64,000 bases of DNA from positions 8,828 to 72,827 of the forward strand of contig CAYJKR010000002.1 of NCBI GenBank assembly GCA_964371165.1. Direction: 5' to 3'. The stretch's first letter is position 1. Every line of letters begins with the position of its first letter. A program made the position numbers and the translations under genes. Below are positions 1 to 64,000 of the stretch, in pieces. A model generated the notes under the pieces. It ran no database searches, was not told the DNA's origin, and was given only the letters and a program-made list of their open reading frames with translations. This DNA comes from an uncultured Gammaproteobacteria bacterium (GTDB lineage Bacteria; Patescibacteriota; Microgenomatia; UBA1406; GWC2-37-13).

Positions 1-627
1 GGGCGAAGGCTCGATGACAAACTCCTGACGGACCTTGATAACGTTCTCTTGCTCCGACTCAATTTTATAAGTCACTGGTAGCAAGACTTCCTTGACCGGT
101 TCGTTGGCAAGCGTGGAAATGAATTTATTATAAAAGATGTTTACTTTGGAATAGTGATTATCAAGGAAACCCTCGACCGCCAACTTGAATATGGCCGAAA
201 CGTCGTTTATCGCCGTTTGCCCCAAGGAAAAGTCGGCGGTGATAGAGGCTCCTATCCTGTTTAGAAATAGGGCGCCTTTTTTTCCGACGACAATAAAGTC
301 GTTGTTCTCGAGGACGGCATTTTTGATAACGAAGCGGAAAAGATTGAAATTGTAGGCCCCGCAAAGGCCTTTATTTGAGGAGACGATTATAGAGAGCTCG
401 CGCTTTACTTCTGAGGGGGACTCCTTCAGGAGGGGCGAGGTCGTAACAGCGGCCTTGGCGGTGATTTCCTTGATGATCTGGTCGATGGTTTCCTGATAGG
501 GTCGAGCTTCGGTGGCCGCCGTCTGGGCCTTCTTCATTTTTATAACCGACACCATTTCCATGGCGCCGGTGATTTTTTTCACGTTGGCGACCGATTTAAT
601 TTTTTTTCTCACCAGGCGGATATTCAT
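1..627 (-). CDS. atpG: F1 ATP synthase gamma subunit (partial; C-terminus runs off the window start)
   Basis: Own translation of the minus strand from ATG (625-627) gives MNIRLVRKKIKSVANVKKITGAMEMVSVIKMKKAQ..., the conserved gamma N-terminal helix. The frame stays open to position 1 and lies directly downstream of atpA in canonical operon order. Confidence 0.85.
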   Translation of the reverse strand, partial: MNIRLVRKKIKSVANVKKITGAMEMVSVIKMKKAQTAATEARPYQETIDQIIKEITAKAAVTTSPLLKESPSEVKRELSIIVSSNKGLCGAYNFNLFRFVIKNAVLENNDFIVVGKKGALFLNRIGASITADFSLGQTAINDVSAIFKLAVEGFLDNHYSKVNIFYNKFISTLANEPVKEVLLPVTYKIESEQENVIKVRQEFVIEPSP

Positions 628-631
628 AGAT

Positions 632-2140
632 TTACTGGATAAACCTCTTTAAATTAAAGTCGACCATCTTTTTTAACTCTTTTGCTGTCGCGTCAGTAAT
701 TTCGGTGCTTTTTTCGACAGACCCCATAAGTTTTCTTCCCCGGCCGTTTAGATCCTCCAAGAATTTTTCCTCAAATTCGGGAACCTTGTCCAGCGGCAGT
801 AAGTCGAGGTACCCTTGGGTGGTCGCCCAAATCATCACCACTTCTTCGGCAAGCGAATAAGGGTTGTTTTTCTTCTGTTTTAGGACCTGAGTTACTTTGG
901 CGCCCCGGTTCAATAATTTCCTCGTTGCCTCATCTAGTTCGCTTTCAAACTGGGAGAAGGCGGCCAGTTCCCGGTATTGGGCGAGATCTAGCTTTAGTTT
1001 TCCGGCGACGCCTTTCATTAATTTGGTCTGGGCATTGCCTCCGACACGGGAGACCGAAAGGCCGACGTTTAAGGCTGGACGGATTCCGGCGTTGAACAAG
1101 TCGACGTCGAGAATGATCTGGCCGTCGGTAATCGAGATGACGTTGGTGGGGATATAGGCAGATACGTCGCCTTCCAGAGTTTCGATAATGGGAAGCGAGG
1201 TAATCGAGCCGCCGCCGAACTTTTTATCCATGCGGCATGACCTCTCGAGTAACCGGGAATGGAGGTAAAAGACGTCACCCGGGTAAGCCTCACGCCCCGC
1301 CGGGCGGCGCAGAATAAGGGAAATTTGCCGGTAAGCCCAGGCGTGCTTGGTCAAATCGTCGTAGACTACCAATACGTCGCGCCCCTTATCCATAAAGTAC
1401 TCGGCGACGGCAGTTGCCGCGTAAGGCGCTAAATATTGCATCGCGACCGAGTCCGACGCTGTCGCCGAAACGATCACGGTGTAATCCATAGCTCCTTTTT
1501 TGCTCAAAAGGTCAACCGTCTGGGCGACTTTTGAGGTCTTTTGTCCAACGGCGCAGTAGATGCAGATGACGTCTTGGCCTTTTTGATTAATGATGGTGTC
1601 AATGGCGATGGTAGTTTTGCCGGTGCCCCGGTCTCCCATAATCAACTCTCTTTGTCCTCGACCAATTGGGATCAAGGCGTCAATGGCCTTGATTCCAGTT
1701 TGTAGAGGTATACTAACCCGGGCTCTCTCGACCACGCCCGAGGCTTTTCTCTCCAGCGGATATAGTTTATCTTCTCTAATTTTGCCTTTTCCGTCAATCG
1801 GTACCCCGATTGAATTGACGACCCGGCCGATAATACTCGGCGAAACCGGCGTCGACAAGGTAATTCCAAGGGCTTTGGCCGCGTCCCCGGCGCCGATTCC
1901 AAGGTAATCACCCAAAACTATGACTCCAACTGACTCCTCGGTTAAATCGACTACGTATCCAACTGTTTTATTCCTGAATTCGACCAATTCTCCGTAAGTG
2001 ACATTATCCAGCCCTTCAATTATGACCACGCCGTCTTTGACTTCAACGACAGTTCCGAACTCGGCTGTTTTTACTTTAGTCTTTGCCTGCTTCTTTAACT
2101 CGAGTTCGATATCTTTAAGATATTTATCAATCAATTCCAT
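632..2140 (-). CDS. atpA: F1 ATP synthase alpha subunit
   Basis: 502-aa ORF with Walker A GDRGTGKT and alpha-type blocks (IGRGQRELI, VYDDLTKHA, PGREAYPGDVFYLHSRLLER). Confidence 0.97.
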   Translation of the reverse strand: MELIDKYLKDIELELKKQAKTKVKTAEFGTVVEVKDGVVIIEGLDNVTYGELVEFRNKTVGYVVDLTEESVGVIVLGDYLGIGAGDAAKALGITLSTPVSPSIIGRVVNSIGVPIDGKGKIREDKLYPLERKASGVVERARVSIPLQTGIKAIDALIPIGRGQRELIMGDRGTGKTTIAIDTIINQKGQDVICIYCAVGQKTSKVAQTVDLLSKKGAMDYTVIVSATASDSVAMQYLAPYAATAVAEYFMDKGRDVLVVYDDLTKHAWAYRQISLILRRPAGREAYPGDVFYLHSRLLERSCRMDKKFGGGSITSLPIIETLEGDVSAYIPTNVISITDGQIILDVDLFNAGIRPALNVGLSVSRVGGNAQTKLMKGVAGKLKLDLAQYRELAAFSQFESELDEATRKLLNRGAKVTQVLKQKKNNPYSLAEEVVMIWATTQGYLDLLPLDKVPEFEEKFLEDLNGRGRKLMGSVEKSTEITDATAKELKKMVDFNLKRFIQ

Positions 2141-2411
2141 AGATTAGTTTTTTGAAACTTTGTAACTGCCCTTGAAGAGACAAATCCAAAACCTTGCTAC
2201 CCATTTTGACAACATACCCGGCGATGAGGGAGGAATCAACCACCCACTTGACTACACCTACCCTTAACAATGGAACTTTTTCTTTCAAGGCCTTGACCTC
2301 CTCGGCGTCGACTTTATAGGCCGCCACTACGGTCACTTCGCGCCTTTTTTGCTCCATCTCCTGGCGCAACCTTTCCTTCAGGTCCTTTTTTATCTTCGGG
2401 TCAATTTTCAT
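2127..2411 (-). CDS. atpH: ATP synthase delta (OSCP) subunit, unusually short (C-terminal domain only)
   Basis: 94-aa ORF between atpF and atpA. Its C-terminal block VDSSLIAGYVVKMGSKVLDLSLQGQLQ resembles the delta motif IDPSLIGG..V..G..V.D.S. The ORF cannot extend upstream because it overlaps the atpF stop. Confidence 0.6.
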   Translation of the reverse strand: MKIDPKIKKDLKERLRQEMEQKRREVTVVAAYKVDAEEVKALKEKVPLLRVGVVKWVVDSSLIAGYVVKMGSKVLDLSLQGQLQSFKKLIYGID

Positions 2412-2910
2412 TGAGGTTGATCGCTTTTGGCAAACTTTTAAGAATTCTCGCGCTCACTTTCTTCCTCTCCTCGGTGTCCAGAGTCTCTTTAAGAGATTGG
2501 GAGACCAGTAGGAGCGACAGGTCCGAAACTTTCCTCTTAACCTGCTTGTAGAGCGCCTCTTTTTCCTGTTCGAGTTCTTTTTTGGAACCCGTCTTGATGG
2601 CTTCGGCCTCTTTTTTTGCCGAATCAATCATTCCTTCTTTTATTTTATTCGCCTCGACCTTGGCCTCGGCCAAAGTCTTGTCAAATTCCAGTTTCATCTT
2701 GCGCTCCAGCTCGGTTTGCCTTTTGGCAAAAACCTCCTCCTGTTTTTGAGCCTCTTCCAGGAGTTTTTGCTTTTCCGCCTCTTTTTGGCGCTCCGAGTCT
2801 AAAAATGACTGAAACGGTTTGGCGACAAACTTTTTGACGATGACGAAAAATAGAACAAAGTTTATCAACTGCGCCACCATCAACTTAATATCAATTCCTA
2901 AATTTTCCAT
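2401..2910 (-). CDS. atpF: F0 ATP synthase b subunit
   Basis: 169 aa with one N-terminal TM helix followed by a long charged K/E/A-rich coiled coil. Position between atpE and atpH fits. Confidence 0.8.
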   Translation of the reverse strand: MENLGIDIKLMVAQLINFVLFFVIVKKFVAKPFQSFLDSERQKEAEKQKLLEEAQKQEEVFAKRQTELERKMKLEFDKTLAEAKVEANKIKEGMIDSAKKEAEAIKTGSKKELEQEKEALYKQVKRKVSDLSLLLVSQSLKETLDTEERKKVSARILKSLPKAINLNEN

Positions 2911-2922
2911 ACTGATATTTTA

Positions 2923-3159
<237 letters not shown>

Positions 3160-3181
3160 TCACCTCCTTTCAAGATAAATT

Positions 3182-3919
3182 TTAATGGTGCTTCGCTATC
3201 GCACCACTGATAAATACCGCTGTCAACATGCTAAATACCAGAGCCTGGATAAAACCGACAAAGAGCTCTAACATTATAAAGGGAAATGACGCCAAAACGG
3301 GAACGAGAAAGGCAACGATCGTCAACAGCACCTCGCCCGCAAAAATATTACCAAAAAGACGGAAAGAAAATGAGAGGATTTTTGAGAGCTCGGAAACGAC
3401 CTCGAGGAGCCCGAGGACAAAGTTAATCGGGTTGGTCAAATTAATATACTTTTTAATATATTCCTTAAACCCGAGAAACTTGATTCCGAAGACCTGGATC
3501 ATGACCACAGATGTGATTGCCAGGACAAAGGTGGTGTTGAGGTCGGCGTTATTTCCCCGAAAAAGCGGGACGTGGAGAATCTCCTCGTGCTCGCGGACGG
3601 CGAGCATGATGCTCCCGACTCCGGGCAAAAGGCCAAACCAGTTCTGAAGGAGAATGTAGGAAAAGAAAGCCAAAAGGAGGGGAAAAAAGTATTTTGTCTT
3701 GTCGGCCAAGACCGACTCGAACAGCGAATAGACGCTCTTGACTATGAATTGAAAAAAATAGAAAAAGCTGCTCTTTTTGGGAGACTTCGAATCGTTGTAA
3801 TACTTTAAGGCCATGTAGAAAAAAAGCGCGATGACGATCCAGGAGAGCAGCAAAGAATTGGTGATGGGGTAGCCGAAAAGGTGAAAAACAATTTCTGGTC
3901 TAATGCTAATTTCTGGCAT
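3182..3919 (-). CDS. atpB: F0 ATP synthase a subunit
   Basis: 245-aa polytopic membrane protein with the conserved SFSFRLFGNIFAGE block containing the essential Arg. Confidence 0.9.
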   Translation of the reverse strand: MPEISIRPEIVFHLFGYPITNSLLLSWIVIALFFYMALKYYNDSKSPKKSSFFYFFQFIVKSVYSLFESVLADKTKYFFPLLLAFFSYILLQNWFGLLPGVGSIMLAVREHEEILHVPLFRGNNADLNTTFVLAITSVVMIQVFGIKFLGFKEYIKKYINLTNPINFVLGLLEVVSELSKILSFSFRLFGNIFAGEVLLTIVAFLVPVLASFPFIMLELFVGFIQALVFSMLTAVFISGAIAKHH

Positions 3920-4188
3920 TATTCTTTAGTCAATTTGAATAAATTGTAAAAGGTACCTAGAGCTCCGAAAACGATTCCTCCGATAATAAAACCCTCAATC
4001 CTTGTCAAGCTCCTCAAAAAAAAACCTAAAAAAACTCCAATAATCAAAGGAGTTATCAAATAATAACCAATATTGAAATATTTTGCAAGGAGGAAATTGT
4101 TGGCTTTCTTGGTTTTTTTCGGGTTTGCCAACGCTTTTGAAGGTTTTAAATTGAGATTTTTGTCAAAAGAAAAGTAAGTTTTGTCCAT
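3919..4188 (-). CDS. small membrane protein, AtpI/AtpZ-like
   Basis: 89 aa with two predicted TM helices. First gene of the atp operon, the usual AtpI/AtpZ position. Assigned by position and topology only. Confidence 0.45.
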   Translation of the reverse strand: MDKTYFSFDKNLNLKPSKALANPKKTKKANNFLLAKYFNIGYYLITPLIIGVFLGFFLRSLTRIEGFIIGGIVFGALGTFYNLFKLTKE

Positions 4189-4189
4189 A

Positions 4190-7100
4190 TTAAGCTTTGC
4201 TGTTGACGGCCTCCAGGTCGACGGCGTTTTCCATGATTATACCGAGCCTGCCCTCCCGGTCGTTTACCCGGCCCTTGAGCATAATGACGCGATTTATCGC
4301 CAAGAAGTGTTTTATTTTGGCAAAAAGCTTGGGAAAGACAACGACTTCGATGCTCCCGGTTTCGTCAAAGACCTGAATAATGGCCATTTCCGAATTGTCT
4401 TTCCTGGTCTTTAAGGCCTTCTTGCCGCTGACAATCCCGGCGACGATAACCGATTTATCGGTATCTGAGGCCACAATGTCTCCGATTTTGTGGGTAGATT
4501 TTTTGGCAATTATCGGGGCATATTTCAAGAGCGGGTTTTTGCCTATTAAAAAGCCGATGACTTCGCGCTCCATGGCAAATAGTTCGTCCTCGGAAAATTC
4601 CGGGACCTTTGAAAACGAGTCGTTCAGGCTTTTGGGTGAGGAACTCTCAAAGAGGTCAAATTGGCCTTTTTCCTGCTTGATTTTTGCCTTTTGGATATCG
4701 GCAACCACATTAGGGTAATGGGTCAAGAGGGTGGCAATATTGCCAAACTGGGAAAAAGCCCTGGCCTTGATCAAGCTCTCGACGGTTTTTTTGTTGACGC
4801 GTCGAAGGTCGATTCTGGAGAGAAAATCCTTAAAGCTCCGGAAAGATCCCTCGGCGCGGGCGGTAATAATCGACTCGATGGCCGCGCCCCCGACATTCTT
4901 GATCGCCGACAGCCCAAACCTGATGGCGCCCCCCTCGATGGCGAAATTGTGGCTCGATTTGTTAATATCGGGCGGCAGGACGGTGATATTCATTCTCCGG
5001 CACTCCTCAATCGCCTGGGACATCTTTATCTCCCTCAAGGGCCCGGCGACCCCCTGGAGCTCTGCCGAAAGAAGCGCCGTCATAAATTCGACCGGATAAT
5101 TGGCTTTGATATAGGCGGTCCAGTAAGCAATCAGGGCGTAGGAGGCCGAGTGCGGTTTGTTGAACCCGTAGGCGGCAAACTTTGCCATAAAGTTCCAAAG
5201 GGCCTCGACCGTTGTCTTCTTGTAGCCCTTCTTTATGGCGCCGTTGAAGAATTTTTCTTTTTCCTTGTCCATTAGTTCTTTTTTCTTTTTACCCATCGCC
5301 ATCCTCAAGTTATCGGCCTCGCTCATCTTGTAACCGGCTAAAGCATGGGCGATCTCCATCACCTGTTCCTGGTAAACGAGGACTCCATAGGTTTCGGAGA
5401 GAATTGGCGTTAAGTCGGGGTGCAAATATTTAATCTTCTTGGCGTTTTGTTTGCCTTCAAGGAAAGCCGGGATAAGATCCATCGGACCGGGGCGGTAGAG
5501 TGCGACCATGGCGGAAATGTCGGAAATTTTATTGGGCTTCAAGTCCTTGGCTAATCTCTTCATCCCCCCCGACTCGAGCTGAAAGATGCCGACGGTGCTC
5601 CCGCTCGAGATCAAGTCATAAGCTTTTTTGTCGTCCAAGGGCACGGCGTGAATATCGATTTTTTTTCCGGTCAGCTCCTTAACATAACCGAGAGCCTTTT
5701 CGATAATGGTCAAGTTCCTCAAGCCCAAGAAGTCGACCTTGAGGAGGCCGATTGCCTTTTGATTTGAAACCGCGTTTAAATCCAGGCAGTACATATCGTA
5801 CTGGGTGATAATCTTTCCCTCCCGCGAGTCCCTTTGCAAAGGGACGTATTCCAACATCGGTTTATCGGATATGACTACCCCGGCGGCGTGGACCGAAGCG
5901 TGGCGCGGCAGCCCCTCGATTTTTCGGGCAACGTCGAGGATTTTTTTGACGTCGGGCTCGGTCTGATAGGCAAACTTCAGTTGGGGAGACTCCTCAAGGG
6001 CGGCGGCAATAGTCATGCCAAATCCTTGTCTCCCAAACGGAATCATCTTGGCAATTCGGTCGCCCTGGGAATACGAGTGTCCCAAAGCGCGGGAGACGTC
6101 GCGAACCGCCAATCTGGCTTCCATGGTTCCAAAAGTAATTATTTGGGCGACCTTATCTTCTCCGTATTTATGGGTCACATATTTCAAGACTTCGTCCCGG
6201 CGGGTATCGGCAAAGTCGATGTCGATATCGGGAGGGGTCGGGCGCTCGGGGTTCAAAAACCTCTCGAAAGGCAGGTTGTAGTCTATGGGGTTAATGTCGG
6301 TGATGCCGAGGATATACGCGACCAGGCTACCGGCGACCGATCCCCGGCCAGGGCCAACGGCAACGCCGTGCTCCTTGGCCCAGTTGACAAAATCGGCTAC
6401 GATAAGAAAATAGGTGGCATAACCTTTGGAAGTAATGATTTTGAGCTCGTACTCTATCCTTTTATTGACCATCTCCTGGTCATAGGCGGAAACCCTCTTT
6501 TTTCTAACCGTTACCAGATTTTTAAGGTAAGACTCGACCGAAACTCCCTCGGGCGTGGCAAATTCCGGGAGAATCCATTTGCCGAAGGGAATTTTAAGGT
6601 CGCACTTCTCGGCAATCTTTAGGGTGTTTTCGACGGCTTCGGGAAGGTCTATAAACAAGCCCTTCATCTCCTGTGGAGTTTTGAAGTAGTAGTCGGGGAC
6701 GTCCACCATCGAGAGGGGCCTGTCTTTTTCAATGATTGTCCGCTGCGTCTGGATGCAGAGCATGATTTCCTGGGCGTAGGCGTCGGCCTCGTCCAGATAG
6801 TGGACGTCGTTGGTTGCCACCAGTGGGACTCCAAATTTACGAGACATTCTGATCAATTCTTTGTTGACGCCGTCGAGCTTTTCGACCTTGGGATGGCGCT
6901 GGACTTCCAAATAATAGTCGTCTTTGAAAAGAGCCTGGTATTTTTGGACGACCGCCTCTGCCTCCTTCGTTTGATTTTCTAAAATCGCGCTTGCAAGCTC
7001 TCCATTCAAACACCCGGAGAGGGCGATAATGCCCTCGTGGTGTTTCTCGAGGACCTCGAAATCTATTCTTGGCTTGTAATAAAAGCCCTCGAGGTGGGCA

Positions 7101-7420
7101 ATCGTCACCAGTTTCAAAAGGTTTTTGTAGCCGTCTAAATTCTTCGCCAGCAAGGTCAGATGAAACTGATCCCTCTCAATGCCGGGCTGCTTGTCAAAAC
7201 GGGACTTTTTGGCGATATATACCTCGACTCCGATAATCGGCTTGATTCCGGCGTCGATGGCTTTGGTATAGAATTTGAAGGCTCCGTAGAGGGCTCCGTG
7301 GTCGGTGATGGCGACCGCCGGCATTTTGTATTCGATGGCGCGGGCGAGGACTTCGTCGATTTTGCACATTCCGTCGAGGAGCGAATAACCGGTATGAAGG
7401 TGTAAATGAACGAATGACAT
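4190..7420 (-). CDS. dnaE: DNA polymerase III alpha subunit
   Basis: 1076 aa with N-terminal PHP domain (HLHLHTGYSLLDG), polymerase core blocks (GPGRGSVAGSLVAY, PDIDIDF, KVDFLGLRNLT) and a C-terminal OB-fold region. Confidence 0.97.
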   Translation of the reverse strand: MSFVHLHLHTGYSLLDGMCKIDEVLARAIEYKMPAVAITDHGALYGAFKFYTKAIDAGIKPIIGVEVYIAKKSRFDKQPGIERDQFHLTLLAKNLDGYKNLLKLVTIAHLEGFYYKPRIDFEVLEKHHEGIIALSGCLNGELASAILENQTKEAEAVVQKYQALFKDDYYLEVQRHPKVEKLDGVNKELIRMSRKFGVPLVATNDVHYLDEADAYAQEIMLCIQTQRTIIEKDRPLSMVDVPDYYFKTPQEMKGLFIDLPEAVENTLKIAEKCDLKIPFGKWILPEFATPEGVSVESYLKNLVTVRKKRVSAYDQEMVNKRIEYELKIITSKGYATYFLIVADFVNWAKEHGVAVGPGRGSVAGSLVAYILGITDINPIDYNLPFERFLNPERPTPPDIDIDFADTRRDEVLKYVTHKYGEDKVAQIITFGTMEARLAVRDVSRALGHSYSQGDRIAKMIPFGRQGFGMTIAAALEESPQLKFAYQTEPDVKKILDVARKIEGLPRHASVHAAGVVISDKPMLEYVPLQRDSREGKIITQYDMYCLDLNAVSNQKAIGLLKVDFLGLRNLTIIEKALGYVKELTGKKIDIHAVPLDDKKAYDLISSGSTVGIFQLESGGMKRLAKDLKPNKISDISAMVALYRPGPMDLIPAFLEGKQNAKKIKYLHPDLTPILSETYGVLVYQEQVMEIAHALAGYKMSEADNLRMAMGKKKKELMDKEKEKFFNGAIKKGYKKTTVEALWNFMAKFAAYGFNKPHSASYALIAYWTAYIKANYPVEFMTALLSAELQGVAGPLREIKMSQAIEECRRMNITVLPPDINKSSHNFAIEGGAIRFGLSAIKNVGGAAIESIITARAEGSFRSFKDFLSRIDLRRVNKKTVESLIKARAFSQFGNIATLLTHYPNVVADIQKAKIKQEKGQFDLFESSSPKSLNDSFSKVPEFSEDELFAMEREVIGFLIGKNPLLKYAPIIAKKSTHKIGDIVASDTDKSVIVAGIVSGKKALKTRKDNSEMAIIQVFDETGSIEVVVFPKLFAKIKHFLAINRVIMLKGRVNDREGRLGIIMENAVDLEAVNSKA

Positions 7421-7427
7421 AGCTCAA

Positions 7428-9935
7428 TTATATACGATTTTTTGTCACGATTATGACCGGCGTTTGTTCATCCGCTTGTCCCATAGGGTTGTCTTTTATT
7501 ATCTTTTCAACGAGTTTGTCGGGGAGGCCGGTCGAGTTTCCCAGGACGTTTTGTCCCAGGTCGTTGGCGTCGACGATGGCGGCTCTTTCTATTTTATCGG
7601 CAACCTCATTTGGATCTTTGGGACCGAGTTTGGCCGAGACGTTTGACGGATAAAGCGAATAGCTGGTCGGGCCGTCGATCGAACGGATAGTTGACCCGGT
7701 AACCCGGTAAAACATTCCGCCGATGCCGAAAATTTTGGTTAACGCGGAAACAAATGTTGCCAGTAAAATTTTTGGTAATCCGACCTCGTCAATTGCCAGC
7801 TGCATCGTCCAAGGACTACCGAGTCCGATTCCGTAAGGCGTTCTTTTGACAAACGAGGAGAGTACTTTGGCTGCTAGAGTCGGCTTGATGTCCCAAATGA
7901 AATAACTACGCCCTTGGGATATGGCAACGATTTTTTCCGAAACGGCAAAGAATAAGGCGCGACCACGATACGGCTCGACTGCTTTTCTGATTTTGCTTAC
8001 ATAGTCGTCGCCTTTTTTAAATGCCTCGGTTTTTAATGGATACCTGAAGTAGGTCTTGCCCCCCACTTTTATTGCCAGCTTTTTTCCTCGGTTGGGTTGG
8101 CCGAACTGGTATGGTTTTTTATTTTGTTTAGCTATTACGTCAAAAAACTCCTTATGCCACAAATGGAGGTTTAAAATTCTCCAAAATACCATCGTATCGG
8201 TATTCTTTTTTTCCAAAAAATCCTGAAACGCCTCGACGATCTTGACCTGGTTAAAATACCGATTATGTCCGAATTCAAGAGAAGTAAATATTTTCATCAG
8301 GACTTCTTTTTTGTCCATGAACCATTCGTACTCGGGTGTCGTAAAGCCTATCTTGTTTCGCCTTTGGTTAATAACGGTAGGCAACAAATCTTTTGTCGCT
8401 TCTCTTAATATGTACTTACTCCAGCCGCCTTTTATAATGGCTTCATCGGGCATAGAAAAAATTCGCCTTATCAAATTGAAATCCAGAAAGGGGACTCTGC
8501 CCTCTATGGAAAACCTCATCGCGTTTTTGTCCTCATATCTTAGAAGAGACGGCAGGCTGTTGTAAAAGACGTCTTGGATTAATCTTTTCTTTAGGTTCTT
8601 GTTCTCAACAATAAAATTTTCCCTTTGGTGTTTTTCGTAAAAATCCCGATTCAATAGACCAGAGACATTAAGGGAGGCAGAAAGCTTCTCTTTTATATAT
8701 CTTATAACCACGTCCGGCGCCGACATTACCTCGCTCAGCAATCTGAAGTATTTTTTGTTTTCAAGGAGCTCTCGAAAATATACCAAATAGTAGGGTAGGT
8801 AACCGGCCATCATTTCGTCGCTCCCCTGCCCGTCCAAAAGTACTTTTACTTTGCCTTTGGCCATCTCCATCACTTTGTACTGGGCATACGGCCCGGTCGA
8901 AATCGTCGGCTCCTCCTGCGTCCTGACAAAGTCCTTAATCTCTTTGAAAAAGTCGGCCGAATTCGGTTTCACTTTGTAAGACGTTATGTTGGCGATTTTG
9001 GAGGTTATGGCGTCGATGTATTTTTCCTCGTCGTTTGAAGAGTTCGGAAAGACGGCCGAAAAAGTCTTTTGCCTCTTCCCTACCGACCTGGCTTCTTTGG
9101 CATGACGACTCAATAGTCGGTTGACGACGGCGACGACGGTTGAGGAATCGAGCCCCCCCGATAAACAAGTGCCGACCGGAACGTCGGAAATCAGACGGTA
9201 TTTAATTGCTTTTATAAGTTCGTCCTTAAATTTTTTAGCATCCGTTGATTGTTTTTCCAAAGATAACAAGTCGTCTTCGAGGTTGGAATATCTTCGAATT
9301 TCTATTTTTCCTTTACTGATTTCTAGAAGCTCTCCCGGCATCAGGCGATAGATATTTTTAAAGAAGGTTTCCTTCTCGTTATCGTGGACGCGGAATTTTA
9401 GATATCGGTAAATGATCCTGTTATTGGGGCTGGTTTTTATCAGTCCCGATAAATGAATCGGTTTGATTTCCGAGGAAAAAACCAATTTGTCGTTGAATAT
9501 GGAATAGTACAGAGGTTTTATTCCAAAATGGTCTCTAACCAAAAGCATTTTGTTTTTCCTTGTATCGCGAAGGGCAATGGCGAACATGCCGTTTAACCGG
9601 TCGAAACACTTTTCTCCCCACTCCTCATATCCGTGAACGATGACCTCGGTGTCGGACTCGGTTTTGAAAACGTGGCCTTTTTTGAGTAACTCGGCCTTTA
9701 ACTCCCGGTAGTTGTAGATTTCGCCGTTATAGACGACAACGACCGACTTGTCTTCGTTATAAATCGGCTGATCCCCTCCCTTAAGGTCTATTATTGCCAG
9801 CCGACGGTTAAGGAGCGAGACGTCTGAGTCCTGATAGAATCCTTCCCCGTCGGGGCCGCGGTGGGCCAACTGCCGGGAAAACTTGCGGAGCAGTTTGTCG
9901 TCTTTAAATCCGTAAAACCCGGCGATTCCGCACAT
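7428..9935 (-). CDS. asparagine synthase (glutamine-hydrolysing) fused to a C-terminal CofE-like (F420-0:gamma-glutamyl ligase family) domain
   Basis: N-terminal MCGIAGF (Ntn amidotransferase nucleophile Cys2) and PP-loop SGGLDSS. A roughly 220-aa C-terminal extension carries PLKTEAFKKGDD, VSEKIVAISQGR, IVDANDLG and NPMGQADEQTPVIIV, which resemble CofE motifs. Confidence 0.8.
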   Translation of the reverse strand: MCGIAGFYGFKDDKLLRKFSRQLAHRGPDGEGFYQDSDVSLLNRRLAIIDLKGGDQPIYNEDKSVVVVYNGEIYNYRELKAELLKKGHVFKTESDTEVIVHGYEEWGEKCFDRLNGMFAIALRDTRKNKMLLVRDHFGIKPLYYSIFNDKLVFSSEIKPIHLSGLIKTSPNNRIIYRYLKFRVHDNEKETFFKNIYRLMPGELLEISKGKIEIRRYSNLEDDLLSLEKQSTDAKKFKDELIKAIKYRLISDVPVGTCLSGGLDSSTVVAVVNRLLSRHAKEARSVGKRQKTFSAVFPNSSNDEEKYIDAITSKIANITSYKVKPNSADFFKEIKDFVRTQEEPTISTGPYAQYKVMEMAKGKVKVLLDGQGSDEMMAGYLPYYLVYFRELLENKKYFRLLSEVMSAPDVVIRYIKEKLSASLNVSGLLNRDFYEKHQRENFIVENKNLKKRLIQDVFYNSLPSLLRYEDKNAMRFSIEGRVPFLDFNLIRRIFSMPDEAIIKGGWSKYILREATKDLLPTVINQRRNKIGFTTPEYEWFMDKKEVLMKIFTSLEFGHNRYFNQVKIVEAFQDFLEKKNTDTMVFWRILNLHLWHKEFFDVIAKQNKKPYQFGQPNRGKKLAIKVGGKTYFRYPLKTEAFKKGDDYVSKIRKAVEPYRGRALFFAVSEKIVAISQGRSYFIWDIKPTLAAKVLSSFVKRTPYGIGLGSPWTMQLAIDEVGLPKILLATFVSALTKIFGIGGMFYRVTGSTIRSIDGPTSYSLYPSNVSAKLGPKDPNEVADKIERAAIVDANDLGQNVLGNSTGLPDKLVEKIIKDNPMGQADEQTPVIIVTKNRI

Positions 9936-9936
9936 A

Positions 9937-10827
9937 TTACATGCTCCTGAGAATTTTTATTCGCTCTTGAATTGGGGGGTGGGTCGAAAACAGATTGGCA
10001 AATATTGTCGAGGCGCCCTCTTTTTTTAGCGGGTTGCTGATAAAAAGGTGGGAAATTGAAGGCGAAGTGTTTTGCATAGGAAACTTATAGGCGGAGATTT
10101 TCTCCAATGCGTCGGCCAGTCCGCTAGGATTTCTCGTAATCAAGACGCCCGAGGCGTCGGCCAAAAACTCGCGGCGCCTTGAGATCGCCAGTTGAATCAG
10201 GGTGGCGATAATCGGGGTTAAGACTAAAGCAATGATAAAAAGGAGAAGAAATATCGGGTTGCGGTTTTCCCGGTCTCGTCCGCGCCCGCGCCACCAAAAC
10301 CCCCTCATCGTCCAGTTGGCAATCAAAGCAATCGTACCTACTAAAACGGCGACAATTGAGGACAAAAGAATGTCGTAGTTTTTGATATGAGACAGCTCGT
10401 GGCTGATGACACCCTCAATATCGCTCCTATCCAAGATTTCCAAAAGACCGGTCGTCGCACAGACGACGGCGTGTTTGGGGTCGCGCCCGGTAGCAAAGGC
10501 GTTTGGAGCCGGGTCCTCGATGACGTATAGACGCGGCATCGGGAGTCCCGAGGCAAGGGAAAGATTTTCGATCGAGGTATAAAAGTCAAAGTACTTTTTT
10601 TTGGAGGCGGGAACGGCACCGGCCGTCCAGAGGACGATCTTGTCAGAATAGTAATAACTAGCAAAGCTGGAAAAAAGAGAAATTATGACACCCAAAAAGA
10701 GATAGCTATTTGGAGAGTCGAAGTACAGGCCAATCAGGTAGAAAAAGCCACTAAACAAGAAGACGAAAACCGCCATAATAAGATAAGTCTTCCATCTGTT
10801 TTGGGAAATCTGTGAATATACGGACAT
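9937..10827 (-). CDS. htpX: M48 zinc metalloprotease HtpX
   Basis: 296 aa with TM helices, HELSHIKNYD (HExxH) and a downstream EFLAD glutamate block. Confidence 0.9.
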   Translation of the reverse strand: MSVYSQISQNRWKTYLIMAVFVFLFSGFFYLIGLYFDSPNSYLFLGVIISLFSSFASYYYSDKIVLWTAGAVPASKKKYFDFYTSIENLSLASGLPMPRLYVIEDPAPNAFATGRDPKHAVVCATTGLLEILDRSDIEGVISHELSHIKNYDILLSSIVAVLVGTIALIANWTMRGFWWRGRGRDRENRNPIFLLLFIIALVLTPIIATLIQLAISRRREFLADASGVLITRNPSGLADALEKISAYKFPMQNTSPSISHLFISNPLKKEGASTIFANLFSTHPPIQERIKILRSM

Positions 10828-10845
10828 GGGAAACCCGGTTGATTA

Positions 10846-11397
10846 TTAGAACTTGACGTCGATCTTCTTTCTTTCTTCCTCGGTTGCGGCAAAAAACTCG
10901 AATGTCTTGAATCCAAACATGCCGGCAATCAAGTTAGTGGGAAAGACCTGGACCTTGGCGTTAAAGTCAAGGACGTTGGAATTATAGAATTGCCTTGAAT
11001 AGGCCACTTTGTCTTCGGTATCTTCGAGCTGCCTTTGCAAGTCCTTAAAGTTCTCGCTCGCCTGAAGCTGTGGGTAAGCTTCGGCCACGGCAAAAAGGGA
11101 CTTTAAAGCTCCGGTCAACATGTTGTTGGCTTCGGCTTTCTCTGGCAGAGTGTCGGCCTTCATCAAGGCGGTTCTGGCCTTGGTTACCTCGGTAAACACC
11201 GCTTTCTCGTGTTTGGCATAACCTTTGACCGTTTCAACCAAATTGGGAATCAGGTCGGCTCGCCTCTTCAATTGAACGTCTATTCCTGAAAGAGCTTCCT
11301 GAATCCTGGTTTTGAGGACAATCAGGACATTGTAGGTGCCGATAAAGAACAAGACTAAAACCGCAGCAATTCCTAAAAGAACTACCGTTGAGTTCAT
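10846..11397 (-). CDS. lemA: LemA family protein
   Basis: 183 aa with an N-terminal TM helix. LemA blocks present: [48 protein letters not shown]. Confidence 0.85.
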
Positions 11398-11455
11398 AAA
11401 TTTGTGGAATTATTAATAATTCATTATACCAAAACGGGTGTATAATAACTCCAAT

Positions 11456-11998
11456 ATGAATATTCTCAATCTAGCCCTCCAGGTCGGCGTCTCAAAAAAG
11501 CTCCCGAGAACGGGTTGGGTGAGGGAAAAAGTCGAAAACCCCGAGTCGGTCGCCGAGCACGCCTTCAGGGTAATTGTCCTGTGCATGGCGTTGGCGCCTT
11601 CTCTTGAGGTGGACCAGAACAAGCTCGTGAAGATGGCCATCATCCACGACCTGGGCGAAACGTCAACCGGTGATATCGTCGTTGAAAGGCGGGGCATAAT
11701 TGACAAGGAGAAAAGAAAAGACAAAGAAAAGATAGAAAAAGAGGCCATCAGAAATATTCTCTATGGTTATGGAGAAGACTACTCCAAGCTGTTCCAGGAA
11801 ATGATCGAGAGGAAAACCAAAGAAGCCAATATATTCTGGGAGATCGACGTTCTGGAAAGAACGATTCAGGCCTATGAATACGAAAGAGATCAAAAAAAAG
11901 ATTTGAGTGAATTTTTCATGAGTTCGGATGAAAGAATCAAAACTCCCCTGTTGGTTGAGGTATTGGAGGACATAAAAAAGAAGAGAAAATTGCTTTAA
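11456..11998 (+). CDS. HD-domain phosphohydrolase (YfbR-like 5'-nucleotidase family)
   Basis: Contains PRTGW, ESVAEHAF and IIHDLGE motifs. The ORF track starts at GTG 11438; I prefer ATG 11456, which lies 9 nt after a TATAAT at 11441-11446. Confidence 0.8.
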   Translation: MNILNLALQVGVSKKLPRTGWVREKVENPESVAEHAFRVIVLCMALAPSLEVDQNKLVKMAIIHDLGETSTGDIVVERRGIIDKEKRKDKEKIEKEAIRNILYGYGEDYSKLFQEMIERKTKEANIFWEIDVLERTIQAYEYERDQKKDLSEFFMSSDERIKTPLLVEVLEDIKKKRKLL

Positions 11999-12003
11999 TT
12001 ATA

Positions 12004-12285
12004 ATGTCTGAAAAATATAAGAAAAAGGACTATCATACAATTTTTTCATTGATGCCAGTTGATAAAATTATAGGAATACCTTTGTCTTTTCTTACTCCGA
12101 CACAAGCTGATGACGGGAAACCAGGTTGATCTATGGGAGCCATTGACGGCTGTTGCGATAAAGGCAAGATTCTAATTATTCATGGCCACCATCGTTATTA
12201 TGATTTAAAAAGAAGATCTAATGGCGATCCAAAAATACAAGTAAAAAAAATTAAGAATCCTTTTTTAGATATAAAAACCAGGTAA
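12004..12285 (+). pseudogene. two small same-frame ORFs (41 aa and 50 aa) separated by a single in-frame TGA; possible gene remnant
   Basis: Own translation: ATG 12004 to TGA 12127-12129, then ATG 12133 to TAA 12283-12285, both in the same frame. No recognisable motif. Lies in the AT-rich patch. Confidence 0.2.
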
Positions 12286-12377
12286 ACTTCTCTTCTCCCA
12301 GCGGACCTTGTGGGACGTTGTTGGAATCTATTTTCATAATCTTAAAATTTGAAATTAATGTACATATATGATAGTCT

Positions 12378-13136
12378 GTGGCAATGAATTCTAAACAACT
12401 TCTAGGATCTACAATTTTAGACCAACCTTTTATTTACGATGTTTTTGAGTTTCTAGGTAATATTATTAACGGAATAATCCTAACCTTAATTTTGTTTATT
12501 AACTGGCATGAAAAATTTTCTTCTATATTCTCTTTTTATAAGGATATAAATATTCCAAATACTACTGCCTACACCGTTTTATTTATACTTATTTTATTTA
12601 TAATAATTTTATTTTTTTTCTTAGTTGGTTATATTATGTCAACGTTGGTTGAGAGGTTTATTTCAGTAATTGTTAGCTTTGTTTTTTTTGTCTATAACAT
12701 ACCACAAATTAAAGAAAAAAATAAATTTGAGTCATTCTTTCGCTTTTTTTTATATGAGAAGATTTTAAATCCAGTAAATGAAAAGTTTAGTAATGAATTT
12801 ATAGAACAATTTTATACCTTAGCTAAAAAGCACTTTAATATTTCTACTAAAGATGTTGATTTGGTTAATTTATCAAAATATCTTGCTTTTAAAAATGGAC
12901 TTACAAAAAACTACCTCGGTGATTTTTTCATATCTTTACTTACTGGTCTGATATTTAATTCATTGCTTGTAGTTTATATCTCGATAATTAACAGAAGTTA
13001 TTTGTTATTAATCTTCTTTATTATTCTCTCCGGCCACTTTTTTTTAAATTTAAAAAAAGAATATCAAAAAAGTAATATAAAAGCCGTGTATCTAACTTAT
13101 TTATTCCTTCGTGAAAAAGACTTATCAAACCCTTAA
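12378..13136 (+). CDS. hypothetical polytopic membrane protein in a very AT-rich segment
   Basis: 252-aa ORF (GTG 12378, or ATG 12384) with several long I/L/F-rich hydrophobic stretches and no motif I recognise. Its base composition is clearly lower in GC than its neighbours. Confidence 0.55.
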   Translation: MAMNSKQLLGSTILDQPFIYDVFEFLGNIINGIILTLILFINWHEKFSSIFSFYKDINIPNTTAYTVLFILILFIIILFFFLVGYIMSTLVERFISVIVSFVFFVYNIPQIKEKNKFESFFRFFLYEKILNPVNEKFSNEFIEQFYTLAKKHFNISTKDVDLVNLSKYLAFKNGLTKNYLGDFFISLLTGLIFNSLLVVYISIINRSYLLLIFFIILSGHFFLNLKKEYQKSNIKAVYLTYLFLREKDLSNP

Positions 13137-13204
13137 AAAAAATTCATCAAAGAATTTACTAAAAAGACAATTAATGTAGTTTTGAATCATTAAATTCTAG
13201 AGTG

Positions 13205-13278
13205 CGGAGCCAAGGGGACTCGAACCCCCAACCCCTTCCGTGACAGGGAAGTGCTCTAGCCAATTGAGCTATGACTCC
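13205..13278 (-). tRNA. tRNA-Asp (anticodon GUC)
   Basis: Hand-folded cloverleaf: acceptor GGAGTCA/TGGCTCC, anticodon stem CTTCC/GGAAG, loop CTGTCAC, T arm GGGGG-TTCGAGT-CCCCT, discriminator G. CCA is not encoded. Confidence 0.93.
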
Positions 13279-13310
13279 AGTAGAAGAATTTTACCAATTT
13301 TATGAGTATA

Positions 13311-13607
13311 TTACAACGCGGGAGGAGTTTCAGCGAGCCCGCACATGGCTACGGCGGGACATCTCATGCAATAGGTACTAATTATTCTATATTGTTCGTT
13401 AAGATAAACGTCTTCTCCTTCGGGTAAATCACATTTTTCTACCCCCGTTTCAAAGGGCTCACCCGACCAGTAGACTCCTCCGCCCATGTACTGGCCTTTG
13501 TCCATGCTATCGCCTTTTTTTGTTTTTCTTTTGGAGTGCTTGGAAAGGAGAAAGACTATCTTTCCTTTGAGTCGGTACTTTACTGAAGCCGTTGCTTTCT
13601 CTGACAT
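13311..13607 (-). CDS. hypothetical small protein (~98 aa)
   Basis: Part of the 149-aa track ORF. I prefer the internal Met (MSEKATAS...), which avoids overlap with the divergent plus-strand ORF. C-terminal CMRCPAVAMC; no known motif. Confidence 0.3.
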   Translation of the reverse strand: MSEKATASVKYRLKGKIVFLLSKHSKRKTKKGDSMDKGQYMGGGVYWSGEPFETGVEKCDLPEGEDVYLNEQYRIISTYCMRCPAVAMCGLAETPPAL

Positions 13608-13653
13608 ACTCAGATTATACAATATCAATTCGTCTAGACAAATCTCATAAGTT

Positions 13654-13953
13654 ATGTCTATTATTAAATTAATGGCAGTAGAAATAGACGGATTCGCATT
13701 ATCAAATTCCTCAGGATCTAAAAGTAAAGTTACTGGAGTGAACGGTACGCCAAGGTGCAAATACGAAACGAGAATTGACGTAGACGATTATGATCTAGGC
13801 AAAATCGTACCCGGATATATCTGCATGGCCTCACTAGACACGAGTAAAGGAATTTACTTGCCTTGCCAGTCAACACCCAAGGGCTGCCCAGTTGGACAAT
13901 TTCAACCCCAAAGAAAGGGAACAGAACTTGTCGTCGTAAAAAATCAGAGATAA
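13654..13953 (+). CDS. hypothetical small Cys-containing protein (99 aa)
   Basis: ORF from the track, divergent from 13311-13607. No recognisable motif. Confidence 0.3.
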   Translation: MSIIKLMAVEIDGFALSNSSGSKSKVTGVNGTPRCKYETRIDVDDYDLGKIVPGYICMASLDTSKGIYLPCQSTPKGCPVGQFQPQRKGTELVVVKNQR

Positions 13954-13955
13954 TC

Positions 13956-13985
13956 TTGCAATTTAGAGCTTCAGTGGTATATAAT
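13956..13985 (+). promoter_or_regulatory. sigma70-like promoter for the LysM gene
   Basis: TTGCAA (13956-13961), 18-nt spacer, TATAAT (13980-13985), then 8 nt to ATG 13994. No Shine-Dalgarno sequence in between. Confidence 0.4.
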
Positions 13986-13993
13986 GTCGGCAA

Positions 13994-14383
13994 ATGAAAA
14001 AGAAAGTCGCTTCGATAAACTACCAAAGACTATTAATCACTACCGTGAAACAAAAATATTTTAATCTCGTACTAGGAATGATTGTTGCTTTAATTCTCTC
14101 TTCACTAATCTATAAACTATTGCTCCAAAACATTTCTTTAAAGATCGCATTCACTCTGCCAAAAATAAACATCCCAAAAACAGAGACTCAACCAGCCAAA
14201 AAGCAACCAGCTGCAAAGCCGGTCCAGTCGGAGGAATATACCGTTCAACTGGGTGATTCGCTTTCGATTATCGCCCAGAAGGTTTATGGAGACCTATATG
14301 CCTGGCCGAAGATACTGGAGGCCAATAACTTGGCTTCCCCCGACTTAATCGAAGTCGGAATGGTTTTGGTTATCCCCCGCTAA
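13994..14383 (+). CDS. membrane-anchored LysM domain protein
   Basis: 129 aa with one TM helix and a C-terminal LysM motif YTVQLGDSLSIIAQKVYGD...WPKILEANNL..PDLIEVGMVLVIP. Confidence 0.8.
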   Translation: MKKKVASINYQRLLITTVKQKYFNLVLGMIVALILSSLIYKLLLQNISLKIAFTLPKINIPKTETQPAKKQPAAKPVQSEEYTVQLGDSLSIIAQKVYGDLYAWPKILEANNLASPDLIEVGMVLVIPR

Positions 14384-14916
14384 CTCTTTAATTTTGCTGA
14401 GAACTTCAGTTTTAATTTTTCAAGCTTTGGATTGATTACCAGTTGGCAGTATGGCTCTTCTTTGTTTTTGTTGTAGTAATCCTTGTGGTAATCCTCGGCG
14501 GAAAAGAATTTGTTTAGGGGCTTTATCTCGGTGACAATCTTTCCGTCGTACTGTTTTGACTCCTCGAGTTTCCTCAACGACTCCTCCGCCTTCTTCTTTT
14601 GCTTATCCGAGGTATAAAGAATGATTGACCGGTATTGGGTGCCGACGTCAGCTCCCTGCTGGTTTAGGGTAGTCGGATTATGGACGTTCCAGAAAACTTC
14701 CAAAAGATCAGGATAAGAGATAACCTCGGAGTCAAATTCTATCTTGACGACCTCGGCGTGCCCGGTTGAACCTTCAGAGACGTCATGATAACCAGGATTA
14801 TCCATGGCTCCTCCGGCATAACCGGAAGTTACCTTGACTACACCCTTTAATCTTTGGAATACTGCCTCGGTACACCAAAAACAGCCGCCACCAAAAACCG
14901 CCGTTTCACTTTTCAT
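14380..14916 (-). CDS. msrA: peptide methionine-S-sulfoxide reductase
   Basis: 178 aa with the GGGCFWC active-site motif plus GHAEVV and YHKDYY blocks. Confidence 0.95.
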   Translation of the reverse strand: MKSETAVFGGGCFWCTEAVFQRLKGVVKVTSGYAGGAMDNPGYHDVSEGSTGHAEVVKIEFDSEVISYPDLLEVFWNVHNPTTLNQQGADVGTQYRSIILYTSDKQKKKAEESLRKLEESKQYDGKIVTEIKPLNKFFSAEDYHKDYYNKNKEEPYCQLVINPKLEKLKLKFSAKLKS

Positions 14917-15274
14917 CTTTGGGAATAAATTTTAAAGATATTGAATTCACGCAGTGTCTGGTGTCTTTGGGAGTGAATGCCTCGCCGGTAAAAACGTGAC
15001 CGAGGTGGGCGCCACAGGAAACACAGGAAATCTCCACCCTGACTCCGTCCGGGTCAAGAGTTCTTTTGACCGCTCCTTTTATTTCCTGGTCAAAACTTGG
15101 CCAACCGCACCCTGAATGGAACTTTGCGTTTGACCCATAAAGCGGAGTGTTACACCTCCTACAGACATAAGTACCCTCCTTGAAAAAATCGTCAAACTCG
15201 CCGGTAAAAGGCGCCTCTGTTCCCTTGTGGACGATGATATCCTCTTCTTCCGGTGTTAATTTATTTAGTTTCAT
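14906..15274 (-). CDS. msrB: peptide methionine-R-sulfoxide reductase
   Basis: 122 aa with zinc CxxC pairs (CRRC, CVSC), GCGWPSF, HLGHVF and catalytic RHCVNS. Confidence 0.95.
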   Translation of the reverse strand: MKLNKLTPEEEDIIVHKGTEAPFTGEFDDFFKEGTYVCRRCNTPLYGSNAKFHSGCGWPSFDQEIKGAVKRTLDPDGVRVEISCVSCGAHLGHVFTGEAFTPKDTRHCVNSISLKFIPKDEK

Positions 15275-15278
15275 AGGG

Positions 15279-15290
15279 TATAATTATAAC
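15279..15290. promoter_or_regulatory. overlapping divergent -10 boxes (msrB on minus, tRNA-Gly on plus)
   Basis: The sequence tataattataac reads TATAAT on plus (15279-15284). It also reads TATAAT on minus (complement of 15283-15288), 8 nt before the msrB ATG. Confidence 0.35.
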
Positions 15291-15296
15291 CAAATT

Positions 15297-15371
15297 GCGG
15301 GCGTAGTTTACCGGCAAAATGTCTCCTTCCCAAGGAGAAGACAGAGGGTTCAATTCCCTTCGCCCGCTCCA
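15297..15371 (+). tRNA. tRNA-Gly (anticodon CCC), CCA encoded
   Basis: Hand fold: acceptor GCGGGCG/CGCCCGC, anticodon stem TCTCC/GGAGA, loop TTCCCAA, T arm GAGGG-TTCAATT-CCCTT, discriminator U, then CCA. Closely resembles E. coli glyU as I recall it. Confidence 0.95.
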
Positions 15372-15373
15372 AG

Positions 15374-16072
15374 ATGAGACTATTTCCCCGAATCATCTCT
15401 TTTTCCCTAAACGCCTATCTCGACGCCCAAATCTGCGAGGAGCTCGTCACCTATATCAAAACCAAAGGCAAGTCTTTTGCGACACGCGGGACAACCTCTC
15501 AATTAAGGGCAAAAAAGCTCGTTTCCGTCGCCAAAGGCAAAAAGATCGATTATTTAATTGGATTGGCTTATACCGAATATTACGTCAACGGACTGGCCGA
15601 TATCCTCTACGCCAAGATCCTTTTTAAACTACTCGTTTCCAGCAATAAATCTGAACTCAATAAAATCTATTCAGACTCCATTAAGCGTTTCAGTTCAAAC
15701 CTCACAACCAATTATCAATTCGAAGAATTTGTTGGTCATAAAGCGTTGTATTTTAAGTACTGGTTTAGCATTTTAGCCGACCCTTGGAGGTGGTCTCAAA
15801 CTTTCGCTAAAAACAGATGCGGATACAATGGTAAATTGGATAGGGATCTTCTCCGCCAAGCGACAATTGAAGTACAAAGGCAAAATGTTGCTAACAATTA
15901 CAAAGTGGCCGACAATTTGAGGCGCGGTGTTTTTGACAAAGACATCAAAGCGCTCGAATTAAAGAGGTTGGCAAAAGAACACAGAAACGAATCGTATTTG
16001 ACGGGTGCAATCAAAACACAGCAGGCGGCCGCCCGTTGGGATAAATTCTTTGTCCGGCTTATTAGTCGATAG
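15374..16072 (+). CDS. hypothetical protein (232 aa)
   Basis: Long ORF with no competing frame, starting 3 nt after the tRNA-Gly CCA. No recognisable motif. Confidence 0.5.
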   Translation: MRLFPRIISFSLNAYLDAQICEELVTYIKTKGKSFATRGTTSQLRAKKLVSVAKGKKIDYLIGLAYTEYYVNGLADILYAKILFKLLVSSNKSELNKIYSDSIKRFSSNLTTNYQFEEFVGHKALYFKYWFSILADPWRWSQTFAKNRCGYNGKLDRDLLRQATIEVQRQNVANNYKVADNLRRGVFDKDIKALELKRLAKEHRNESYLTGAIKTQQAAARWDKFFVRLISR

Positions 16073-16076
16073 TCAT

Positions 16077-16529
16077 ATGAAAACATTGATTAAAAAAGTC
16101 GATAAAAACAATTTTTCTTCTTTTATAGTCCTCGTCAAGAAACTGGCCCAATACGAAAAACTTACGCCTCCTACTAGTGCTGCGATAAAGCGACTCAAGA
16201 AAGATTCTCTTTCAAAAAAACCCAAAATTGAGTGCTATTTGGCCTACGCAGGGAGGGAGCCTATTGGCTACCTGATTTTACTCATGACCTACTCGAGTTT
16301 CCTCGCCAAGCCGACCCAGTATATTGAAGATATTTTTATCTTGAAGGAGTACAGGCAGAAAGGAATAGGACAGAAGATGTTTGATTTTATTAAAAAGCTT
16401 GCAAAAAAAAGAAAGTGCGGTCGGATCGAGTGGACGGTTCTTAAATGGAACAAGTCTGCGATTAACTTTTATAACAAGAACGGAGCCGAGAATATGAAGG
16501 AGTGGTTATTTTACCGATTGACGATGTAA
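16077..16529 (+). CDS. GNAT family N-acetyltransferase
   Basis: Start chosen at MKTLIKK (ATG 16077, in frame with the track ORF 16005). Acetyl-CoA motif RQKGIGQKMF and C-terminal NKSAINFYNKNGA. Confidence 0.85.
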   Translation: MKTLIKKVDKNNFSSFIVLVKKLAQYEKLTPPTSAAIKRLKKDSLSKKPKIECYLAYAGREPIGYLILLMTYSSFLAKPTQYIEDIFILKEYRQKGIGQKMFDFIKKLAKKRKCGRIEWTVLKWNKSAINFYNKNGAENMKEWLFYRLTM

Positions 16530-16538
16530 AATCATACT

Positions 16539-17432
16539 ATGAAAGGCGAATTAGTCGAAGTAGTTACTAAAGACGGATTAGAACTCAGAGGTTTTTTTGC
16601 CGACGCAAAAAGCGATATCGCCGTCCTCCATTCTCACGGCACGGCCGGTGATTTTTATTCTCATAAATTTATTGAGGTCGAAGGCCTCTTGTTGTCAAAA
16701 AAGAAAATTTCTTTCCTCAGCGGCAATAATCGAGGACACGATTCCCTCACAGACATTAGAAAACGAACAAAAAAAGGCATAGAAAAAGTGACGATTGGCG
16801 GGGGGTTAGAAAAATTTGAAGATTCTCTGTTCGACATTGGAGCCTGGGTAGATTTCTTAAAAAACCGAGGGGTAAAGAAAATTATCTTGCAGGGTCATAG
16901 TCTTGGTCCGAATAAAAATATATATTATGGATATAAGACAAGAGACGAAAGAATTATCGGGTATATTCTCCTATCTCCACAAAATGACGCCGGGCTTATG
17001 AAAGAAATATTGGGTGAGAAAAAATATTTTGAAGTAGAAACGGAAATTAAAGAACTGATTAAAAAGGGAGATTCTAGCAAAATGTTATCTCCTGAGCTTT
17101 CCCTCATTTGTCCTACTTCTGCATTGACTTACTCGGGTTATTTTATAGAAACTGGAGTCGGAAACTTGTTTCCCTATCACAATCCTAAAAATCCTAACTG
17201 GAAATTAACTTCGTCGCTTAAAGTCCCCCAATTGCTGATTTTTGGAGAAAAAGATCCTTATATCAAGCCTTCTACGATCAAAGCCATCGAGGTATTCAAA
17301 TCTAAAGTATTTGACAAAAACCTGTTTGAGTCAAAATTAATTAAAAATGCTTTCCATAGTTACGTCGGCCAAGAAGACGAGTTGTCTCACATTATCTATA
17401 AGTGGATCGAAAAATATTACTTCTCGCTTTGA
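16539..17432 (+). CDS. alpha/beta-fold hydrolase
   Basis: 297 aa with nucleophile elbow GHSLGPN after a beta-strand (KKIILQ) and HG..G oxyanion-type HSHGTAGD near the N-terminus. Confidence 0.75.
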   Translation: MKGELVEVVTKDGLELRGFFADAKSDIAVLHSHGTAGDFYSHKFIEVEGLLLSKKKISFLSGNNRGHDSLTDIRKRTKKGIEKVTIGGGLEKFEDSLFDIGAWVDFLKNRGVKKIILQGHSLGPNKNIYYGYKTRDERIIGYILLSPQNDAGLMKEILGEKKYFEVETEIKELIKKGDSSKMLSPELSLICPTSALTYSGYFIETGVGNLFPYHNPKNPNWKLTSSLKVPQLLIFGEKDPYIKPSTIKAIEVFKSKVFDKNLFESKLIKNAFHSYVGQEDELSHIIYKWIEKYYFSL

Positions 17433-17446
17433 TATAATACTTTTAT

Positions 17447-17519
17447 GCCGATGTAGCTCAGCTGGTAGAGCAGTCGCTTCGTAAGCGAGAGGTCGTCGGT
17501 TCGATCCCGACCATCGGCT
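17447..17519 (+). tRNA. tRNA-Thr (anticodon CGU)
   Basis: Hand fold: acceptor GCCGATG/CATCGGC, D arm GCTC-AGCTGGTA-GAGC, anticodon loop TTCGTAA, T arm GTCGG-TTCGATC-CCGAC, discriminator U. CCA is not encoded. Confidence 0.93.
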
Positions 17520-17520
17520 C

Positions 17521-18231
17521 ATGAGACCTTTTAATTTCGGTTCCCGCCGCCAGTTCAAAACCAATGTCGTTTTGCTCGTCGTTGCCTTGCTGGTGGTTTT
17601 CTATTTGCTGTTTACCGTCGGATTCAAGTTCCTCTTAAACTCCTCGGTCTTCTTCGCCAACATCTTTTCCAGGGAAACGCCAGAGCCGTTAAATAAAACC
17701 AACGACGTGTATGGCTCGGTCGACGTCGACCAGATTCCTGTAGCCACCAATAGCGCAACTATCGTCGTCTCGGGCTCGGTCGTCAATTATGATCTGCTGG
17801 TTTTCTACATCAACGGAAAAAGAGTCAAGGAAAAAGAATTGGCAGGAACCGATTCGTTTAGCGAGGAAGTCGGCGACTTACAAAAAGGCAACAACGAAGT
17901 CTATGTGAAGGCGGAAACATCGGACGGAAAAAACAAAAAAACCACCGACACCTATACCGTCCTATACAAGCCGGAAAAACCCAAGCTCGAAATCAGCGAA
18001 CCCGCTGACCGGTCAACCGTCCATACAACAGAAGTGACCGTCAAAGGCAAAACCGATAAGGAAGTATATATTAGAGTCAACGGCTTGCCGGTCGTCGTCA
18101 ACGCCCAGGGAGACTTTGACGCTACGGTTAGATTAAAAGACGGGGAAAATACGATAACCATCGAGGCAACCGACGTCGCCGGCAACTTAGAATCTAAGAC
18201 TTTGGTTGTGACTTACCAGAAGGAAGACTGA
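17521..18231 (+). CDS. membrane-anchored protein with Ig-like beta-sandwich repeats
   Basis: 236 aa with an N-terminal TM helix, then two segments typical of bacterial Ig-like domains (VVSGSV..., VTVKGKTDKEVYIRVNG...GENTITIEATDVAGN). Confidence 0.6.
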   Translation: MRPFNFGSRRQFKTNVVLLVVALLVVFYLLFTVGFKFLLNSSVFFANIFSRETPEPLNKTNDVYGSVDVDQIPVATNSATIVVSGSVVNYDLLVFYINGKRVKEKELAGTDSFSEEVGDLQKGNNEVYVKAETSDGKNKKTTDTYTVLYKPEKPKLEISEPADRSTVHTTEVTVKGKTDKEVYIRVNGLPVVVNAQGDFDATVRLKDGENTITIEATDVAGNLESKTLVVTYQKED

Positions 18232-19348
18232 CTACGTAAATGACTCCAAACAAGAAAAGAATAAAAGGATGAAGGATAATGTTGTCTGTCAAAGACATTA
18301 AGAATAGGAAAAATAATGGGGCAACCATTGCCATATTTTCCCTCCCCAGCTGTATTAGCGAAGTAACAAATAGAACTAAGCCGATTACTCCCGACGTCAC
18401 CAGAATGATAAGAAAGCTCCCGGAAAGAGAGGCAGCCGAGTGAACCGGGAAGTTTTCTTTGGGAGTCGCTTGCAAATTCAAATTCTTTTTGACGTAAGCG
18501 AGGCGGTTGTAACCGTGGCCGACGATAGGGGACCTCTGCCACATCGCTATCCCCTTTTGATAATCGGCCATCCTTGAGGAAATAGAAAATACTCTATCTA
18601 GTCCTACCCCAAAACCAAATTGCTTGGGCGCCAAGGCAAAAGCCAAAATCGCTAAAGCTAAAATGGTTAATCCGAGCTTGAACTTTTTATTCTTAACAAT
18701 GTCCACCAAAAAAGTAATTCCAAAAAACAGGTAGGCGGAGCGCGAAAAAGTCAGGACCAGAAATAGTAAAAATGGAAAAGCCAAAAGATATTTCCTGGCT
18801 TTATACAGATAAAAGAATATCAAACCAAAGATTGAAGCGGCAACCGAGGTGTCAAAAAAAACCGAGAACAATCGATTTAAGTGCGGGTCCCAGCCTAGAT
18901 AGTAAAGATTCCTTAAATCCGGATAAAAGAAATACTGGATGACAGAAAAACCTATGAGCATTATAAACAACAATATTAGACCCGACTTCAGCGTCTTTAA
19001 ATAATCGGGGTGCCTCTTTGCGTAAAAATACAAATACAAAGGAAAAGCGAGATAGAAGGTTAGCCTAGCAAGATATAGCAAGCCGACTGTGTTTTCACCA
19101 ATTTTATAGTTGAGAAAGGATATTAAGAATGACAAAATAAGGAAGAAAACAAAATAATAGACATATCTACTCTTTTTAAAAGTGTTTTTGATAGGTAAAA
19201 ACCTTAGCTTAAAAAAGAAAAAAACGAAAAGGCAAACCAGCCCGACTTCGTAAAGGTAAAAGTTTATTTGTCCCTGGTTGAGGGAGACTCTCCCCAACTG
19301 CCCCAAAGAAAATAGGAAGAAGATCAAAATAGTTAGGATATTTATCAT
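18194..19348 (-). CDS. O-antigen ligase/polymerase-like (Wzy_C-type) polytopic membrane protein
   Basis: 384 aa with about 10 TM helices. Central SRSAYL/periplasmic-loop pattern typical of the family. Sits in the glycosyltransferase cluster. Confidence 0.65.
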   Translation of the reverse strand: MINILTILIFFLFSLGQLGRVSLNQGQINFYLYEVGLVCLFVFFFFKLRFLPIKNTFKKSRYVYYFVFFLILSFLISFLNYKIGENTVGLLYLARLTFYLAFPLYLYFYAKRHPDYLKTLKSGLILLFIMLIGFSVIQYFFYPDLRNLYYLGWDPHLNRLFSVFFDTSVAASIFGLIFFYLYKARKYLLAFPFLLFLVLTFSRSAYLFFGITFLVDIVKNKKFKLGLTILALAILAFALAPKQFGFGVGLDRVFSISSRMADYQKGIAMWQRSPIVGHGYNRLAYVKKNLNLQATPKENFPVHSAASLSGSFLIILVTSGVIGLVLFVTSLIQLGRENMAMVAPLFFLFLMSLTDNIILHPFILFLFGVIYVVSLPSGKSQPKS

Positions 19349-20100
19349 GTCTTATTCTGGTATTGGTAGAGCTTGGCGCGAACCAAAAAAGAATGAAAGC
19401 TCATTATAAAGGCGTAGGCGAACCCGGCCGCTCCGTCCAAAAATCCCAAGCTGATAAGAAAAGTGTAAATGAATTTAAACGGGGGAATAAAAATTATTTC
19501 CAAAATATTGGCTCTCTTGCCTTGCGTAAAAAGTTCCTCGGCTCTGATGTCAGAATAATAATTCACGTCGCTCAAAAATTCTTTTATAGTCGGGTGGGGA
19601 TAGTGATTTAGGAACGCCTCCAGTTTTCCTATATTTTTTGCCGTGTGGAAAACCTCGTGGACATCTCCCATCCATTTTCCCGAATCTTTCTTTACGAGCC
19701 GTAAAATTCCCGTATTTCTGGCCGCCTTGACTTCGCCGAATCTAAGTTCCTTGCCAAAGAAATAGTCTCGCCTTCTGATAAAGTAAGCGTCGTTGTTTGA
19801 TGTGGCAATGGTCTTTTTTATTTCCCCTCTCAAGCCCGGCGATACTTCCTCGTCGGCGTCGATAAACAAAACCCAGCTATTCTTCGCCTTGCTCAATCCG
19901 TAATTTCTCTGCTCGGCAAAGTCCTTATTAAGTTTTCTTTGGAAAACCTGAACGTTAATTTTTGTGTTCTGAATTCTTTGCAAGGTCTTATCGGTCGAGT
20001 AGTCGTCGACGACGATAATTTCGTCGCAAAAGGTAAGGGATTTAAGACACCTTTCTATATTCTTTTCTTCGTTTCTTGTTAAAACGACGGCGGAGAGCAT
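19345..20100 (-). CDS. family 2 glycosyltransferase
   Basis: N-terminal LSAVVLTRNEEKNIERCL...IIVVDDYSTDKT and a DADE acceptor-side motif. Confidence 0.85.
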   Translation of the reverse strand: MLSAVVLTRNEEKNIERCLKSLTFCDEIIVVDDYSTDKTLQRIQNTKINVQVFQRKLNKDFAEQRNYGLSKAKNSWVLFIDADEEVSPGLRGEIKKTIATSNNDAYFIRRRDYFFGKELRFGEVKAARNTGILRLVKKDSGKWMGDVHEVFHTAKNIGKLEAFLNHYPHPTIKEFLSDVNYYSDIRAEELFTQGKRANILEIIFIPPFKFIYTFLISLGFLDGAAGFAYAFIMSFHSFLVRAKLYQYQNKT

Positions 20101-20102
20101 AG

Positions 20103-21116
20103 TTAATTATACAATTTCAGAAGCTCTTTGACATATCGTTGCCAGGAAAAGGCTTTGGCAATTTCCCTTTTTACCTTTACCGGCCGGGTGGCCGACTTTT
20201 TCATCAGTTCGACAAATTCCTCCATGTCGTCGGCGAGTCTCGTGTAGGGGCGAAGCTCGGGAATGATGGCTTCCCGAAGTCCTATCGCCTGCGTCCCCTG
20301 CGACAATGCCTCAAGAACAGGAAAATTAAAACTCTCGTAGTGGGACGCCGTCAAAAGGGCGGCCGCCTTCTGATAGAGCTTTCTTAATTCCAATCTTGTA
20401 ACGTGGGGAATGGCTTTGATTTTGGGGTCGTTTATCTCTCCCTTGTATCCGATTAGAAAAAGTTTATAGTCTTTGTATTTTCTCGTCTTTCTAACCCTGT
20501 TGAAAGCGTTGATAATAAAGTCGGTGTTTTTAATCGGGTGGTCCATGGCAACGTGGAGAAAATATTTATCCCTTTTTCTTTTTCCCAAAGTTAACGGCAT
20601 GTCAAATGGAATGCCGAAAGGTAGGACATGGATTCTATCTTTGATTTTAGGGAAAAGTTCGCTCATTTCCCTTTTTACCCTGACCGAAGAGACGACGATC
20701 TTGTCTGAGTCTTTTACCAAGCTTTCCAATTGGTCTTCCAGTTTATCGAAGTTACGGTAGAGGCCGCGGTAGAAATGGAATGACAGGCCGTGGGAAAAGG
20801 AAATGACTTTGGAAAACGTCATCATCGGGATGGACTGGTTCAAACCAAGATAAAAATCCTTCTTCCTGAAGCACTCCTCTACGCTTACCCTGATTTTTGA
20901 CCAAAACAGTTTTGGCAGGAGCTCCTTGAAGGACATGTTGTTTCCCAACTTCAGATCCTTTTCCTTTTCGCAAAACGTGTAGAGAAAATAACGGGTTTTT
21001 TTGTCGTATAAAGACAGGGCAGTAATGAGATTTTTGGAAAAGGTGTAGTTGCCGAACTGGTCCTCCGCCGCTAGACACAGTCCCCCGCCGTCAATGGAAA
21101 CTTTTATCAATGGCAT
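20103..21116 (-). CDS. GT-B glycosyltransferase (GT4/GT1-like)
   Basis: 337 aa. The C-terminal half carries the E-x7-E-like region SHYESFNFPVLEALSQG typical of GT4 enzymes. Confidence 0.75.
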   Translation of the reverse strand: MPLIKVSIDGGGLCLAAEDQFGNYTFSKNLITALSLYDKKTRYFLYTFCEKEKDLKLGNNMSFKELLPKLFWSKIRVSVEECFRKKDFYLGLNQSIPMMTFSKVISFSHGLSFHFYRGLYRNFDKLEDQLESLVKDSDKIVVSSVRVKREMSELFPKIKDRIHVLPFGIPFDMPLTLGKRKRDKYFLHVAMDHPIKNTDFIINAFNRVRKTRKYKDYKLFLIGYKGEINDPKIKAIPHVTRLELRKLYQKAAALLTASHYESFNFPVLEALSQGTQAIGLREAIIPELRPYTRLADDMEEFVELMKKSATRPVKVKREIAKAFSWQRYVKELLKLYN

Positions 21117-23010
21117 ATTTTAAGATAATAAATGAAAATACCGTATTTATCGTCTCCCCGCCCAAAGTAATCCACGCGGGGGCGATAAAACCAAAACTTG
21201 GAATAAAAATATAATTCATGACGACGTTATATGCAAGTTGAAATGAAAAAAGGAAAATGACATTCCGGGCTTTCCCCAAGGCATAAAGGCTATTTAAGGA
21301 TACCGAAGTCAGAAGAATTAAGGGTAGGGCAAAGATGATAATTCGCAAAACGGCGATTGAAGATTGGTAATCGCCTTTCATAAAATACGGCAAAACTATG
21401 GGGGAAAAGATAAAGATGGAAACGGCGGCTAACCCGCCCAAGACAGTAAGCAAAATCACGTCCTTCTTTATTTTTGTCAAAAAAATACTTTTCTTTTTCT
21501 CCCTGGCAAACTTGGAGAACATCGGCATCGCCGAGATGTTGTAGGCCGTTACCATGAACATCAGGGCGTCCAAGAACTTGTAGCCGGCGGAATATAGGCC
21601 GACGTCTTTGGTGCCCTTGAGAAAGTTCAATAGCAAAATATCCGTTTTCGAGTAAAAGCTCGCCAGGAGGCTTATGGCTAAAAACACCAGGGACTTTTGG
21701 CCGACCTTTATCCAAGCGGGCCAATCAAACCGGAACCTCAAATTAGGGATCTGTCTTTTTATCAAAATGAAGTTGGCTAATCCGTATATGGCGTAGAGGA
21801 CAAAGATGACGGCAAAAACGCTCATGATGTCTTTTGACAGAAGCACGACGGCAATCGTGGTCAGGACCAAAACTATTTGGAAGGCCATCGAAACCAGAGA
21901 AACCAGGTACGACTTCGCCACAACCGAGGAGAAGATTAAGAATGACCCGGAGAAAGTATTGGCGATTATTACTACCGAAGTCAAAATTATAGCCATTAGA
22001 ATCCTCGGCGGATATTTAAATAGGAAAGCCAATATTAGGGTAAGAATAAGGGTGGCCACCGACAAAAAGAGTCGGAATGAAAACAGCGTTGATGATTTTT
22101 TTTGATCCTGTTCGGGCAAATAGACCAGGCCGTAGGACGTGGTCCCGAAGTCCAAAAGAGGCAGGAGCAAACCAATATGGGTCCAGGCCAAGGTATAAAT
22201 GGCATACTCCGAAGGGGCAAAGGTTCTGATTAAGAGCAAAAACAAAAAAAAGTGCAAGACCTTGTTTATCAGGGAAGAAAGATTCAGGCTGAAAAAATTG
22301 AGATAAAAAGGGCGTTTGATAACTTCTTCATAAATTGTCTTGGGCGACCTTACTAGCTCGTATAGTTTTTGCTTAAAGGAGCCGTACTTCATAAGAAACT
22401 TCAGTCTGTTTTTAAATAAATAAAGGTTTTTTGTTGGATTACCTTTTGAGACTTCAAAGTGGTCATATTTATGAGATGAGTCTATCCCGACCTTAAATCC
22501 TGCCCGCCTGGCGCGGAAACAATAGTCAACCTCTTCGTAGTAAAGAAAATAACTTTCATCCATTAAGCCAACTTTTTCAATGACTTTTCTTTTTATAAAC
22601 ATCAGGCTGCCGGAAACAAAGTCGACTCCCGAGAATCTTGTTTTGGGTTTTTTATCTATCAATCCCCCGCTCATTCTCAATTTATCGAGCTCGCCTCCGA
22701 AATATTCTTTTCCTTCCTGATGCATCGTTAATCCCCAAATGTCAAAACGTTTGGCCGCTTCAAACAATGATATACCTTTAAGATTTTTCAAGGAAATGTC
22801 TGGATTGGCGACGACAAAAAGATCCGCTCCTTCCTTAAATGCCTTTCTGATTCCGACGTTTGCACCGGCAGCGTACCCTCGATTATTTTCAGTATTATCG
22901 ATGAAATATATAGAGTAGTTCTTTAAATCCAGCTCTTTAACCTCTTTTTTCAGCCTCTCGACCTCAGTTGACGAAGTATGGAAAAGAGTGAAAATAAAAG
23001 CAGTCTTCAT
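21091..23010 (-). CDS. fusion of an N-terminal GT2 (rhamnosyltransferase-like) domain and a C-terminal Wzx/MOP-type polysaccharide flippase
   Basis: The N-terminal ~230 aa carry NRGYAAGANVGIR and YYEEVDYCFRARRAGF. The remaining ~400 aa form about 12 TM helices with polysaccharide-biosynthesis (Wzx) character. Confidence 0.75.
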   Translation of the reverse strand: MKTAFIFTLFHTSSTEVERLKKEVKELDLKNYSIYFIDNTENNRGYAAGANVGIRKAFKEGADLFVVANPDISLKNLKGISLFEAAKRFDIWGLTMHQEGKEYFGGELDKLRMSGGLIDKKPKTRFSGVDFVSGSLMFIKRKVIEKVGLMDESYFLYYEEVDYCFRARRAGFKVGIDSSHKYDHFEVSKGNPTKNLYLFKNRLKFLMKYGSFKQKLYELVRSPKTIYEEVIKRPFYLNFFSLNLSSLINKVLHFFLFLLLIRTFAPSEYAIYTLAWTHIGLLLPLLDFGTTSYGLVYLPEQDQKKSSTLFSFRLFLSVATLILTLILAFLFKYPPRILMAIILTSVVIIANTFSGSFLIFSSVVAKSYLVSLVSMAFQIVLVLTTIAVVLLSKDIMSVFAVIFVLYAIYGLANFILIKRQIPNLRFRFDWPAWIKVGQKSLVFLAISLLASFYSKTDILLLNFLKGTKDVGLYSAGYKFLDALMFMVTAYNISAMPMFSKFAREKKKSIFLTKIKKDVILLTVLGGLAAVSIFIFSPIVLPYFMKGDYQSSIAVLRIIIFALPLILLTSVSLNSLYALGKARNVIFLFSFQLAYNVVMNYIFIPSFGFIAPAWITLGGETINTVFSFIILKYAIDKSFH

Positions 23011-23084
23011 AGAATTGAAACTATTATAACAGGCAAAACTATTACACTTGACTCATAAATAATCTGCTACACTAAAAATATTAG

Positions 23085-24263
23085 ATGAAAAAGCTGTTTA
23101 AAAAATACTCCAAGGTATTAAAAATAGCCGCCCTCGTTTTAATTGCTGCCGTTGGCATTTACTTCGGCTTAAGTTACTACCGAAGCACCACCTCACAAAT
23201 ATTACTGCTCCAGTCAAACAAGACAAAACTCGACAAGACCTTGTCGCAAATGTCGGGGGAACTAAAAAACCTCAAAAATCAAGACCAATACAAAATCAAC
23301 AAGGACCTCGAGGGGAAAATAAAAAGCATAGAAACCACCTACACCATGTCTGTCAAAGTCTACGAAAAGCTGCTCGACCTTAAGGCAATTAGCAAAAATA
23401 CGGCCAAGCTAGACCAGCAGTATGCCAATATATTGATTCTCCTGTCAGAGAGGAATTATGCTTCGGCTGAAACCGAGCTGAACTTATTGTCAAAAAATAT
23501 CGACGCCGAAAGACAAAAAATCGCCGCCTCATTCCAGATTCCGGCCTCAGCCCCGCAAAGCAATACTCCGCCTGGCTCGGGTTATAGCAGCCAAGTGGTC
23601 AATACCGAGCTGGGAGAGTTTTTAGTCAGCATCGTGGCCGCTGATTTGAATTCAACGCGTGTCATTGTCGACACCGCCTCGGACGGCGACTGCAGGAACG
23701 ACTGCCCCATTTTGAGTCTCGCCGATTACGTTTCCCGCTCCGGGGCATTTGCCGGAATAAACGGCAGCTACTTCTGTTCGGCCGACTATCCTTCGTGTGC
23801 CGACAAAAAAAATTCTTTTGATACCCTAGTTATGAACAAGAACAAGACCTACATCAACTCCGACAATAACGTTTACAGCACCGTTCCCGCGGTGATATTC
23901 TCAGGCAACTCGGCTAGATTCGTCGGGCAAAGTCTTGAGTGGGGGCGCGACACCGGAGTCGACGCCGTCCTTGCCATGCAGCCTTTACTGGTCTCAAACG
24001 GCAATATAGTTTTTACAGGAGACGGCGAGCCAAAGCGCGGCAGTAAAGGGAGTAGAAGTTTTGTCGGCGCCACCGGCTCGACCGCCTATATCGGCGTCGT
24101 CTTCAACGCCACCGTGGCCGAGGCGGCCTACGTCACCCACGCTCTGGGAATTCAAAACGTCCTCAATTTGGACGACGGCGGGTCAACCGCCCTCTGGAGC
24201 GGCGGCTACCGGGCCGGCCCGGGAAGGAATCTACCGAATGCGCTTCTTTTTGTCGGCAAATAG
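23085..24263 (+). CDS. phosphodiester glycosidase family protein (NAGPA/DUF2233-like) with N-terminal anchor and coiled coil
   Basis: 392 aa with a TM helix and a coiled-coil region. The C-terminal domain carries AGINGSYF and LNLDDGGSTAL motifs. Confidence 0.7.
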   Translation: MKKLFKKYSKVLKIAALVLIAAVGIYFGLSYYRSTTSQILLLQSNKTKLDKTLSQMSGELKNLKNQDQYKINKDLEGKIKSIETTYTMSVKVYEKLLDLKAISKNTAKLDQQYANILILLSERNYASAETELNLLSKNIDAERQKIAASFQIPASAPQSNTPPGSGYSSQVVNTELGEFLVSIVAADLNSTRVIVDTASDGDCRNDCPILSLADYVSRSGAFAGINGSYFCSADYPSCADKKNSFDTLVMNKNKTYINSDNNVYSTVPAVIFSGNSARFVGQSLEWGRDTGVDAVLAMQPLLVSNGNIVFTGDGEPKRGSKGSRSFVGATGSTAYIGVVFNATVAEAAYVTHALGIQNVLNLDDGGSTALWSGGYRAGPGRNLPNALLFVGK

Positions 24264-24998
24264 CAGGAGAAAGTAAGTCAAAAACTCCATGTAGGCAAAT
24301 CCAAGGTCTAGTGGAAGCCTAAATAATCCGTCTTTGTACCCTTTCTCCTTGATAAATCGTGCATGAAACATGTGCAGTGGATAAAGAAATATTTTCTTGA
24401 GCGAGGTTTTCTCGCCTTGCCTTGCTTTTACCTTTGCTACTTTAACGGCATAGTCGGTAAACTTGCTATAGATCTGGCCCAGAGATCGATAAGAATAATG
24501 GTTGATTTTGTTTCTCAGGTTCCCCGTTTTTCCTTTTTTAACCTGAAAAACTTCGTGGACTGTAGCCGGCCTGATAAAGACACTGTCTTTTTTAAAGAGA
24601 GCCAGTTTTTTGTATCTTTCGCCTCCGAAGTTTAAAGGTTTTCCCAGAAAATATCCCTGAACTGGAATATGATACGCCACTTTGTCATGGTGAGTTCGAT
24701 TAATCATCTTTTTTATCTCTCCTTTTAACTTTTCGCTTACTACTTCGTCGCTGTCGAGAGCTAATACCCAGTCGGTTTTAATCCGCTTCAAACCATAAGC
24801 TCTTTGCTTTCCGACGTCGTAGGGTTCATATGAGTAAACCTTGGCTTTATACTTCTTAAGAATATCAACGGTTTTATCGATAGACGAACCGTCGACAACA
24901 ATAATCTCCGAAGTCAATCTCTTTAACGATTGAAAAGTTTTTTCTATCGTTTCCTCGTTGTTTTTGGTGATTATGAGCGCAGAAATATTAGATTTCAT
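24231..24998 (-). CDS. family 2 glycosyltransferase
   Basis: SALIITKNNEETIEKTFQSL...IIVVDGSSIDKT and LDSDE. ATG 24998 is preferred over the track's GTG 25004. Confidence 0.85.
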   Translation of the reverse strand: MKSNISALIITKNNEETIEKTFQSLKRLTSEIIVVDGSSIDKTVDILKKYKAKVYSYEPYDVGKQRAYGLKRIKTDWVLALDSDEVVSEKLKGEIKKMINRTHHDKVAYHIPVQGYFLGKPLNFGGERYKKLALFKKDSVFIRPATVHEVFQVKKGKTGNLRNKINHYSYRSLGQIYSKFTDYAVKVAKVKARQGEKTSLKKIFLYPLHMFHARFIKEKGYKDGLFRLPLDLGFAYMEFLTYFLLLFADKKKRIR

Positions 24999-25028
24999 AT
25001 TCACTATATTATATCAGCGGTATCCAGC

Positions 25029-25101
25029 GGGTATATCGAAGAAAATTTATTGATACAACTTTCTAAAAGTATAGTTTTGTAGCATATAGTCCACAGACAA
25101 A
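25029..25101. repeat. 73-nt conserved intergenic element, copy A
   Basis: GGGTATATCGAAGAAAAT-TTATTG-(29 nt)-GCATATAGTCCACAGACAAA. Copy B at 27142-27214 has identical length and matching ends. Copy A ends 28 nt before ATG 25130. Confidence 0.7.
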
Positions 25102-25129
25102 CAACCCTTCTTTTGTAATTCTGAATGTA

Positions 25130-26164
25130 ATGAGAGACCCAGCAAGGCGCAAATTCATAATAATAGTTCTATTTGCCCTGTTTTTAAGATTATTGTCTCT
25201 CTACTTTTTTAGAAATATAGACAACTACGACCTTCAGTCTTATCGTATAGTCGGAATTCTTACAAAGAACCATATAAATATATACCCTAGTCCTGCCGAC
25301 CTGCGACACCCATATTTGCCCTTCTACATGTATTTAGAAGCTCTATTTTCGCCCCTGTTCTTAAAATTTATTAACACAATTTTTGATTTGGGAATTCTTT
25401 ACCTTGTTTATTTAGTGTCAAAGAAAGACTTGAAGACCGCTTTTTTGTATGCCGTGAATCCTGTTACAATTTTGATTTTTACATTGCACGGCCAGTTCGA
25501 TTCTCTGCCAATATTTTTTTTGCTGCTCTCGTTCCGTTTAGCATCGAAAGGTAAAGACGCCTTTGCAGTTTTATCCTTTTCTCTATCTATACTTGTTAAA
25601 ACTTGGCCCTTGATATTTATATTGATGCTTTTAAAAAACCTGCGAAAAAAACACTTGATCTTGTTTACCGCGATATTTCCGATTCTAGGAATTTTAATAT
25701 ATTCTCACTACTTTAATTCGACACCGCTCAACATAATTAATACGATTATTCACTATCAAGGCTTACAAGGGATCTGGGGCTTCGGTTATTTGTTTAGAAG
25801 AAAAGTGTTTACCTATTTCTTTTTGATTTTACTCTTCATTTGTTCTTATTTTATAAAAGCAAAGAGTCTAATTAATAAATCTTATCGTTTCTTAAGTTTT
25901 TTCTTTTTCACAACCCTCGGATTTTCTGTTCAGTATTTGAGTTGGATTATTCCATTCTTGATATTGGAAAGAAAATCAAAATCATGGAGGCTGTTAATCC
26001 CCATGACGGCTTATATATTCTCTTTGTATTCTTTTTGGATATTTTACCCTGACTTAACAAACGTCCCCTCTTGGTTGTCAATTGTTCAAATTGGGCTTGG
26101 GATTATTCTCTGGTTAAGCTTTGGAGTAGAAACTGCCTCTGGTATTTCCCGTTTTAACGATTAA
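25130..26164 (+). CDS. polytopic membrane protein, GT-C-like glycosyltransferase candidate
   Basis: 344 aa with about 9-10 TM helices, resembling DUF2029/PMT-type GT-C proteins in topology. Context is the glycan cluster. No catalytic motif was verified. Confidence 0.45.
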   Translation: MRDPARRKFIIIVLFALFLRLLSLYFFRNIDNYDLQSYRIVGILTKNHINIYPSPADLRHPYLPFYMYLEALFSPLFLKFINTIFDLGILYLVYLVSKKDLKTAFLYAVNPVTILIFTLHGQFDSLPIFFLLLSFRLASKGKDAFAVLSFSLSILVKTWPLIFILMLLKNLRKKHLILFTAIFPILGILIYSHYFNSTPLNIINTIIHYQGLQGIWGFGYLFRRKVFTYFFLILLFICSYFIKAKSLINKSYRFLSFFFFTTLGFSVQYLSWIIPFLILERKSKSWRLLIPMTAYIFSLYSFWIFYPDLTNVPSWLSIVQIGLGIILWLSFGVETASGISRFND

Positions 26165-27088
26165 ACCTTTTTCGGCAAGTTTTTTTAAGTCGTATCTTAG
26201 GGTTCTTTCCGGCACTTTCAAAAACCTTCGTCTTACAAAATTAAAAGAAACCGATTTATGATCCGAGACAATTTGAAAAATTTCATCCTGTCTTTCTGGG
26301 AGTCGAACAACATTCTTTTTATTGAGCTCTAATTCAACTTCTGTTTTCAATTTCTCCGCTTGGAAATAGAATGCTTTGAGCATAAACAAGAGGTAGTCAT
26401 TGGTTTTCTTTAAGCCGATATCAAGAAAGTAATAATAATCGTTCTTATTATTATTCACGTATTCCTCAAAAGGAATTAACAGATTGAATTCGTAGCCATC
26501 AATTTTACACACCTGATAGATCATCAATCTTCCAACGCGGCCATTGCCGTCGACAAAAGGATGAATCTTTTCAAATATCAAGTGACTTATAAAGGCCTTG
26601 ATTAAAGGAAACCTTTCATCTTTTGAATTTATATAAGTGATTAGTTGATTTATCAAAGATAATATTTGACTAGGAAGAGGGGGAGTGTATACCACCGCGT
26701 TCGCTTGATTGAATATTGCCGACATTTCATTACGGAAATTCCCTGCCTTATAGTCGATGCCTTTTAATACAATTTTGTGCGTGTTTTTGATTGTTTCCCG
26801 ACAGAATATGTTTAGTCTATTTTTTGAAATAGAGTCAACCGCCATTGAAAGGTTGTCTATTTCGAGCTTTTTTAATTTATCCGGCGAGGTTTTATAGCTT
26901 TCAATATCTAAAGGGTTGCCTTCGATTTTAGCCGAATAAACAGAGCTCTTTAATATGCTAACGCGTTGAATTTTCCTCTTAATTTCATCAGGAATATTTA
27001 AAGTTTTTAAATACTGTCTTATGGCTTCAATTTTCCCCAATATTTCTATCATTTCCGGCGTTATCGAATAAGGTGGCGGGATTTTCAT
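26114..27088 (-). CDS. Fic family protein (AMPylase-type) with N-terminal inhibitory motif and C-terminal winged-helix
   Basis: Fic motif HPFVDGNGRVGR and inhibitory-helix motif SAKIEGN ([S/T]xxxE[G/N]). The C-terminal ~70 aa look like a wHTH. ATG 27088 is preferred over TTG 27106. Confidence 0.9.
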   Translation of the reverse strand: MKIPPPYSITPEMIEILGKIEAIRQYLKTLNIPDEIKRKIQRVSILKSSVYSAKIEGNPLDIESYKTSPDKLKKLEIDNLSMAVDSISKNRLNIFCRETIKNTHKIVLKGIDYKAGNFRNEMSAIFNQANAVVYTPPLPSQILSLINQLITYINSKDERFPLIKAFISHLIFEKIHPFVDGNGRVGRLMIYQVCKIDGYEFNLLIPFEEYVNNNKNDYYYFLDIGLKKTNDYLLFMLKAFYFQAEKLKTEVELELNKKNVVRLPERQDEIFQIVSDHKSVSFNFVRRRFLKVPERTLRYDLKKLAEKGLIVKTGNTRGSFYSKA

Positions 27089-27109
27089 ATTACCTAATAT
27101 TACCAAATC

Positions 27110-27139
27110 TTGCCGAATGTTGCCAGATGTTGCCGAATT
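27110..27139. repeat. three tandem 10-bp repeats upstream of fic
   Basis: TTGCCGAATG, TTGCCAGATG and TTGCCGAATT lie head to tail. They sit 22-51 nt upstream of the fic ATG, over the predicted -35 region. Confidence 0.6.
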
Positions 27140-27141
27140 AG

Positions 27142-27214
27142 GGGTATATCGAAGAAAATATATTGTTAAATCGGTCTAGATATCTTAGTTTGTCGCATAT
27201 AGTCCATAGACAAA
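27142..27214. repeat. 73-nt conserved intergenic element, copy B
   Basis: GGGTATATCGAAGAAAAT-ATATTG-(29 nt)-GCATATAGTCCATAGACAAA. Ends 27 nt before ATG 27242. Confidence 0.7.
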
Positions 27215-27241
27215 ATCTTCAGTGGCGCCTATAAGCAAACT

Positions 27242-29830
27242 ATGTGGAGGTATTTTCTTCGGACCCTCGCTTTATTGCCATTATTATTTGTTTGTATTGG
27301 AAAAGTAAATGCTTTTGAATTTATAAAATCTCCAGACAATCCTCTACCTATCTCTTACGGCTTTGATTATGATCGAATCCAACAAATACATGTCTATAAA
27401 GAAAACAATATTTATAAAGGCATTGCGACGGCTAAGCCTTCTGGCCGAAACTATCATTCTTTAGTCGCGATTGAATCAAGCGATGGAAAAAACTGGCACT
27501 TGACTAAAGAAATTTTAAACATTCCCGATTTTGACCTCTCAAATGGAAGGTTATTCATTGATCGTGACGGCAATAAAAAAATTCTTTTTGCAAAAATGGA
27601 TAGCCGCGACCTTTACCGCTTATATAGCATAGATTGCGATAATGAAGCTAACTGCTCTCAGAATCCGAGACTTTTCCTGGACCCTAATTTATCCGACCAT
27701 AACGAAAATCGAGGGTTTTTTGCTCCTTATATTCTCAATTCCGGAGATACCTATTACCTGTTTTATGGCGCCTGGGGATATAATGGCTTCAGGTTAAATC
27801 TTTCATATTCTTCGGATTTGTCAAACTGGACAAAGTGTTCAAATGAAATAATGACCGGGGGCGACGGACCCTTTCCCCACGTTGAGGATAATAACCTTTA
27901 TCTATTCGTCCACCGCTCAAACGGAACCGGAATTCAAGCGCTCAAAACAAGCTTACCGTTATCTTGCGAATCCTCTTGGGAAAATTTAGGGTACGTTCTT
28001 AGTAAGAATCAACCATACGACCAGAGTCATATGATCTTTCCCTCGGTTGTAAACGACAATGGCCAATTAAAACTGTATTATTCTGGACTGGGCAGTGATA
28101 ATCTCTGGCATCTGAATTTGACGGAACAAGTTCAAGTTCCGACTCCAGAACCCACGTCTTTACCAACGCCCGAGCCAACTCAAAATAAAATCACTCCATC
28201 GTTAATCCCAACGGTTCCAATTCTGGATAAAATACCTATTATTCTCATCCCCGGTTTTATGGCCTCTTGGAACAAAGATGCAATCCTTCATAATAAAACC
28301 GTTGGTTATCAGGACTGGAAACTCGCCTCTTACGTCAAGGAATATCGAGGCCTAATAGATACATTAAAAAACTTGGGCTATGAAGAAAATAAGGATCTAT
28401 TTATTTTTGCTTATGATTGGAGAAAGAAAGTCAACGATTCGGTCGACGATTTAAACAGATTTATTGAAACAAAAATAAATCCGGACAAAAAGGTTGACGT
28501 TGTTGGACATTCGTTGGGAGGAGTCGTGGGAAGAATATATACCCAAAAGTACCAAGATTTAAGCCGGGTGAATCGATTAATTACAGTAGCTTCACCTCAT
28601 AGCGGCGTAGTTCAAGTCTATAAACCCCTTGAAGCCGGAGAAATTGACCGGCAGAATACGTGGTTATGGCTAACTGAAAAAATAATTATTAATTTAAATC
28701 GTGGTTTATTCGAGTCTGACAGGGAAGTAATCGAACATATGTTTCCAGTAACTCATGACTTATTCCCTACTTTTAACTTCTTAAAAGACGAAAAAGATGA
28801 GTTTATAGACAAAAATTCGATGCATATTTCTAATTCTCTTTTGGATTTTTATAATAACAGCGTAGATTCTATTTTCCCCTATTTTACCGCCTTGATCGGA
28901 GAAAAGGACTCTTCATCGACTCTTGCAGGGTATAAAGTAACCAACCCTAATCTTATTGATAATCTATTTTCAAACTACAAAGACGGAAGGCCTACAGATA
29001 GTTTTAAAAGCATTGGAGATTATACTGTTTTAAAAACGAGCGCCGAAATCGAAGGTGATGAATTCGAAACCCTACCCTTAGATCATGGAGAAATTATCTA
29101 TAAAAAAGAAGGAATTAAGAAAATTTTGGAAACCTTGCAAATCAGTTACTCGGAAGATCAAATAACGGAAGGGGCTTCAACCATTCTTACCCCGAGCTTG
29201 ATTTTCATGATTAAATCTCCGGCAAAAATGACTGTCACTTTCGGAGACAAAACATATGAAGAACAAGACGGGATGATTTTTATTGAAAACGCCGAATCAG
29301 GCAGCTATAGTCTTTCAGTCCAAGGACTGGACCTAGGATATTATGAAATCCAGATCGGCCAAATTTCTAGTTTAAATGATGTTTGGGAAACAATCGAAGG
29401 TAAAATCGATCGAACTCCGCCTTCTATACAAGTTGATGAGTACATAGTGAACTACAACGACGAATCAGCGACAAGTGCTTTTCCTTCTCTAACTCCAACC
29501 GAAAACCCAACACCAACAGTGATTCCCTCAATGACGCCTATACTAACTCCGACTCTTTCGCCTACACCAATACCAACAACTTCTCCGAAACCTACCACTG
29601 TTATTATTCTACAATCGACTCAAGATCCAATGCTAATTGCTTATCAATCCAAAACCAATCCAGGAAATAACCAAACTTCAGATATTTTGGGTGTCGAGTC
29701 GGAAGAAAAAATTAAATCGAACAAAAGCGGGTCAACATATTCATTTCTTCTATATCCATTTGCTTCAGCTTTAATTGTCGGAGTGACTTGGTTATATGTA
29801 AAGAAAAAGTATGAAAAAATTAAACCTTAA
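27242..29830 (+). CDS. large secreted/surface-anchored multidomain protein: beta-propeller glycosidase-like domain, PT linker, lipase-like alpha/beta hydrolase, PT-rich stalk, C-terminal TM anchor
   Basis: 862 aa with a signal peptide (LALLPLLFVCIGKVNA). The N-terminal region resembles GH43/GH130 propellers (YYLFYGAWG, LYLFVHRS, LKLYYSG). Linker PTPEPTSLPTPEPT is followed by IILIPGF...GHSLGG, a PT-rich tract and a final TM helix plus KKKYEK. Confidence 0.7.
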   Translation: MWRYFLRTLALLPLLFVCIGKVNAFEFIKSPDNPLPISYGFDYDRIQQIHVYKENNIYKGIATAKPSGRNYHSLVAIESSDGKNWHLTKEILNIPDFDLSNGRLFIDRDGNKKILFAKMDSRDLYRLYSIDCDNEANCSQNPRLFLDPNLSDHNENRGFFAPYILNSGDTYYLFYGAWGYNGFRLNLSYSSDLSNWTKCSNEIMTGGDGPFPHVEDNNLYLFVHRSNGTGIQALKTSLPLSCESSWENLGYVLSKNQPYDQSHMIFPSVVNDNGQLKLYYSGLGSDNLWHLNLTEQVQVPTPEPTSLPTPEPTQNKITPSLIPTVPILDKIPIILIPGFMASWNKDAILHNKTVGYQDWKLASYVKEYRGLIDTLKNLGYEENKDLFIFAYDWRKKVNDSVDDLNRFIETKINPDKKVDVVGHSLGGVVGRIYTQKYQDLSRVNRLITVASPHSGVVQVYKPLEAGEIDRQNTWLWLTEKIIINLNRGLFESDREVIEHMFPVTHDLFPTFNFLKDEKDEFIDKNSMHISNSLLDFYNNSVDSIFPYFTALIGEKDSSSTLAGYKVTNPNLIDNLFSNYKDGRPTDSFKSIGDYTVLKTSAEIEGDEFETLPLDHGEIIYKKEGIKKILETLQISYSEDQITEGASTILTPSLIFMIKSPAKMTVTFGDKTYEEQDGMIFIENAESGSYSLSVQGLDLGYYEIQIGQISSLNDVWETIEGKIDRTPPSIQVDEYIVNYNDESATSAFPSLTPTENPTPTVIPSMTPILTPTLSPTPIPTTSPKPTTVIILQSTQDPMLIAYQSKTNPGNNQTSDILGVESEEKIKSNKSGSTYSFLLYPFASALIVGVTWLYVKKKYEKIKP

Positions 29831-30008
29831 TCAAAGAAAGGGGCTTTCCGACATACTAATTAATTTGTTAACCGTTTTAATTTCAGCCTTTATAGTAAGT
29901 AAAATTCTTTATGAAAACAAATTTGATTTTTACTCAGTTATTGCGGCTGCCATATCTTTAATAGTTTCAGTTGCTTTAGCGTTTGTTTCGATTAATATTG
30001 TAAAATAA
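29811..30008 (+). CDS. small two-TM membrane protein (65 aa)
   Basis: Track ORF overlapping the stop of the upstream gene by 20 nt, with two hydrophobic helices. Confidence 0.4.
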   Translation: MKKLNLNQRKGLSDILINLLTVLISAFIVSKILYENKFDFYSVIAAAISLIVSVALAFVSINIVK

Positions 30009-30011
30009 AAT

Positions 30012-30095
30012 ATGGATGAAAACACAATTATTATAGGTTCAGCAATCGTTTTTATGTTGATTGCTTTACTGTTTTATTATATTTCTAAAAGATAG
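30012..30095 (+). CDS. candidate 27-aa hydrophobic micropeptide
   Basis: Own translation gives MDENTIIIGSAIVFMLIALLFYYISKR*: one TM helix with a basic C-terminus. Below the ORF-track cutoff. Confidence 0.2.
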   Translation: MDENTIIIGSAIVFMLIALLFYYISKR

Positions 30096-30097
30096 AT

Positions 30098-30193
30098 ATG
30101 GAAATAAACTATATTTTATCTATCGTCGCTTTTTTCCTTGCATGCCTAACATTCTATATTCTTTACAAAGACTCCAAAAAATCAAAAAAGTAG
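30098..30193 (+). CDS. candidate 31-aa hydrophobic micropeptide
   Basis: Own translation gives MEINYILSIVAFFLACLTFYILYKDSKKSKK*: same architecture as the preceding micropeptide. Confidence 0.2.
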   Translation: MEINYILSIVAFFLACLTFYILYKDSKKSKK

Positions 30194-30205
30194 TCAGTAA
30201 CATTG

Positions 30206-30279
30206 TGGACCCGAGAGGACTTGAACCTCTGGCCTTTGCAATGTGAATGCAACGCTCTAGCCAACTGAGCTACGGATCC
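30206..30279 (-). tRNA. tRNA-Val (anticodon CAC)
   Basis: Hand fold: acceptor GGATCCG/CGGGTCC, anticodon stem TTGCA/TGCAA, loop TTCACAT, T arm AGAGG-TTCAAGT-CCTCT, discriminator A. CCA is not encoded. Confidence 0.93.
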
Positions 30280-30281
30280 TA

Positions 30282-30310
30282 TTGATATATTATATCAACT
30301 TTCCTACAAT
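30282..30310 (+). promoter_or_regulatory. sigma70-like lepB promoter; its -35 lies in a 17-nt palindrome that also provides the tRNA-Val -10 on the other strand
   Basis: TTGATA (30282-30287), 17-nt spacer, TACAAT (30305-30310), then 8 nt to ATG 30319. The palindrome TTGATATATTATATCAA (30282-30298) reads TTGATATAAT on minus, 9 nt before the tRNA-Val 5' end. Confidence 0.45.
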
Positions 30311-30318
30311 TAAAACTT

Positions 30319-30888
30319 ATGGGTTTGGTAAAAAAGATAATCGACTTTGTCATGGATATCTTGGAAACAGTCGTTTTTGTCGGCTCGACTTTCATCGTCG
30401 TCTACCTTTTCATTCTGACTCCAAACCAGGTCAAGGGCGCCTCGATGGAGCCGAGCTTCAATTCCGGCGACTATATCCTTACCAGCCGCGTCACTTATAA
30501 ATTTAGGGACATGGAAAGGGGAGACGTCGTCGTTTTCAACTCGCCGAAAAACCCAGACATCGAATACATCAAGAGAATTATCGGTCTCCCGGGCGACAGA
30601 ATATTAATAAAAGGCGAAGGCGTCTATGTCAACGACCAAGTAATGACGGAAAACTATATCGCCGAAAAAACCAATCTTTGGGAAGGCGGCTGCATCCAAG
30701 ACGGAGTCGAGTATACAGTCCCGCCCGGGGAAGTCTTTGTCATGGGAGACAACCGTCCGAGGTCTTCCGACTCCCGAGAGTTTTGCTCCATTCCTATTCA
30801 AAGCGTCGTTGGAGCGGTCTTCTTCCGCTATTTTCCTCCCGACAAGGTAGGAAATGTGAATAATCCCCTGCCCCGCTCCATCAGATAA
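30319..30888 (+). CDS. lepB: signal peptidase I
   Basis: 189 aa with an N-terminal TM helix, catalytic Ser box GASMEPS, the KRIIGLPGD Lys box and GDNRPRSSDSR. Confidence 0.92.
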   Translation: MGLVKKIIDFVMDILETVVFVGSTFIVVYLFILTPNQVKGASMEPSFNSGDYILTSRVTYKFRDMERGDVVVFNSPKNPDIEYIKRIIGLPGDRILIKGEGVYVNDQVMTENYIAEKTNLWEGGCIQDGVEYTVPPGEVFVMGDNRPRSSDSREFCSIPIQSVVGAVFFRYFPPDKVGNVNNPLPRSIR

Positions 30889-31420
30889 TTTTTTTTACCA
30901 GCTCCTTGATTGAAGTAGAAGTTTTCTCCAGGTTGCCTTTGATTTCGAAAGTCAAACTAGAGCGCGTCCTGGTCTGAACGAGAGCCACCTTAACATCTGG
31001 ATTTCTTTTGGCGATTTCTCCTAAAAGGTACTGTTTTTCTTTTTGCCTGATGTAGTGGCCCCTGTTTTTGAAATTATATAGGTATTCTCTAATTGCGTCT
31101 TCGGTATCCTTAACCGACAAACTCTGGGCGAGAATTTTTTCGTAAATATCGACCATCTTCTGCTTGTCTTGCAGACGCGATATTAAAAAAAGGTGACTAA
31201 TGCTAACTAACTTTGAATAGTAGCCGTCGACGACAATATCGGGCAGCTTGTTGAGGCGGTTGATGTGACAAACATAGGAAGAATTGATTCCCAGCTTTGA
31301 GGCAATATCCATAACCTTAACATTCTTATCTCTCCTTAAGGAAAAAATCAGCTTGGCTTTGACAAAAATATCTTTTTCCGTTTTTATCTTATCGATGATT
31401 AAGTCGATACTTTCAGGCAT
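30881..31420 (-). CDS. ParB/Spo0J-like HTH domain protein lacking the N-terminal ParB box region
   Basis: 179 aa. MDIASKLGINSSYVCHINRLNKLPDIV resembles the ParB HTH (LGKS.S.V.N.LRLL.LP..V). No GERRxR-type motif was seen. Confidence 0.45.
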   Translation of the reverse strand: MPESIDLIIDKIKTEKDIFVKAKLIFSLRRDKNVKVMDIASKLGINSSYVCHINRLNKLPDIVVDGYYSKLVSISHLFLISRLQDKQKMVDIYEKILAQSLSVKDTEDAIREYLYNFKNRGHYIRQKEKQYLLGEIAKRNPDVKVALVQTRTRSSLTFEIKGNLEKTSTSIKELVKKII

Positions 31421-31432
31421 GGATATATTCTA

Positions 31433-32131
31433 TCATTTCACAGGAGGATAGAAGATTATAGATAAGTTTTTGTTCAACGGCTCTACCCAAACTAATTCGG
31501 CGTTATCCAATAAGAAATCGGTGTGATAAAAACCTTTGGAAAATCTTTTTACCATTTCCTGTTCGCTATTAGGACTAGCATTGGTGCCAAGACCAAGGTG
31601 GGGCCCAGTTTTCTCTCGGGACAATATCGACGAATCGGAATACGTTTTGATTCCTGCCAGTTTATAAAAGCCTAGTCCCAATTCGGCAACAGGAATAGAA
31701 CGTCCTGACCGAACCAAGTTAATTAACTCTTTTTGCGATAGTTCAAAAGAATCGATCGAAATCCCCTCGGGTACCTGGATATCGACAACATTTCCCGAAT
31801 GAACCGTAAAAAAAAGTCCCTCGGCCCAAAACTCGCCGTAGGTCGATGCCAAAGGATTTGGCGCCGCGAAGGTTTCTCCACCCGGAATGTTTACATATTC
31901 GAAGTTATAGTCGCCTACTTTGACTTTGTGGTCGTCGTCAAATCTACCCATATCGGTCTCGAACGGAGCCTTTTTAGTGTCGTAATATAAGTTTAATTTT
32001 GTCGGTCTTCCCTCTGTCGGAGACTGTGTTTTTATTTCAAAAATTCCTTCGGGGTGCTTCTCAAAAAAGGAGTCAAAATAATCAATTTGTTCTTGAATTA
32101 AAGCCAACTTAGAGTTTGTCATGTCGGCCAT
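31433..32131 (-). CDS. M29 (aminopeptidase T/PepS-like) aminopeptidase, C-terminal catalytic part
   Basis: 232 aa with NIPGGETFAAP and a HLGLG...YHTDFLL pattern, resembling M29 metal-binding blocks (NIP.GEVFTAP; H.A.G...H.D). Confidence 0.55.
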   Translation of the reverse strand: MADMTNSKLALIQEQIDYFDSFFEKHPEGIFEIKTQSPTEGRPTKLNLYYDTKKAPFETDMGRFDDDHKVKVGDYNFEYVNIPGGETFAAPNPLASTYGEFWAEGLFFTVHSGNVVDIQVPEGISIDSFELSQKELINLVRSGRSIPVAELGLGFYKLAGIKTYSDSSILSREKTGPHLGLGTNASPNSEQEMVKRFSKGFYHTDFLLDNAELVWVEPLNKNLSIIFYPPVK

Positions 32132-32169
32132 AACTCGGCCGTCGCCCGTCGAAAATCCGAGAGACCCGG

Positions 32170-32592
32170 CTAATCTGATTGCTCTTTTTTTCCAGCCTCA
32201 GATATTGCTTTGTACATGCCCTTACGATTTTTGTATGCTTCGCCCAAATTTACGACCGTGAGAGAATAATCTCTGCTTAGAGCAATATGCTGCAATTCTT
32301 TTAAGGCATCCTTCGTCTGGTGATAAAAATCATCTTCAGACATCGAATCGTCAAATTCAACCCTCGCCACGACATAATCATTATCAAAGGATTGCTCCAT
32401 TAGTGCTCCGTCCAATTCACACGCCATTCTCCTTCGCGTCACAAAATCCTTGCTGGGTTGTTTTGTAGGAACTTTGTCGCCGATAATTAAGATCTGACTT
32501 TTTCGAGGCAGGTTAAGACAAGTAACGTAGTTTTTGACGGCGGCGGATATTACTGCTTCCGGAAGTAAGCCTTTTTCAGGTCCTTTCAACAT
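32170..32592 (-). CDS. M29 aminopeptidase-like N-terminal part (split from 31433-32131)
   Basis: 140 aa. Pattern AAVKNYVTCLNLPRKSQILIIGD resembles the M29 N-terminal domain. Ends just after an A7 run, and the -1 frame is open into the downstream ORF. Confidence 0.45.
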   Translation of the reverse strand: MLKGPEKGLLPEAVISAAVKNYVTCLNLPRKSQILIIGDKVPTKQPSKDFVTRRRMACELDGALMEQSFDNDYVVARVEFDDSMSEDDFYHQTKDALKELQHIALSRDYSLTVVNLGEAYKNRKGMYKAISEAGKKEQSD

Positions 32593-32632
32593 ATGAAAAA
32601 GGATTATATCATACTATGAGACTAATTTCAAT

Positions 32633-32878
32633 TTAGTCTATTCTGACGAAGGATTCGCCGAGTCTCGTGTAGAAAATCACTTTACCTTTCTTTAAAGCCA
32701 TGATGGTAAAGTCGCGCGCCAGCATTGTTCCCGGCCCGGAGTGAACTCTAGTTCCTTTTTGGCGGATAATTATATTGCCCGGAATGGCCATCTGGCCGCC
32801 ATAAATCTTGACTCCCAGCCTTTTGGCCCTTGAGTCTCGATTTCCCTTAACGGTTTTTTGCGCTTTGGTATGTGCCAT
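32633..32878 (-). CDS. rpmA: 50S ribosomal protein L27
   Basis: 81 aa: MAHTKAQKTVKGNRDSRAKRLGVKIYGGQ...GNIIIRQKGTRVHSG. Confidence 0.95.
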   Translation of the reverse strand: MAHTKAQKTVKGNRDSRAKRLGVKIYGGQMAIPGNIIIRQKGTRVHSGPGTMLARDFTIMALKKGKVIFYTRLGESFVRID

Positions 32879-33189
32879 TAGATCTTTTTAATTTTTAAAG
32901 TCGTCAACTGCGGTCTAAAGCCCTTGACCCTTCTGTACCTTACTTTTGCTTTAAACCTGGCCACTCTTATCTTCTCTCCTTTGCCGTGGGCCACGACCTC
33001 GGCTTTGACTTTGCCTTTGAGTTCGGGTGTTCCCATTTGAAGAGACTTTCCTTCGGAGTCAAAAGTCGCCAAGGCAGTAATGTCGACTTCGTCCTTTTCT
33101 TTGGCGTCAAGATGGTCTACAGTGATAGAATCGTTTTCACGAACGATGTATTGTTTTCCCCCTGTTTTTACTACTGCCAGATTAACCAT
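32878..33189 (-). CDS. rplU: 50S ribosomal protein L21
   Basis: 103 aa: AVVKTGGKQYIV...GKGEKIRVARFKAKVRYRR. Lies immediately upstream of rpmA. Confidence 0.95.
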   Translation of the reverse strand: MVNLAVVKTGGKQYIVRENDSITVDHLDAKEKDEVDITALATFDSEGKSLQMGTPELKGKVKAEVVAHGKGEKIRVARFKAKVRYRRVKGFRPQLTTLKIKKI

Positions 33190-33213
33190 AAAGATAAATT
33201 ATACCTAAAATTT

Positions 33214-34236
33214 TCAAGGAAGCAACGCAAATCCTATTAAAGTGGCTAAAACAGCGCTCCCACCGTAGGAAATAAAGGGGAGGGCGATTCCGGCAATCGG
33301 GAGGATACCCATGTTCATCCCCATATTGACGAAGACCTGGAATACCAAATAGGAAAGAAAGCCAATGCAGTAAAGGAATTTGGCTTGGTTCTCCCGGTCG
33401 TTCGAGTTAGCATATTTAATTGCCCGCTTGGCAATGGTATAGATAACTATCCCGTAAAGGGCCAGGACAACTATGCCTCCGAAAAATCCAAACTGTTCAA
33501 CGAGCGAGGCGTAGGCAAAATCGGTCGTATTCTCGGGGAGGAAATATAGGCGTGACTGGGTCGACAGCCCGAGTCCCCGCCCCCAGAATTTGCCGCTCCC
33601 GATGGTAATTACCGCCTGGATCATGTTGTAGGCAATTCCCTGCCTATCCAGATGGGGGTTAAGAAAGCTCAAAAGCCTGGCTTTCTGGTAACTCTTCAAT
33701 AACAGCCAGCCTATGGGAGCCGCCACCGCCGACATCACCAAAAGGTAAAGGGCGTGACGCTTGGCGCCGTCTGAAAACAGAATCATCGTTAGATATATGA
33801 AGGCAAAAACGGCCGCGTTCCCCAAATCCGGCTGCTTGAAAATGATAAAGGCGGGTACGGCAAAATAGAGGAAAGTCTTCGTGAAAAAGGCCAAACGGTT
33901 TTCGAGAATCCTTTTTGAAGTCAAAAGCTGGGCCAAAAACAAAATTAAAAAAATCTTAAACGGTTCGGAAACCTGAAAATTGAAAAAATAGAAGTCGAGC
34001 CAGCGGCGCGAACCCTTGACTTCGATGCCAATAATAAAGGTAATGATGAGAATTGCCGCCATCAGCCAATATAATAATTGGGCGTTCATCCTAAAAAAAT
34101 GGCGGCCGATCGTTTTTACCCCAAAGTAAACGCCGAAGCCGATAATGACAAAAACCAGTTGGCGAAAAAAAAGAGCTTGGTTTAACCCGAAGAGACTAAA
34201 GAGGCCAAAAAGGATAAGAAAAAGTACTGCGATCAT
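33214..34236 (-). CDS. SEDS-family peptidoglycan glycosyltransferase (RodA/FtsW paralogue)
   Basis: 340 aa, polytopic. Contains QPDLGNA, PENTTDFAYA and GILPIAGIALPFISYGGSA blocks. Confidence 0.85.
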   Translation of the reverse strand: MIAVLFLILFGLFSLFGLNQALFFRQLVFVIIGFGVYFGVKTIGRHFFRMNAQLLYWLMAAILIITFIIGIEVKGSRRWLDFYFFNFQVSEPFKIFLILFLAQLLTSKRILENRLAFFTKTFLYFAVPAFIIFKQPDLGNAAVFAFIYLTMILFSDGAKRHALYLLVMSAVAAPIGWLLLKSYQKARLLSFLNPHLDRQGIAYNMIQAVITIGSGKFWGRGLGLSTQSRLYFLPENTTDFAYASLVEQFGFFGGIVVLALYGIVIYTIAKRAIKYANSNDRENQAKFLYCIGFLSYLVFQVFVNMGMNMGILPIAGIALPFISYGGSAVLATLIGFALLP

Positions 34237-37148
34237 GATTTCACGATTAACTCCCGACCGACTTCTATTTTTCGAGCCATGACTCTTTTTTGAATAAACT
34301 CCAGGTTTTCCATAAAGGCGTCCGGAACAGTCAGGTTGATTTTGTCGGTCGGTTTCAAACCCAGTTCTTTTCGTTTTGACTGGATTGTTCTGATAAGCTC
34401 ACGGAGCTGACCTTCTTTTTCCAGGTCCTCTTTGGCAACTTCAACGGACTTTACCGGATAACGAATGTCTTTGTTGACCAAAAGGTTTTTTATATTCAAT
34501 TCCTTAAGAGCCACCTCCCAAACGTCGGGAGAGATCCCTTTATAATTTCCATCTACTTCAACCTCGAGAGCCAAAAGTGGGATTCTTACCTTGACGCCGT
34601 CGGCTTTTCGTTTGGCGTGACCGGCCTCGACCACTTTTCTGATCAATTCCATTTCCTTCATTAAACCGTCATCGATCAATTCTCTTTTTATTGTCGGCCA
34701 GGTTTCCAAATGCACCGATTCCTTTTGGGACAGGTTGGAATAGATTTCCTCAGAGATAAACGGCATAAAAGGCGAAAGAATTATCGGCAGGTTGGAAAAA
34801 ATAAAATATAGAGTGGAATAGAATGATTTTTTGTCGTCTCTGTCCTCGCTATTGACCCAGACGCGGTCTCGACTCCCCCTTATATACCAGGTGGACAGGT
34901 CGGAAACAAACTTCTCGACTTCGATGGCCGCGTCTTTGGCGTTGAACTCTTCTAGGCTTTTTTTGACAAATTCGGCCATAAAGCTGAATCGGCTCAAAAT
35001 CCAGCGGTCGAGGACATTCTTTGATTTTGCCGGGTCGGCTGATATTTTAGCGCCGTCAAGATTTGCGTATTCGACAAAAAACTTGTAGGAGTTCCAAAGC
35101 ATCAGGTAAAACAACCGCCTGACCTCATCCGCTCTCCGATAACCAAAAAGCATGTTGTCGGCCGGATTCTGTCGACTGTACATCCAGCGCATCACGTCGA
35201 CCCCAATTTTATCGGCACCCTCGTTGAATTCGACCGAATTGCCCCAGCTCTTGTGCATCGGCCGTCCGTCCTCGCCCAAAAGAGTCCCAAATCCGAGTAC
35301 TCTTTTAAACGGCGGCTGGTCCTCGAGGACGGTTGACTCGGCAATCAAAGCGTAAAACCAATTTTTGAATTGTCCCGGGAAGCTTTCGGTTATAAAATCG
35401 GGGGGAAACCATTTTTTCCAGTCCTGTTTGTCTTTGAGGTAGAGTGGTTCTCCTTGGTTATCTTCGGTAATTGTCGAATAAGGGACGATGCCGGCGTCGA
35501 GCCACGGATTGCCGACGTCCTCCACCCTGTTTAGGACCTCCCCGCACCGACTGCACTTTATTTTCACTTCGTCTATATATGGCTTGTGGGGTGTCTTGCC
35601 TTCAAATTGATCCCATCCGGAGACGGCCCTCTTTTTCAGTTCCTCCTTCGACCCCAAAACTTCAAAGTGGCCGCACTTTTTACAATCATAAATGGGCAAC
35701 GCCAGTCCCCAATAGCGGTTCTTTTTTGAAATCAGCCAGTCGTGCATGTTTTTCAGCCAATCGAGTTCACGGTCGAGTCCAAACTCGGGCATCCACTTGA
35801 TTTTTTTGGCGACGGCCGTCATTCTTTGCCTCAAGGACCGGCCTTCGAATAATTTATCCATGGCGATGTACCATTCGTCGGCCACCTTCCAAACCAGCTC
35901 GGTCTTGCACCTCCAGCAGGCGGGATAGCGGTGCTTATACCTTTCTATTTTGTACACCCAACCTTTTTCTTTCAAATAATCGAGAACTATTTCCGGGTGC
36001 TTTTTGGCATTTTTTCCGATCAAGAATCCCAGCCCGGTTATATAATCGGCGTTGTCGGCAATAATTGGGATCATCGGCAGACCCAATTTTTTACCCATCT
36101 TGAAGTCCTCGGCTCCGGCCGAGACCGCGGTATGAACCATGCCGGTGCCCTCGGTGGTCGTCACCGGAAGGATTTGTTCGTCGGTGGCAAAGATGATATG
36201 AAACTTGCTGAGATTTTCTTTGGCAACTTTCTTAATGGCAGGCAAATTGTCAAACGGCCCGCTATACTTCAAACCAACGAGCTCCTTGCCCTTGACCGTT
36301 TTGACGACTCTATATTTTTTATCCTTAAATATCACCCCTACCCTATTTTTAACGAGCCAGTACTTTTTGTCGTCTAATTCTATGAGCGAATAGTCGAAGG
36401 TCTTATCAACGGCGACGGCGATGTTGGCGGGAATGGTCCAAGGAGTGGTCGTCCATACTAGAAGATATTCATTATCTTTGCCGTTAATCGGTAGGGCAAA
36501 ATAGACCGAGTCGTGGACCAGTTCCTTGTAGTCTTCGGTCAACATCTCATGCTGGGAAATGGCCGTTTCGCACCTCGGACACCACGGAACCGATTCTCTA
36601 CCTTTATATATCCAGCCGGCGTCATAACATTTTTTCAGGAAGTACCAGATCATGTAGTTGTTTTCGTCGCTCATCGTAAAGTAAGAGTTGTCCCAGTCGG
36701 CAAAGTATCCTAGCCTTTTTGACTGTTCGGTTTGAATATGTGAGAAGCGCCTAACTCTCTCTTTACAAAGCTCGACAAACTTGGCAATCGACGCCTTTCG
36801 GTCGCCCTGAACTAAATTCTCGATGTCTTTTTTGGTCCTCAATCCGAGTTCTTTTTCGACCTCGACTTCGACCCAGAGGCCCTGACAGTCGAAGCCGTTT
36901 TGAAATCTTTGCCGGTAGCCCAGGAGGTTGTAGAAACGGGGCCAGAGGTCTTTGTAGGTCCTTCCCCAGGCGTGGTGGACGCCCATCGGATTATTGGCCG
37001 TTATCGGGCCGTCGAGGAAAGAGAAATATTTTTTGGAGTTTTTGTTTTTGGCAAGATATTTTTTTACGATCCCTTTTTCATACCAATGCTTCAACCATTT
37101 TTCTTCCATTTCCGGGAAATTCGTATTTTGCATAACCGGTTTGAACAT
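34233..37148 (-). CDS. ileS: isoleucyl-tRNA synthetase
   Basis: 971-aa class I synthetase with a HIGH-type motif (MGVHHAWGR) and a KMSKS-type motif (PMHKSWGNS). Also has WCPRCETAISQHE, TTTPWTIPAN in the editing region, and zinc-finger CxxC pairs. Confidence 0.85.
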   Translation of the reverse strand: MFKPVMQNTNFPEMEEKWLKHWYEKGIVKKYLAKNKNSKKYFSFLDGPITANNPMGVHHAWGRTYKDLWPRFYNLLGYRQRFQNGFDCQGLWVEVEVEKELGLRTKKDIENLVQGDRKASIAKFVELCKERVRRFSHIQTEQSKRLGYFADWDNSYFTMSDENNYMIWYFLKKCYDAGWIYKGRESVPWCPRCETAISQHEMLTEDYKELVHDSVYFALPINGKDNEYLLVWTTTPWTIPANIAVAVDKTFDYSLIELDDKKYWLVKNRVGVIFKDKKYRVVKTVKGKELVGLKYSGPFDNLPAIKKVAKENLSKFHIIFATDEQILPVTTTEGTGMVHTAVSAGAEDFKMGKKLGLPMIPIIADNADYITGLGFLIGKNAKKHPEIVLDYLKEKGWVYKIERYKHRYPACWRCKTELVWKVADEWYIAMDKLFEGRSLRQRMTAVAKKIKWMPEFGLDRELDWLKNMHDWLISKKNRYWGLALPIYDCKKCGHFEVLGSKEELKKRAVSGWDQFEGKTPHKPYIDEVKIKCSRCGEVLNRVEDVGNPWLDAGIVPYSTITEDNQGEPLYLKDKQDWKKWFPPDFITESFPGQFKNWFYALIAESTVLEDQPPFKRVLGFGTLLGEDGRPMHKSWGNSVEFNEGADKIGVDVMRWMYSRQNPADNMLFGYRRADEVRRLFYLMLWNSYKFFVEYANLDGAKISADPAKSKNVLDRWILSRFSFMAEFVKKSLEEFNAKDAAIEVEKFVSDLSTWYIRGSRDRVWVNSEDRDDKKSFYSTLYFIFSNLPIILSPFMPFISEEIYSNLSQKESVHLETWPTIKRELIDDGLMKEMELIRKVVEAGHAKRKADGVKVRIPLLALEVEVDGNYKGISPDVWEVALKELNIKNLLVNKDIRYPVKSVEVAKEDLEKEGQLRELIRTIQSKRKELGLKPTDKINLTVPDAFMENLEFIQKRVMARKIEVGRELIVKS

Positions 37149-37189
37149 AGAAATAAATTATAGCAATAAATATGGTAGAATAATAAAAA

Positions 37190-37381
37190 ATGAGTAGAAC
37201 AGAATTAGCAGGAAGCAGTATGCATCGAGGAATCGGCGAAGAGTATAAGCCAAATATATCCAGAAGTAAACGACTAAAAAAACAGATTGAGTACCGAGGA
37301 CCTTTTTTTCCAGGAAAGGTCCGTGTCCATGATCAAGTTAAGCCCAATCCTTCTACCCAGTCATACGTAAGTGGGAAATAA
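37190..37381 (+). CDS. hypothetical basic small protein (63 aa)
   Basis: Track ORF preceded by TGGTAGAAT (extended -10) 8 nt upstream. Contains an internal 8-bp hairpin. No motif. Confidence 0.2.
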   Translation: MSRTELAGSSMHRGIGEEYKPNISRSKRLKKQIEYRGPFFPGKVRVHDQVKPNPSTQSYVSGK

Positions 37382-37427
37382 CTAGGATTAGCGCGGCATC
37401 TTGCTTTTTTCATAATGGAGTTATATA

Positions 37428-37871
37428 ATGGCCAACATGAAGAGAGAATTATGGCAAAGTCGATTTGGCTACCCATATATTGAGGAAGCAGTTCATGGAG
37501 ACGACGGAAACCAACCGGTTCAAAGAATTGTAGAACCTCCCAAAATCAGAACAGACTCCGACCCCTATATTGAAGAACAGGTTCACGATGATTCTCCAGA
37601 ATCCACAACCAAGCAAGCTGTCAAAAAAGAAAAACCTCCTCGACCGATTGCATCATACGGATTGCTTAGTGGTCTAATTGTTCTAGCTAGGTTGCCAGAC
37701 GCAATATTTGGAACTAACGGAGTAAGAACAAAATTAAAAGACTTGAGTACAGCCAACAGAACCAATGATTCTAACTCGGCAAAACGACTAACTATCGAAT
37801 TGAATGATTACTTGGGAGAAGGCAGAATCCGCGCCGTTTCTTCATTTATTCACCAGAAGCCTGGAAAATAA
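37428..37871 (+). CDS. hypothetical protein (147 aa) with an internal PYIEE-VH-D repeat
   Basis: Track ORF with a GGAG 7 nt upstream of the ATG. Repeat YPYIEEAVHGDDG / DPYIEEQVHDDSP, and one hydrophobic segment. Confidence 0.4.
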   Translation: MANMKRELWQSRFGYPYIEEAVHGDDGNQPVQRIVEPPKIRTDSDPYIEEQVHDDSPESTTKQAVKKEKPPRPIASYGLLSGLIVLARLPDAIFGTNGVRTKLKDLSTANRTNDSNSAKRLTIELNDYLGEGRIRAVSSFIHQKPGK

Positions 37872-37879
37872 ATAGTTTT

Positions 37880-38989
37880 TTATTTCTTCCTCAAAAACGC
37901 GGGAATATCAAACTCAGAAGACTCGTCCAAGAATTCCTCTTCTTCAATTTCCTCTTTTATTTCCTTTTTCTCTTCCTGACTGTCTCCTAGAGTTTCCTCC
38001 TCGGGTTCCCTCTTGAATTTAAACAAGCGGAGTTTGCTGTCGTCGAATTTGGTGGCGATTATGGTTATCTTTATCGAATCGAGCATCCGGTCGTCTATAA
38101 CGGCGCCGAAAATTATGTCGGCGTCGGGATCGGCCGACTTGGCAATGATTGAGGCCGCCTCGTCAATTTCGATCATCGAAAGGTCGGGGCCGCCAACGAT
38201 ATTGAAAAGAACTCCGCGGGCTCCTTCAATCGAGACGTCCAGAAGAGGCGAGGAGATGGCCTGCTTAATGGCTGCCATAGCCCGCTTGTCCCCGCTCCCA
38301 ATACCCATACCCATGAGTGCCGTGCCGGAGTTTTCCATGATGCTCCTGACGTCGGCAAAGTCGACGTTGATGAGTCCCGGGGTAGTTATAAGTTCGGCTA
38401 TCCCTTTCACGCCTTGGTGCAAAACGTCGTCGATTTTCCTGAATGCTTCCAAGATGGGGGTTTTTTTGTCAACTATCGTCATGACTTTCTGGTTGGGAAC
38501 GACAATTAGGGTATCGACCTTTTCTTTGAGGCGCGAAATGCCCTCTTCGGCGGTAAACTTTCTTTTTGTTCCTTCAAAATCAAACGGCTTGGTAACGACG
38601 GCGACCGTCAGGGCGCCGGTCTCTTTGGCAACTTCGGCAATAATCGGCGAGGCGCCGGTTCCCGTTCCACCACCTTCCCCGGCGGTTATGAATACCATGT
38701 CGGCTCCGGACAAATCCTCCTTTAATCTTTCCCTCGACTCCTCCGCAGCCTGGCGGCCGACCTCAGGATCGCCACCGCTCCCCAAGCCACGGGTCAGATT
38801 CTCTCCGATTTGGATTTTAATCGACGCTTTGTTGTTCAAAAGGGCCTGGGCGTCGGTATTGACGGCGATAAATTCGACGCCACTGATTCCCCCTTCGGCA
38901 ATCATCGAGGAGAGGGCGTTGCCGCCTCCTCCCCCGATACCAATTACTTTGATTCTGGCCGCTTGTCCGGCGCGTGGCTTAATTAACAT
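37880..38989 (-). CDS. ftsZ: cell division GTPase FtsZ
   Basis: 369 aa with GIGGGGGNA, the tubulin signature [13 protein letters not shown] and an acidic C-terminal tail with DIPAFLRKK. Confidence 0.97.
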
Positions 38990-38992
38990 AGG

Positions 38993-40261
38993 TTAGGGTA
39001 TAAACTGCTTGAAAAAATTTTTCAACTTGCCGACCGAACCGCCGATTGAAAAATCTTTCCAAATCTTGTTGAAATTTTTAAACCCGGACTCCCCAACCGC
39101 GCTGTCGTTGGCTCCGTACAAAAGGAGGCCGACGGTCGTGGCATACTGGGGATCGATGACCTCGTCGACCAGCCCGCTTACTTTATCGGGAATGCCCAGC
39201 CTTATTGGTAATCCTACCACTTTTTTTCCTGTTTCGATCATTCCGACCGTCAAGGCCCCGCCCCCGGTTATGATAAGGCCCGACGGGACGAGCTGGCCGA
39301 AGGCACTCTTTTCGATCTCGTCAAAAACCAGTTTGAAGATCTCCTCGAGCCTGGGGGCAATGATTCCGTCGACCAGGCTCTTCAAAGACACCTCGGTCAC
39401 GTCCTCGGGCAAATTCAGGTCTCGGAAATTTAACTCCGGCGTTTTATTTTTCAGTTTTTCCGCTTCCTTAAGATAACGGCTCAAGTGTAATTTAATTTTC
39501 TCAGCCGAGTCCAAGGAGATTCTCAACCCGACGGCGATGTCGTTGGTGATGTGACGGGCGCCTATGGCAATTGAGGACGAATAGGAAAGCGCGCCGTCGA
39601 CATAAATGGCAATGTCTATTTTGCCGCCGCCAATATCGACCAAGACCGCGCCCAACTCTTTCTCGGTATTGGTCAAGACGGCGTCGGCCGAAGCCTTGCC
39701 GGCAAAGACAAAGCCGCGGTTGTTTAGCCCCAGGTCGTCAAAAACCCGGTCGATGTTTTTTAAATTGGTTTGCGAGGCGGTAATAATGTGGGTATCGACC
39801 TCGAGCCTGACTCCCGTCATGCCGACGGCGTTTTTTATCCCCGGCTGCCCGTCGACCATAAAGTCGCGGGGTGAAACGTCGATAATTTCCCTGGTGTTTG
39901 ACAGCGAAATGGCTCGGGCGGCCTCGATGACGCGCTCGACGTCGTCTTCGTTAATCTCACCCTGGGGGTTTGATACGGCCACTATTCCGTGGGAATTTAA
40001 TGAGGAAATGTGGGGTCCGCCGACCGAGACGTAGGCCGAAGCCAGCTTGTGGCCCGCCATTCTCTCGGCCTTTTCGACCGACTCTTCAACCGAAGCGGTT
40101 ACCTCGCCGATGTCGACGATTAGTCCTTTTCTGACGCCGCGAGAGGGCGTCGTATTGAACCCGATGATTTTTAGGTCGGGGCTCGCCTCGCCCCTGACTC
40201 CGACGATGGTGGCGATTTTGCTGCTGCCGACGTCAACTCCACATATTAATTCGTCTGCCAT
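38993..40261 (-). CDS. ftsA: cell division protein FtsA
   Basis: 422-aa actin-fold protein with GVDVGSSKI, VLVDIGGGKIDIAI and IITGGGA. Confidence 0.95.
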   Translation of the reverse strand: MADELICGVDVGSSKIATIVGVRGEASPDLKIIGFNTTPSRGVRKGLIVDIGEVTASVEESVEKAERMAGHKLASAYVSVGGPHISSLNSHGIVAVSNPQGEINEDDVERVIEAARAISLSNTREIIDVSPRDFMVDGQPGIKNAVGMTGVRLEVDTHIITASQTNLKNIDRVFDDLGLNNRGFVFAGKASADAVLTNTEKELGAVLVDIGGGKIDIAIYVDGALSYSSSIAIGARHITNDIAVGLRISLDSAEKIKLHLSRYLKEAEKLKNKTPELNFRDLNLPEDVTEVSLKSLVDGIIAPRLEEIFKLVFDEIEKSAFGQLVPSGLIITGGGALTVGMIETGKKVVGLPIRLGIPDKVSGLVDEVIDPQYATTVGLLLYGANDSAVGESGFKNFNKIWKDFSIGGSVGKLKNFFKQFIP

Positions 40262-40297
40262 TATAATTTTTGCTTTAGCTAAAATTTCAAGCTTCGC

Positions 40298-41023
40298 TTA
40301 TAGTTTTATAACTGGTTTTTTAAATCTTAAATCTATCGACCTAAAATCCTGGCCCTTTATCTTGAGCTGCCTGATAATTTGGTTTACCTCGTATTTCTGC
40401 AGCTCAAAATCCTTGGCCGCGGTAAAAATAATCTTCTTTTCTCCTACGTTACATACTAACATATCGCGGTCGGCAATATCAAGAATATCGACCGGCAAAC
40501 CCAGCCGTGTTAGATTTTGCGAAAACGACAGGCCCAGTTTTATATCCATCAGGTCTAAATAGTCGCCGGACGAATAGGAATAGTAATTTAATTTTTGATA
40601 ATATTTTATCGACGTCAGATCTTCTTGTTTTATTTTTGTTTTGGCAAGAATCCGGCCGTCCTCCGATAAAACAAAAAAACCTAGACTCGCCTCAAGAACG
40701 GCCACCGGCTCGTAAAAATCCGGGTAAAGAATCAAGATCGAAGGAAACTTCTTTTCCACTTTCAAGGCCTTGAGATAAGGATTTTTGTTTTTTAATTCCC
40801 TGGCCAATGTTTCGTCGTTGATTAAAAGCAGGCTTTTGTTCTTGTAGTCGGTCAGCCCGATTATTTTCTGATTGCCTTTAATATTTTTTATCTCGAGGAG
40901 TTTTATCCTTGTCTTTAAATCCAAAAGAAAGATTGCTAAAAAAGACAGCAAAGAAATTACGAAAACGAAAAGGCTTTTCTTAATTTTATTCGAAGAGGGC
41001 GGCGATGATCTTTTTGTCTCCAT
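40298..41023 (-). CDS. ftsQ: FtsQ/DivIB-like cell division protein
   Basis: 241 aa with an N-terminal TM helix followed by a POTRA-like region. Position between murG and ftsA fits. Confidence 0.7.
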   Translation of the reverse strand: METKRSSPPSSNKIKKSLFVFVISLLSFLAIFLLDLKTRIKLLEIKNIKGNQKIIGLTDYKNKSLLLINDETLARELKNKNPYLKALKVEKKFPSILILYPDFYEPVAVLEASLGFFVLSEDGRILAKTKIKQEDLTSIKYYQKLNYYSYSSGDYLDLMDIKLGLSFSQNLTRLGLPVDILDIADRDMLVCNVGEKKIIFTAAKDFELQKYEVNQIIRQLKIKGQDFRSIDLRFKKPVIKL

Positions 41024-42086
41024 CTGTCGGATTTTGAATTGTCAACTGATTGAAGTTTTTTCTGTACAAATCGATGTTTTTAATCATTTCTTTAATTAGC
41101 CTAAATAATTTTTCGCTCGCCTCGACCTGGTGGAAAATTTCGCCGCACCCGGCCTTGGCAAATAACTCCGCGTGCTTCTGCTGTTCCCGGCCGCCCGACC
41201 AGGGCAGGGGGATAAATAGAGCCGGTTTCTTTAGGGCTATTAGTTCAAAAAAAGTATTGGCGCCGGCGCGACCGACAATCAGGTCGGACTTGGAATATAT
41301 GTAGCCGATCTCGTCCTCGAAAAAATGTTTGCTTAAAAAATACCGACTTTTGAGATAGTTGGGAAGAGATTGTTTTATTTTAGACAACTCTTCGTAGTCT
41401 CGGTATTCCTTGGTCTCCCCGACCTGGTGAATGACGATAAAGTCTTTGACCAATTTCTTAATAATTTTTTTGACGTGTTCGTTTATGCTGTGGCTGCCGA
41501 GGGACCCCCCGGTAACATAAATTACCGGGACACCCGACTCGATATTAAATGGCGTTTTCTTGACGGCAAAAATTGATTTCCTGACCGGGTTGCCCGTTAC
41601 GAAAGTTTTTTTTGGATTAAAATATTTTACCGAGTCTGTGAAGGCGACAAAAACCTTTTTGGCAAACCAGGAAACAATTCTGTTGGCGAGCCCGGGGTGG
41701 ACGGTCTGTTCGTGGGTAAAAACCGGGGTTCGGAAAAGATAAGCCCAAAAAGCCACCGGCACCGCCAAGTAGCTTCCAAATGACAAAACCACGTCGGGCC
41801 TTTGATCGCGGACGATAGAAAAAGCGTTAAAAAACCCAATCGGAACGCGAAGTAAATTCCTCAAGCTCTTCAGGGTCAAAACCCTCGTCAACCTGCCAGC
41901 CGTTAAAGCAATAAAGGGAATTTTTAATTTGGTGACCTCTTTGTACTCGAGGGATATGGTTTTTTCCGAATCTAGGGCATATTTTCTGCCGACAAAAACG
42001 ATTTCGACGTTTTTCTTTGTTTTTTTCAACTCTTCGATTACAGCTAGTGCTGGAGCCAAATGTCCACCCGTAACCAATATCTTCAT
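40986..42086 (-). CDS. murG: UDP-GlcNAc:lipid I GlcNAc transferase
   Basis: MKILVTGGHLAPALAV (G-loop), VTGGSLGS and the C-terminal GRAGANTFFELIALKKPALFIPLPW block. ATG 42086 is preferred over the track's TTG 42110. Confidence 0.92.
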   Translation of the reverse strand: MKILVTGGHLAPALAVIEELKKTKKNVEIVFVGRKYALDSEKTISLEYKEVTKLKIPFIALTAGRLTRVLTLKSLRNLLRVPIGFFNAFSIVRDQRPDVVLSFGSYLAVPVAFWAYLFRTPVFTHEQTVHPGLANRIVSWFAKKVFVAFTDSVKYFNPKKTFVTGNPVRKSIFAVKKTPFNIESGVPVIYVTGGSLGSHSINEHVKKIIKKLVKDFIVIHQVGETKEYRDYEELSKIKQSLPNYLKSRYFLSKHFFEDEIGYIYSKSDLIVGRAGANTFFELIALKKPALFIPLPWSGGREQQKHAELFAKAGCGEIFHQVEASEKLFRLIKEMIKNIDLYRKNFNQLTIQNPTDGDKKIIAALFE

Positions 42087-42103
42087 TAATCTATTATACC
42101 CAA

Positions 42104-43225
42104 TCAGCAAACATTTTTGATGCTCAGGCCACAGTGGGGGCAGTTCGTTAACCAGGTGTTTTTGTCCTTGACGTTTTTTTCATAAGGAATCGGCTGGGTA
42201 CAGTGAGGACAAGAGTAAAAATCATGGCTCTTGTCGTCTTTGTCCTCTTCGAGGACCTTCGGCATTTTTTGTTTCAGAAGTCGGTCGAGCGAGGAGAAAT
42301 TATTGAGGAAATTGTCGACCGTGTTCATGAGGTCGTTAATCTTGAATTTTTCTTCCGACCCGCAACTCCCCGACAGCCTCAGCGATTCCAGGCCGTGGCT
42401 TTCCATGTAGTGGAGAATCAGGTGCTTGTAGGAGTTGAGGATAAATTGTTCGTCGACCTCATGCCCCTTAAAAAAAGCCTCAGTCAGTCGATTTTTTATG
42501 GACAGCCGAAGGCTCCCCGAAAATGACTGCCTCAACAATTCCATGGTCTCAAAAAGGCTAAACTCGTAGTCCTTATTGTTTTTGTATATTGTCCTATCTC
42601 CGGCTCGGCCGTTGACTTCGATAAACTGGTCGATATTCAACCTGGTCAAGTAAGGGTGGGAAATCAGGTGACCGATTTTTTCCTGCTCGGTCTGTTTTCC
42701 TGACGCCTCACTATATACGTCGCCCAAAATATCTTGTACCCAGGGCTCGCCATTTTTCGAAACGCTTATCGCCGCATTCCTTATTTTCCCCCCATCGTAG
42801 TACATGACGTAGAGCTGGCCGTCGCGGTATTTGCCGACTTGGGTATACGGATTATCGGGGTCGCCGTCAAAACTGGTTATGCCCGGCGGGCTATACAAGA
42901 GCGAAACCAGCCCCGGGTTTTCGACCGACGAAGTCAGGGCCCTGATCAATCCTTCCTTGTATAGCCCTCCCCTTTCCCTTTCGTCCAAAAAAACCTTTTG
43001 TCCGGTGTCGTGGATCAAAATCTCGTTGTCTTTGCTCAATCCATATGAGTATGGAAGTGAAACAACGTTGTCTTCTAAAACGTGGTTGACGTAAGAGTCG
43101 AGGTTTTGCTCGAGGGTACGGATTTTATCCTTGCCTGATAGCCTGTTGAGCAACCTCGCTTCGGCTCGCGGATTGACTGAATATTTTTTTAGACTAAGGC
43201 CTTCGAGTGAATTAGCGCCCAACAT
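42104..43225 (-). CDS. uncharacterised 373-aa soluble protein with a C-terminal CPHC-x19-CPHC zinc ribbon, directly downstream of a cobalamin riboswitch
   Basis: Long ORF with no competing frame. AGGGA lies 5 nt upstream of the ATG. No TM helix and no motif I can assign. Inserted between ftsW and murG. Confidence 0.75.
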   Translation of the reverse strand: MLGANSLEGLSLKKYSVNPRAEARLLNRLSGKDKIRTLEQNLDSYVNHVLEDNVVSLPYSYGLSKDNEILIHDTGQKVFLDERERGGLYKEGLIRALTSSVENPGLVSLLYSPPGITSFDGDPDNPYTQVGKYRDGQLYVMYYDGGKIRNAAISVSKNGEPWVQDILGDVYSEASGKQTEQEKIGHLISHPYLTRLNIDQFIEVNGRAGDRTIYKNNKDYEFSLFETMELLRQSFSGSLRLSIKNRLTEAFFKGHEVDEQFILNSYKHLILHYMESHGLESLRLSGSCGSEEKFKINDLMNTVDNFLNNFSSLDRLLKQKMPKVLEEDKDDKSHDFYSCPHCTQPIPYEKNVKDKNTWLTNCPHCGLSIKNVC

Positions 43226-43228
43226 GGT

Positions 43229-43385
43229 TGTCCCTGCTCGGGTTCAGTGGTCTTGTCGGTCTTCGGACTTTTCCGATTGCCTCGGAATCACCGCTGCGGC
43301 ACAGCCACGGATTTACACCGTGTTCCCATATCTCACCCATTGGGTGAGTTGTCTTCCCCCGCACTAAGCGCGCGAGGTGACAATA
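43229..43385 (-). promoter_or_regulatory. cobalamin (B12) riboswitch
   Basis: The minus-strand RNA contains the core GGGAACACGGUGUAAAUCCGUGGCUGUGCCGCAGCGGUGA (plus 43286-43327). It also has the hairpin UUCCGA-GGCAA-UCGGAA (43271-43287), the B12 box AGUCCGAAGACCGAC (43255-43269) and a 5' hairpin CUCACCC-AAU-GGGUGAG (43332-43348). These closely parallel the E. coli btuB leader. Confidence 0.85.
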
Positions 43386-43417
43386 ACAAGACTCAAATTG
43401 TAAACAAAATTAATATA

Positions 43418-44509
43418 CTACACCTTGACTCTCTTTTCAATATTGAGAAGGATTCCAATTAGCGAAAAGGATATCAACAAATTGCTTCCTCCGTATGACA
43501 AGAATGGCAAAGGCACTCCGGTTAAAGGAAACAGCCCCGTCATCCCGGCCAGATTAATTATCAACTGGAGGTTAAAAAAGGCAAATATACCGGCGGCAAG
43601 AAGACGCGACAATTTATCCGGCGCCACCCTTATCAGGTGGTAGACTTTATAGACAAAAATGAAGTAAAGGGTGAGGAGAATTCCGGCGCCGATAAAGCCG
43701 TATTCTTCGCCGATTATCGCAAAGATCGAGTCGGTATGGGCCTCGGGTAAAAACAAATATTTTTGCCGGGAGGCACCAAAGCCCGCTCCCAATATTCCTC
43801 CGTTTGATAGCGAAATCGCTATTTGATTTATGTGATAGCCTATTCCCAATGGGTCGCTCGCCGGATTGAGATAGGCCATCAACCGATCAAAGCGATAAGG
43901 ACTCGCTTTTACCAACAAGTAAAAAAGCCCCGCTGCAAAAGGCGCCAATAAAAATAACGACGTCATATTCATGCCGGCCAAATAGTAGATTATTAAGGAC
44001 AATAAAAGAACGGTTATCGCCGTCCCCATGTCGGGTTGCAAGATTATGAGAAAAGTCAAAAATCCGACTAGAAAAATAAAAGAGGTAAACAGTCTTTTTT
44101 CATGATTTTTGAACCAGGACGCCAGGTAAATGATTACCGAAAACTTAGCCAGCTCGGTCGGCTGGACGTTGATGATTCCGAAATCGAGCCAGCGCCTGGC
44201 TCCCCCTGCCGCCCGTCCGATGCCGGGGATTAATACCGCCATGAGAAGCAGAATGGTAAAAGCCATCGACAGGATAGAAAAAAAGTAAAGCCTTTTGTAA
44301 TCAAAGAGGGAAAAAAATACCAAAACCCCGAGCCCCAAAGCCAGCCAAATCGCCTGGAGGCGAAAATAGTGGAGGCTTTCGCCAAATTCAGAAACCGCCC
44401 TAACCGAGGAGGCTTCGAAAATAAAAACCAAGCCGATCAAAGACAAAATTATCGGTATCGTTAAAATCGGAAGAAAAAATTTGTTTTTAATGAGAATGTT
44501 TTTAAACAT
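43418..44509 (-). CDS. ftsW: SEDS-family lipid II polymerase FtsW
   Basis: 363 aa, polytopic. Contains QPTELAKF, QPDMGTA, PEAHTDSIFA and GLFPLTGVPLPFLSYGGS. Lies in the dcw context. Confidence 0.92.
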   Translation of the reverse strand: MFKNILIKNKFFLPILTIPIILSLIGLVFIFEASSVRAVSEFGESLHYFRLQAIWLALGLGVLVFFSLFDYKRLYFFSILSMAFTILLLMAVLIPGIGRAAGGARRWLDFGIINVQPTELAKFSVIIYLASWFKNHEKRLFTSFIFLVGFLTFLIILQPDMGTAITVLLLSLIIYYLAGMNMTSLFLLAPFAAGLFYLLVKASPYRFDRLMAYLNPASDPLGIGYHINQIAISLSNGGILGAGFGASRQKYLFLPEAHTDSIFAIIGEEYGFIGAGILLTLYFIFVYKVYHLIRVAPDKLSRLLAAGIFAFFNLQLIINLAGMTGLFPLTGVPLPFLSYGGSNLLISFSLIGILLNIEKRVKV

Positions 44510-45338
44510 TGTCTATTTGGGCTAACTCCACTTTAATATTGGAAGAGTGCGGCTTTAAAAATAACTTCATAAGGCGATGGTAATTTGGGTTTAAGTCGGT
44601 GACAAAATAGGAGACTTTTCTCTTTTTTTCTAGTTTTTTTTCCAATTCCTTGTGATGCGATAGATATTCTTTCAATTTCTCGGCGGCCGGCTTGCCTTCG
44701 GTGACGACCTTTACTTTTTTACCGACTATCTTTTGTATCGGGTTTTTTAAAAGTTCATAGTGGGTGCAACCCAAGATTAAAGTGTCAATCTTCCTTTCGA
44801 TTAACCCCGCTAAATACTCTTTTAGAATAAACCCGAGTGCCAGATGGTTTTTGGTAATCCCCTCTTCAATAAAAGGAACGAGGAGAGGGCAGGCCTCTTG
44901 AAAAACTAAAGCCTTGGGCAAGGTTTTTTTTATCTCTCTGATAAAGGCTCCCGAGTCCACGGTCGTTTTGGTGCCGATAACCCCGACGCGGTTGATTGGT
45001 GAAGATGTATGGCTTTGCCCTATGTGCTCGATTGTCGGCTTGATGATACCCAAGACTTTTCTATCGCCATGGTGCTTTGGTAGATATTCACGCTGAATTT
45101 TTTTTAGAGCCGCGGCGGTTGAAGTATTGCAGGCGATAATAACCAGCTGGCAGTTTTTTTTGAACAAAAACTCGATCGCTTCTTTGGTAAAACGGTAGAT
45201 TATTTCCTCCGACCTGTTTCCGTAAGGGACTCTGGCGTTGTCGCCTAAATATACGTAATTGTATTCCGGTAGGTGTTCCAGAAAGGCTCTAAATATCGTG
45301 AGCCCGCCGAGGCCGGAGTCAAAAACGCCGATTTTCAT
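44502..45338 (-). CDS. murI: glutamate racemase
   Basis: 278 aa with IGVFDSGLGGLT, catalytic Cys blocks IIACNTSTA and LGCTHY. Confidence 0.93.
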   Translation of the reverse strand: MKIGVFDSGLGGLTIFRAFLEHLPEYNYVYLGDNARVPYGNRSEEIIYRFTKEAIEFLFKKNCQLVIIACNTSTAAALKKIQREYLPKHHGDRKVLGIIKPTIEHIGQSHTSSPINRVGVIGTKTTVDSGAFIREIKKTLPKALVFQEACPLLVPFIEEGITKNHLALGFILKEYLAGLIERKIDTLILGCTHYELLKNPIQKIVGKKVKVVTEGKPAAEKLKEYLSHHKELEKKLEKKRKVSYFVTDLNPNYHRLMKLFLKPHSSNIKVELAQIDNV

Positions 45339-46642
45339 AATAATTTTTTTACGACGCGATTAAATTCGTCTCCCCGGTGGAATTCGTTATTGAACATGGC
45401 AAAAGAGGTAGCTCCGGGAGAAAAAAGCACATATGACTCCCCGTCCATTTCTTTGGCCGCCTCAAAGGCTTTTTTGACGGCTTCGTCGATATTGTCATAG
45501 ATCTTGTCGGATAATTTTGAACCGTAAAGACTCTTTAACTTATCTAAAACCTGGTCGGTAAAAGACCCGCCCAAAAGAACTATCTTCTCGACTTTAGTAA
45601 GCTCGGCGAGTAAATCTTCGTAGGGCAGATTCTTCGAATTACCGCCCAACAAAAGAACGATTTTTTTATCGGCGAAGGTATCGATTGCTTTTATAGTGGC
45701 AACCGGAGTGGTCGACGTCGTGTCATTGACAAAGAAGACCTTGTCTTTTTGACCGACTAATTCCTGCCTATACGGCAGGCCGCGATAGTTTGAAATTATA
45801 TTGATAGCCCTTTTTTCCTCGACTCCGACTATTTCGGAGACCTTAAGGGCGGCGCCGGCGTTTTCCAAATTATGCTTGCCTTTGAGGTAAATCAATTCTC
45901 CCGGGAAATCTTTGTCGGTAAAAGTAATTTTCTTTGAACCAACTGTTTCGGGCAAATCAAATTTTTCATTGACGACAAAATAGTCCTCTTTTTTTTGGTA
46001 AAGAAAAATCGCTTTTTTGTCATAGACGTAGTCGTCCATATTATTGTAGTAATTCAAGTGGTCGGGGTAAATGTTGGTGAGAACGGCAATGTTCGGGCTA
46101 ATTTTTCGGCGGTGAAATCCCGAAAGCGCCCAGGAGGAAATTTCCATTACCAGCCAGTCGTCTTTTTTCAGGGTTTTCAAATAGTTGATGGTCGAAATCC
46201 CGGGAAAACCTCCGCCGAGGTAAACGGGAAAACCGGAAAGTTTCATTAAATTGAAAATCAGGCTCGTCGTCGTCGATTTGCCGCGGGTTCCGGTGATTCC
46301 GATTATTTTCCCGGAAAATTGGCTGACAAAAAAAGACAGCTCCATTTCAACCGGGATGCCTTTTTTTTCCGCAGCAACGAGCTCGGGAGTAGTCCATAAA
46401 ACAGACGGGCCTTTGAAAATAATGTCGGAAGACAAAAAATCTTCGAGGCGGTGTTCTCCCAAGCGATACGTAATGGAATAATCCTTGAGAGCATCAATTG
46501 AGGTTGCCAACTGTTTTTCGGTCTTTTTATCGGTAACGGTAACACGAGCGCCTAGGTCGGCAAAGTATTTAGCCATCCCGACGCCTCCACCTTGGAGTCC
46601 TAGGCCGACGATTAGGATTTTCTTTCCTGAATACCTATTCAT
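45335..46642 (-). CDS. murD: UDP-MurNAc-L-Ala:D-Glu ligase
   Basis: 435 aa with an N-terminal Rossmann GLGLQGGG, the Mur ligase P-loop GITGTRGKSTT and a FSPGATSF C-terminal block. Confidence 0.93.
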   Translation of the reverse strand: MNRYSGKKILIVGLGLQGGGVGMAKYFADLGARVTVTDKKTEKQLATSIDALKDYSITYRLGEHRLEDFLSSDIIFKGPSVLWTTPELVAAEKKGIPVEMELSFFVSQFSGKIIGITGTRGKSTTTSLIFNLMKLSGFPVYLGGGFPGISTINYLKTLKKDDWLVMEISSWALSGFHRRKISPNIAVLTNIYPDHLNYYNNMDDYVYDKKAIFLYQKKEDYFVVNEKFDLPETVGSKKITFTDKDFPGELIYLKGKHNLENAGAALKVSEIVGVEEKRAINIISNYRGLPYRQELVGQKDKVFFVNDTTSTTPVATIKAIDTFADKKIVLLLGGNSKNLPYEDLLAELTKVEKIVLLGGSFTDQVLDKLKSLYGSKLSDKIYDNIDEAVKKAFEAAKEMDGESYVLFSPGATSFAMFNNEFHRGDEFNRVVKKLL

Positions 46643-46688
46643 ACTATTATTTTACCATTTACTGATAAATGATTAGAATTAGATTGAC

Positions 46689-46717
46689 TTGACAAGAAAA
46701 AAAAGAAAAAGTAGAAT
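46689..46717 (+). promoter_or_regulatory. near-consensus sigma70 promoter for the plus-strand ORF embedded in the dcw cluster
   Basis: TTGACA (46689-46694), exactly 17 nt, TAGAAT (46712-46717), then 12 nt to ATG 46730 with no SD. Confidence 0.5.
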
Positions 46718-46729
46718 ACCTTCCATATT

Positions 46730-47140
46730 ATGACCGAATTTGCTGTTGTAAGAGACGTCCTTCCCCAAGCCGTCCAAGCCCTTGGATTAATCGCTCCGGC
46801 AATAGCTTGTTGCTACGTAAATCTAAAAAGAAATGGGGTCATTAAATATTTTGGTGGTCCTGGTAAAGATTATTACGATACTACCGGTAACGGCTTGTTA
46901 GACGTTGTTAAAATGAAACTTATGGCCCACGACCACGAAGTCTCCAATGTCAAGCCTGATACAAAAAAAGGTCAACTGGTTGTCTTAATTCCTAGAGGTG
47001 GAGCTGTCGATAAATTCGTCGTCGAGAGAGCGGACGTACATACAATTGATTTCTTACAGGAAGGCGAACAAATCCCCGGAACCGATCTCAAACACAATCA
47101 TAGTGGTAAATTGGGAATGATAGGACCTTGGGAACACTAA
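46730..47140 (+). CDS. hypothetical 136-aa protein, opposite strand to the surrounding dcw genes
   Basis: The only long ORF across this interval. It has an N-terminal hydrophobic segment and a DTTGNGLLD loop reminiscent of Ca-binding DxxGxGxxD repeats. Its stop lies 1 nt from the convergent mraY stop. Confidence 0.5.
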   Translation: MTEFAVVRDVLPQAVQALGLIAPAIACCYVNLKRNGVIKYFGGPGKDYYDTTGNGLLDVVKMKLMAHDHEVSNVKPDTKKGQLVVLIPRGGAVDKFVVERADVHTIDFLQEGEQIPGTDLKHNHSGKLGMIGPWEH

Positions 47141-47141
47141 A

Positions 47142-48182
47142 CTACTTCATAAACGAGATCATCAATCCGAAGATGACGAAGATAATCGAGATCAGCCAAA
47201 AACGCATAACGATTTTCGGTTCTTCCCAGCCGCGCTGTTGAAGGTATAAATGAAATGGCGCTACCGGCAGAATTTTTTTCTTTAAAAATTTTTTCCCGAA
47301 TAGCTGTATTAAAGAAGAACCCGCCTCAATGACAAAAACTCCGCCCATAATGGGGAGGGCAAAAGCCTTGCCCAAAATGAGCCCGATGACGGCAAAGGTG
47401 GCGCCAAAAGATAGGGCGCCGGTGTCGCCGACCATAATCCTCGCCGGATAAATGTTGAAATACAAAAACGCCAAAAGGCCGCCTAACCAGGCGGCGATAA
47501 AGAGCGACGTCGGGACGTCCAGGATGGAGCGGGAAACGACCCAAAAACCAATCAAGGCAAAGGAAAGAATTCCGGTGGCGAGCCCGTCCAATCCGTCGGT
47601 AATGTTGACGGCGTTGGCAAAAGCAAAGATAATAAAGGATGAGATCGGGATATAGAAGTAGCCGAGATTAAAAACGCCAAAAAAGGGTACGTGCATAAAC
47701 TGGATTTTCAAATCGGAAAAAAGCCAGTACGAAATGATAAACGACAAAATGAGCTCGAGGATGGCTTTGTGGCGAATTCTTAAACCAAAAAACCCGTGTT
47801 TTTTCCAGAGAAAGATTTTATTGAGGTCGTCAAAAATTCCCAAAACGCCAAACGATAGAAAAGTGAATAAAATAATTTTAATCTCGGAAGCAATCGAAGG
47901 ATAGTTGGTGAGGATTTTTTTCTGCAGAACCCAGTACATCAAAATAAAAAGGAAAAAAACCAACGTCGTTGTCAAGAGGAGCAGTATTCCTCCCCCGACC
48001 GGTATGCCTTTTTTATTGACGTTGAAACGGTCAAAAATCGGCGTCGGCTTGTTAAAGACGTCTTTCGTCCTTTGTTCGGCCCTCTGAAATTTTAGCTTGT
48101 AGAGAAAATCGATAAAGGGAACTATTAGGGTAAAGTTCAAAACAAAGGAGGCGAAAACCGCTAGTAAATATACCGATATCAT
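47142..48182 (-). CDS. mraY: phospho-MurNAc-pentapeptide translocase
   Basis: 346 aa, polytopic. Contains NAVNITDGLDGLA, MVGDTGALSFG and PFHLYLQQRGW. Confidence 0.95.
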   Translation of the reverse strand: MISVYLLAVFASFVLNFTLIVPFIDFLYKLKFQRAEQRTKDVFNKPTPIFDRFNVNKKGIPVGGGILLLLTTTLVFFLFILMYWVLQKKILTNYPSIASEIKIILFTFLSFGVLGIFDDLNKIFLWKKHGFFGLRIRHKAILELILSFIISYWLFSDLKIQFMHVPFFGVFNLGYFYIPISSFIIFAFANAVNITDGLDGLATGILSFALIGFWVVSRSILDVPTSLFIAAWLGGLLAFLYFNIYPARIMVGDTGALSFGATFAVIGLILGKAFALPIMGGVFVIEAGSSLIQLFGKKFLKKKILPVAPFHLYLQQRGWEEPKIVMRFWLISIIFVIFGLMISFMK

Positions 48183-48541
48183 AATAAAAGATTTAAAATT
48201 TTTGGTACGAAGATTATCGCCGCGATCACAAAAGATCCCACCGCATATAAGAGCATCGCGGCGGCGGCGACGTCTTTGGCGATTTTAATGTCTTCTCTAA
48301 TTTTCCGGTCTATGGCATCGGTGGTTTGCTCGAGGCCGGTATTTAAGGTCTCGATCACCAATCCGACGGTGATGAGAAAAACCACGATCAAAAATTCCAT
48401 ATAGGAAATTTTCAGGACCGCCGAGCCTATTAGCGAGATAACCGAAAAGAGCAAATGGATTTTATAATTCGGCTGGGTTTTCAGGGCCCAGGTTAGCCCG
48501 TCCACCGCGTGTTTAATGGAAATGGAATGTCTTTTAAGCAT
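48179..48541 (-). CDS. dgkA: diacylglycerol/undecaprenol kinase (DgkA family)
   Basis: Start chosen at MLKRHS (ATG 48541), which overlaps the upstream stop as ATGCTTAA. Contains EFLIVVFLITVGLVIETLNTGLEQTTD and AKDVAAAA blocks. Confidence 0.8.
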   Translation of the reverse strand: MLKRHSISIKHAVDGLTWALKTQPNYKIHLLFSVISLIGSAVLKISYMEFLIVVFLITVGLVIETLNTGLEQTTDAIDRKIREDIKIAKDVAAAAMLLYAVGSFVIAAIIFVPKILNLLL

Positions 48542-49508
48542 AAAATATTTTTTTAAGTGCGGCGGCGACTTTTTTTGAGTCGTGTCGCAAAATGCTCCGG
48601 TATAAAATATCGGACTCGTCGAGCTCGATCGGCTTGTTGTCGACAAGGTCGGCTTCGACAACCTTAGCCAAATCTCCTCTATTTTTTAGGTCATTTTCTA
48701 CCTTAATTTCATTATAACGCTCGTAGCTCTTTAAAACTTCCGAAGAGATCGGGCTGTTGTTGACCAGAATAACGTCTGGGGTTTTGCCCAAGTATTTTTC
48801 CAGATCCTTCAAGTGGTCATGGGCCGAATAGTTGGTGGTTTGGCCCGATTTGGTCATCAGGTTCATGATATAAATAATTTTGGCTTTTGATTTGAGTATC
48901 GCCTCCTTGACGCCGTTGACCAGAAGAACCGGAATGATACTGGTGTAAAGGTCGCCGGGTCCGACGATCAGATATTCGCAGTCGGTTAGGGCGGCGAGGG
49001 CTTTTGCGCTCGCTTTGCCCTCCGGAACCAGATAGGCCCTTTTTATTCGGGAGGAGGCGGCGTGATTTTCATCGATCAGCCCTTCTCCGGTGATAATCTT
49101 GCCGTTTTCGTATTCGGCGACCAGGTGGAGCTTGTCGACCGTCACCGGAATTACTTTGCCCTTTGTCTTTAAAACGTAGGCGGCCATTTCAATGGCTTCG
49201 TCATAAGACGTACCCACTTTCTCGAGAGCCGCCAGGAAGATGTTGCCAAAGTTGTGTCCTTTGAAATCTCCCTTCTCAAAGCGGTATAAAAAAAGCTTGC
49301 GCCATAGCAACGGTGCGTCAGAGAGAGCGACCAGGCACTGGCGCAGGTCACCCGGAGGCAAAACCCCCAACTGGTCCCTGAGGCGTCCCGTCGAACCTCC
49401 CGAATCCATCATGGAAACGACAACCGAGAGGTCTAGTTTTTCGTCTTTCAAGCCGGAAAGAACAACGAAGGTCCCGGTGCCACCTCCAACCACGGTAACT
49501 TTTTTCAT
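48534..49508 (-). CDS. YvcK/CuvA-like (CofD-fold, UPF0052) cell-envelope morphogenesis protein
   Basis: Start at MKKVTVVGGGTGTFVVLSGLK (ATGA overlap with the upstream stop). Family blocks MMDSGGSTGRLRD and GPGDLYTSIIP are present. Confidence 0.85.
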   Translation of the reverse strand: MKKVTVVGGGTGTFVVLSGLKDEKLDLSVVVSMMDSGGSTGRLRDQLGVLPPGDLRQCLVALSDAPLLWRKLFLYRFEKGDFKGHNFGNIFLAALEKVGTSYDEAIEMAAYVLKTKGKVIPVTVDKLHLVAEYENGKIITGEGLIDENHAASSRIKRAYLVPEGKASAKALAALTDCEYLIVGPGDLYTSIIPVLLVNGVKEAILKSKAKIIYIMNLMTKSGQTTNYSAHDHLKDLEKYLGKTPDVILVNNSPISSEVLKSYERYNEIKVENDLKNRGDLAKVVEADLVDNKPIELDESDILYRSILRHDSKKVAAALKKIFYA

Positions 49509-50776
49509 TTGTTTAAATTCGTCCTTTCTTTTCCTTTGATGAGAAAAACATTGTCCTTCAAATCGTTGCCGACAATTTCCGTAGGCGCAATCAGGCAATT
49601 CTTTCCAATCTTGACTCCCGGCGTGAGGGTAGCATTGACGCCGATTTTGCTTCCCGCCCCTACTACGGCGCCAAACTTACCTAGGCCCGAGTCGATTTTG
49701 TTTCCCTCAATATATGAGGAAATGTTCCCGGCGTCGAATCGGAAGTTGGCGGTAATGGCTCCTGCCCCCATCATCGACCGATCGTCCATGACCGTATCGC
49801 CGACATAGTTGCGGTGCAAAAAGACGCCGTTGCCGATGCTGCTTCTAGCCACCTCGCTGTGGGCTCCGACAAGGCAGTCTTCTCCTATTTGAGACTCGCG
49901 AACCATCGAGTAGTCGCCAACAATGGTGTTGTTGCCGATGAAAGTGGGTCCGACTATTTTGGCAAAGTCGCCTACTTTGACATTTTCACCAAAAAGGACT
50001 GGTCCGACAATAACGGCTTTTTTTGAAATTTGGCAGGAGGACGGAATCATTTCTTTCTTTATACCCAAGAGCAAAATCTTCATCATCGACAAGACGTGCC
50101 ATGGATATTTTAGACTCCCCCATATGCCGTCGTACTGAAAATACGCCCGATCCAAATCTGTTGCCAGCAAGCTATTTATGGCCCGTTCATACCGGTCGTC
50201 CCTTCCGGGCTTGGCACCCCGAATCGCCTTGAGGAAAAGGCCGATGTCGGAGATATAATCGAGGACCAATTTAACCACCTTTGACGGTCGATTAACGGGC
50301 GCCGGTTTTTCGACAATTTCGGCCGGCTTATTTCCGCCGTCAAATTTAAAGTACCCGCCGGGAAAATACTCGCTTAATTTTTTTCCAAACAAGACGATCT
50401 TGTTCACACCTGGCGGGGTATTGGTAATTTTCGAGAGGATAGAAAAATCGATAATGTCGTTGGCGTTTAATATCAAGGCTTCTCCGTGGACATGTAAGCC
50501 CGCGGAAAGGACGGCTCCGGCTTGCCCGGGTTCCTCTTCCTTTTGAACGATGACCTGAATATTTCGGGTGCCAAGATTCTCGACCAGTCTTTTGAAAGCG
50601 AGGGCGCTATCTTTATGGGAAACGATGATTATGTTTTCGGCGTATTTTTTTAGCTCCTCTATTTGGTAGAGAATCAGGGGTTGACCCAAAAACCGAAAAA
50701 GCGACTTGTGGGAAAGCGGCCAGAACCGCGTACTGTCCCCACCGGCCAAAATAAGAACGTTTTTTATGGTCCTCAT
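49505..50776 (-). CDS. sugar-1-phosphate nucleotidyltransferase with C-terminal left-handed beta-helix (archaeal-type GlmU-like)
   Basis: N-terminal ILAGGDSTRFWPLS (NTP-transferase G-loop). The C-terminal ~170 aa hold hexapeptide repeats (IGNNTIVGDYSMV, IGEDCLVGAHSEV...). Confidence 0.6.
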   Translation of the reverse strand: MRTIKNVLILAGGDSTRFWPLSHKSLFRFLGQPLILYQIEELKKYAENIIIVSHKDSALAFKRLVENLGTRNIQVIVQKEEEPGQAGAVLSAGLHVHGEALILNANDIIDFSILSKITNTPPGVNKIVLFGKKLSEYFPGGYFKFDGGNKPAEIVEKPAPVNRPSKVVKLVLDYISDIGLFLKAIRGAKPGRDDRYERAINSLLATDLDRAYFQYDGIWGSLKYPWHVLSMMKILLLGIKKEMIPSSCQISKKAVIVGPVLFGENVKVGDFAKIVGPTFIGNNTIVGDYSMVRESQIGEDCLVGAHSEVARSSIGNGVFLHRNYVGDTVMDDRSMMGAGAITANFRFDAGNISSYIEGNKIDSGLGKFGAVVGAGSKIGVNATLTPGVKIGKNCLIAPTEIVGNDLKDNVFLIKGKERTNLNK

Positions 50777-50796
50777 ATGTCAATTTTACCACAAGG

Positions 50797-52122
50797 TTAG
50801 GTGGTTTTAATGTCTCCTCCCAAGGCTCTGATCTTCTTAATGAAGTTCTCGTAGCCGCGCTCTAGTTGGGAGACGCCGTTGACGATTGATTCGCCCGGCG
50901 CCAAAAGGGCGGCGCAGGCCAAGGCAGCTCCTGCCCTGAGGTCGTTTATCGTCAAGACGCCGTTATGAAGGCGCCCGCCGCCGTGAATTTTGATCGCCTG
51001 CTTGTATTCTTTGCCCGACTCCCAATTAAAATGGTAAAACTCCTTTGGGTTGTCGACCTCGGGCTCAAAAAATTCTATTTCCGCACCCAATTTTTTCAAC
51101 TCCTCTACATAAGAAAATCTGTTTTCAAAGAGGCGCTCGTGAATAATGGACTCGCCTTTTGCCTGGGTGAGAAGAATGGCGAAAGTCGGCTGCCAGTCGG
51201 TCATAAAGCCGGGGTGCGGTGAAGTAATGATCGTTGCCGGTTTTAAGTCACCCCGATAAAAGAATCTGAATTTCGATGGCGTTTTTTCTTCCACCCCCGC
51301 CCCAACTTCCTTCATTTTTTCCAAAAAAGATTCGACCGAGGCCTTGGGAATGTCGCCTATGGTAACGTCGCCCTTAGAGGCAATCGCCAAGCTGGCGTAG
51401 GTAACAAACTCGTTCCGGTCCGAAATTATTTTGAAGGGAAATTTTTGCGAAAGCCGTAAACTCTTTTTGACGGTGACTTTGTTGCCGTCCTTTTTTACTT
51501 TGGCGCCCGCCTCGTTCAAAAACACTATCAGGTCGTCTATCTCGGGTTCGGTGGCGCAATTTTCTATGACGACTTCTTCTTCGGTCATCAAGGCAATCAT
51601 GATCAAAAGTTCAGTCCCGGTATGGGTCGGCTTGGAAAAACGATACCTGCCTTTTGGCGGGGACTCCAGGTGCGCCCGGTAGTAACCTGTTTTTGAGTCG
51701 TAATCGACCTTTACTCCCAGGCTCTTCATGCCGTCAACTATCCGGTTTATCGGCCTCTCGCCTAATCGGCAGCCGCCCGGGTTTGGGACAAAGCACTCGC
51801 CAAACTTCATCAAAAGAGGCGCAAAAAAAAGAAACGAAACCCTGATTTTTGAGCCATAAAACAAGTCTATTTTATTTTCCTTGAGCCCTTCTCCCTCGAC
51901 CTCCAAGCGGTTGTCACCGCTGATCCTGGCCTTGCCGCCGATGGCGGCAACGAGCTCGATCAAGTCCAAAACGTCATTAATTCTCGGAATGTTTTCCAAA
52001 ATGACCTTTCCTTCAAACATGAGGGCGGCGATGATGGTTTTTAAGGCGACGTTTTTGGCGCCCGACAAAACGACCTCTCCTTTTAATGGCTTGCCTCCGT
52101 GTATGGTGTATGAATTGGTCAT
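50797..52122 (-). CDS. murA: UDP-GlcNAc 1-carboxyvinyltransferase
   Basis: Start at MTNSYTIHGGKPLKGEVVLSGAKN (ATGA overlap with the murB stop). Contains PGGCRLGERPI with the catalytic Cys, and LRAGAALACAAL. Confidence 0.93.
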   Translation of the reverse strand: MTNSYTIHGGKPLKGEVVLSGAKNVALKTIIAALMFEGKVILENIPRINDVLDLIELVAAIGGKARISGDNRLEVEGEGLKENKIDLFYGSKIRVSFLFFAPLLMKFGECFVPNPGGCRLGERPINRIVDGMKSLGVKVDYDSKTGYYRAHLESPPKGRYRFSKPTHTGTELLIMIALMTEEEVVIENCATEPEIDDLIVFLNEAGAKVKKDGNKVTVKKSLRLSQKFPFKIISDRNEFVTYASLAIASKGDVTIGDIPKASVESFLEKMKEVGAGVEEKTPSKFRFFYRGDLKPATIITSPHPGFMTDWQPTFAILLTQAKGESIIHERLFENRFSYVEELKKLGAEIEFFEPEVDNPKEFYHFNWESGKEYKQAIKIHGGGRLHNGVLTINDLRAGAALACAALLAPGESIVNGVSQLERGYENFIKKIRALGGDIKTT

Positions 52123-53030
52123 ATAACGATTACCTCCTCTTTCAATTTTACTCCAAACTTTTTCTCGACTTCCGTCTTGATTAAATCGCGAAGTTTTATG
52201 AGGTCTTCCCGTCTTCCACCTCCCCGATTGATAATAAAATTGGCGTGAATTGGCGAGACATAAAAGTTGCCGACCGACCTGCCCTTTAATCCGGCCTGGT
52301 CGATCAAATAGCCGGCCGAAGTCGTCGTCAATTTCAGCCTGTTTTTCTCCGCCTCGGTTATGTTCCTGAAAAAACATCCCGAAGAGGCGATCCCGAAGGG
52401 CTGGGTTTTTTTCCTATATTCCAGGGCAAAAGCGGCTCTCTCCTTGAGAACCTTCGGGTCGACCTTTTTCAATGAGAAAATGCCTTCGAGGACGATTTCG
52501 TGGGTCTCTTGCAAAATGGAATAGTCGTAGGAAAATTTAAAGTAGTCTCGATTGACCTCCTTTACCCTGCCCTTGTCGTCGACTAAAAAAGCGTGGATTA
52601 GGTCGTCGCCAAAATAGGTCGGCGGCTTGGTCCATTTTGAGTTCATATAAATGGCTCCTCCGACCGTGCCGGGCAGCCCTTGATGGAGCTCAAATCCACT
52701 CCAGCCGGCGGCGACCGCCCTCGCAATCAGGAGCGTCATCGGGTAACCCGAAGAAATCGAGACAATAACCGAGCCTTCTTTTTCCTCAACCACCTTTAAC
52801 TCCCGGTAATCATTTTTCACAACTAGCCCCGGAAGTTTATCTTTCGTAATTGCCAAGTTGCTGCCGCCTCCTAAAATAAATATCGGTAAATTATTATCCA
52901 GGGAGTATTTTTTGGCGTCGATCAAGTCCTGCCTGCCTTTTGCGTCGACAAAATATTCCGCCGTCACCCGGGTCTTTAAAGTCAGAAAATTTGAAATGTC
53001 TTTGTCTTTTTCGACCTTGAAATCTGGCAT
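52119..53030 (-). CDS. murB: UDP-N-acetylenolpyruvoylglucosamine reductase
   Basis: 303 aa with FAD-binding GGGSNL, PGTVGGAIYMN and SAGYLID..GLKG. Confidence 0.92.
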   Translation of the reverse strand: MPDFKVEKDKDISNFLTLKTRVTAEYFVDAKGRQDLIDAKKYSLDNNLPIFILGGGSNLAITKDKLPGLVVKNDYRELKVVEEKEGSVIVSISSGYPMTLLIARAVAAGWSGFELHQGLPGTVGGAIYMNSKWTKPPTYFGDDLIHAFLVDDKGRVKEVNRDYFKFSYDYSILQETHEIVLEGIFSLKKVDPKVLKERAAFALEYRKKTQPFGIASSGCFFRNITEAEKNRLKLTTTSAGYLIDQAGLKGRSVGNFYVSPIHANFIINRGGGRREDLIKLRDLIKTEVEKKFGVKLKEEVIVI

Positions 53031-54403
53031 TAGTTTAAAGAGTCAATTATTTTTATAATATCGTCTTTTAGTTTATAAACGTCCCCCGCTCCCATGGTAA
53101 AAACAACGTCGCCTTTACGAAGAACCGTTTTTAATTTGTTTAGAAGTTCTTTAGGATTTTTGAATTGGAGGAGATTGTTTATATCCCTTCCTTTGACTAA
53201 ATCGGCCGAACTAATCTCAAATTCGTATTTTTGCTCCCGGGCGGAGGCAAAAATCGGCAGTATCAACCCCAAATCCGCCCGGCTCAAGCTCTCGGTAAAT
53301 TCTTTGAGTAGAAAGGCCGTCCTCGAGTAGGTGTGGGGCTGAAAAATGATTATTACTCTTCGTCCCTTAAACCTCTGTCTCGCCGCCTCAATCGTCGAGG
53401 CGATTTCATTCGGGTGGTGGGCGTAGTCGTCAAACAAATAGGTGTTGTTTTTAAAATGAATTTTTTCGAAACGACGGCGCGCCCCGTAAAAACCGGGCAA
53501 AGCCTTCGCAATTGCCTCGGCCATAAAACCAAACTGGCTTAACAAAACAACCACTGATGCGGCGTTGCCAATGTTTGTCTTTCCAAAAAGGTTGATTTTA
53601 AACTTTCCCATTCCCTTTATTTCAAAGTTGCTTTCCTTCTCCCCCACGTTCCAGTTGACGATTTGATAGTCGGCGCCTCTTGAAAACCCATATGTTTTAT
53701 ACTGTCCTTTTTTTAACTTCGGCGTGACCGACATCAAATTTTCGTCGTCGGCATATAGTAGTAGTTTCCTATTTTCGAAAAATTTGATAAAGGCGGCTTT
53801 TGTTTCTTTGATGTCGCGATAAACGTCGGGGTGGTCGAAGTCGATATTGAGGCCAATAATATAGTTGGGGTTTAACTTGTGAAATTTTGGCGTCAGGTCC
53901 TCCGGCGGATTGACGCCGTATTCGTCCGCCTCGATGACAAAGTATTTTTTGCCTTGAAAATCGGCGCCTTCGTGTTTGTCAAAAGATGGGACGCCGACCA
54001 AATAGGAAGGAGAAGCTCCCAGGCGGTCTAAGGCATAGACCAAAAGAGAAGAGGTGGTTGTTTTTCCGTGACATCCAGCAATGGCGATTTTTGTTTCAAA
54101 TTGGCTCATCAGCTTTTCCTGGAGCTGGGCCTGGCAGACGACTTCAATCTTCCTTCTTTTCGCCTCAACGACGATCGGGTTTTTAGTTCCACCGTGGACT
54201 CCGGAATAGACTACCAAATCAACATTTTCAGATAAATTCTTGGGTTCAAAATTCTCAAACCACTTAATTTTATTGTCCCGAAGGAGCTTGTCGGTAATAA
54301 ATTCTGAGGGGGTATCGGCTCCCGTCACTGCTCCCCCCATTTTCTTTAAGAAGACGGCCAAATTAGCCATGGCGACGCCTTTTATGCCGACAAAAAAAGT
54401 CAT
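53030..54403 (-). CDS. murC: UDP-MurNAc:L-Ala ligase
   Basis: 457 aa with FVGIKGVAMANLA, P-loop IAGCHGKTTTSS, DDYAHHP and FQPHTYSRT. Confidence 0.92.
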   Translation of the reverse strand: MTFFVGIKGVAMANLAVFLKKMGGAVTGADTPSEFITDKLLRDNKIKWFENFEPKNLSENVDLVVYSGVHGGTKNPIVVEAKRRKIEVVCQAQLQEKLMSQFETKIAIAGCHGKTTTSSLLVYALDRLGASPSYLVGVPSFDKHEGADFQGKKYFVIEADEYGVNPPEDLTPKFHKLNPNYIIGLNIDFDHPDVYRDIKETKAAFIKFFENRKLLLYADDENLMSVTPKLKKGQYKTYGFSRGADYQIVNWNVGEKESNFEIKGMGKFKINLFGKTNIGNAASVVVLLSQFGFMAEAIAKALPGFYGARRRFEKIHFKNNTYLFDDYAHHPNEIASTIEAARQRFKGRRVIIIFQPHTYSRTAFLLKEFTESLSRADLGLILPIFASAREQKYEFEISSADLVKGRDINNLLQFKNPKELLNKLKTVLRKGDVVFTMGAGDVYKLKDDIIKIIDSLN

Positions 54404-54411
54404 TTTAGTAA

Positions 54412-55149
54412 TTATACACTTTTAACCACGAAACTAAACATCTCGCCATAATCCTCTCTTTTGTCGCGTCGGTAGGAAAAAAAGCGGGCGGAGTCGCACT
54501 TGGTGCAAAACGGAAAATGGTCGATGTTTTCTTCTTTGACGCCGGTTTCTTTTAGTAATAAGTAGTTTAAAAGCGACAGGTTTAGATGCCATTTTCCACC
54601 CCGGTGGTGAAAAATCTGCGGACCCCACGATTCGTTTTCCTCCATAAACTGTTCGTACCGGTCGTCGGTGACGTCATAGCAGCAGTCTCCTATTGTCGGG
54701 CCTATGGCAACGACAATGTCTTCAATACGGGCGCCCGCTTCTTTCATTTTGGCGACCATTTTTTGGGGTATTCTTTTCAGGCTGCCCCGCCAACCGACGT
54801 GGCTGATACCGATTAATCCTAGAGCCCCGTCTTTGAAAATCATCGGGCAGCAGTCGGCGGTGACGGTGGTCAGGACGACACCAGCGTCGCGGGTTACGAC
54901 GCCGTCGGTTTCTTCAACCTTGGCAAAACTTTCCCGGTCTTGGTTTGAAAAAAGCGCCACGTTGGCCGAGTGAATCTGTTCCGGAACAACGATTTTTTTA
55001 TATTGCACCTCCGCCGTCTTTAAAAAATTCAGGATGGTGGTGGTTTTCCTTCCGTCGCCGACCGCCCTGGTGGTAAAACCGGAGAGAAAGCCCTCAGAAT
55101 TGATTAAAGAGGAGGCAAAAATTTTGAGGTTGGCGTCATAGGTAATCAT
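54412..55149 (-). CDS. pgeF: YfiH/PgeF family (DUF152) peptidoglycan editing factor / laccase-domain protein
   Basis: 245 aa with VTADCCPM, HVGWRG and CTKCD...FFSYRRD blocks. Confidence 0.85.
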   Translation of the reverse strand: MITYDANLKIFASSLINSEGFLSGFTTRAVGDGRKTTTILNFLKTAEVQYKKIVVPEQIHSANVALFSNQDRESFAKVEETDGVVTRDAGVVLTTVTADCCPMIFKDGALGLIGISHVGWRGSLKRIPQKMVAKMKEAGARIEDIVVAIGPTIGDCCYDVTDDRYEQFMEENESWGPQIFHHRGGKWHLNLSLLNYLLLKETGVKEENIDHFPFCTKCDSARFFSYRRDKREDYGEMFSFVVKSV

Positions 55150-56336
55150 GGTGATATGGCTTTTTTAACGGCTTCTTCCTCGCTCCAAGGATATTCTACA
55201 ACTCCCCTCGCCAGGCTTTTCTCGTGCGACTTGCCCGTGACGACGACGACGTCGCCTGGACGCGCCGTCTGGATTGCCACTTTGATGGCTTTTTCCCGGT
55301 TGGCAATGATGCTATAGTTTTTGCTCGAGCGAGACATAACGTCGTATGTGACATTTTTAAAACCCTGGTTCTCGAGTCCAACGGCAATCTGCCGACAGAT
55401 TGCCATGACGTCCTCGCTCCGGTAGTCTTCTTCGGTCAAAATGACGAGGTCGGAAAATTGCGCCGACGCTTCCCCCATTAACGGTCTTTTGCTTTGGTCT
55501 CTTTCACCGGCGGCGCCAAAGACATGAATCAACCGGCCGTTTTCCTTTAAATATTGTTTTTTTATCTCGGGCAACAACCTTGAAAAGGCATTCGGCGTGT
55601 GGGCAAAATCGATGATGACTTTGAAATCCTGATCATAGACCTTTTCTAACCTCCCCTTTGGCAATTCAAAAGTTTTCATCGCCGCGATAATTTTATCCTC
55701 GGCAACTCCGAGTTCCCGACAAACAGCGAAGGCTGCGGCAAAGTTTTGTCGGTTAAACGACGTCAGGCCGGGTAGTGCATCCAGAACTTTCAACTTCGAA
55801 TTGTAGCCTTGGGATCTTGGAATTTTATCCTTTAATAGTTTAAAAGAGGTGTCTTCCTCGTTGATAAAGCTGGTTCTCGAACTCTTTAATAACTTGGCCT
55901 TGGCGCCAATATAGTCCTCATAGGTCTTATGATAATCCAAATGTTCGTGGGTAACGTTGGTGACGACGGCCGCCTCGTACTTTATCCCCCAAACTCGATT
56001 TTGGTCAAGGGCGTGGGAGGTCGTTTCCAAAACAAAATATTTATCACCCTCGGCCACGGCCTCTTTGAGCATTCTTTGAACGACAAAGGGCGAGGGAGTC
56101 GTGGTGTGGAGTCCGGTTTCGTACTCGTGACTTCCTACTTTTGCGTAAATCGTCGAAATCATCGATGCTCCAAAACCCGACGCCTTCAGAATGTGATAGA
56201 TGAGGTGTGTCGTTGTCGTCTTCCCGTCGGTGCCGGTGACGCCGATGACTTTGAGATTTCGGCTCGGAAAGCCGTAATAAATATTAGCTATTAAGGCCTG
56301 GAATAGATGATATAGATTCTTTATTTTTTGAAACAT
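55146..56336 (-). CDS. murE: MurE-type Mur ligase (third-residue adding), lacking the usual N-terminal domain
   Basis: 396 aa with P-loop GVTGTDGKTTT, LETTSHAL, TNVTHEHLDYH, DFAHTPNAF, GAAGERDQSKRPLMG and TEEDYRSED in place of TSDNPR. Confidence 0.85.
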   Translation of the reverse strand: MFQKIKNLYHLFQALIANIYYGFPSRNLKVIGVTGTDGKTTTTHLIYHILKASGFGASMISTIYAKVGSHEYETGLHTTTPSPFVVQRMLKEAVAEGDKYFVLETTSHALDQNRVWGIKYEAAVVTNVTHEHLDYHKTYEDYIGAKAKLLKSSRTSFINEEDTSFKLLKDKIPRSQGYNSKLKVLDALPGLTSFNRQNFAAAFAVCRELGVAEDKIIAAMKTFELPKGRLEKVYDQDFKVIIDFAHTPNAFSRLLPEIKKQYLKENGRLIHVFGAAGERDQSKRPLMGEASAQFSDLVILTEEDYRSEDVMAICRQIAVGLENQGFKNVTYDVMSRSSKNYSIIANREKAIKVAIQTARPGDVVVVTGKSHEKSLARGVVEYPWSEEEAVKKAISP

Positions 56337-56340
56337 ATGT

Positions 56341-57999
56341 TTACCTGGTTGGGGCTATATTATAGTATACAAATAGCTCGCGGGCGATATCAAAAAACAG
56401 CGGCGCGGCGGTTTCGGAACCCCAAGGGGAGCTTTTCGGCTCCCTAAATATCACCAGGGCGATAAATCGAGGCTTGTCGGCCGGGGCAAAACCAATGAAT
56501 GAGGCGATTGTTTTGGAAGGGTCGTAGTGGCCTTGAATGGGAATTTGGGCTGTACCGGTCTTGCCTCCGATCCTATAACCCGTCGGCCTGTCCCACTTGG
56601 CCTCGGCATTCTCGACCGTCGAAACCAGCATTTTTTTGATAGTCTCACTCGTCTTTTCGCTTATTACCCTAGTAGTTCTTACCGGTTCGATTATCTTTTC
56701 CCTCTCCCCGGACACCACTTTGGAAACAGCGTACGGCTTCATGAGGTGCCCGCCGTTTATGAGGGCGGCAAAGGCTCTAATCATCTGGATCGGGGAAACG
56801 GCAATTCCTTGGCCAAAGGTAACGGTGGCATAGTCGATCGGGTACCAGTCGCGCTCGGGCTTGAGATAGCCCGAGGCCTCGCCCTGCAAATCGATGCCGG
56901 TTTCCTTGCCAAAACCGTACTTAGTAAGGTAAGAATAAAGATTTTTCTGCCCTAGCTTTTGCCCGACGTAGACCATGCCGACGTTTGACGATTTCTCCAG
57001 AATTCTCGTCATCGAAATCTTGCCGGAATATTCGTCATTCCAGGTTTTAATGCTGTACTCGCCTATTTTTACCGGCCCGGTTTCGTTCATGGTGTCTTCG
57101 GGTCTAATCTTTTTTTCCTCAAGGGCCGCCGCCATCACTAATGGTTTAAAGATCGATCCCGGCTCGTAGACTTCGGAAATGGCCGGATTTTCAAAGTAAT
57201 CGTTGCCGAACTCGTAGTATTTTTCCATGTCGTAGTCGGGTAGACAGGTTAAGGCAAGAATCGCCATCGTGTTTGGCTCGGCGATAATGACGCAGCCTTG
57301 CTTGGCATCGTACCGTTCTATTCCTGCCATAAGTTGCCTTTTGGCGATTTCCTGGACTCCCTTGTCGATCGTCAGATAGAGGTCGCGCCCGTTTTCCGGG
57401 TTTATCCGGCTCTGGGTGCCGACGAAGATCGGTCGCCCCAAGACGTCCCGCTCGGTTTCAAGAAATCCGGCCAAACCTTTAAGGTCCTTGTCGTAGAATC
57501 CCTCCAGCCCAAAGTAGCCGATATCCTCATTTTTTTCGTCTTTGCCGACAAACCCGGTCAGGTGCGCCGACAAAGAGGCTTCCGGATAAAACCGGCGCAT
57601 CTGGTATTCAAATCCAATGCCTTTGAGTTTTTCTTTTTCCACGGCCTTTTTCTCGTCTTCGCTGATCCCGCCTTTGATGGCCTGATAGACTAATTTATCG
57701 TTGATGGCGGCCGACAAGGTGGCTTCGTCTAGTTTTAGTTTTTTTGATAAGACTTCGATGACTTTAGTCTTGTCGGTAATTTTTTTCGGCTCGAGATAGA
57801 GGAGATAGCTGTTTTGATTTAGGACCAATGGGTTGCTCCTCCTGTCATAAATCCTTCCCCGCTCTGGCGAAAGCGAAACCGTTTTGAGATAGAGGTCTTG
57901 GGAGGAAGCGTTTTTATTGAGGACTTGCAAATAAAAGAGCCTGACGATTATTGCCGCGTAAAATAACAGAAAGAAAGAAAATAGAAGCTTTACTTTCAT
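56341..57999 (-). CDS. ftsI: class B penicillin-binding protein (FtsI-type transpeptidase)
   Basis: 552 aa with an N-terminal TM helix, a PBP dimer domain, and the motifs SIFK (SxxK), SSN and KTGTA. Confidence 0.9.
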   Translation of the reverse strand: MKVKLLFSFFLLFYAAIIVRLFYLQVLNKNASSQDLYLKTVSLSPERGRIYDRRSNPLVLNQNSYLLYLEPKKITDKTKVIEVLSKKLKLDEATLSAAINDKLVYQAIKGGISEDEKKAVEKEKLKGIGFEYQMRRFYPEASLSAHLTGFVGKDEKNEDIGYFGLEGFYDKDLKGLAGFLETERDVLGRPIFVGTQSRINPENGRDLYLTIDKGVQEIAKRQLMAGIERYDAKQGCVIIAEPNTMAILALTCLPDYDMEKYYEFGNDYFENPAISEVYEPGSIFKPLVMAAALEEKKIRPEDTMNETGPVKIGEYSIKTWNDEYSGKISMTRILEKSSNVGMVYVGQKLGQKNLYSYLTKYGFGKETGIDLQGEASGYLKPERDWYPIDYATVTFGQGIAVSPIQMIRAFAALINGGHLMKPYAVSKVVSGEREKIIEPVRTTRVISEKTSETIKKMLVSTVENAEAKWDRPTGYRIGGKTGTAQIPIQGHYDPSKTIASFIGFAPADKPRFIALVIFREPKSSPWGSETAAPLFFDIARELFVYYNIAPTR

Positions 58000-58277
58000 G
58001 GACGGTAATTTAAAGCAACGCCCGGGCCATCCAAAAATACCGGAGTGGCAACTTTTGAAAAGTCGAGTCCCTCCGCGACCGTCTTGGCGAATTCAAGGGA
58101 GGTTAAGCTGGAGATTTGTTTTTCCAGTCTCAAATTTTCTTCGTGGATTTCTTTCGTTTTGCTCTCGTATGTCTCGATTTCTTTGCCCAGGCCTATCGAA
58201 TAGCGAAACAAGACAATATTGGCGGCGACTAAAAAAATAACCGTCAACCAAACCGACATTTTTAGCAGTCCTTTCAT
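57996..58277 (-). CDS. ftsL: FtsL-like small bitopic division protein
   Basis: 93 aa with one TM helix followed by a coiled coil (EENLRLEKQISSL). Position between rsmH and ftsI fits. Confidence 0.55.
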   Translation of the reverse strand: MKGLLKMSVWLTVIFLVAANIVLFRYSIGLGKEIETYESKTKEIHEENLRLEKQISSLTSLEFAKTVAEGLDFSKVATPVFLDGPGVALNYRP

Positions 58278-59089
58278 ATAGTAATAGTCCTTATTTTGGC
58301 GCTTCTCTCAAAGCTTTTTCCCCGACGCCCGGAATACGGTTTCGTACCTTTTAGTCGGTATTTTTTCCCAAAATTTTTAACGATCCTGTCCTCTAGAGAA
58401 TGAAACGAAACCACAACTATTTGTCCGCCAGTCGCGACGACTCGACTCGCGCCAGTCAAACCTTTTTCAAGGTTTTCCAGTTCGTGATTTACTTCCATTC
58501 TTAGAGCTTGAAAAATCCGCGCGTAAACCGTTTGGCTTTTAAATCCAACCGCCCGGTCAATCGCCTCGATGAGCTCGCCGACCGTCTCCAAACGCTTCCT
58601 TCTTTTGATCTCCTCGGCGATGACTTTTGACTTTATCTCTTCGCTGTTTTTGGCCAGGACCTCATAAAGTTCGTCGGCGGTTTTCTCGGCAATCAGGTCG
58701 GCCGCGGTGGTCGTCGTTTGGGCGTTTCCGTCTATTCTCATATCTAGAGGCTCTTCCGGTTTTTTATACGAAAAACCGCGCCCCGATGACTGGATCTGCC
58801 TCATCGACAACCCCAGGTCAAAGATTACGCCCGAGGCGGGAAAATAGTCGTTTTCGCGGGCTATTCTCTCGATGTCGGCAAAGTTCCCCTGGACAACCTG
58901 CAAATTTGGATTTTGAGTCTGGATATTGGAAATTTGATCTTTATCCCACTCAATCGCAAGAGCTTTGCCTCCCCGCCTCAATATTTCCTGGCTATATCCG
59001 CCTTCTCCATAGGTGGCGTCGATATATTTTTGCCCGGCCACGACATTCAAGCTATCAATTGCTTCTTTTAAAAGTGCTGGTGTGTGCAT
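58274..59089 (-). CDS. rsmH: 16S rRNA (cytosine1402-N4)-methyltransferase
   Basis: MHTPALLKEAI..., DATYGEGGYS, FDLGLSMRQ and VVSFHSLEDRIVK. ATG 59089 is preferred over the track's TTG 59122. Confidence 0.92.
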   Translation of the reverse strand: MHTPALLKEAIDSLNVVAGQKYIDATYGEGGYSQEILRRGGKALAIEWDKDQISNIQTQNPNLQVVQGNFADIERIARENDYFPASGVIFDLGLSMRQIQSSGRGFSYKKPEEPLDMRIDGNAQTTTTAADLIAEKTADELYEVLAKNSEEIKSKVIAEEIKRRKRLETVGELIEAIDRAVGFKSQTVYARIFQALRMEVNHELENLEKGLTGASRVVATGGQIVVVSFHSLEDRIVKNFGKKYRLKGTKPYSGRRGKSFERSAKIRTITI

Positions 59090-59462
59090 ATTTTTTCCAA
59101 TCTTGCGGACTCCAGATCTCAAAATGGTCGCCGACGCCTATGATGACGGCCCGATCCTTCAGTCGGGCGTATTCCAACAGGTTTTTCGGGACGACGAATC
59201 TTCCCTGGTCGTCGATTTCCAAGTAGGTCATCGCGGAAAATATCGACCTTCTCTGGTCCATTTCAGTCGGCTGGAGGAGCGAGGGGTTGAGAAGTTCCGA
59301 GGCCCTTTTCTCCCAGTCGTCGCGGTCGTAGCCCGACAGACAGTTGTCAAATCCTTTGGTTAGTATAAAAACGTTGCCTTTGAGGAGTTCTCTCACCTTT
59401 TTTGGCAAGAGCAGCCGCCCTGCACCGGAGAAGTTAACCTGGTATTCACCAAAAAACACCAT
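59055..59462 (-). CDS. mraZ: transcriptional regulator MraZ
   Basis: 135 aa: MVFFGEYQ...GRLLLPKKVRE, and a second repeat DQGRFVVPKNL. First gene of the dcw cluster. Confidence 0.9.
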   Translation of the reverse strand: MVFFGEYQVNFSGAGRLLLPKKVRELLKGNVFILTKGFDNCLSGYDRDDWEKRASELLNPSLLQPTEMDQRRSIFSAMTYLEIDDQGRFVVPKNLLEYARLKDRAVIIGVGDHFEIWSPQDWKKYAHTSTFKRSN

Positions 59463-59470
59463 ATGATTTC

Positions 59471-59499
59471 ATTACACACCATTTTCTGCCTGTTGTCAA
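59471..59499 (-). promoter_or_regulatory. sigma70-like mraZ (dcw) promoter
   Basis: The minus strand reads TTGACA (complement of 59494-59499), 17-nt spacer, TGTAAT (complement of 59471-59476), then 8 nt to the mraZ ATG (59462). No SD is present. Confidence 0.45.
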
Positions 59500-59508
59500 G
59501 GACAAATC

Positions 59509-61155
59509 ATGATATATAATAAAAACGTGGAGAGATTTTTTAAGACCACTTCCAACTTTATTTTTGCCCGGCAAAAAACTATTTTTTCGTCCGCCCTGCT
59601 GTTGTCATTTATGATAGTTTTGGCCCGCCTGGGCGGTTTTTTGCGTTATCGCATTCTCGCCGGATATTTTGATCCCACAAGCTTAGACGTCTTTTTTGCC
59701 TCATTCCGCATCCCCGACCTGATCTTTGAAATTCTCATTACCGGGGCCTTGACCTCGAGCTTCATTCCGATATTTATTAAGTACAAAGCCAACAAAGAGG
59801 AACTGAGCGAAAATATTTCTTCGGTGATCAACCTGATCTTTGTCTTATTGTTTGCCTTTATTGTCGTCGCCTCGGTCTTCATGGATAAAATTATCGGCGC
59901 CCTCACCCCGGGCTACGGCCCCGCCCAAACCAGGCAAATTGTGGAGTTTTCCTTGATTCTTCTTTTGGGGCAACTGCCGTTTCTGGTCGCCGGTAACTTT
60001 TTGACCGGCCTGGGACAGGCCAACAAGACTTTTTTCCTCCCTGCGGTGGCGCCTATTGTCTACAACCTGGCAATAATTATCGTCACGGTTTTCTTTTCGA
60101 AGACGCTCCTTCTCGCCGCGCCGATTTGGGGCGTGGTCGCCGGAGCCGCTCTCATGTTTATCATCCAGATGCCGCTCCTTTGGTACTCTAGATTCGACTA
60201 CAAACTGGTCCTCAAGAAAACCAAGGGGTTGGTCGAATTTGTGAGATTGGTCATTCCCAGGGCGTTTACCGTGGTCGTCGCCCAAATCGACGCCACGATT
60301 GACCTGACGTTGTCGACCTTACTCGGCGGGGGCGCTTACACGGCTTTTTATTTAGCCCAACACCTCCAGCTTTTGCCCGTATCCGTCCTCGGCATGGCCT
60401 TCGGAGTCGCCTCTCTCCCTTACCTGACCGAAATCTACCAGGAAAAACGCCTGGACGAATTTAAAAAAATCGTCACCGACTCGATATTAAATCTTTTTTT
60501 CTTGACCGTCCCCGCGGCGGTGTTTTTCATCTTTGCCCGGACTCCTCTAATCAGGCTTTTTTTCGGAGGGCCAAAGTTTAGCTGGGACGCCACCGTCACC
60601 ACCGCCGTTACCCTGTCTTATTTCTCCATCTCCTTGCCCTTTCATACCGTCTACTATCTTCTCACCCGGTGTTTTTACTCAATCTTGGACAGCCGAACTC
60701 CGTTTTACGTCAGCCTGGTGTCGATCCTTATCAATACCGTCTTGAGCCTTCTTTTTGTCTTTTATTTCCGCCTGCCCGTTTGGGCCTTGGGAATTTCCTT
60801 TTCCATTTCCATCATCGTCAATTCGCTCGCACTCTTCTACATCCTTTCCCGAAAAATCCCCGGCTTTCCTTTGGACTTTATCGTCGTCGAGTTGGGTAAG
60901 ATGGGTCTTTCGGCCGGAATTGCCGGAGCCTTTAGCTATTTCTTGATGAAGCTTTTGGACGGGCTGATTTTTGATACCGCCTTTACGATTAACGTCTTTT
61001 TACTTCTTATGACCACCTTTGTCGCTTTCATGTCTATCTATTTGTTTATAGGCTGGTTGGTCGACGTCAAAGAACTTTATCTCTTGACGCGCCTCATGCT
61101 CAAGGCCCAGGAATTCCAAAAGAAGTTTACCGAACTATACTCGCAACATGAGTAA
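59509..61155 (+). CDS. murJ: lipid II flippase MurJ (MviN)
   Basis: 548 aa with about 14 TM helices. N-terminal block SRLGGFLRYRILAGYFD...DVFFASFRIPDL is typical of MurJ. The start could be GTG 59527 (see findings). Confidence 0.9.
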   Translation: MIYNKNVERFFKTTSNFIFARQKTIFSSALLLSFMIVLARLGGFLRYRILAGYFDPTSLDVFFASFRIPDLIFEILITGALTSSFIPIFIKYKANKEELSENISSVINLIFVLLFAFIVVASVFMDKIIGALTPGYGPAQTRQIVEFSLILLLGQLPFLVAGNFLTGLGQANKTFFLPAVAPIVYNLAIIIVTVFFSKTLLLAAPIWGVVAGAALMFIIQMPLLWYSRFDYKLVLKKTKGLVEFVRLVIPRAFTVVVAQIDATIDLTLSTLLGGGAYTAFYLAQHLQLLPVSVLGMAFGVASLPYLTEIYQEKRLDEFKKIVTDSILNLFFLTVPAAVFFIFARTPLIRLFFGGPKFSWDATVTTAVTLSYFSISLPFHTVYYLLTRCFYSILDSRTPFYVSLVSILINTVLSLLFVFYFRLPVWALGISFSISIIVNSLALFYILSRKIPGFPLDFIVVELGKMGLSAGIAGAFSYFLMKLLDGLIFDTAFTINVFLLLMTTFVAFMSIYLFIGWLVDVKELYLLTRLMLKAQEFQKKFTELYSQHE

Positions 61156-62428
61156 AAAAACAACCAAAGAAGACGAACAAATGACGGCTATAAAGGCAAT
61201 CCAAAAAAAACTTTTGGGTAAAAGGCTTTTGTATAAAGAGGTCTATGCCATCATGGATGAGATTGCCCAGGAGAGATTGACCGACGTTTTGACAACCTAC
61301 TTTGTCGCCTCCTCCTTCCGCGAAGGCTACAGCCCCCAGGAGCTCTATTACTTTACCCGCGCCATGGTCGAGACGGGCAACCAATTGAAGTTCAAAGGAA
61401 TCGTCGCCGACAAGCACTCGGTCGGAGGAATCGCCGGCACACGAACTACGATGATTATTGTTCCTATAGTCGCCGCCGCCGGTTTTATCATCCCCAAGAT
61501 CTCGAGCCGGGCGATTACTTCCCCCGCCGGCACCGCCGACGTCATGGGCTCGATTGCCAAAGTCGAGTTCGCTCCAAAAGAAATTGAAACCATTGTTAAA
61601 AAAGTCGGCGGCTGCATCGCCTGGAACGGCAAACTCGGAATTGCCCCGGCCGACGACATCATAATCCGCGTCGAGGAACCCCTGGCATTCGAGTCCTTTG
61701 ACAAGATCATCATTTCGGTGATGGCCAAAAAAGTGGCGACCGGGGCCACCCACCTGGCGCTCGACCTGCCGTACGGAAAAACCGCCAAGATCCGCCACTT
61801 CGCCGACGCCGAGCGCGTCGCCAAAAAATTCGAGCGCTTGGCCCGCCAGTTTAAAATAAAAACGGTCGTCGACATCAATGAAATGCTCGAGCCGGCCGGG
61901 CGAGGAATAGGGCCGATACTCGAGGCACGCGACGTCCTTTGGGTGCTCGAGCAAGACAAAGATAGACCCCTACGACTCGAGGCCAAGGCGGTCAGGCTGG
62001 CCGGAATGCTTTTGGACCTTTGTTATAAAGACAGCAAAAAGAATGTCCCCGCCGGCACCGGGGAAGACGAAGCCAAGCGCCTTCTGCTGTCGGGCGCTGC
62101 CTTAAAGAAGTTCAGAGAAATCGTCGCCGCCCAAGAGGGCAACCCGGAAATTGCCTCGGGCAATTTGCGCCTGTCCCCCTTTAAAAAAGAACTGCCCTCG
62201 CCGGTTTCTGGTAAAATTAAGGATATTAATAATTACAATCTCAATACCGTCGCCAAGGTCTTGGGTTCGCCAAACGATATCCGCGCCGGGCTCTATTTGT
62301 TAAAAAAACTCGACCACAATGTCAAGAAAAACGAACCGATGCTTGTCCTTTATTCGAGCGACAAATACCGATTGAAAGAAGCCGAAGTGACCATTAAAAA
62401 TTTGCCGATATTTAAAATCGAAACCTAA
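61148..62428 (+). CDS. archaeal-type thymidine/AMP phosphorylase family protein
   Basis: 426 aa. DKHSVGGIAGTRTTMIIVPIVAAAGFIIPKISSRAITSPAGTADVM matches the archaeal AMP phosphorylase/putative thymidine phosphorylase pattern (KTSSRAITSAAGTAD) rather than the E. coli DeoA pattern. Confidence 0.85.
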   Translation: MSKKTTKEDEQMTAIKAIQKKLLGKRLLYKEVYAIMDEIAQERLTDVLTTYFVASSFREGYSPQELYYFTRAMVETGNQLKFKGIVADKHSVGGIAGTRTTMIIVPIVAAAGFIIPKISSRAITSPAGTADVMGSIAKVEFAPKEIETIVKKVGGCIAWNGKLGIAPADDIIIRVEEPLAFESFDKIIISVMAKKVATGATHLALDLPYGKTAKIRHFADAERVAKKFERLARQFKIKTVVDINEMLEPAGRGIGPILEARDVLWVLEQDKDRPLRLEAKAVRLAGMLLDLCYKDSKKNVPAGTGEDEAKRLLLSGAALKKFREIVAAQEGNPEIASGNLRLSPFKKELPSPVSGKIKDINNYNLNTVAKVLGSPNDIRAGLYLLKKLDHNVKKNEPMLVLYSSDKYRLKEAEVTIKNLPIFKIET

Positions 62429-63390
62429 TGAAAAAAATAATTATTTTTCTTTCTGTTATCGCCGTCTTGGGCGTTACCTCCTATCTTTATTTCCGCGAAG
62501 GGACACTCCCGGTAAATCGGGCCGACAAAACATCAAAAATATTTGTCATTCCTCGGGGCGAGTCTCTCCAGAATGTGGTTGACTCTTTGTACAAAGAAGA
62601 CTTTATCAGGAGCAAATTGGTATTTTATCTCATCGTCAAACTAAAAGGTACCGACCGGCAAATCCAGGCGGGCGACTTTCGTTTGAATCCCTCGATGAAT
62701 GCCTATGAAATCGCCGAAGCCTTGACCCACGGGACGCTCGACGCCTGGGTAACGTTAATTGAAGGAACGAGGCGCGAGGAAATGGCCCAGGTAATAGGCC
62801 ACGAACTAGATATTCCCGAGGTCGAAATCATCGCCAACTCCAAGGAAGGTTATCTTTTCCCCGACACTTATCTTCTCCCCAAAGACGCCAGCGCCGCCGC
62901 AATCGTCGCCATTCTGGAAAATAACTTTGACCAGAAATTTACTCCCGAGCTCAAGGCCAAGGCCGCCGAAATCGGGCTAAGCGATAAAGAGGCGATTATT
63001 CTCGCCTCGATTGTCGAAAAAGAAGCCAAGCATGCCGCCGACAAAAAAACGGTTGCCAGCGTTCTTTTGAAGAGACTGGAAGCGGGCTGGCCCTTACAGG
63101 TTGACGCGACAATTCAGTACGCCCTGGGTTATCAATCGGCGGAAAAAAGCTGGTGGAAAGAAGTCCTATCCTTTGACGATTTGGAGATCGATTCGCCCTA
63201 TAACTCTTATTTAAACAAAGGACTTCCCCCGGCGCCGATTTCTAATCCCGGCCTCACTTCAATTGAAGCGGCCGTCGAGGCCGATAGTACCACGCCCTAC
63301 TGGTTTTACCTGTCGGACAAACAAGGCAATATGCACTTCGCAAAGACGGACGTTGAACACCAGGAAAATATCAGAAAATACTTGCAGTAA
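62428..63390 (+). CDS. mltG: endolytic murein transglycosylase MltG (YceG)
   Basis: 320 aa with an N-terminal TM helix. Contains EGYLFPDTY, ASIVEKEA and SPYNSYLNKGLPPAPISNPG blocks. Confidence 0.9.
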   Translation: MKKIIIFLSVIAVLGVTSYLYFREGTLPVNRADKTSKIFVIPRGESLQNVVDSLYKEDFIRSKLVFYLIVKLKGTDRQIQAGDFRLNPSMNAYEIAEALTHGTLDAWVTLIEGTRREEMAQVIGHELDIPEVEIIANSKEGYLFPDTYLLPKDASAAAIVAILENNFDQKFTPELKAKAAEIGLSDKEAIILASIVEKEAKHAADKKTVASVLLKRLEAGWPLQVDATIQYALGYQSAEKSWWKEVLSFDDLEIDSPYNSYLNKGLPPAPISNPGLTSIEAAVEADSTTPYWFYLSDKQGNMHFAKTDVEHQENIRKYLQ

Positions 63391-63393
63391 TTT

Positions 63394-64000
63394 ATGTCGA
63401 AATACTATAACGGAAAAAGAAAAAATAATATCTATACTCCGGGGGCGCTCTATCCGTTTCGCTTGAGCCGGTCAAAGATTGACCTGTTCATGAACTGCCC
63501 GCGGTGTTTCTATCTGGACCGAAGGCTCGGCGTTGCCCAACCGCCTGGTTATCCATTTTCCCTAAACTCCGCCGTCGACAAGCTCTTAAAAAAAGAGTTC
63601 GACATCCATAGAGCCAAGGGCGACGCCCACCCACTTATGAAAGCCTATAATATCGACGCCATTCCTTTTAAAGACCAAAAGATGAACGAATGGAGAGACG
63701 CCCTGCGCGGGGGCATCACCCATTTACACAAGCCGACTAATTTGTTTGTTACCGGAGGAATCGACGACGTCTGGGTCGCCCCCTCGGGCGAATTGATCAT
63801 TGTCGATTACAAGGCGACCTCAAAAGAAGAGGAGGTCACCCTCGACGCCGAATGGCAGATTGGCTACAAAAGGCAGATGGAAATCTACCAGTGGCTCTTC
63901 CGCCAAAATGGTTACAAGGTCTCCGACACCGGCTACTTCGTCTATGCCAACGGCATAACCGACAAACAGGCTTTTGACGGAAAGCTTGAGTTCGATATTA
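63394..64000 (+). CDS. PD-(D/E)XK nuclease superfamily protein (Cas4/RecB-like), partial
   Basis: Own translation from ATG 63394 gives MSKYYNGKRKNNIYTPG...CPRCFY...GGIDDVWVAPSGELIIVDYKATSK...YKRQMEIYQW, i.e. a D...(D/E)xK...QxxxY arrangement. The frame stays open to the window end. Confidence 0.6.
   Translation, partial: MSKYYNGKRKNNIYTPGALYPFRLSRSKIDLFMNCPRCFYLDRRLGVAQPPGYPFSLNSAVDKLLKKEFDIHRAKGDAHPLMKAYNIDAIPFKDQKMNEWRDALRGGITHLHKPTNLFVTGGIDDVWVAPSGELIIVDYKATSKEEEVTLDAEWQIGYKRQMEIYQWLFRQNGYKVSDTGYFVYANGITDKQAFDGKLEFDI

Follow-up and report, generated by a model that had tools for sequence, protein, structure and literature searches.

A cobalamin riboswitch lies directly upstream of an uncharacterised gene, hereafter X, in the 64-kb stretch of DNA under study (the window), and the same pairing recurs wherever homologues of X could be assessed. 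Just upstream of the X ORF, an aptamer was found in 64 out of 64 assessable homologue loci, which represent three genomic contexts, and the linkage persists in homologues with as little as about 20% protein identity. Few genomic features indicate the function of a gene as reliably as a riboswitch does. Because a cobalamin aptamer precedes X in each of these loci, X is almost certainly part of B12 physiology. Its biochemistry is a matter of inference, and it is likely an undescribed part of the B12 economy in ultra-small bacteria of the Candidate Phyla Radiation (CPR) rather than a cell-division factor. The features of the window locus are collected in Table 1.

Table 1 Features of the riboswitch-X unit and its flanking genes in the window (positions count from the first nucleotide of the window)
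Feature	Coordinates	Strand	Remarks
ftsW, upstream flank	43418..44509	-	PF01098, E = 1.3e-90
Sigma-70-like promoter TTGAAA-17-TATATT (putative) for the riboswitch-X unit	43412..43440	-	overlaps 3' end and stop codon of ftsW
Cobalamin riboswitch aptamer (RF00174)	43237..43400	-	full-length model match and P4 covariation
P5/L5 hairpin CUGUGCCGCAG	43294..43304	-	L5 loop UGCCG at 43297-43301, proposed kissing partner
Short P6-extension hairpin UUCCGA-GGCAA-UCGGAA	43271..43287	-	read directly
B12 box AGUCCGAAGACCGAC	43255..43269	-	read directly; aligns with AGCCAGGAGACCuGCC of the RF00174 consensus
Expression platform, P13/L13-like hairpin CCC-GAGCA-GGG	43232..43242	-	carries the conserved CGAGC loop at 43236-43240
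ORF X, 373 aa	42104..43225	-	cytoplasmic protein, uncharacterised family
Four-cysteine zinc-ribbon or rubredoxin-like knuckle pair (C339, C342, C362, C365)	42131..42211	-	profile matches weak
murG, downstream flank	40986..42086	-	PF03033 and PF04101; translation starts MKILVTGGH

The aptamer was identified by both sequence and structure. An Rfam cmscan of the whole window returned RF00174 at E = 4.8e-9, its 48.4 bits exceeding the gathering score of 31.5, and the alignment covers the full model from position 1 to 189. In the 192-nt gap between the ftsW ORF and the ATG of X, the core AUAUGGGAACACGGUGUAAAUCCGUGGCUGUGCCGCAGCGGUGA can be read directly on the minus strand. The junction GCCGCAGCGGU and the B12 box AGUCCGAAGACC are also present in the window leader and are kept in all leaders tabulated, AG[U/C]CCGA(A)GACC being common to all B12 boxes of this set. 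The P5/L5 hairpin is invariant among the tabulated leaders with the sole exception of L050 (UGCGG). The P6-extension hairpin varies in length from leader to leader and is missing in L004, L015 and L040. Within P4, compensatory changes were observed in four of the five pairs (22 leaders). Taken over the entire structure tested, pairing is seen in 96.7% of cells, compared to 27-49% in slid controls, and the covariation score was reached by none of 500 shuffles; these figures apply to P4 and to the tested structure as a whole, since P2, P3 and P6 were not covered individually. There are no ligand-binding data, and the window element is very likely a genuine cobalamin riboswitch. In class I (AdoCbl-selective) cobalamin riboswitches, the peripheral P6 domain is extended (P7-P11). 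The window element, with its single 6-bp hairpin, lacks such an extension, and for seven family leaders RF01689 (AdoCbl-II) is the best-scoring model. With so short a P6 extension, and with several family leaders preferring RF01689, the ligand (AdoCbl versus HyCbl/MeCbl) cannot be assigned.

Control of X appears to reside in a conserved expression platform at its start site. The 3' strand of the P13 hairpin, AGGG(A), is the Shine-Dalgarno (SD) sequence, located 6 nt ahead of the X AUG. A CG[A/U/C]GC motif flanked by CC(C) and (A)GG(G) is found in 29 of the 36 distinct leaders, and in the other seven (type B) this motif directly adjoins the AUG; CG[N]GC is thus placed next to the SD or AUG in 36 of 36, its middle base alone being variable. 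L5 (UGCCG) and L13 (CG(N)GC) are complementary and near-invariant, and the variation of the middle base is compatible with an unpaired nucleotide. Known L5-L13 kissing loops contact cobalamin, carry the ribosome binding site in L13 and always contain at least one unpaired nucleotide (PMC5028336). The P13 stem displays one compensatory change (C-G to U-A in L008) and one wobble change, and in L050 a C to G change in L5 is paired with a G to C change in L13, i.e., a compensatory change between the two loops. Covariation of the kissing loop rests on L050 and on the bulged-base variation, the pairs being too invariant for statistics. By analogy to the published kissing loops, bound cobalamin would cause L5 of the aptamer to kiss the CG(A)GC loop of the small hairpin, whereby the SD sequence AGGG in the 3' strand of this hairpin would be blocked and ribosomes could not load, so that X would be translated solely at low intracellular B12. 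Such a translational OFF switch via L5-L13 is likely, although both the mechanism and the OFF direction are inferred from the literature on kissing loops (PMC5028336) without expression data. No hairpin with U-tract was found on the minus strand between aptamer and X ORF. Translational control fits the absence of a terminator and the presence of a conserved P13/L13-like hairpin that, in 36 distinct leaders, bears the SD or AUG. A transcription-terminator mechanism was rejected, as the terminator is absent between aptamer and ORF. Transcription of the unit is inferred to be driven by the TTGAAA-17-TATATT element, which matches the consensus in 10 of 12 positions and was the top site of the region in a promoter scan; an alignment revealed that L004, L007 and L008 have TTGACA/TTGACT/TTGACG-17-TATATT boxes placed equally far upstream of their aptamers.

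In comparison with RF00174 riboswitches of the L5-L13 kissing-loop type (clan CL00101), such as env8HyCbl (PMC5028336), the window element shares the P4/L4 sequence GGGAA...GGUG.AAAUCC, the GCCGCAGCGGU junction and the B12 box, as well as a short single-stranded linker leading to a small SD-carrying hairpin by the start codon. The proposed kissing loop of the window likewise contains an unpaired nucleotide. In contrast to this type, the P6 extension consists of only one short hairpin (none in some relatives), placing the RNA between RF00174 and RF01689. Furthermore, L5 UGCCG and L13 CGAGC are almost frozen across the X family, and the gene controlled is none of the known B12 genes.

Large parts of the original prediction, which had been made from the sequence alone, are confirmed by these data. 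It had called a cobalamin riboswitch, to be abandoned if the RF00174 score fell below the gathering threshold, and this call held. Its statements on the 192-nt gap, the core, the UUCCGA-GGCAA-UCGGAA hairpin, the B12 box, the CPHC-x19-CPHC terminus of X, the absence of a TM helix and the ftsW and murG flanks were correct as well. The claim that a terminator is missing also held, and the proposed translational control of the X ORF fits the data (no terminator, SD/AUG hairpin in 36 distinct leaders). A comparison with the E. coli btuB leader had also been drawn and is made unnecessary by the Rfam alignment.

Across three batches of homologue loci, a match to the Rfam cobalamin clan was obtained directly upstream of X in 10/10, 11/14 and 18/20 cases, and in the five loci missed by Rfam, L5, the B12 box and the platform are still visible by eye. 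In the loci scanned with Rfam, matches to this clan occur solely upstream of X, and pduO and the CbrT-like gene are apparently not riboswitch-controlled. The genome and metagenome loci were gathered via a subset around the motif YSPPGP[AV][SAV]F and are, hence, biased to motif-bearing members. Literature searches for a cobalamin riboswitch in Patescibacteria or the Candidate Phyla Radiation found nothing, and no relevant paper was found on Patescibacteria, cobalamin and ribonucleotide reductase.

The usual surroundings of X also point to B12. The commonest gene order is nrdR, nrdJ (AdoCbl-dependent ribonucleotide reductase, RNR), pduO, often followed by genes for DUF4430 and a CbrT-like protein, and then the riboswitch, X and a small ORF termed C4; a thioredoxin gene faces X-C4 on the opposite strand. 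Most loci with flanks read display this nrdJ-block order, including the two most divergent members. The cluster nrdR-nrdJ-pduO-DUF4430-DUF6580-[riboswitch]-X-C4-thioredoxin was found in 10 of 14 genome-scan loci and additionally in P0012, P0121 and P0114. Assignments are based on TIGR02504 for nrdJ (578 bits, cut-off 400) and PF01923 for pduO, and DUF6580 matches CbrT (PDB 6FNP chain A, E = 1.5e-4), a component of an ECF B12 transporter (PMC5997447). DUF4430 is a domain located at the C-terminus of transcobalamin-family B12 binders (PMC4350170). It is suggested that DUF6580 represents a CbrT-like B12 S-component and DUF4430 its partner; searches for literature on DUF6580 found nothing. C4 could not be assigned to any family and has no homologue inside the window. 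From L. delbrueckii, a nrdJ-cbrS-cbrT-pduO cluster is known (PMC5997447), with which the CPR loci share the co-directional nrdJ (NrdJ_Z equivalog), pduO and CbrT-like DUF6580 genes, plus a small DUF4430 protein. In contrast to the described Lactobacillus cluster, the CPR clusters carry nrdR upstream and a separately promoted, riboswitch-controlled X-C4 pair downstream that is not listed there, and window X has left the nrdJ cluster. As none of nrdJ, pduO and cbrT is present in the 64-kb window, the link between X and NrdJ in this genome is by homology only.

In the window, X is embedded in the dcw cluster with the order mraY-murD-racemase-ftsW-X-murG-ftsQ-ftsA-ftsZ. The ftsW-X-murG arrangement is also found in the L004, L005, L008/L009 and L010 lineages, and the dcw location is limited to one subclade, the X proteins of which are at least 45% identical to window X. 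In L001, L002 and L023, X and its riboswitch are located beside PGI. The close relatives L070 and L071 share the dcw order of the window except that ftsW and murG are direct neighbours, with no riboswitch remnant, and in one of the two, X is encoded on the same contig at a distance of about 400 kb. Since ftsW and murG are adjacent in these relatives and X is found about 400 kb off in one of them, the dcw position is a lineage-specific insertion; likely, it is a chance landing site of a mobile promoter-riboswitch-gene cassette. The murG ATG at 42086 is located 17 nt past the X stop codon with a TATAAT (42098-42093) ahead of it, and every dcw-type locus exhibits a TATAAT or SD element just upstream of the murG ATG, as does the X-less L071. 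A dependence of murG translation on X was rejected, as murG keeps its own TATAAT or SD element.

The protein itself belongs to no recognised family. Searches of X against Pfam, NCBIfam, PHROGs and PADLOC yielded no family, and Pfam searches with 82 relatives gave weak zinc-ribbon matches and nothing else. Neither X nor these relatives matched the known cargo families of cobalamin riboswitches, i.e. B12 transport, cob/cbi synthesis, metE and B12-independent nrd. A PDB sequence search using the single X sequence and two profiles returned a zinc ribbon as the sole match, leaving the core (residues 1-320) unmatched. Foldseek searches against the PDB, with two models, and against BFVD gave no match at E ≤0.001 (TM ≤0.18), and with the AF2 model of pLDDT 89.7 and pTM 0.80, the best PDB match had an E of 0.12 (TM ≤0.16). 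The X translation contains no TM-like segment (maximum 19-residue Kyte-Doolittle mean 0.88) and no signal peptide, and it ends in CPHC-x19-CPHC. All four knuckle cysteines are 96-100% conserved in the 82 members, and with two CxxC knuckles about 20 residues apart, the spacing criterion for a zinc-ribbon or rubredoxin-like element is met; profiles matched eL43/L37ae, Elf1 and comparable zinc ribbons only weakly (E 0.02-0.6). Core and knuckle are connected by a linker modelled with low confidence (residues about 303-334; pLDDT <50 at 322-334). The base-off/His-on motif DxHxxG occurs in 0 of 82 members, and no canonical B12-binding motif was found; no histidine column is conserved to at least 50%, and CxxxCxxC (radical-SAM), P-loop and PP-loop motifs are absent from all 82. 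In a 24-sequence alignment, S56, Y61, E84, R85, Y111, S112, G115, G136, Q137, G286, C288, R315 and C339 are invariant, an enzyme-like pattern of conservation that includes one Cys, several Tyr and an E-R pair. The family comprises about 126 clusters at 50% identity, and 11 close clusters were found. All named source organisms are CPR, and the family has so far been seen in CPR bacteria only. X is best described as a soluble cytoplasmic protein, probably an enzyme, with a novel-fold core and a tethered four-Cys metal knuckle, its activity and metal (Zn or Fe) being inferred.

The remaining points of the original prediction concern this protein and its location. X had been declared unassignable, and it indeed remains outside any characterised B12-related or other family in sequence and structure searches. 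Whether homologues also follow a B12 riboswitch and whether relatives have ftsW and murG adjacent without the insert had been posed as questions, and both are answered positively (64/64 assessable loci; L070 and L071). The proposal of a new B12-related function gains strong support from the riboswitch, which accompanies X without exception in the assessable loci, and from the nrdJ-pduO-DUF4430-CbrT-like genes that surround X in most other loci with flanks read. The alternative idea of a link between cofactor supply and envelope growth is not supported, as ftsW and murG are adjacent in two close relatives and murG has its own start signals.

In the favoured reading, promoter, cobalamin riboswitch and gene X would form a self-sufficient cassette that was inserted between ftsW and murG, the usual home of the X family being a putative module for cobalamin import, adenosylation and use in ribonucleotide reduction. 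X would act intracellularly on cobalamin at limiting supply, e.g. by capture, reduction or beta-ligand removal prior to adenosylation by PduO, and its purpose would be to keep NrdJ supplied. The parts of this reading differ in strength. A functional tie of X to B12 or NrdJ is likely, inferred from riboswitch linkage and gene neighbourhood. A specific role in cobalamin handling is more doubtful than not, if only by a small margin, as this biochemical role is inferred and no binding data exist. X is most likely needed only under B12 scarcity, again by inference, and the explanation in its entirety (inserted cassette, OFF switch, X in B12 handling) could as well prove right as wrong. Soluble cytoplasmic proteins that process cobalamin between import and PduO include decyanases/dealkylases of the CblC/MMACHC type and reductases of the PduS or CobR type. 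X would resemble these only in its expected place in the pathway and its solubility, whereas it has no flavin, Fe-S or B12-binding motif and no matching Pfam or NCBIfam family.

The direction of control merits separate mention. For a processing step that every use of B12 requires, repression by B12 is not an obvious arrangement, which speaks against handling, and B12-OFF logic suits a B12-independent bypass at least as well as a handling role.

As a possible alternative, X, with or without C4, could provide such a B12-independent bypass of the sole B12-dependent step, securing deoxyribonucleotides when NrdJ lacks AdoCbl. It might do so through salvage or recycling or, in the most radical version, be a ribonucleotide reductase of a new kind. 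Silencing of X by the riboswitch would then set in once B12 makes NrdJ functional, as for other B12-independent isozymes. In favour of this alternative, no gene of the nrdJ block other than X is directly preceded by a riboswitch, and X is found, in its commonest context, beside nrdJ, nrdR and thioredoxin. Moreover, it combines enzyme-like invariant residues (one Cys, several Tyr, the E-R pair) with a C-terminal metal knuckle on a flexible linker. Precedent exists in the B12 repression of B12-independent RNRs, namely Streptomyces nrdABS and the class Ia enzyme of B. halodurans (cited in PMC12528414). Like these isozymes and metE, X is B12-repressed by inference, and it adjoins nrdJ in most loci; unlike them, it has no known catalytic function and no sequence or fold kinship to RNR or MetE. 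Evidence against a bypass is that X is unlike any RNR or glycyl-radical barrel in Pfam, PDB sequence and Foldseek searches (the latter with the pLDDT 89.7 model), the criterion of a ten-stranded alpha/beta barrel (PF02867-like) for RNRs and glycyl-radical enzymes not being met. In addition, radical-SAM, P-loop and other nucleotide or cofactor motifs occur in 0/82 members, X is just about 370 aa in size, and its nearest neighbours are genes of B12 handling (pduO, DUF4430, CbrT-like) rather than of nucleotide metabolism. The bolder form, in which X, possibly together with C4, is an unknown B12-independent enzyme replacing NrdJ in a new deoxyribonucleotide route, is unlikely. If true, it would explain why X alone in the nrdJ block has a B12 OFF switch directly upstream and, at its extreme, would give CPR bacteria a ribonucleotide reductase of a new class.

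It is also unlikely that the aptamer, while real, controls transcription or mRNA stability or acts as an ON switch. mRNA abundance can respond to cobalamin riboswitches in addition to ribosome loading (PMC5028336). However, an intrinsic terminator is lacking between aptamer and ORF, the SD or AUG is overlapped by the conserved element in 36/36 distinct leaders, and a cobalamin ON switch with such an architecture is not known. A coupling of B12 status to cell-wall synthesis or division, with X as a component of the dcw cluster or with the riboswitch modulating murG-ftsQAZ, is very unlikely and largely refuted by the comparative data. It might be suggested by the place of X between ftsW and murG in the window and the four lineages named above and by the unterminated 17-nt spacing to murG. 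Against it stand the confinement of the dcw placement to a single subclade with X elsewhere beside PGI or in the nrdJ block, the adjacent ftsW and murG of L070 and L071 without X or riboswitch remnant at this site, a switch that seems to act on translation and specifically at the start of X, and the own TATAAT/SD of murG in every dcw-type locus.

The leaders of the X family form a natural collection of compact riboswitch variants whose proposed kissing loop hardly varies. With a cargo that has no family, recognisable fold or cofactor motif, they expose a gap in the knowledge of how B12 is handled or done without. The B12-dependent enzyme at hand in the loci read is NrdJ, which supplies DNA precursors, and solving the role of X would show how ultra-small, cofactor-scavenging CPR (Patescibacteria) symbionts keep replicating when the vitamin is scarce.

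The spacer ahead of the 373-aa protein X contains a cobalamin riboswitch belonging to a known class and having a compact architecture (see the table below). It was the sole riboswitch match when the whole window was compared by cmscan with all 4227 Rfam families. A score below the RF00174 gathering threshold would have refuted the original prediction; this test was run and the riboswitch call survived. Every element that it had quoted is found in the 192-nt minus-strand spacer, from the core through the 6-bp hairpin to the B12 box, and its claim that no terminator is present also held, as none was found on the minus strand between aptamer and X in the window. Covariation supports the fold: compensatory changes occur in four of the five P4 pairs (22 leaders), 96.7% of cells in the whole tested structure are paired versus 27-49% in slid controls, and the covariation score was reached by 0 of 500 shuffles. 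In the window, the P6 extension consists of one short hairpin, and some relatives lack it; RF01689 is the best-scoring model for seven family leaders. Clear equivalents of the X promoter are present in three homologue loci (L004, L007, L008).

Coordinates and annotations of features in the window and in homologue loci
Feature	Locus	Position	Strand	Remark
Cobalamin riboswitch RF00174	window	43237-43400	-	48.4 bits vs gathering score 31.5, E 4.8e-9, full-model match
X promoter TTGAAA-17-TATATT	window	43412-43440	-	~11 nt upstream of aptamer
Region with -10 box TATATT of X promoter	window	43412-43420	-	directly after ftsW stop codon
X ORF	window	42104-43225	-	373 aa, C-terminal CPHC-x19-CPHC
ftsW ORF	window	43418-44509	-	stop codon, then 192-nt spacer to X ATG at 43225
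murG start	window	42086	-	17 nt past X stop codon
TATAAT ahead of murG	window	42093-42098	-	6 nt before murG ATG
Asp/Glu racemase gene	window	44502-45338	-	between murD and ftsW, few-base overlap with both
dcw gene order	window			mraY, murD, Asp/Glu racemase, ftsW, X, murG, ftsQ, ftsA, ftsZ
835-aa asparagine-synthase-like protein	window	7428-9935	-	distant from X, to which no link was established
Region with murG's TATAAT	L071	3985-4003		ftsW adjoins murG
Tandem duplication of CGGCGAGGCAAGAATTCAGTGACTGTGCCGCAAC	L012	1-70		within aptamer, at contig opening
TPP riboswitch RF00059	L013	9219-9328	+	64 bits, ~2 kb downstream of X, Roizmanbacteria scaffold
Block gene order				nrdR, nrdJ, pduO, (DUF4430, DUF6580), riboswitch, X, C4; thioredoxin on opposite strand
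nrdJ of block				TIGR02504 NrdJ_Z, 578 bits vs cut-off 400
pduO of block				PF01923
DUF4430-DUF6580 pair	L020	4941-5896
C4	L020	7200-7634
C4	L068	7378-7770
C4	L069	7261-7695
Glutamine-amidotransferase (GATase_6/7) gene	L069	4220-5770		between pduO and riboswitch

The riboswitch goes with gene X and not with a genomic place. In each of the ten looked-up loci, including the 28%-identical P0011, an RF00174 match exceeding the threshold lies immediately ahead of X, and Rfam detected a cobalamin-clan aptamer in 11 of 14 genome loci as well as in 18/20 of a mixed batch (18 metagenome loci plus the two most divergent family members). In all five Rfam misses, the L5 hairpin, the B12 box and the platform are visible by eye. 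One of these, L012, was missed because of a tandem duplication that is lacking in L031, the same locus, and probably arose during assembly of the contig end. For the overall tally, an nhmmer profile built from Rfam-confirmed aptamers was combined with a core regex, placing the aptamer on the same strand and just upstream of X in 64/64 assessable loci (70 in total, six cut by contig ends). Hence, the question raised in the original prediction, whether homologues too follow a B12 riboswitch, is answered positively. The scanned loci are biased to members with YSPPGP[AV][SAV]F, motif-guided scans having contributed 14 genome and 43 metagenome loci; the association is not circular, since loci came from this protein motif and not from the RNA. 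The TPP riboswitch observed near X in L013 indicates that these reduced genomes retain several cofactor-sensing RNAs.

Linkers 3' of the B12 box vary in length and sequence, while a conserved motif lies by the start codon in every leader. Of 36 distinct leaders, 29 have the form CC(C)-CG[N]GC-A(G/A)G(G) with the AUG 4-14 nt further on, and the other seven have ACA-CG[N]GC-(C/U)AUGU with the AUG within the stem; 30 leaders carry A as the middle base, three carry U and two C. On either side of this base, CG and GC complement the L5 loop UGCCG. Only L050 departs from this invariant loop, its C-to-G change (L5 UGCGG) being matched by G-to-C (loop CCUGUC). The P13 stem of this platform shows one compensatory change, C-G to U-A, and one wobble change. 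In env8HyCbl, cobalamin contacts an L5-L13 kissing loop, and L13 is required within the stem-loop carrying the ribosome-binding site; at least one nucleotide of such kissing loops is always left unpaired (PMC5028336). Aptamer and conservation pattern are shown, and a B12-induced translational OFF switch is the likely, inferred mechanism and direction: B12 would turn off translation of X, which would be made when B12 is low. The translational control proposed earlier is kept as an inference, with no terminator and a conserved platform by the Shine-Dalgarno sequence or AUG.

X itself represents an undescribed protein family as riboswitch cargo. Its CPHC knuckles and the lack of any membrane-spanning hydrophobic segment were confirmed as predicted, and so was the absence of an assignable family: no match was found in Pfam (a copy with newest models from 2025), NCBIfam, PHROGs or PADLOC, a Pfam search of 82 relatives gave only weak zinc-ribbon matches, and PDB sequence and profile searches matched the C-terminal knuckle alone. 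An AlphaFold model from an 82-sequence alignment (pLDDT 89.7, pTM 0.80, 277 residues ≥90) had no Foldseek neighbour in PDB (lowest E 0.12, TM ≤0.16) or BFVD, nor had an earlier model from 12 sequences, and no characterised B12-related family emerged. Novelty of the predicted fold thus holds only against solved and viral structures. Invariant residues in a 24-sequence alignment (S56, Y61, E84, R85, Y111, S112, G115, G136, Q137, G286, C288, R315, C339) fall within the motifs ERGG, YSPPG, GQLY and GSCGG. Among 82 members, the four knuckle cysteines are 96-100% conserved, no histidine is conserved, and none carries a DxHxxG, radical-SAM, P-loop or PP-loop motif. This conservation may reflect an enzyme active site with a tethered metal module.

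A first, word-indexed search of 5.8 billion proteins returned 11 related clusters, the sole organism-named one being Candidatus Roizmanbacteria. When 1.84 billion representatives were searched exhaustively by HMM, 126 family clusters at 50% identity emerged, with full-length members mostly of 340-430 aa and all organism-named members from CPR bacteria. Five MAG contigs with typical CPR-type loci are labelled 'uncultured Gammaproteobacteria bacterium' (L011, L014, L015, L017, L023); L011, L015 and L017 carry the nrdR-nrdJ-pduO-X block, and X in L023 has the same neighbours as in L001 and L002, both Roizmanbacteria loci. This label is probably a placeholder or error.

The position of X between ftsW and murG recurs in L004, L005, L008/L009 and L010, whose X proteins form one subclade with at least 45% identity to that of the window. 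As had been asked, relatives without the insert do exist: in two with otherwise the window's gene order, ftsW adjoins murG; the intervals between the two genes, 129 nt and 7 nt, contain no aptamer remnant. One of these relatives, GCA_016215445.1, has X and its riboswitch elsewhere on that contig, at a distance of about 400 kb. The TATAAT ahead of murG is common to the window, L004, L008 and L071, which lacks X; GAGG takes its place in L005 and L010. Since relatives have adjacent ftsW and murG and murG keeps its start elements, a riboswitch-X cassette was inserted in the spacer and left murG's start signals in place. In position, the X promoter's -10 box corresponds to murG's TATAAT of L071, and insertion just downstream of the original junction promoter, or its duplication, is conceivable. 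Most dcw genes of the window (ftsZ, ftsA, ftsQ, ftsW, murD, mraY) lack a recognisable Shine-Dalgarno sequence, and leaderless or SD-independent initiation may apply to much of the cluster; against this background, the SD-based platform of X (AGGGA) stands out. The racemase gene, likely murI, also separates murD and ftsW in L070 and L071, the relatives with adjacent ftsW-murG, while murD directly precedes ftsW in L004, L005, L008 and L010.

Elsewhere, X has other neighbours, which were clustered for all loci and identified by Pfam, NCBIfam and PDB searches. A PGI-X-hydrolase arrangement occurs in L001 and L002/L003, and a conserved nrdR-nrdJ-pduO-riboswitch-X-C4 block in 10 of 14 genome-scan loci, repeated in P0012 and in P0121 and P0114, which diverge most among the members looked up. 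Six of the ten block loci (L016-L020, L024) have DUF4430 (~130 aa, N-terminal hydrophobic segment) and DUF6580 (membrane protein, ~186 aa) between pduO and riboswitch. DUF6580 matches PDB 6FNP chain A (E 1.5e-4), the ECF-type vitamin B12 transporter ECF-CbrT of L. delbrueckii, in which cbrT lies within an nrdJ-cbrS-cbrT-pduO cluster (PMC5997447); the CPR block likewise has nrdJ, pduO and a CbrT-like DUF6580. Binders of the transcobalamin family carry DUF4430 as their C-terminal domain (PMC4350170). Given the match to a B12-specific S-component, both DUFs could be annotated as a CbrS/CbrT-like cobalamin uptake pair. With these neighbours, X appears as an extra element, so far CPR only, on a module that imports and adenosylates B12 and uses it for ribonucleotide reduction. 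Among Rfam-scanned loci, Cbl-clan matches were confined to the region upstream of X; none was found upstream of DUF4430/DUF6580 in the six genome-scan loci. C4, a 130-150-aa ORF after X in nrdJ-type loci (L011, L015-L021, L024), has the conserved motifs NYTPIDELV, IKLPPDLKKIG and IKLPISDEKIMEDL and a C-terminal RWFATILLYILERAHLTLKK helix, but it belongs to no Pfam or NCBIfam family, and the window encodes no homologue of it. Judged by gene order, it would be co-transcribed with X, of which it might be a partner.

The facts limit X to a cytoplasmic role that would be needed at low B12 and dispensable when B12 is plentiful; in evolution it goes together with NrdJ, PduO and a CbrT-like importer. 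The favoured reading is that X may handle intracellular cobalamin under scarcity, for example by capturing or reducing it or by removing the beta-ligand ahead of adenosylation; the immediate neighbours of X are handling genes, and B12 acquisition is the role of most riboswitch cargo. This biochemical role is inferred and held tentatively, being slightly more doubtful than secure, since X has no B12-binding motif and repressing a processing step while pduO stays unrepressed would be odd. Alternatively, though less probably, X could be a B12-independent bypass securing deoxyribonucleotides while NrdJ is idle. The regulatory logic of the switch fits, and riboswitch-repressed B12-independent RNRs are a precedent (cited in PMC12528414), but X resembles no RNR and has no radical or nucleotide motif. 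A function not yet imagined takes the remaining weight. The link between cofactor supply and envelope growth suggested in the original prediction is without support: the relatives' dcw clusters lack X at the junction, and such a tie is very unlikely. Its other suggestion, a new B12-related function, is supported by linkage and neighbourhood, the actual function not being established. Either cobalamin handling or a B12-independent bypass, if true for X, would be new biochemistry. No papers on cobalamin riboswitches in CPR bacteria were found in the full-text literature searched. With the function of X unknown, the finding provides a specific, well-supported and testable lead into the B12 physiology of CPR bacteria.
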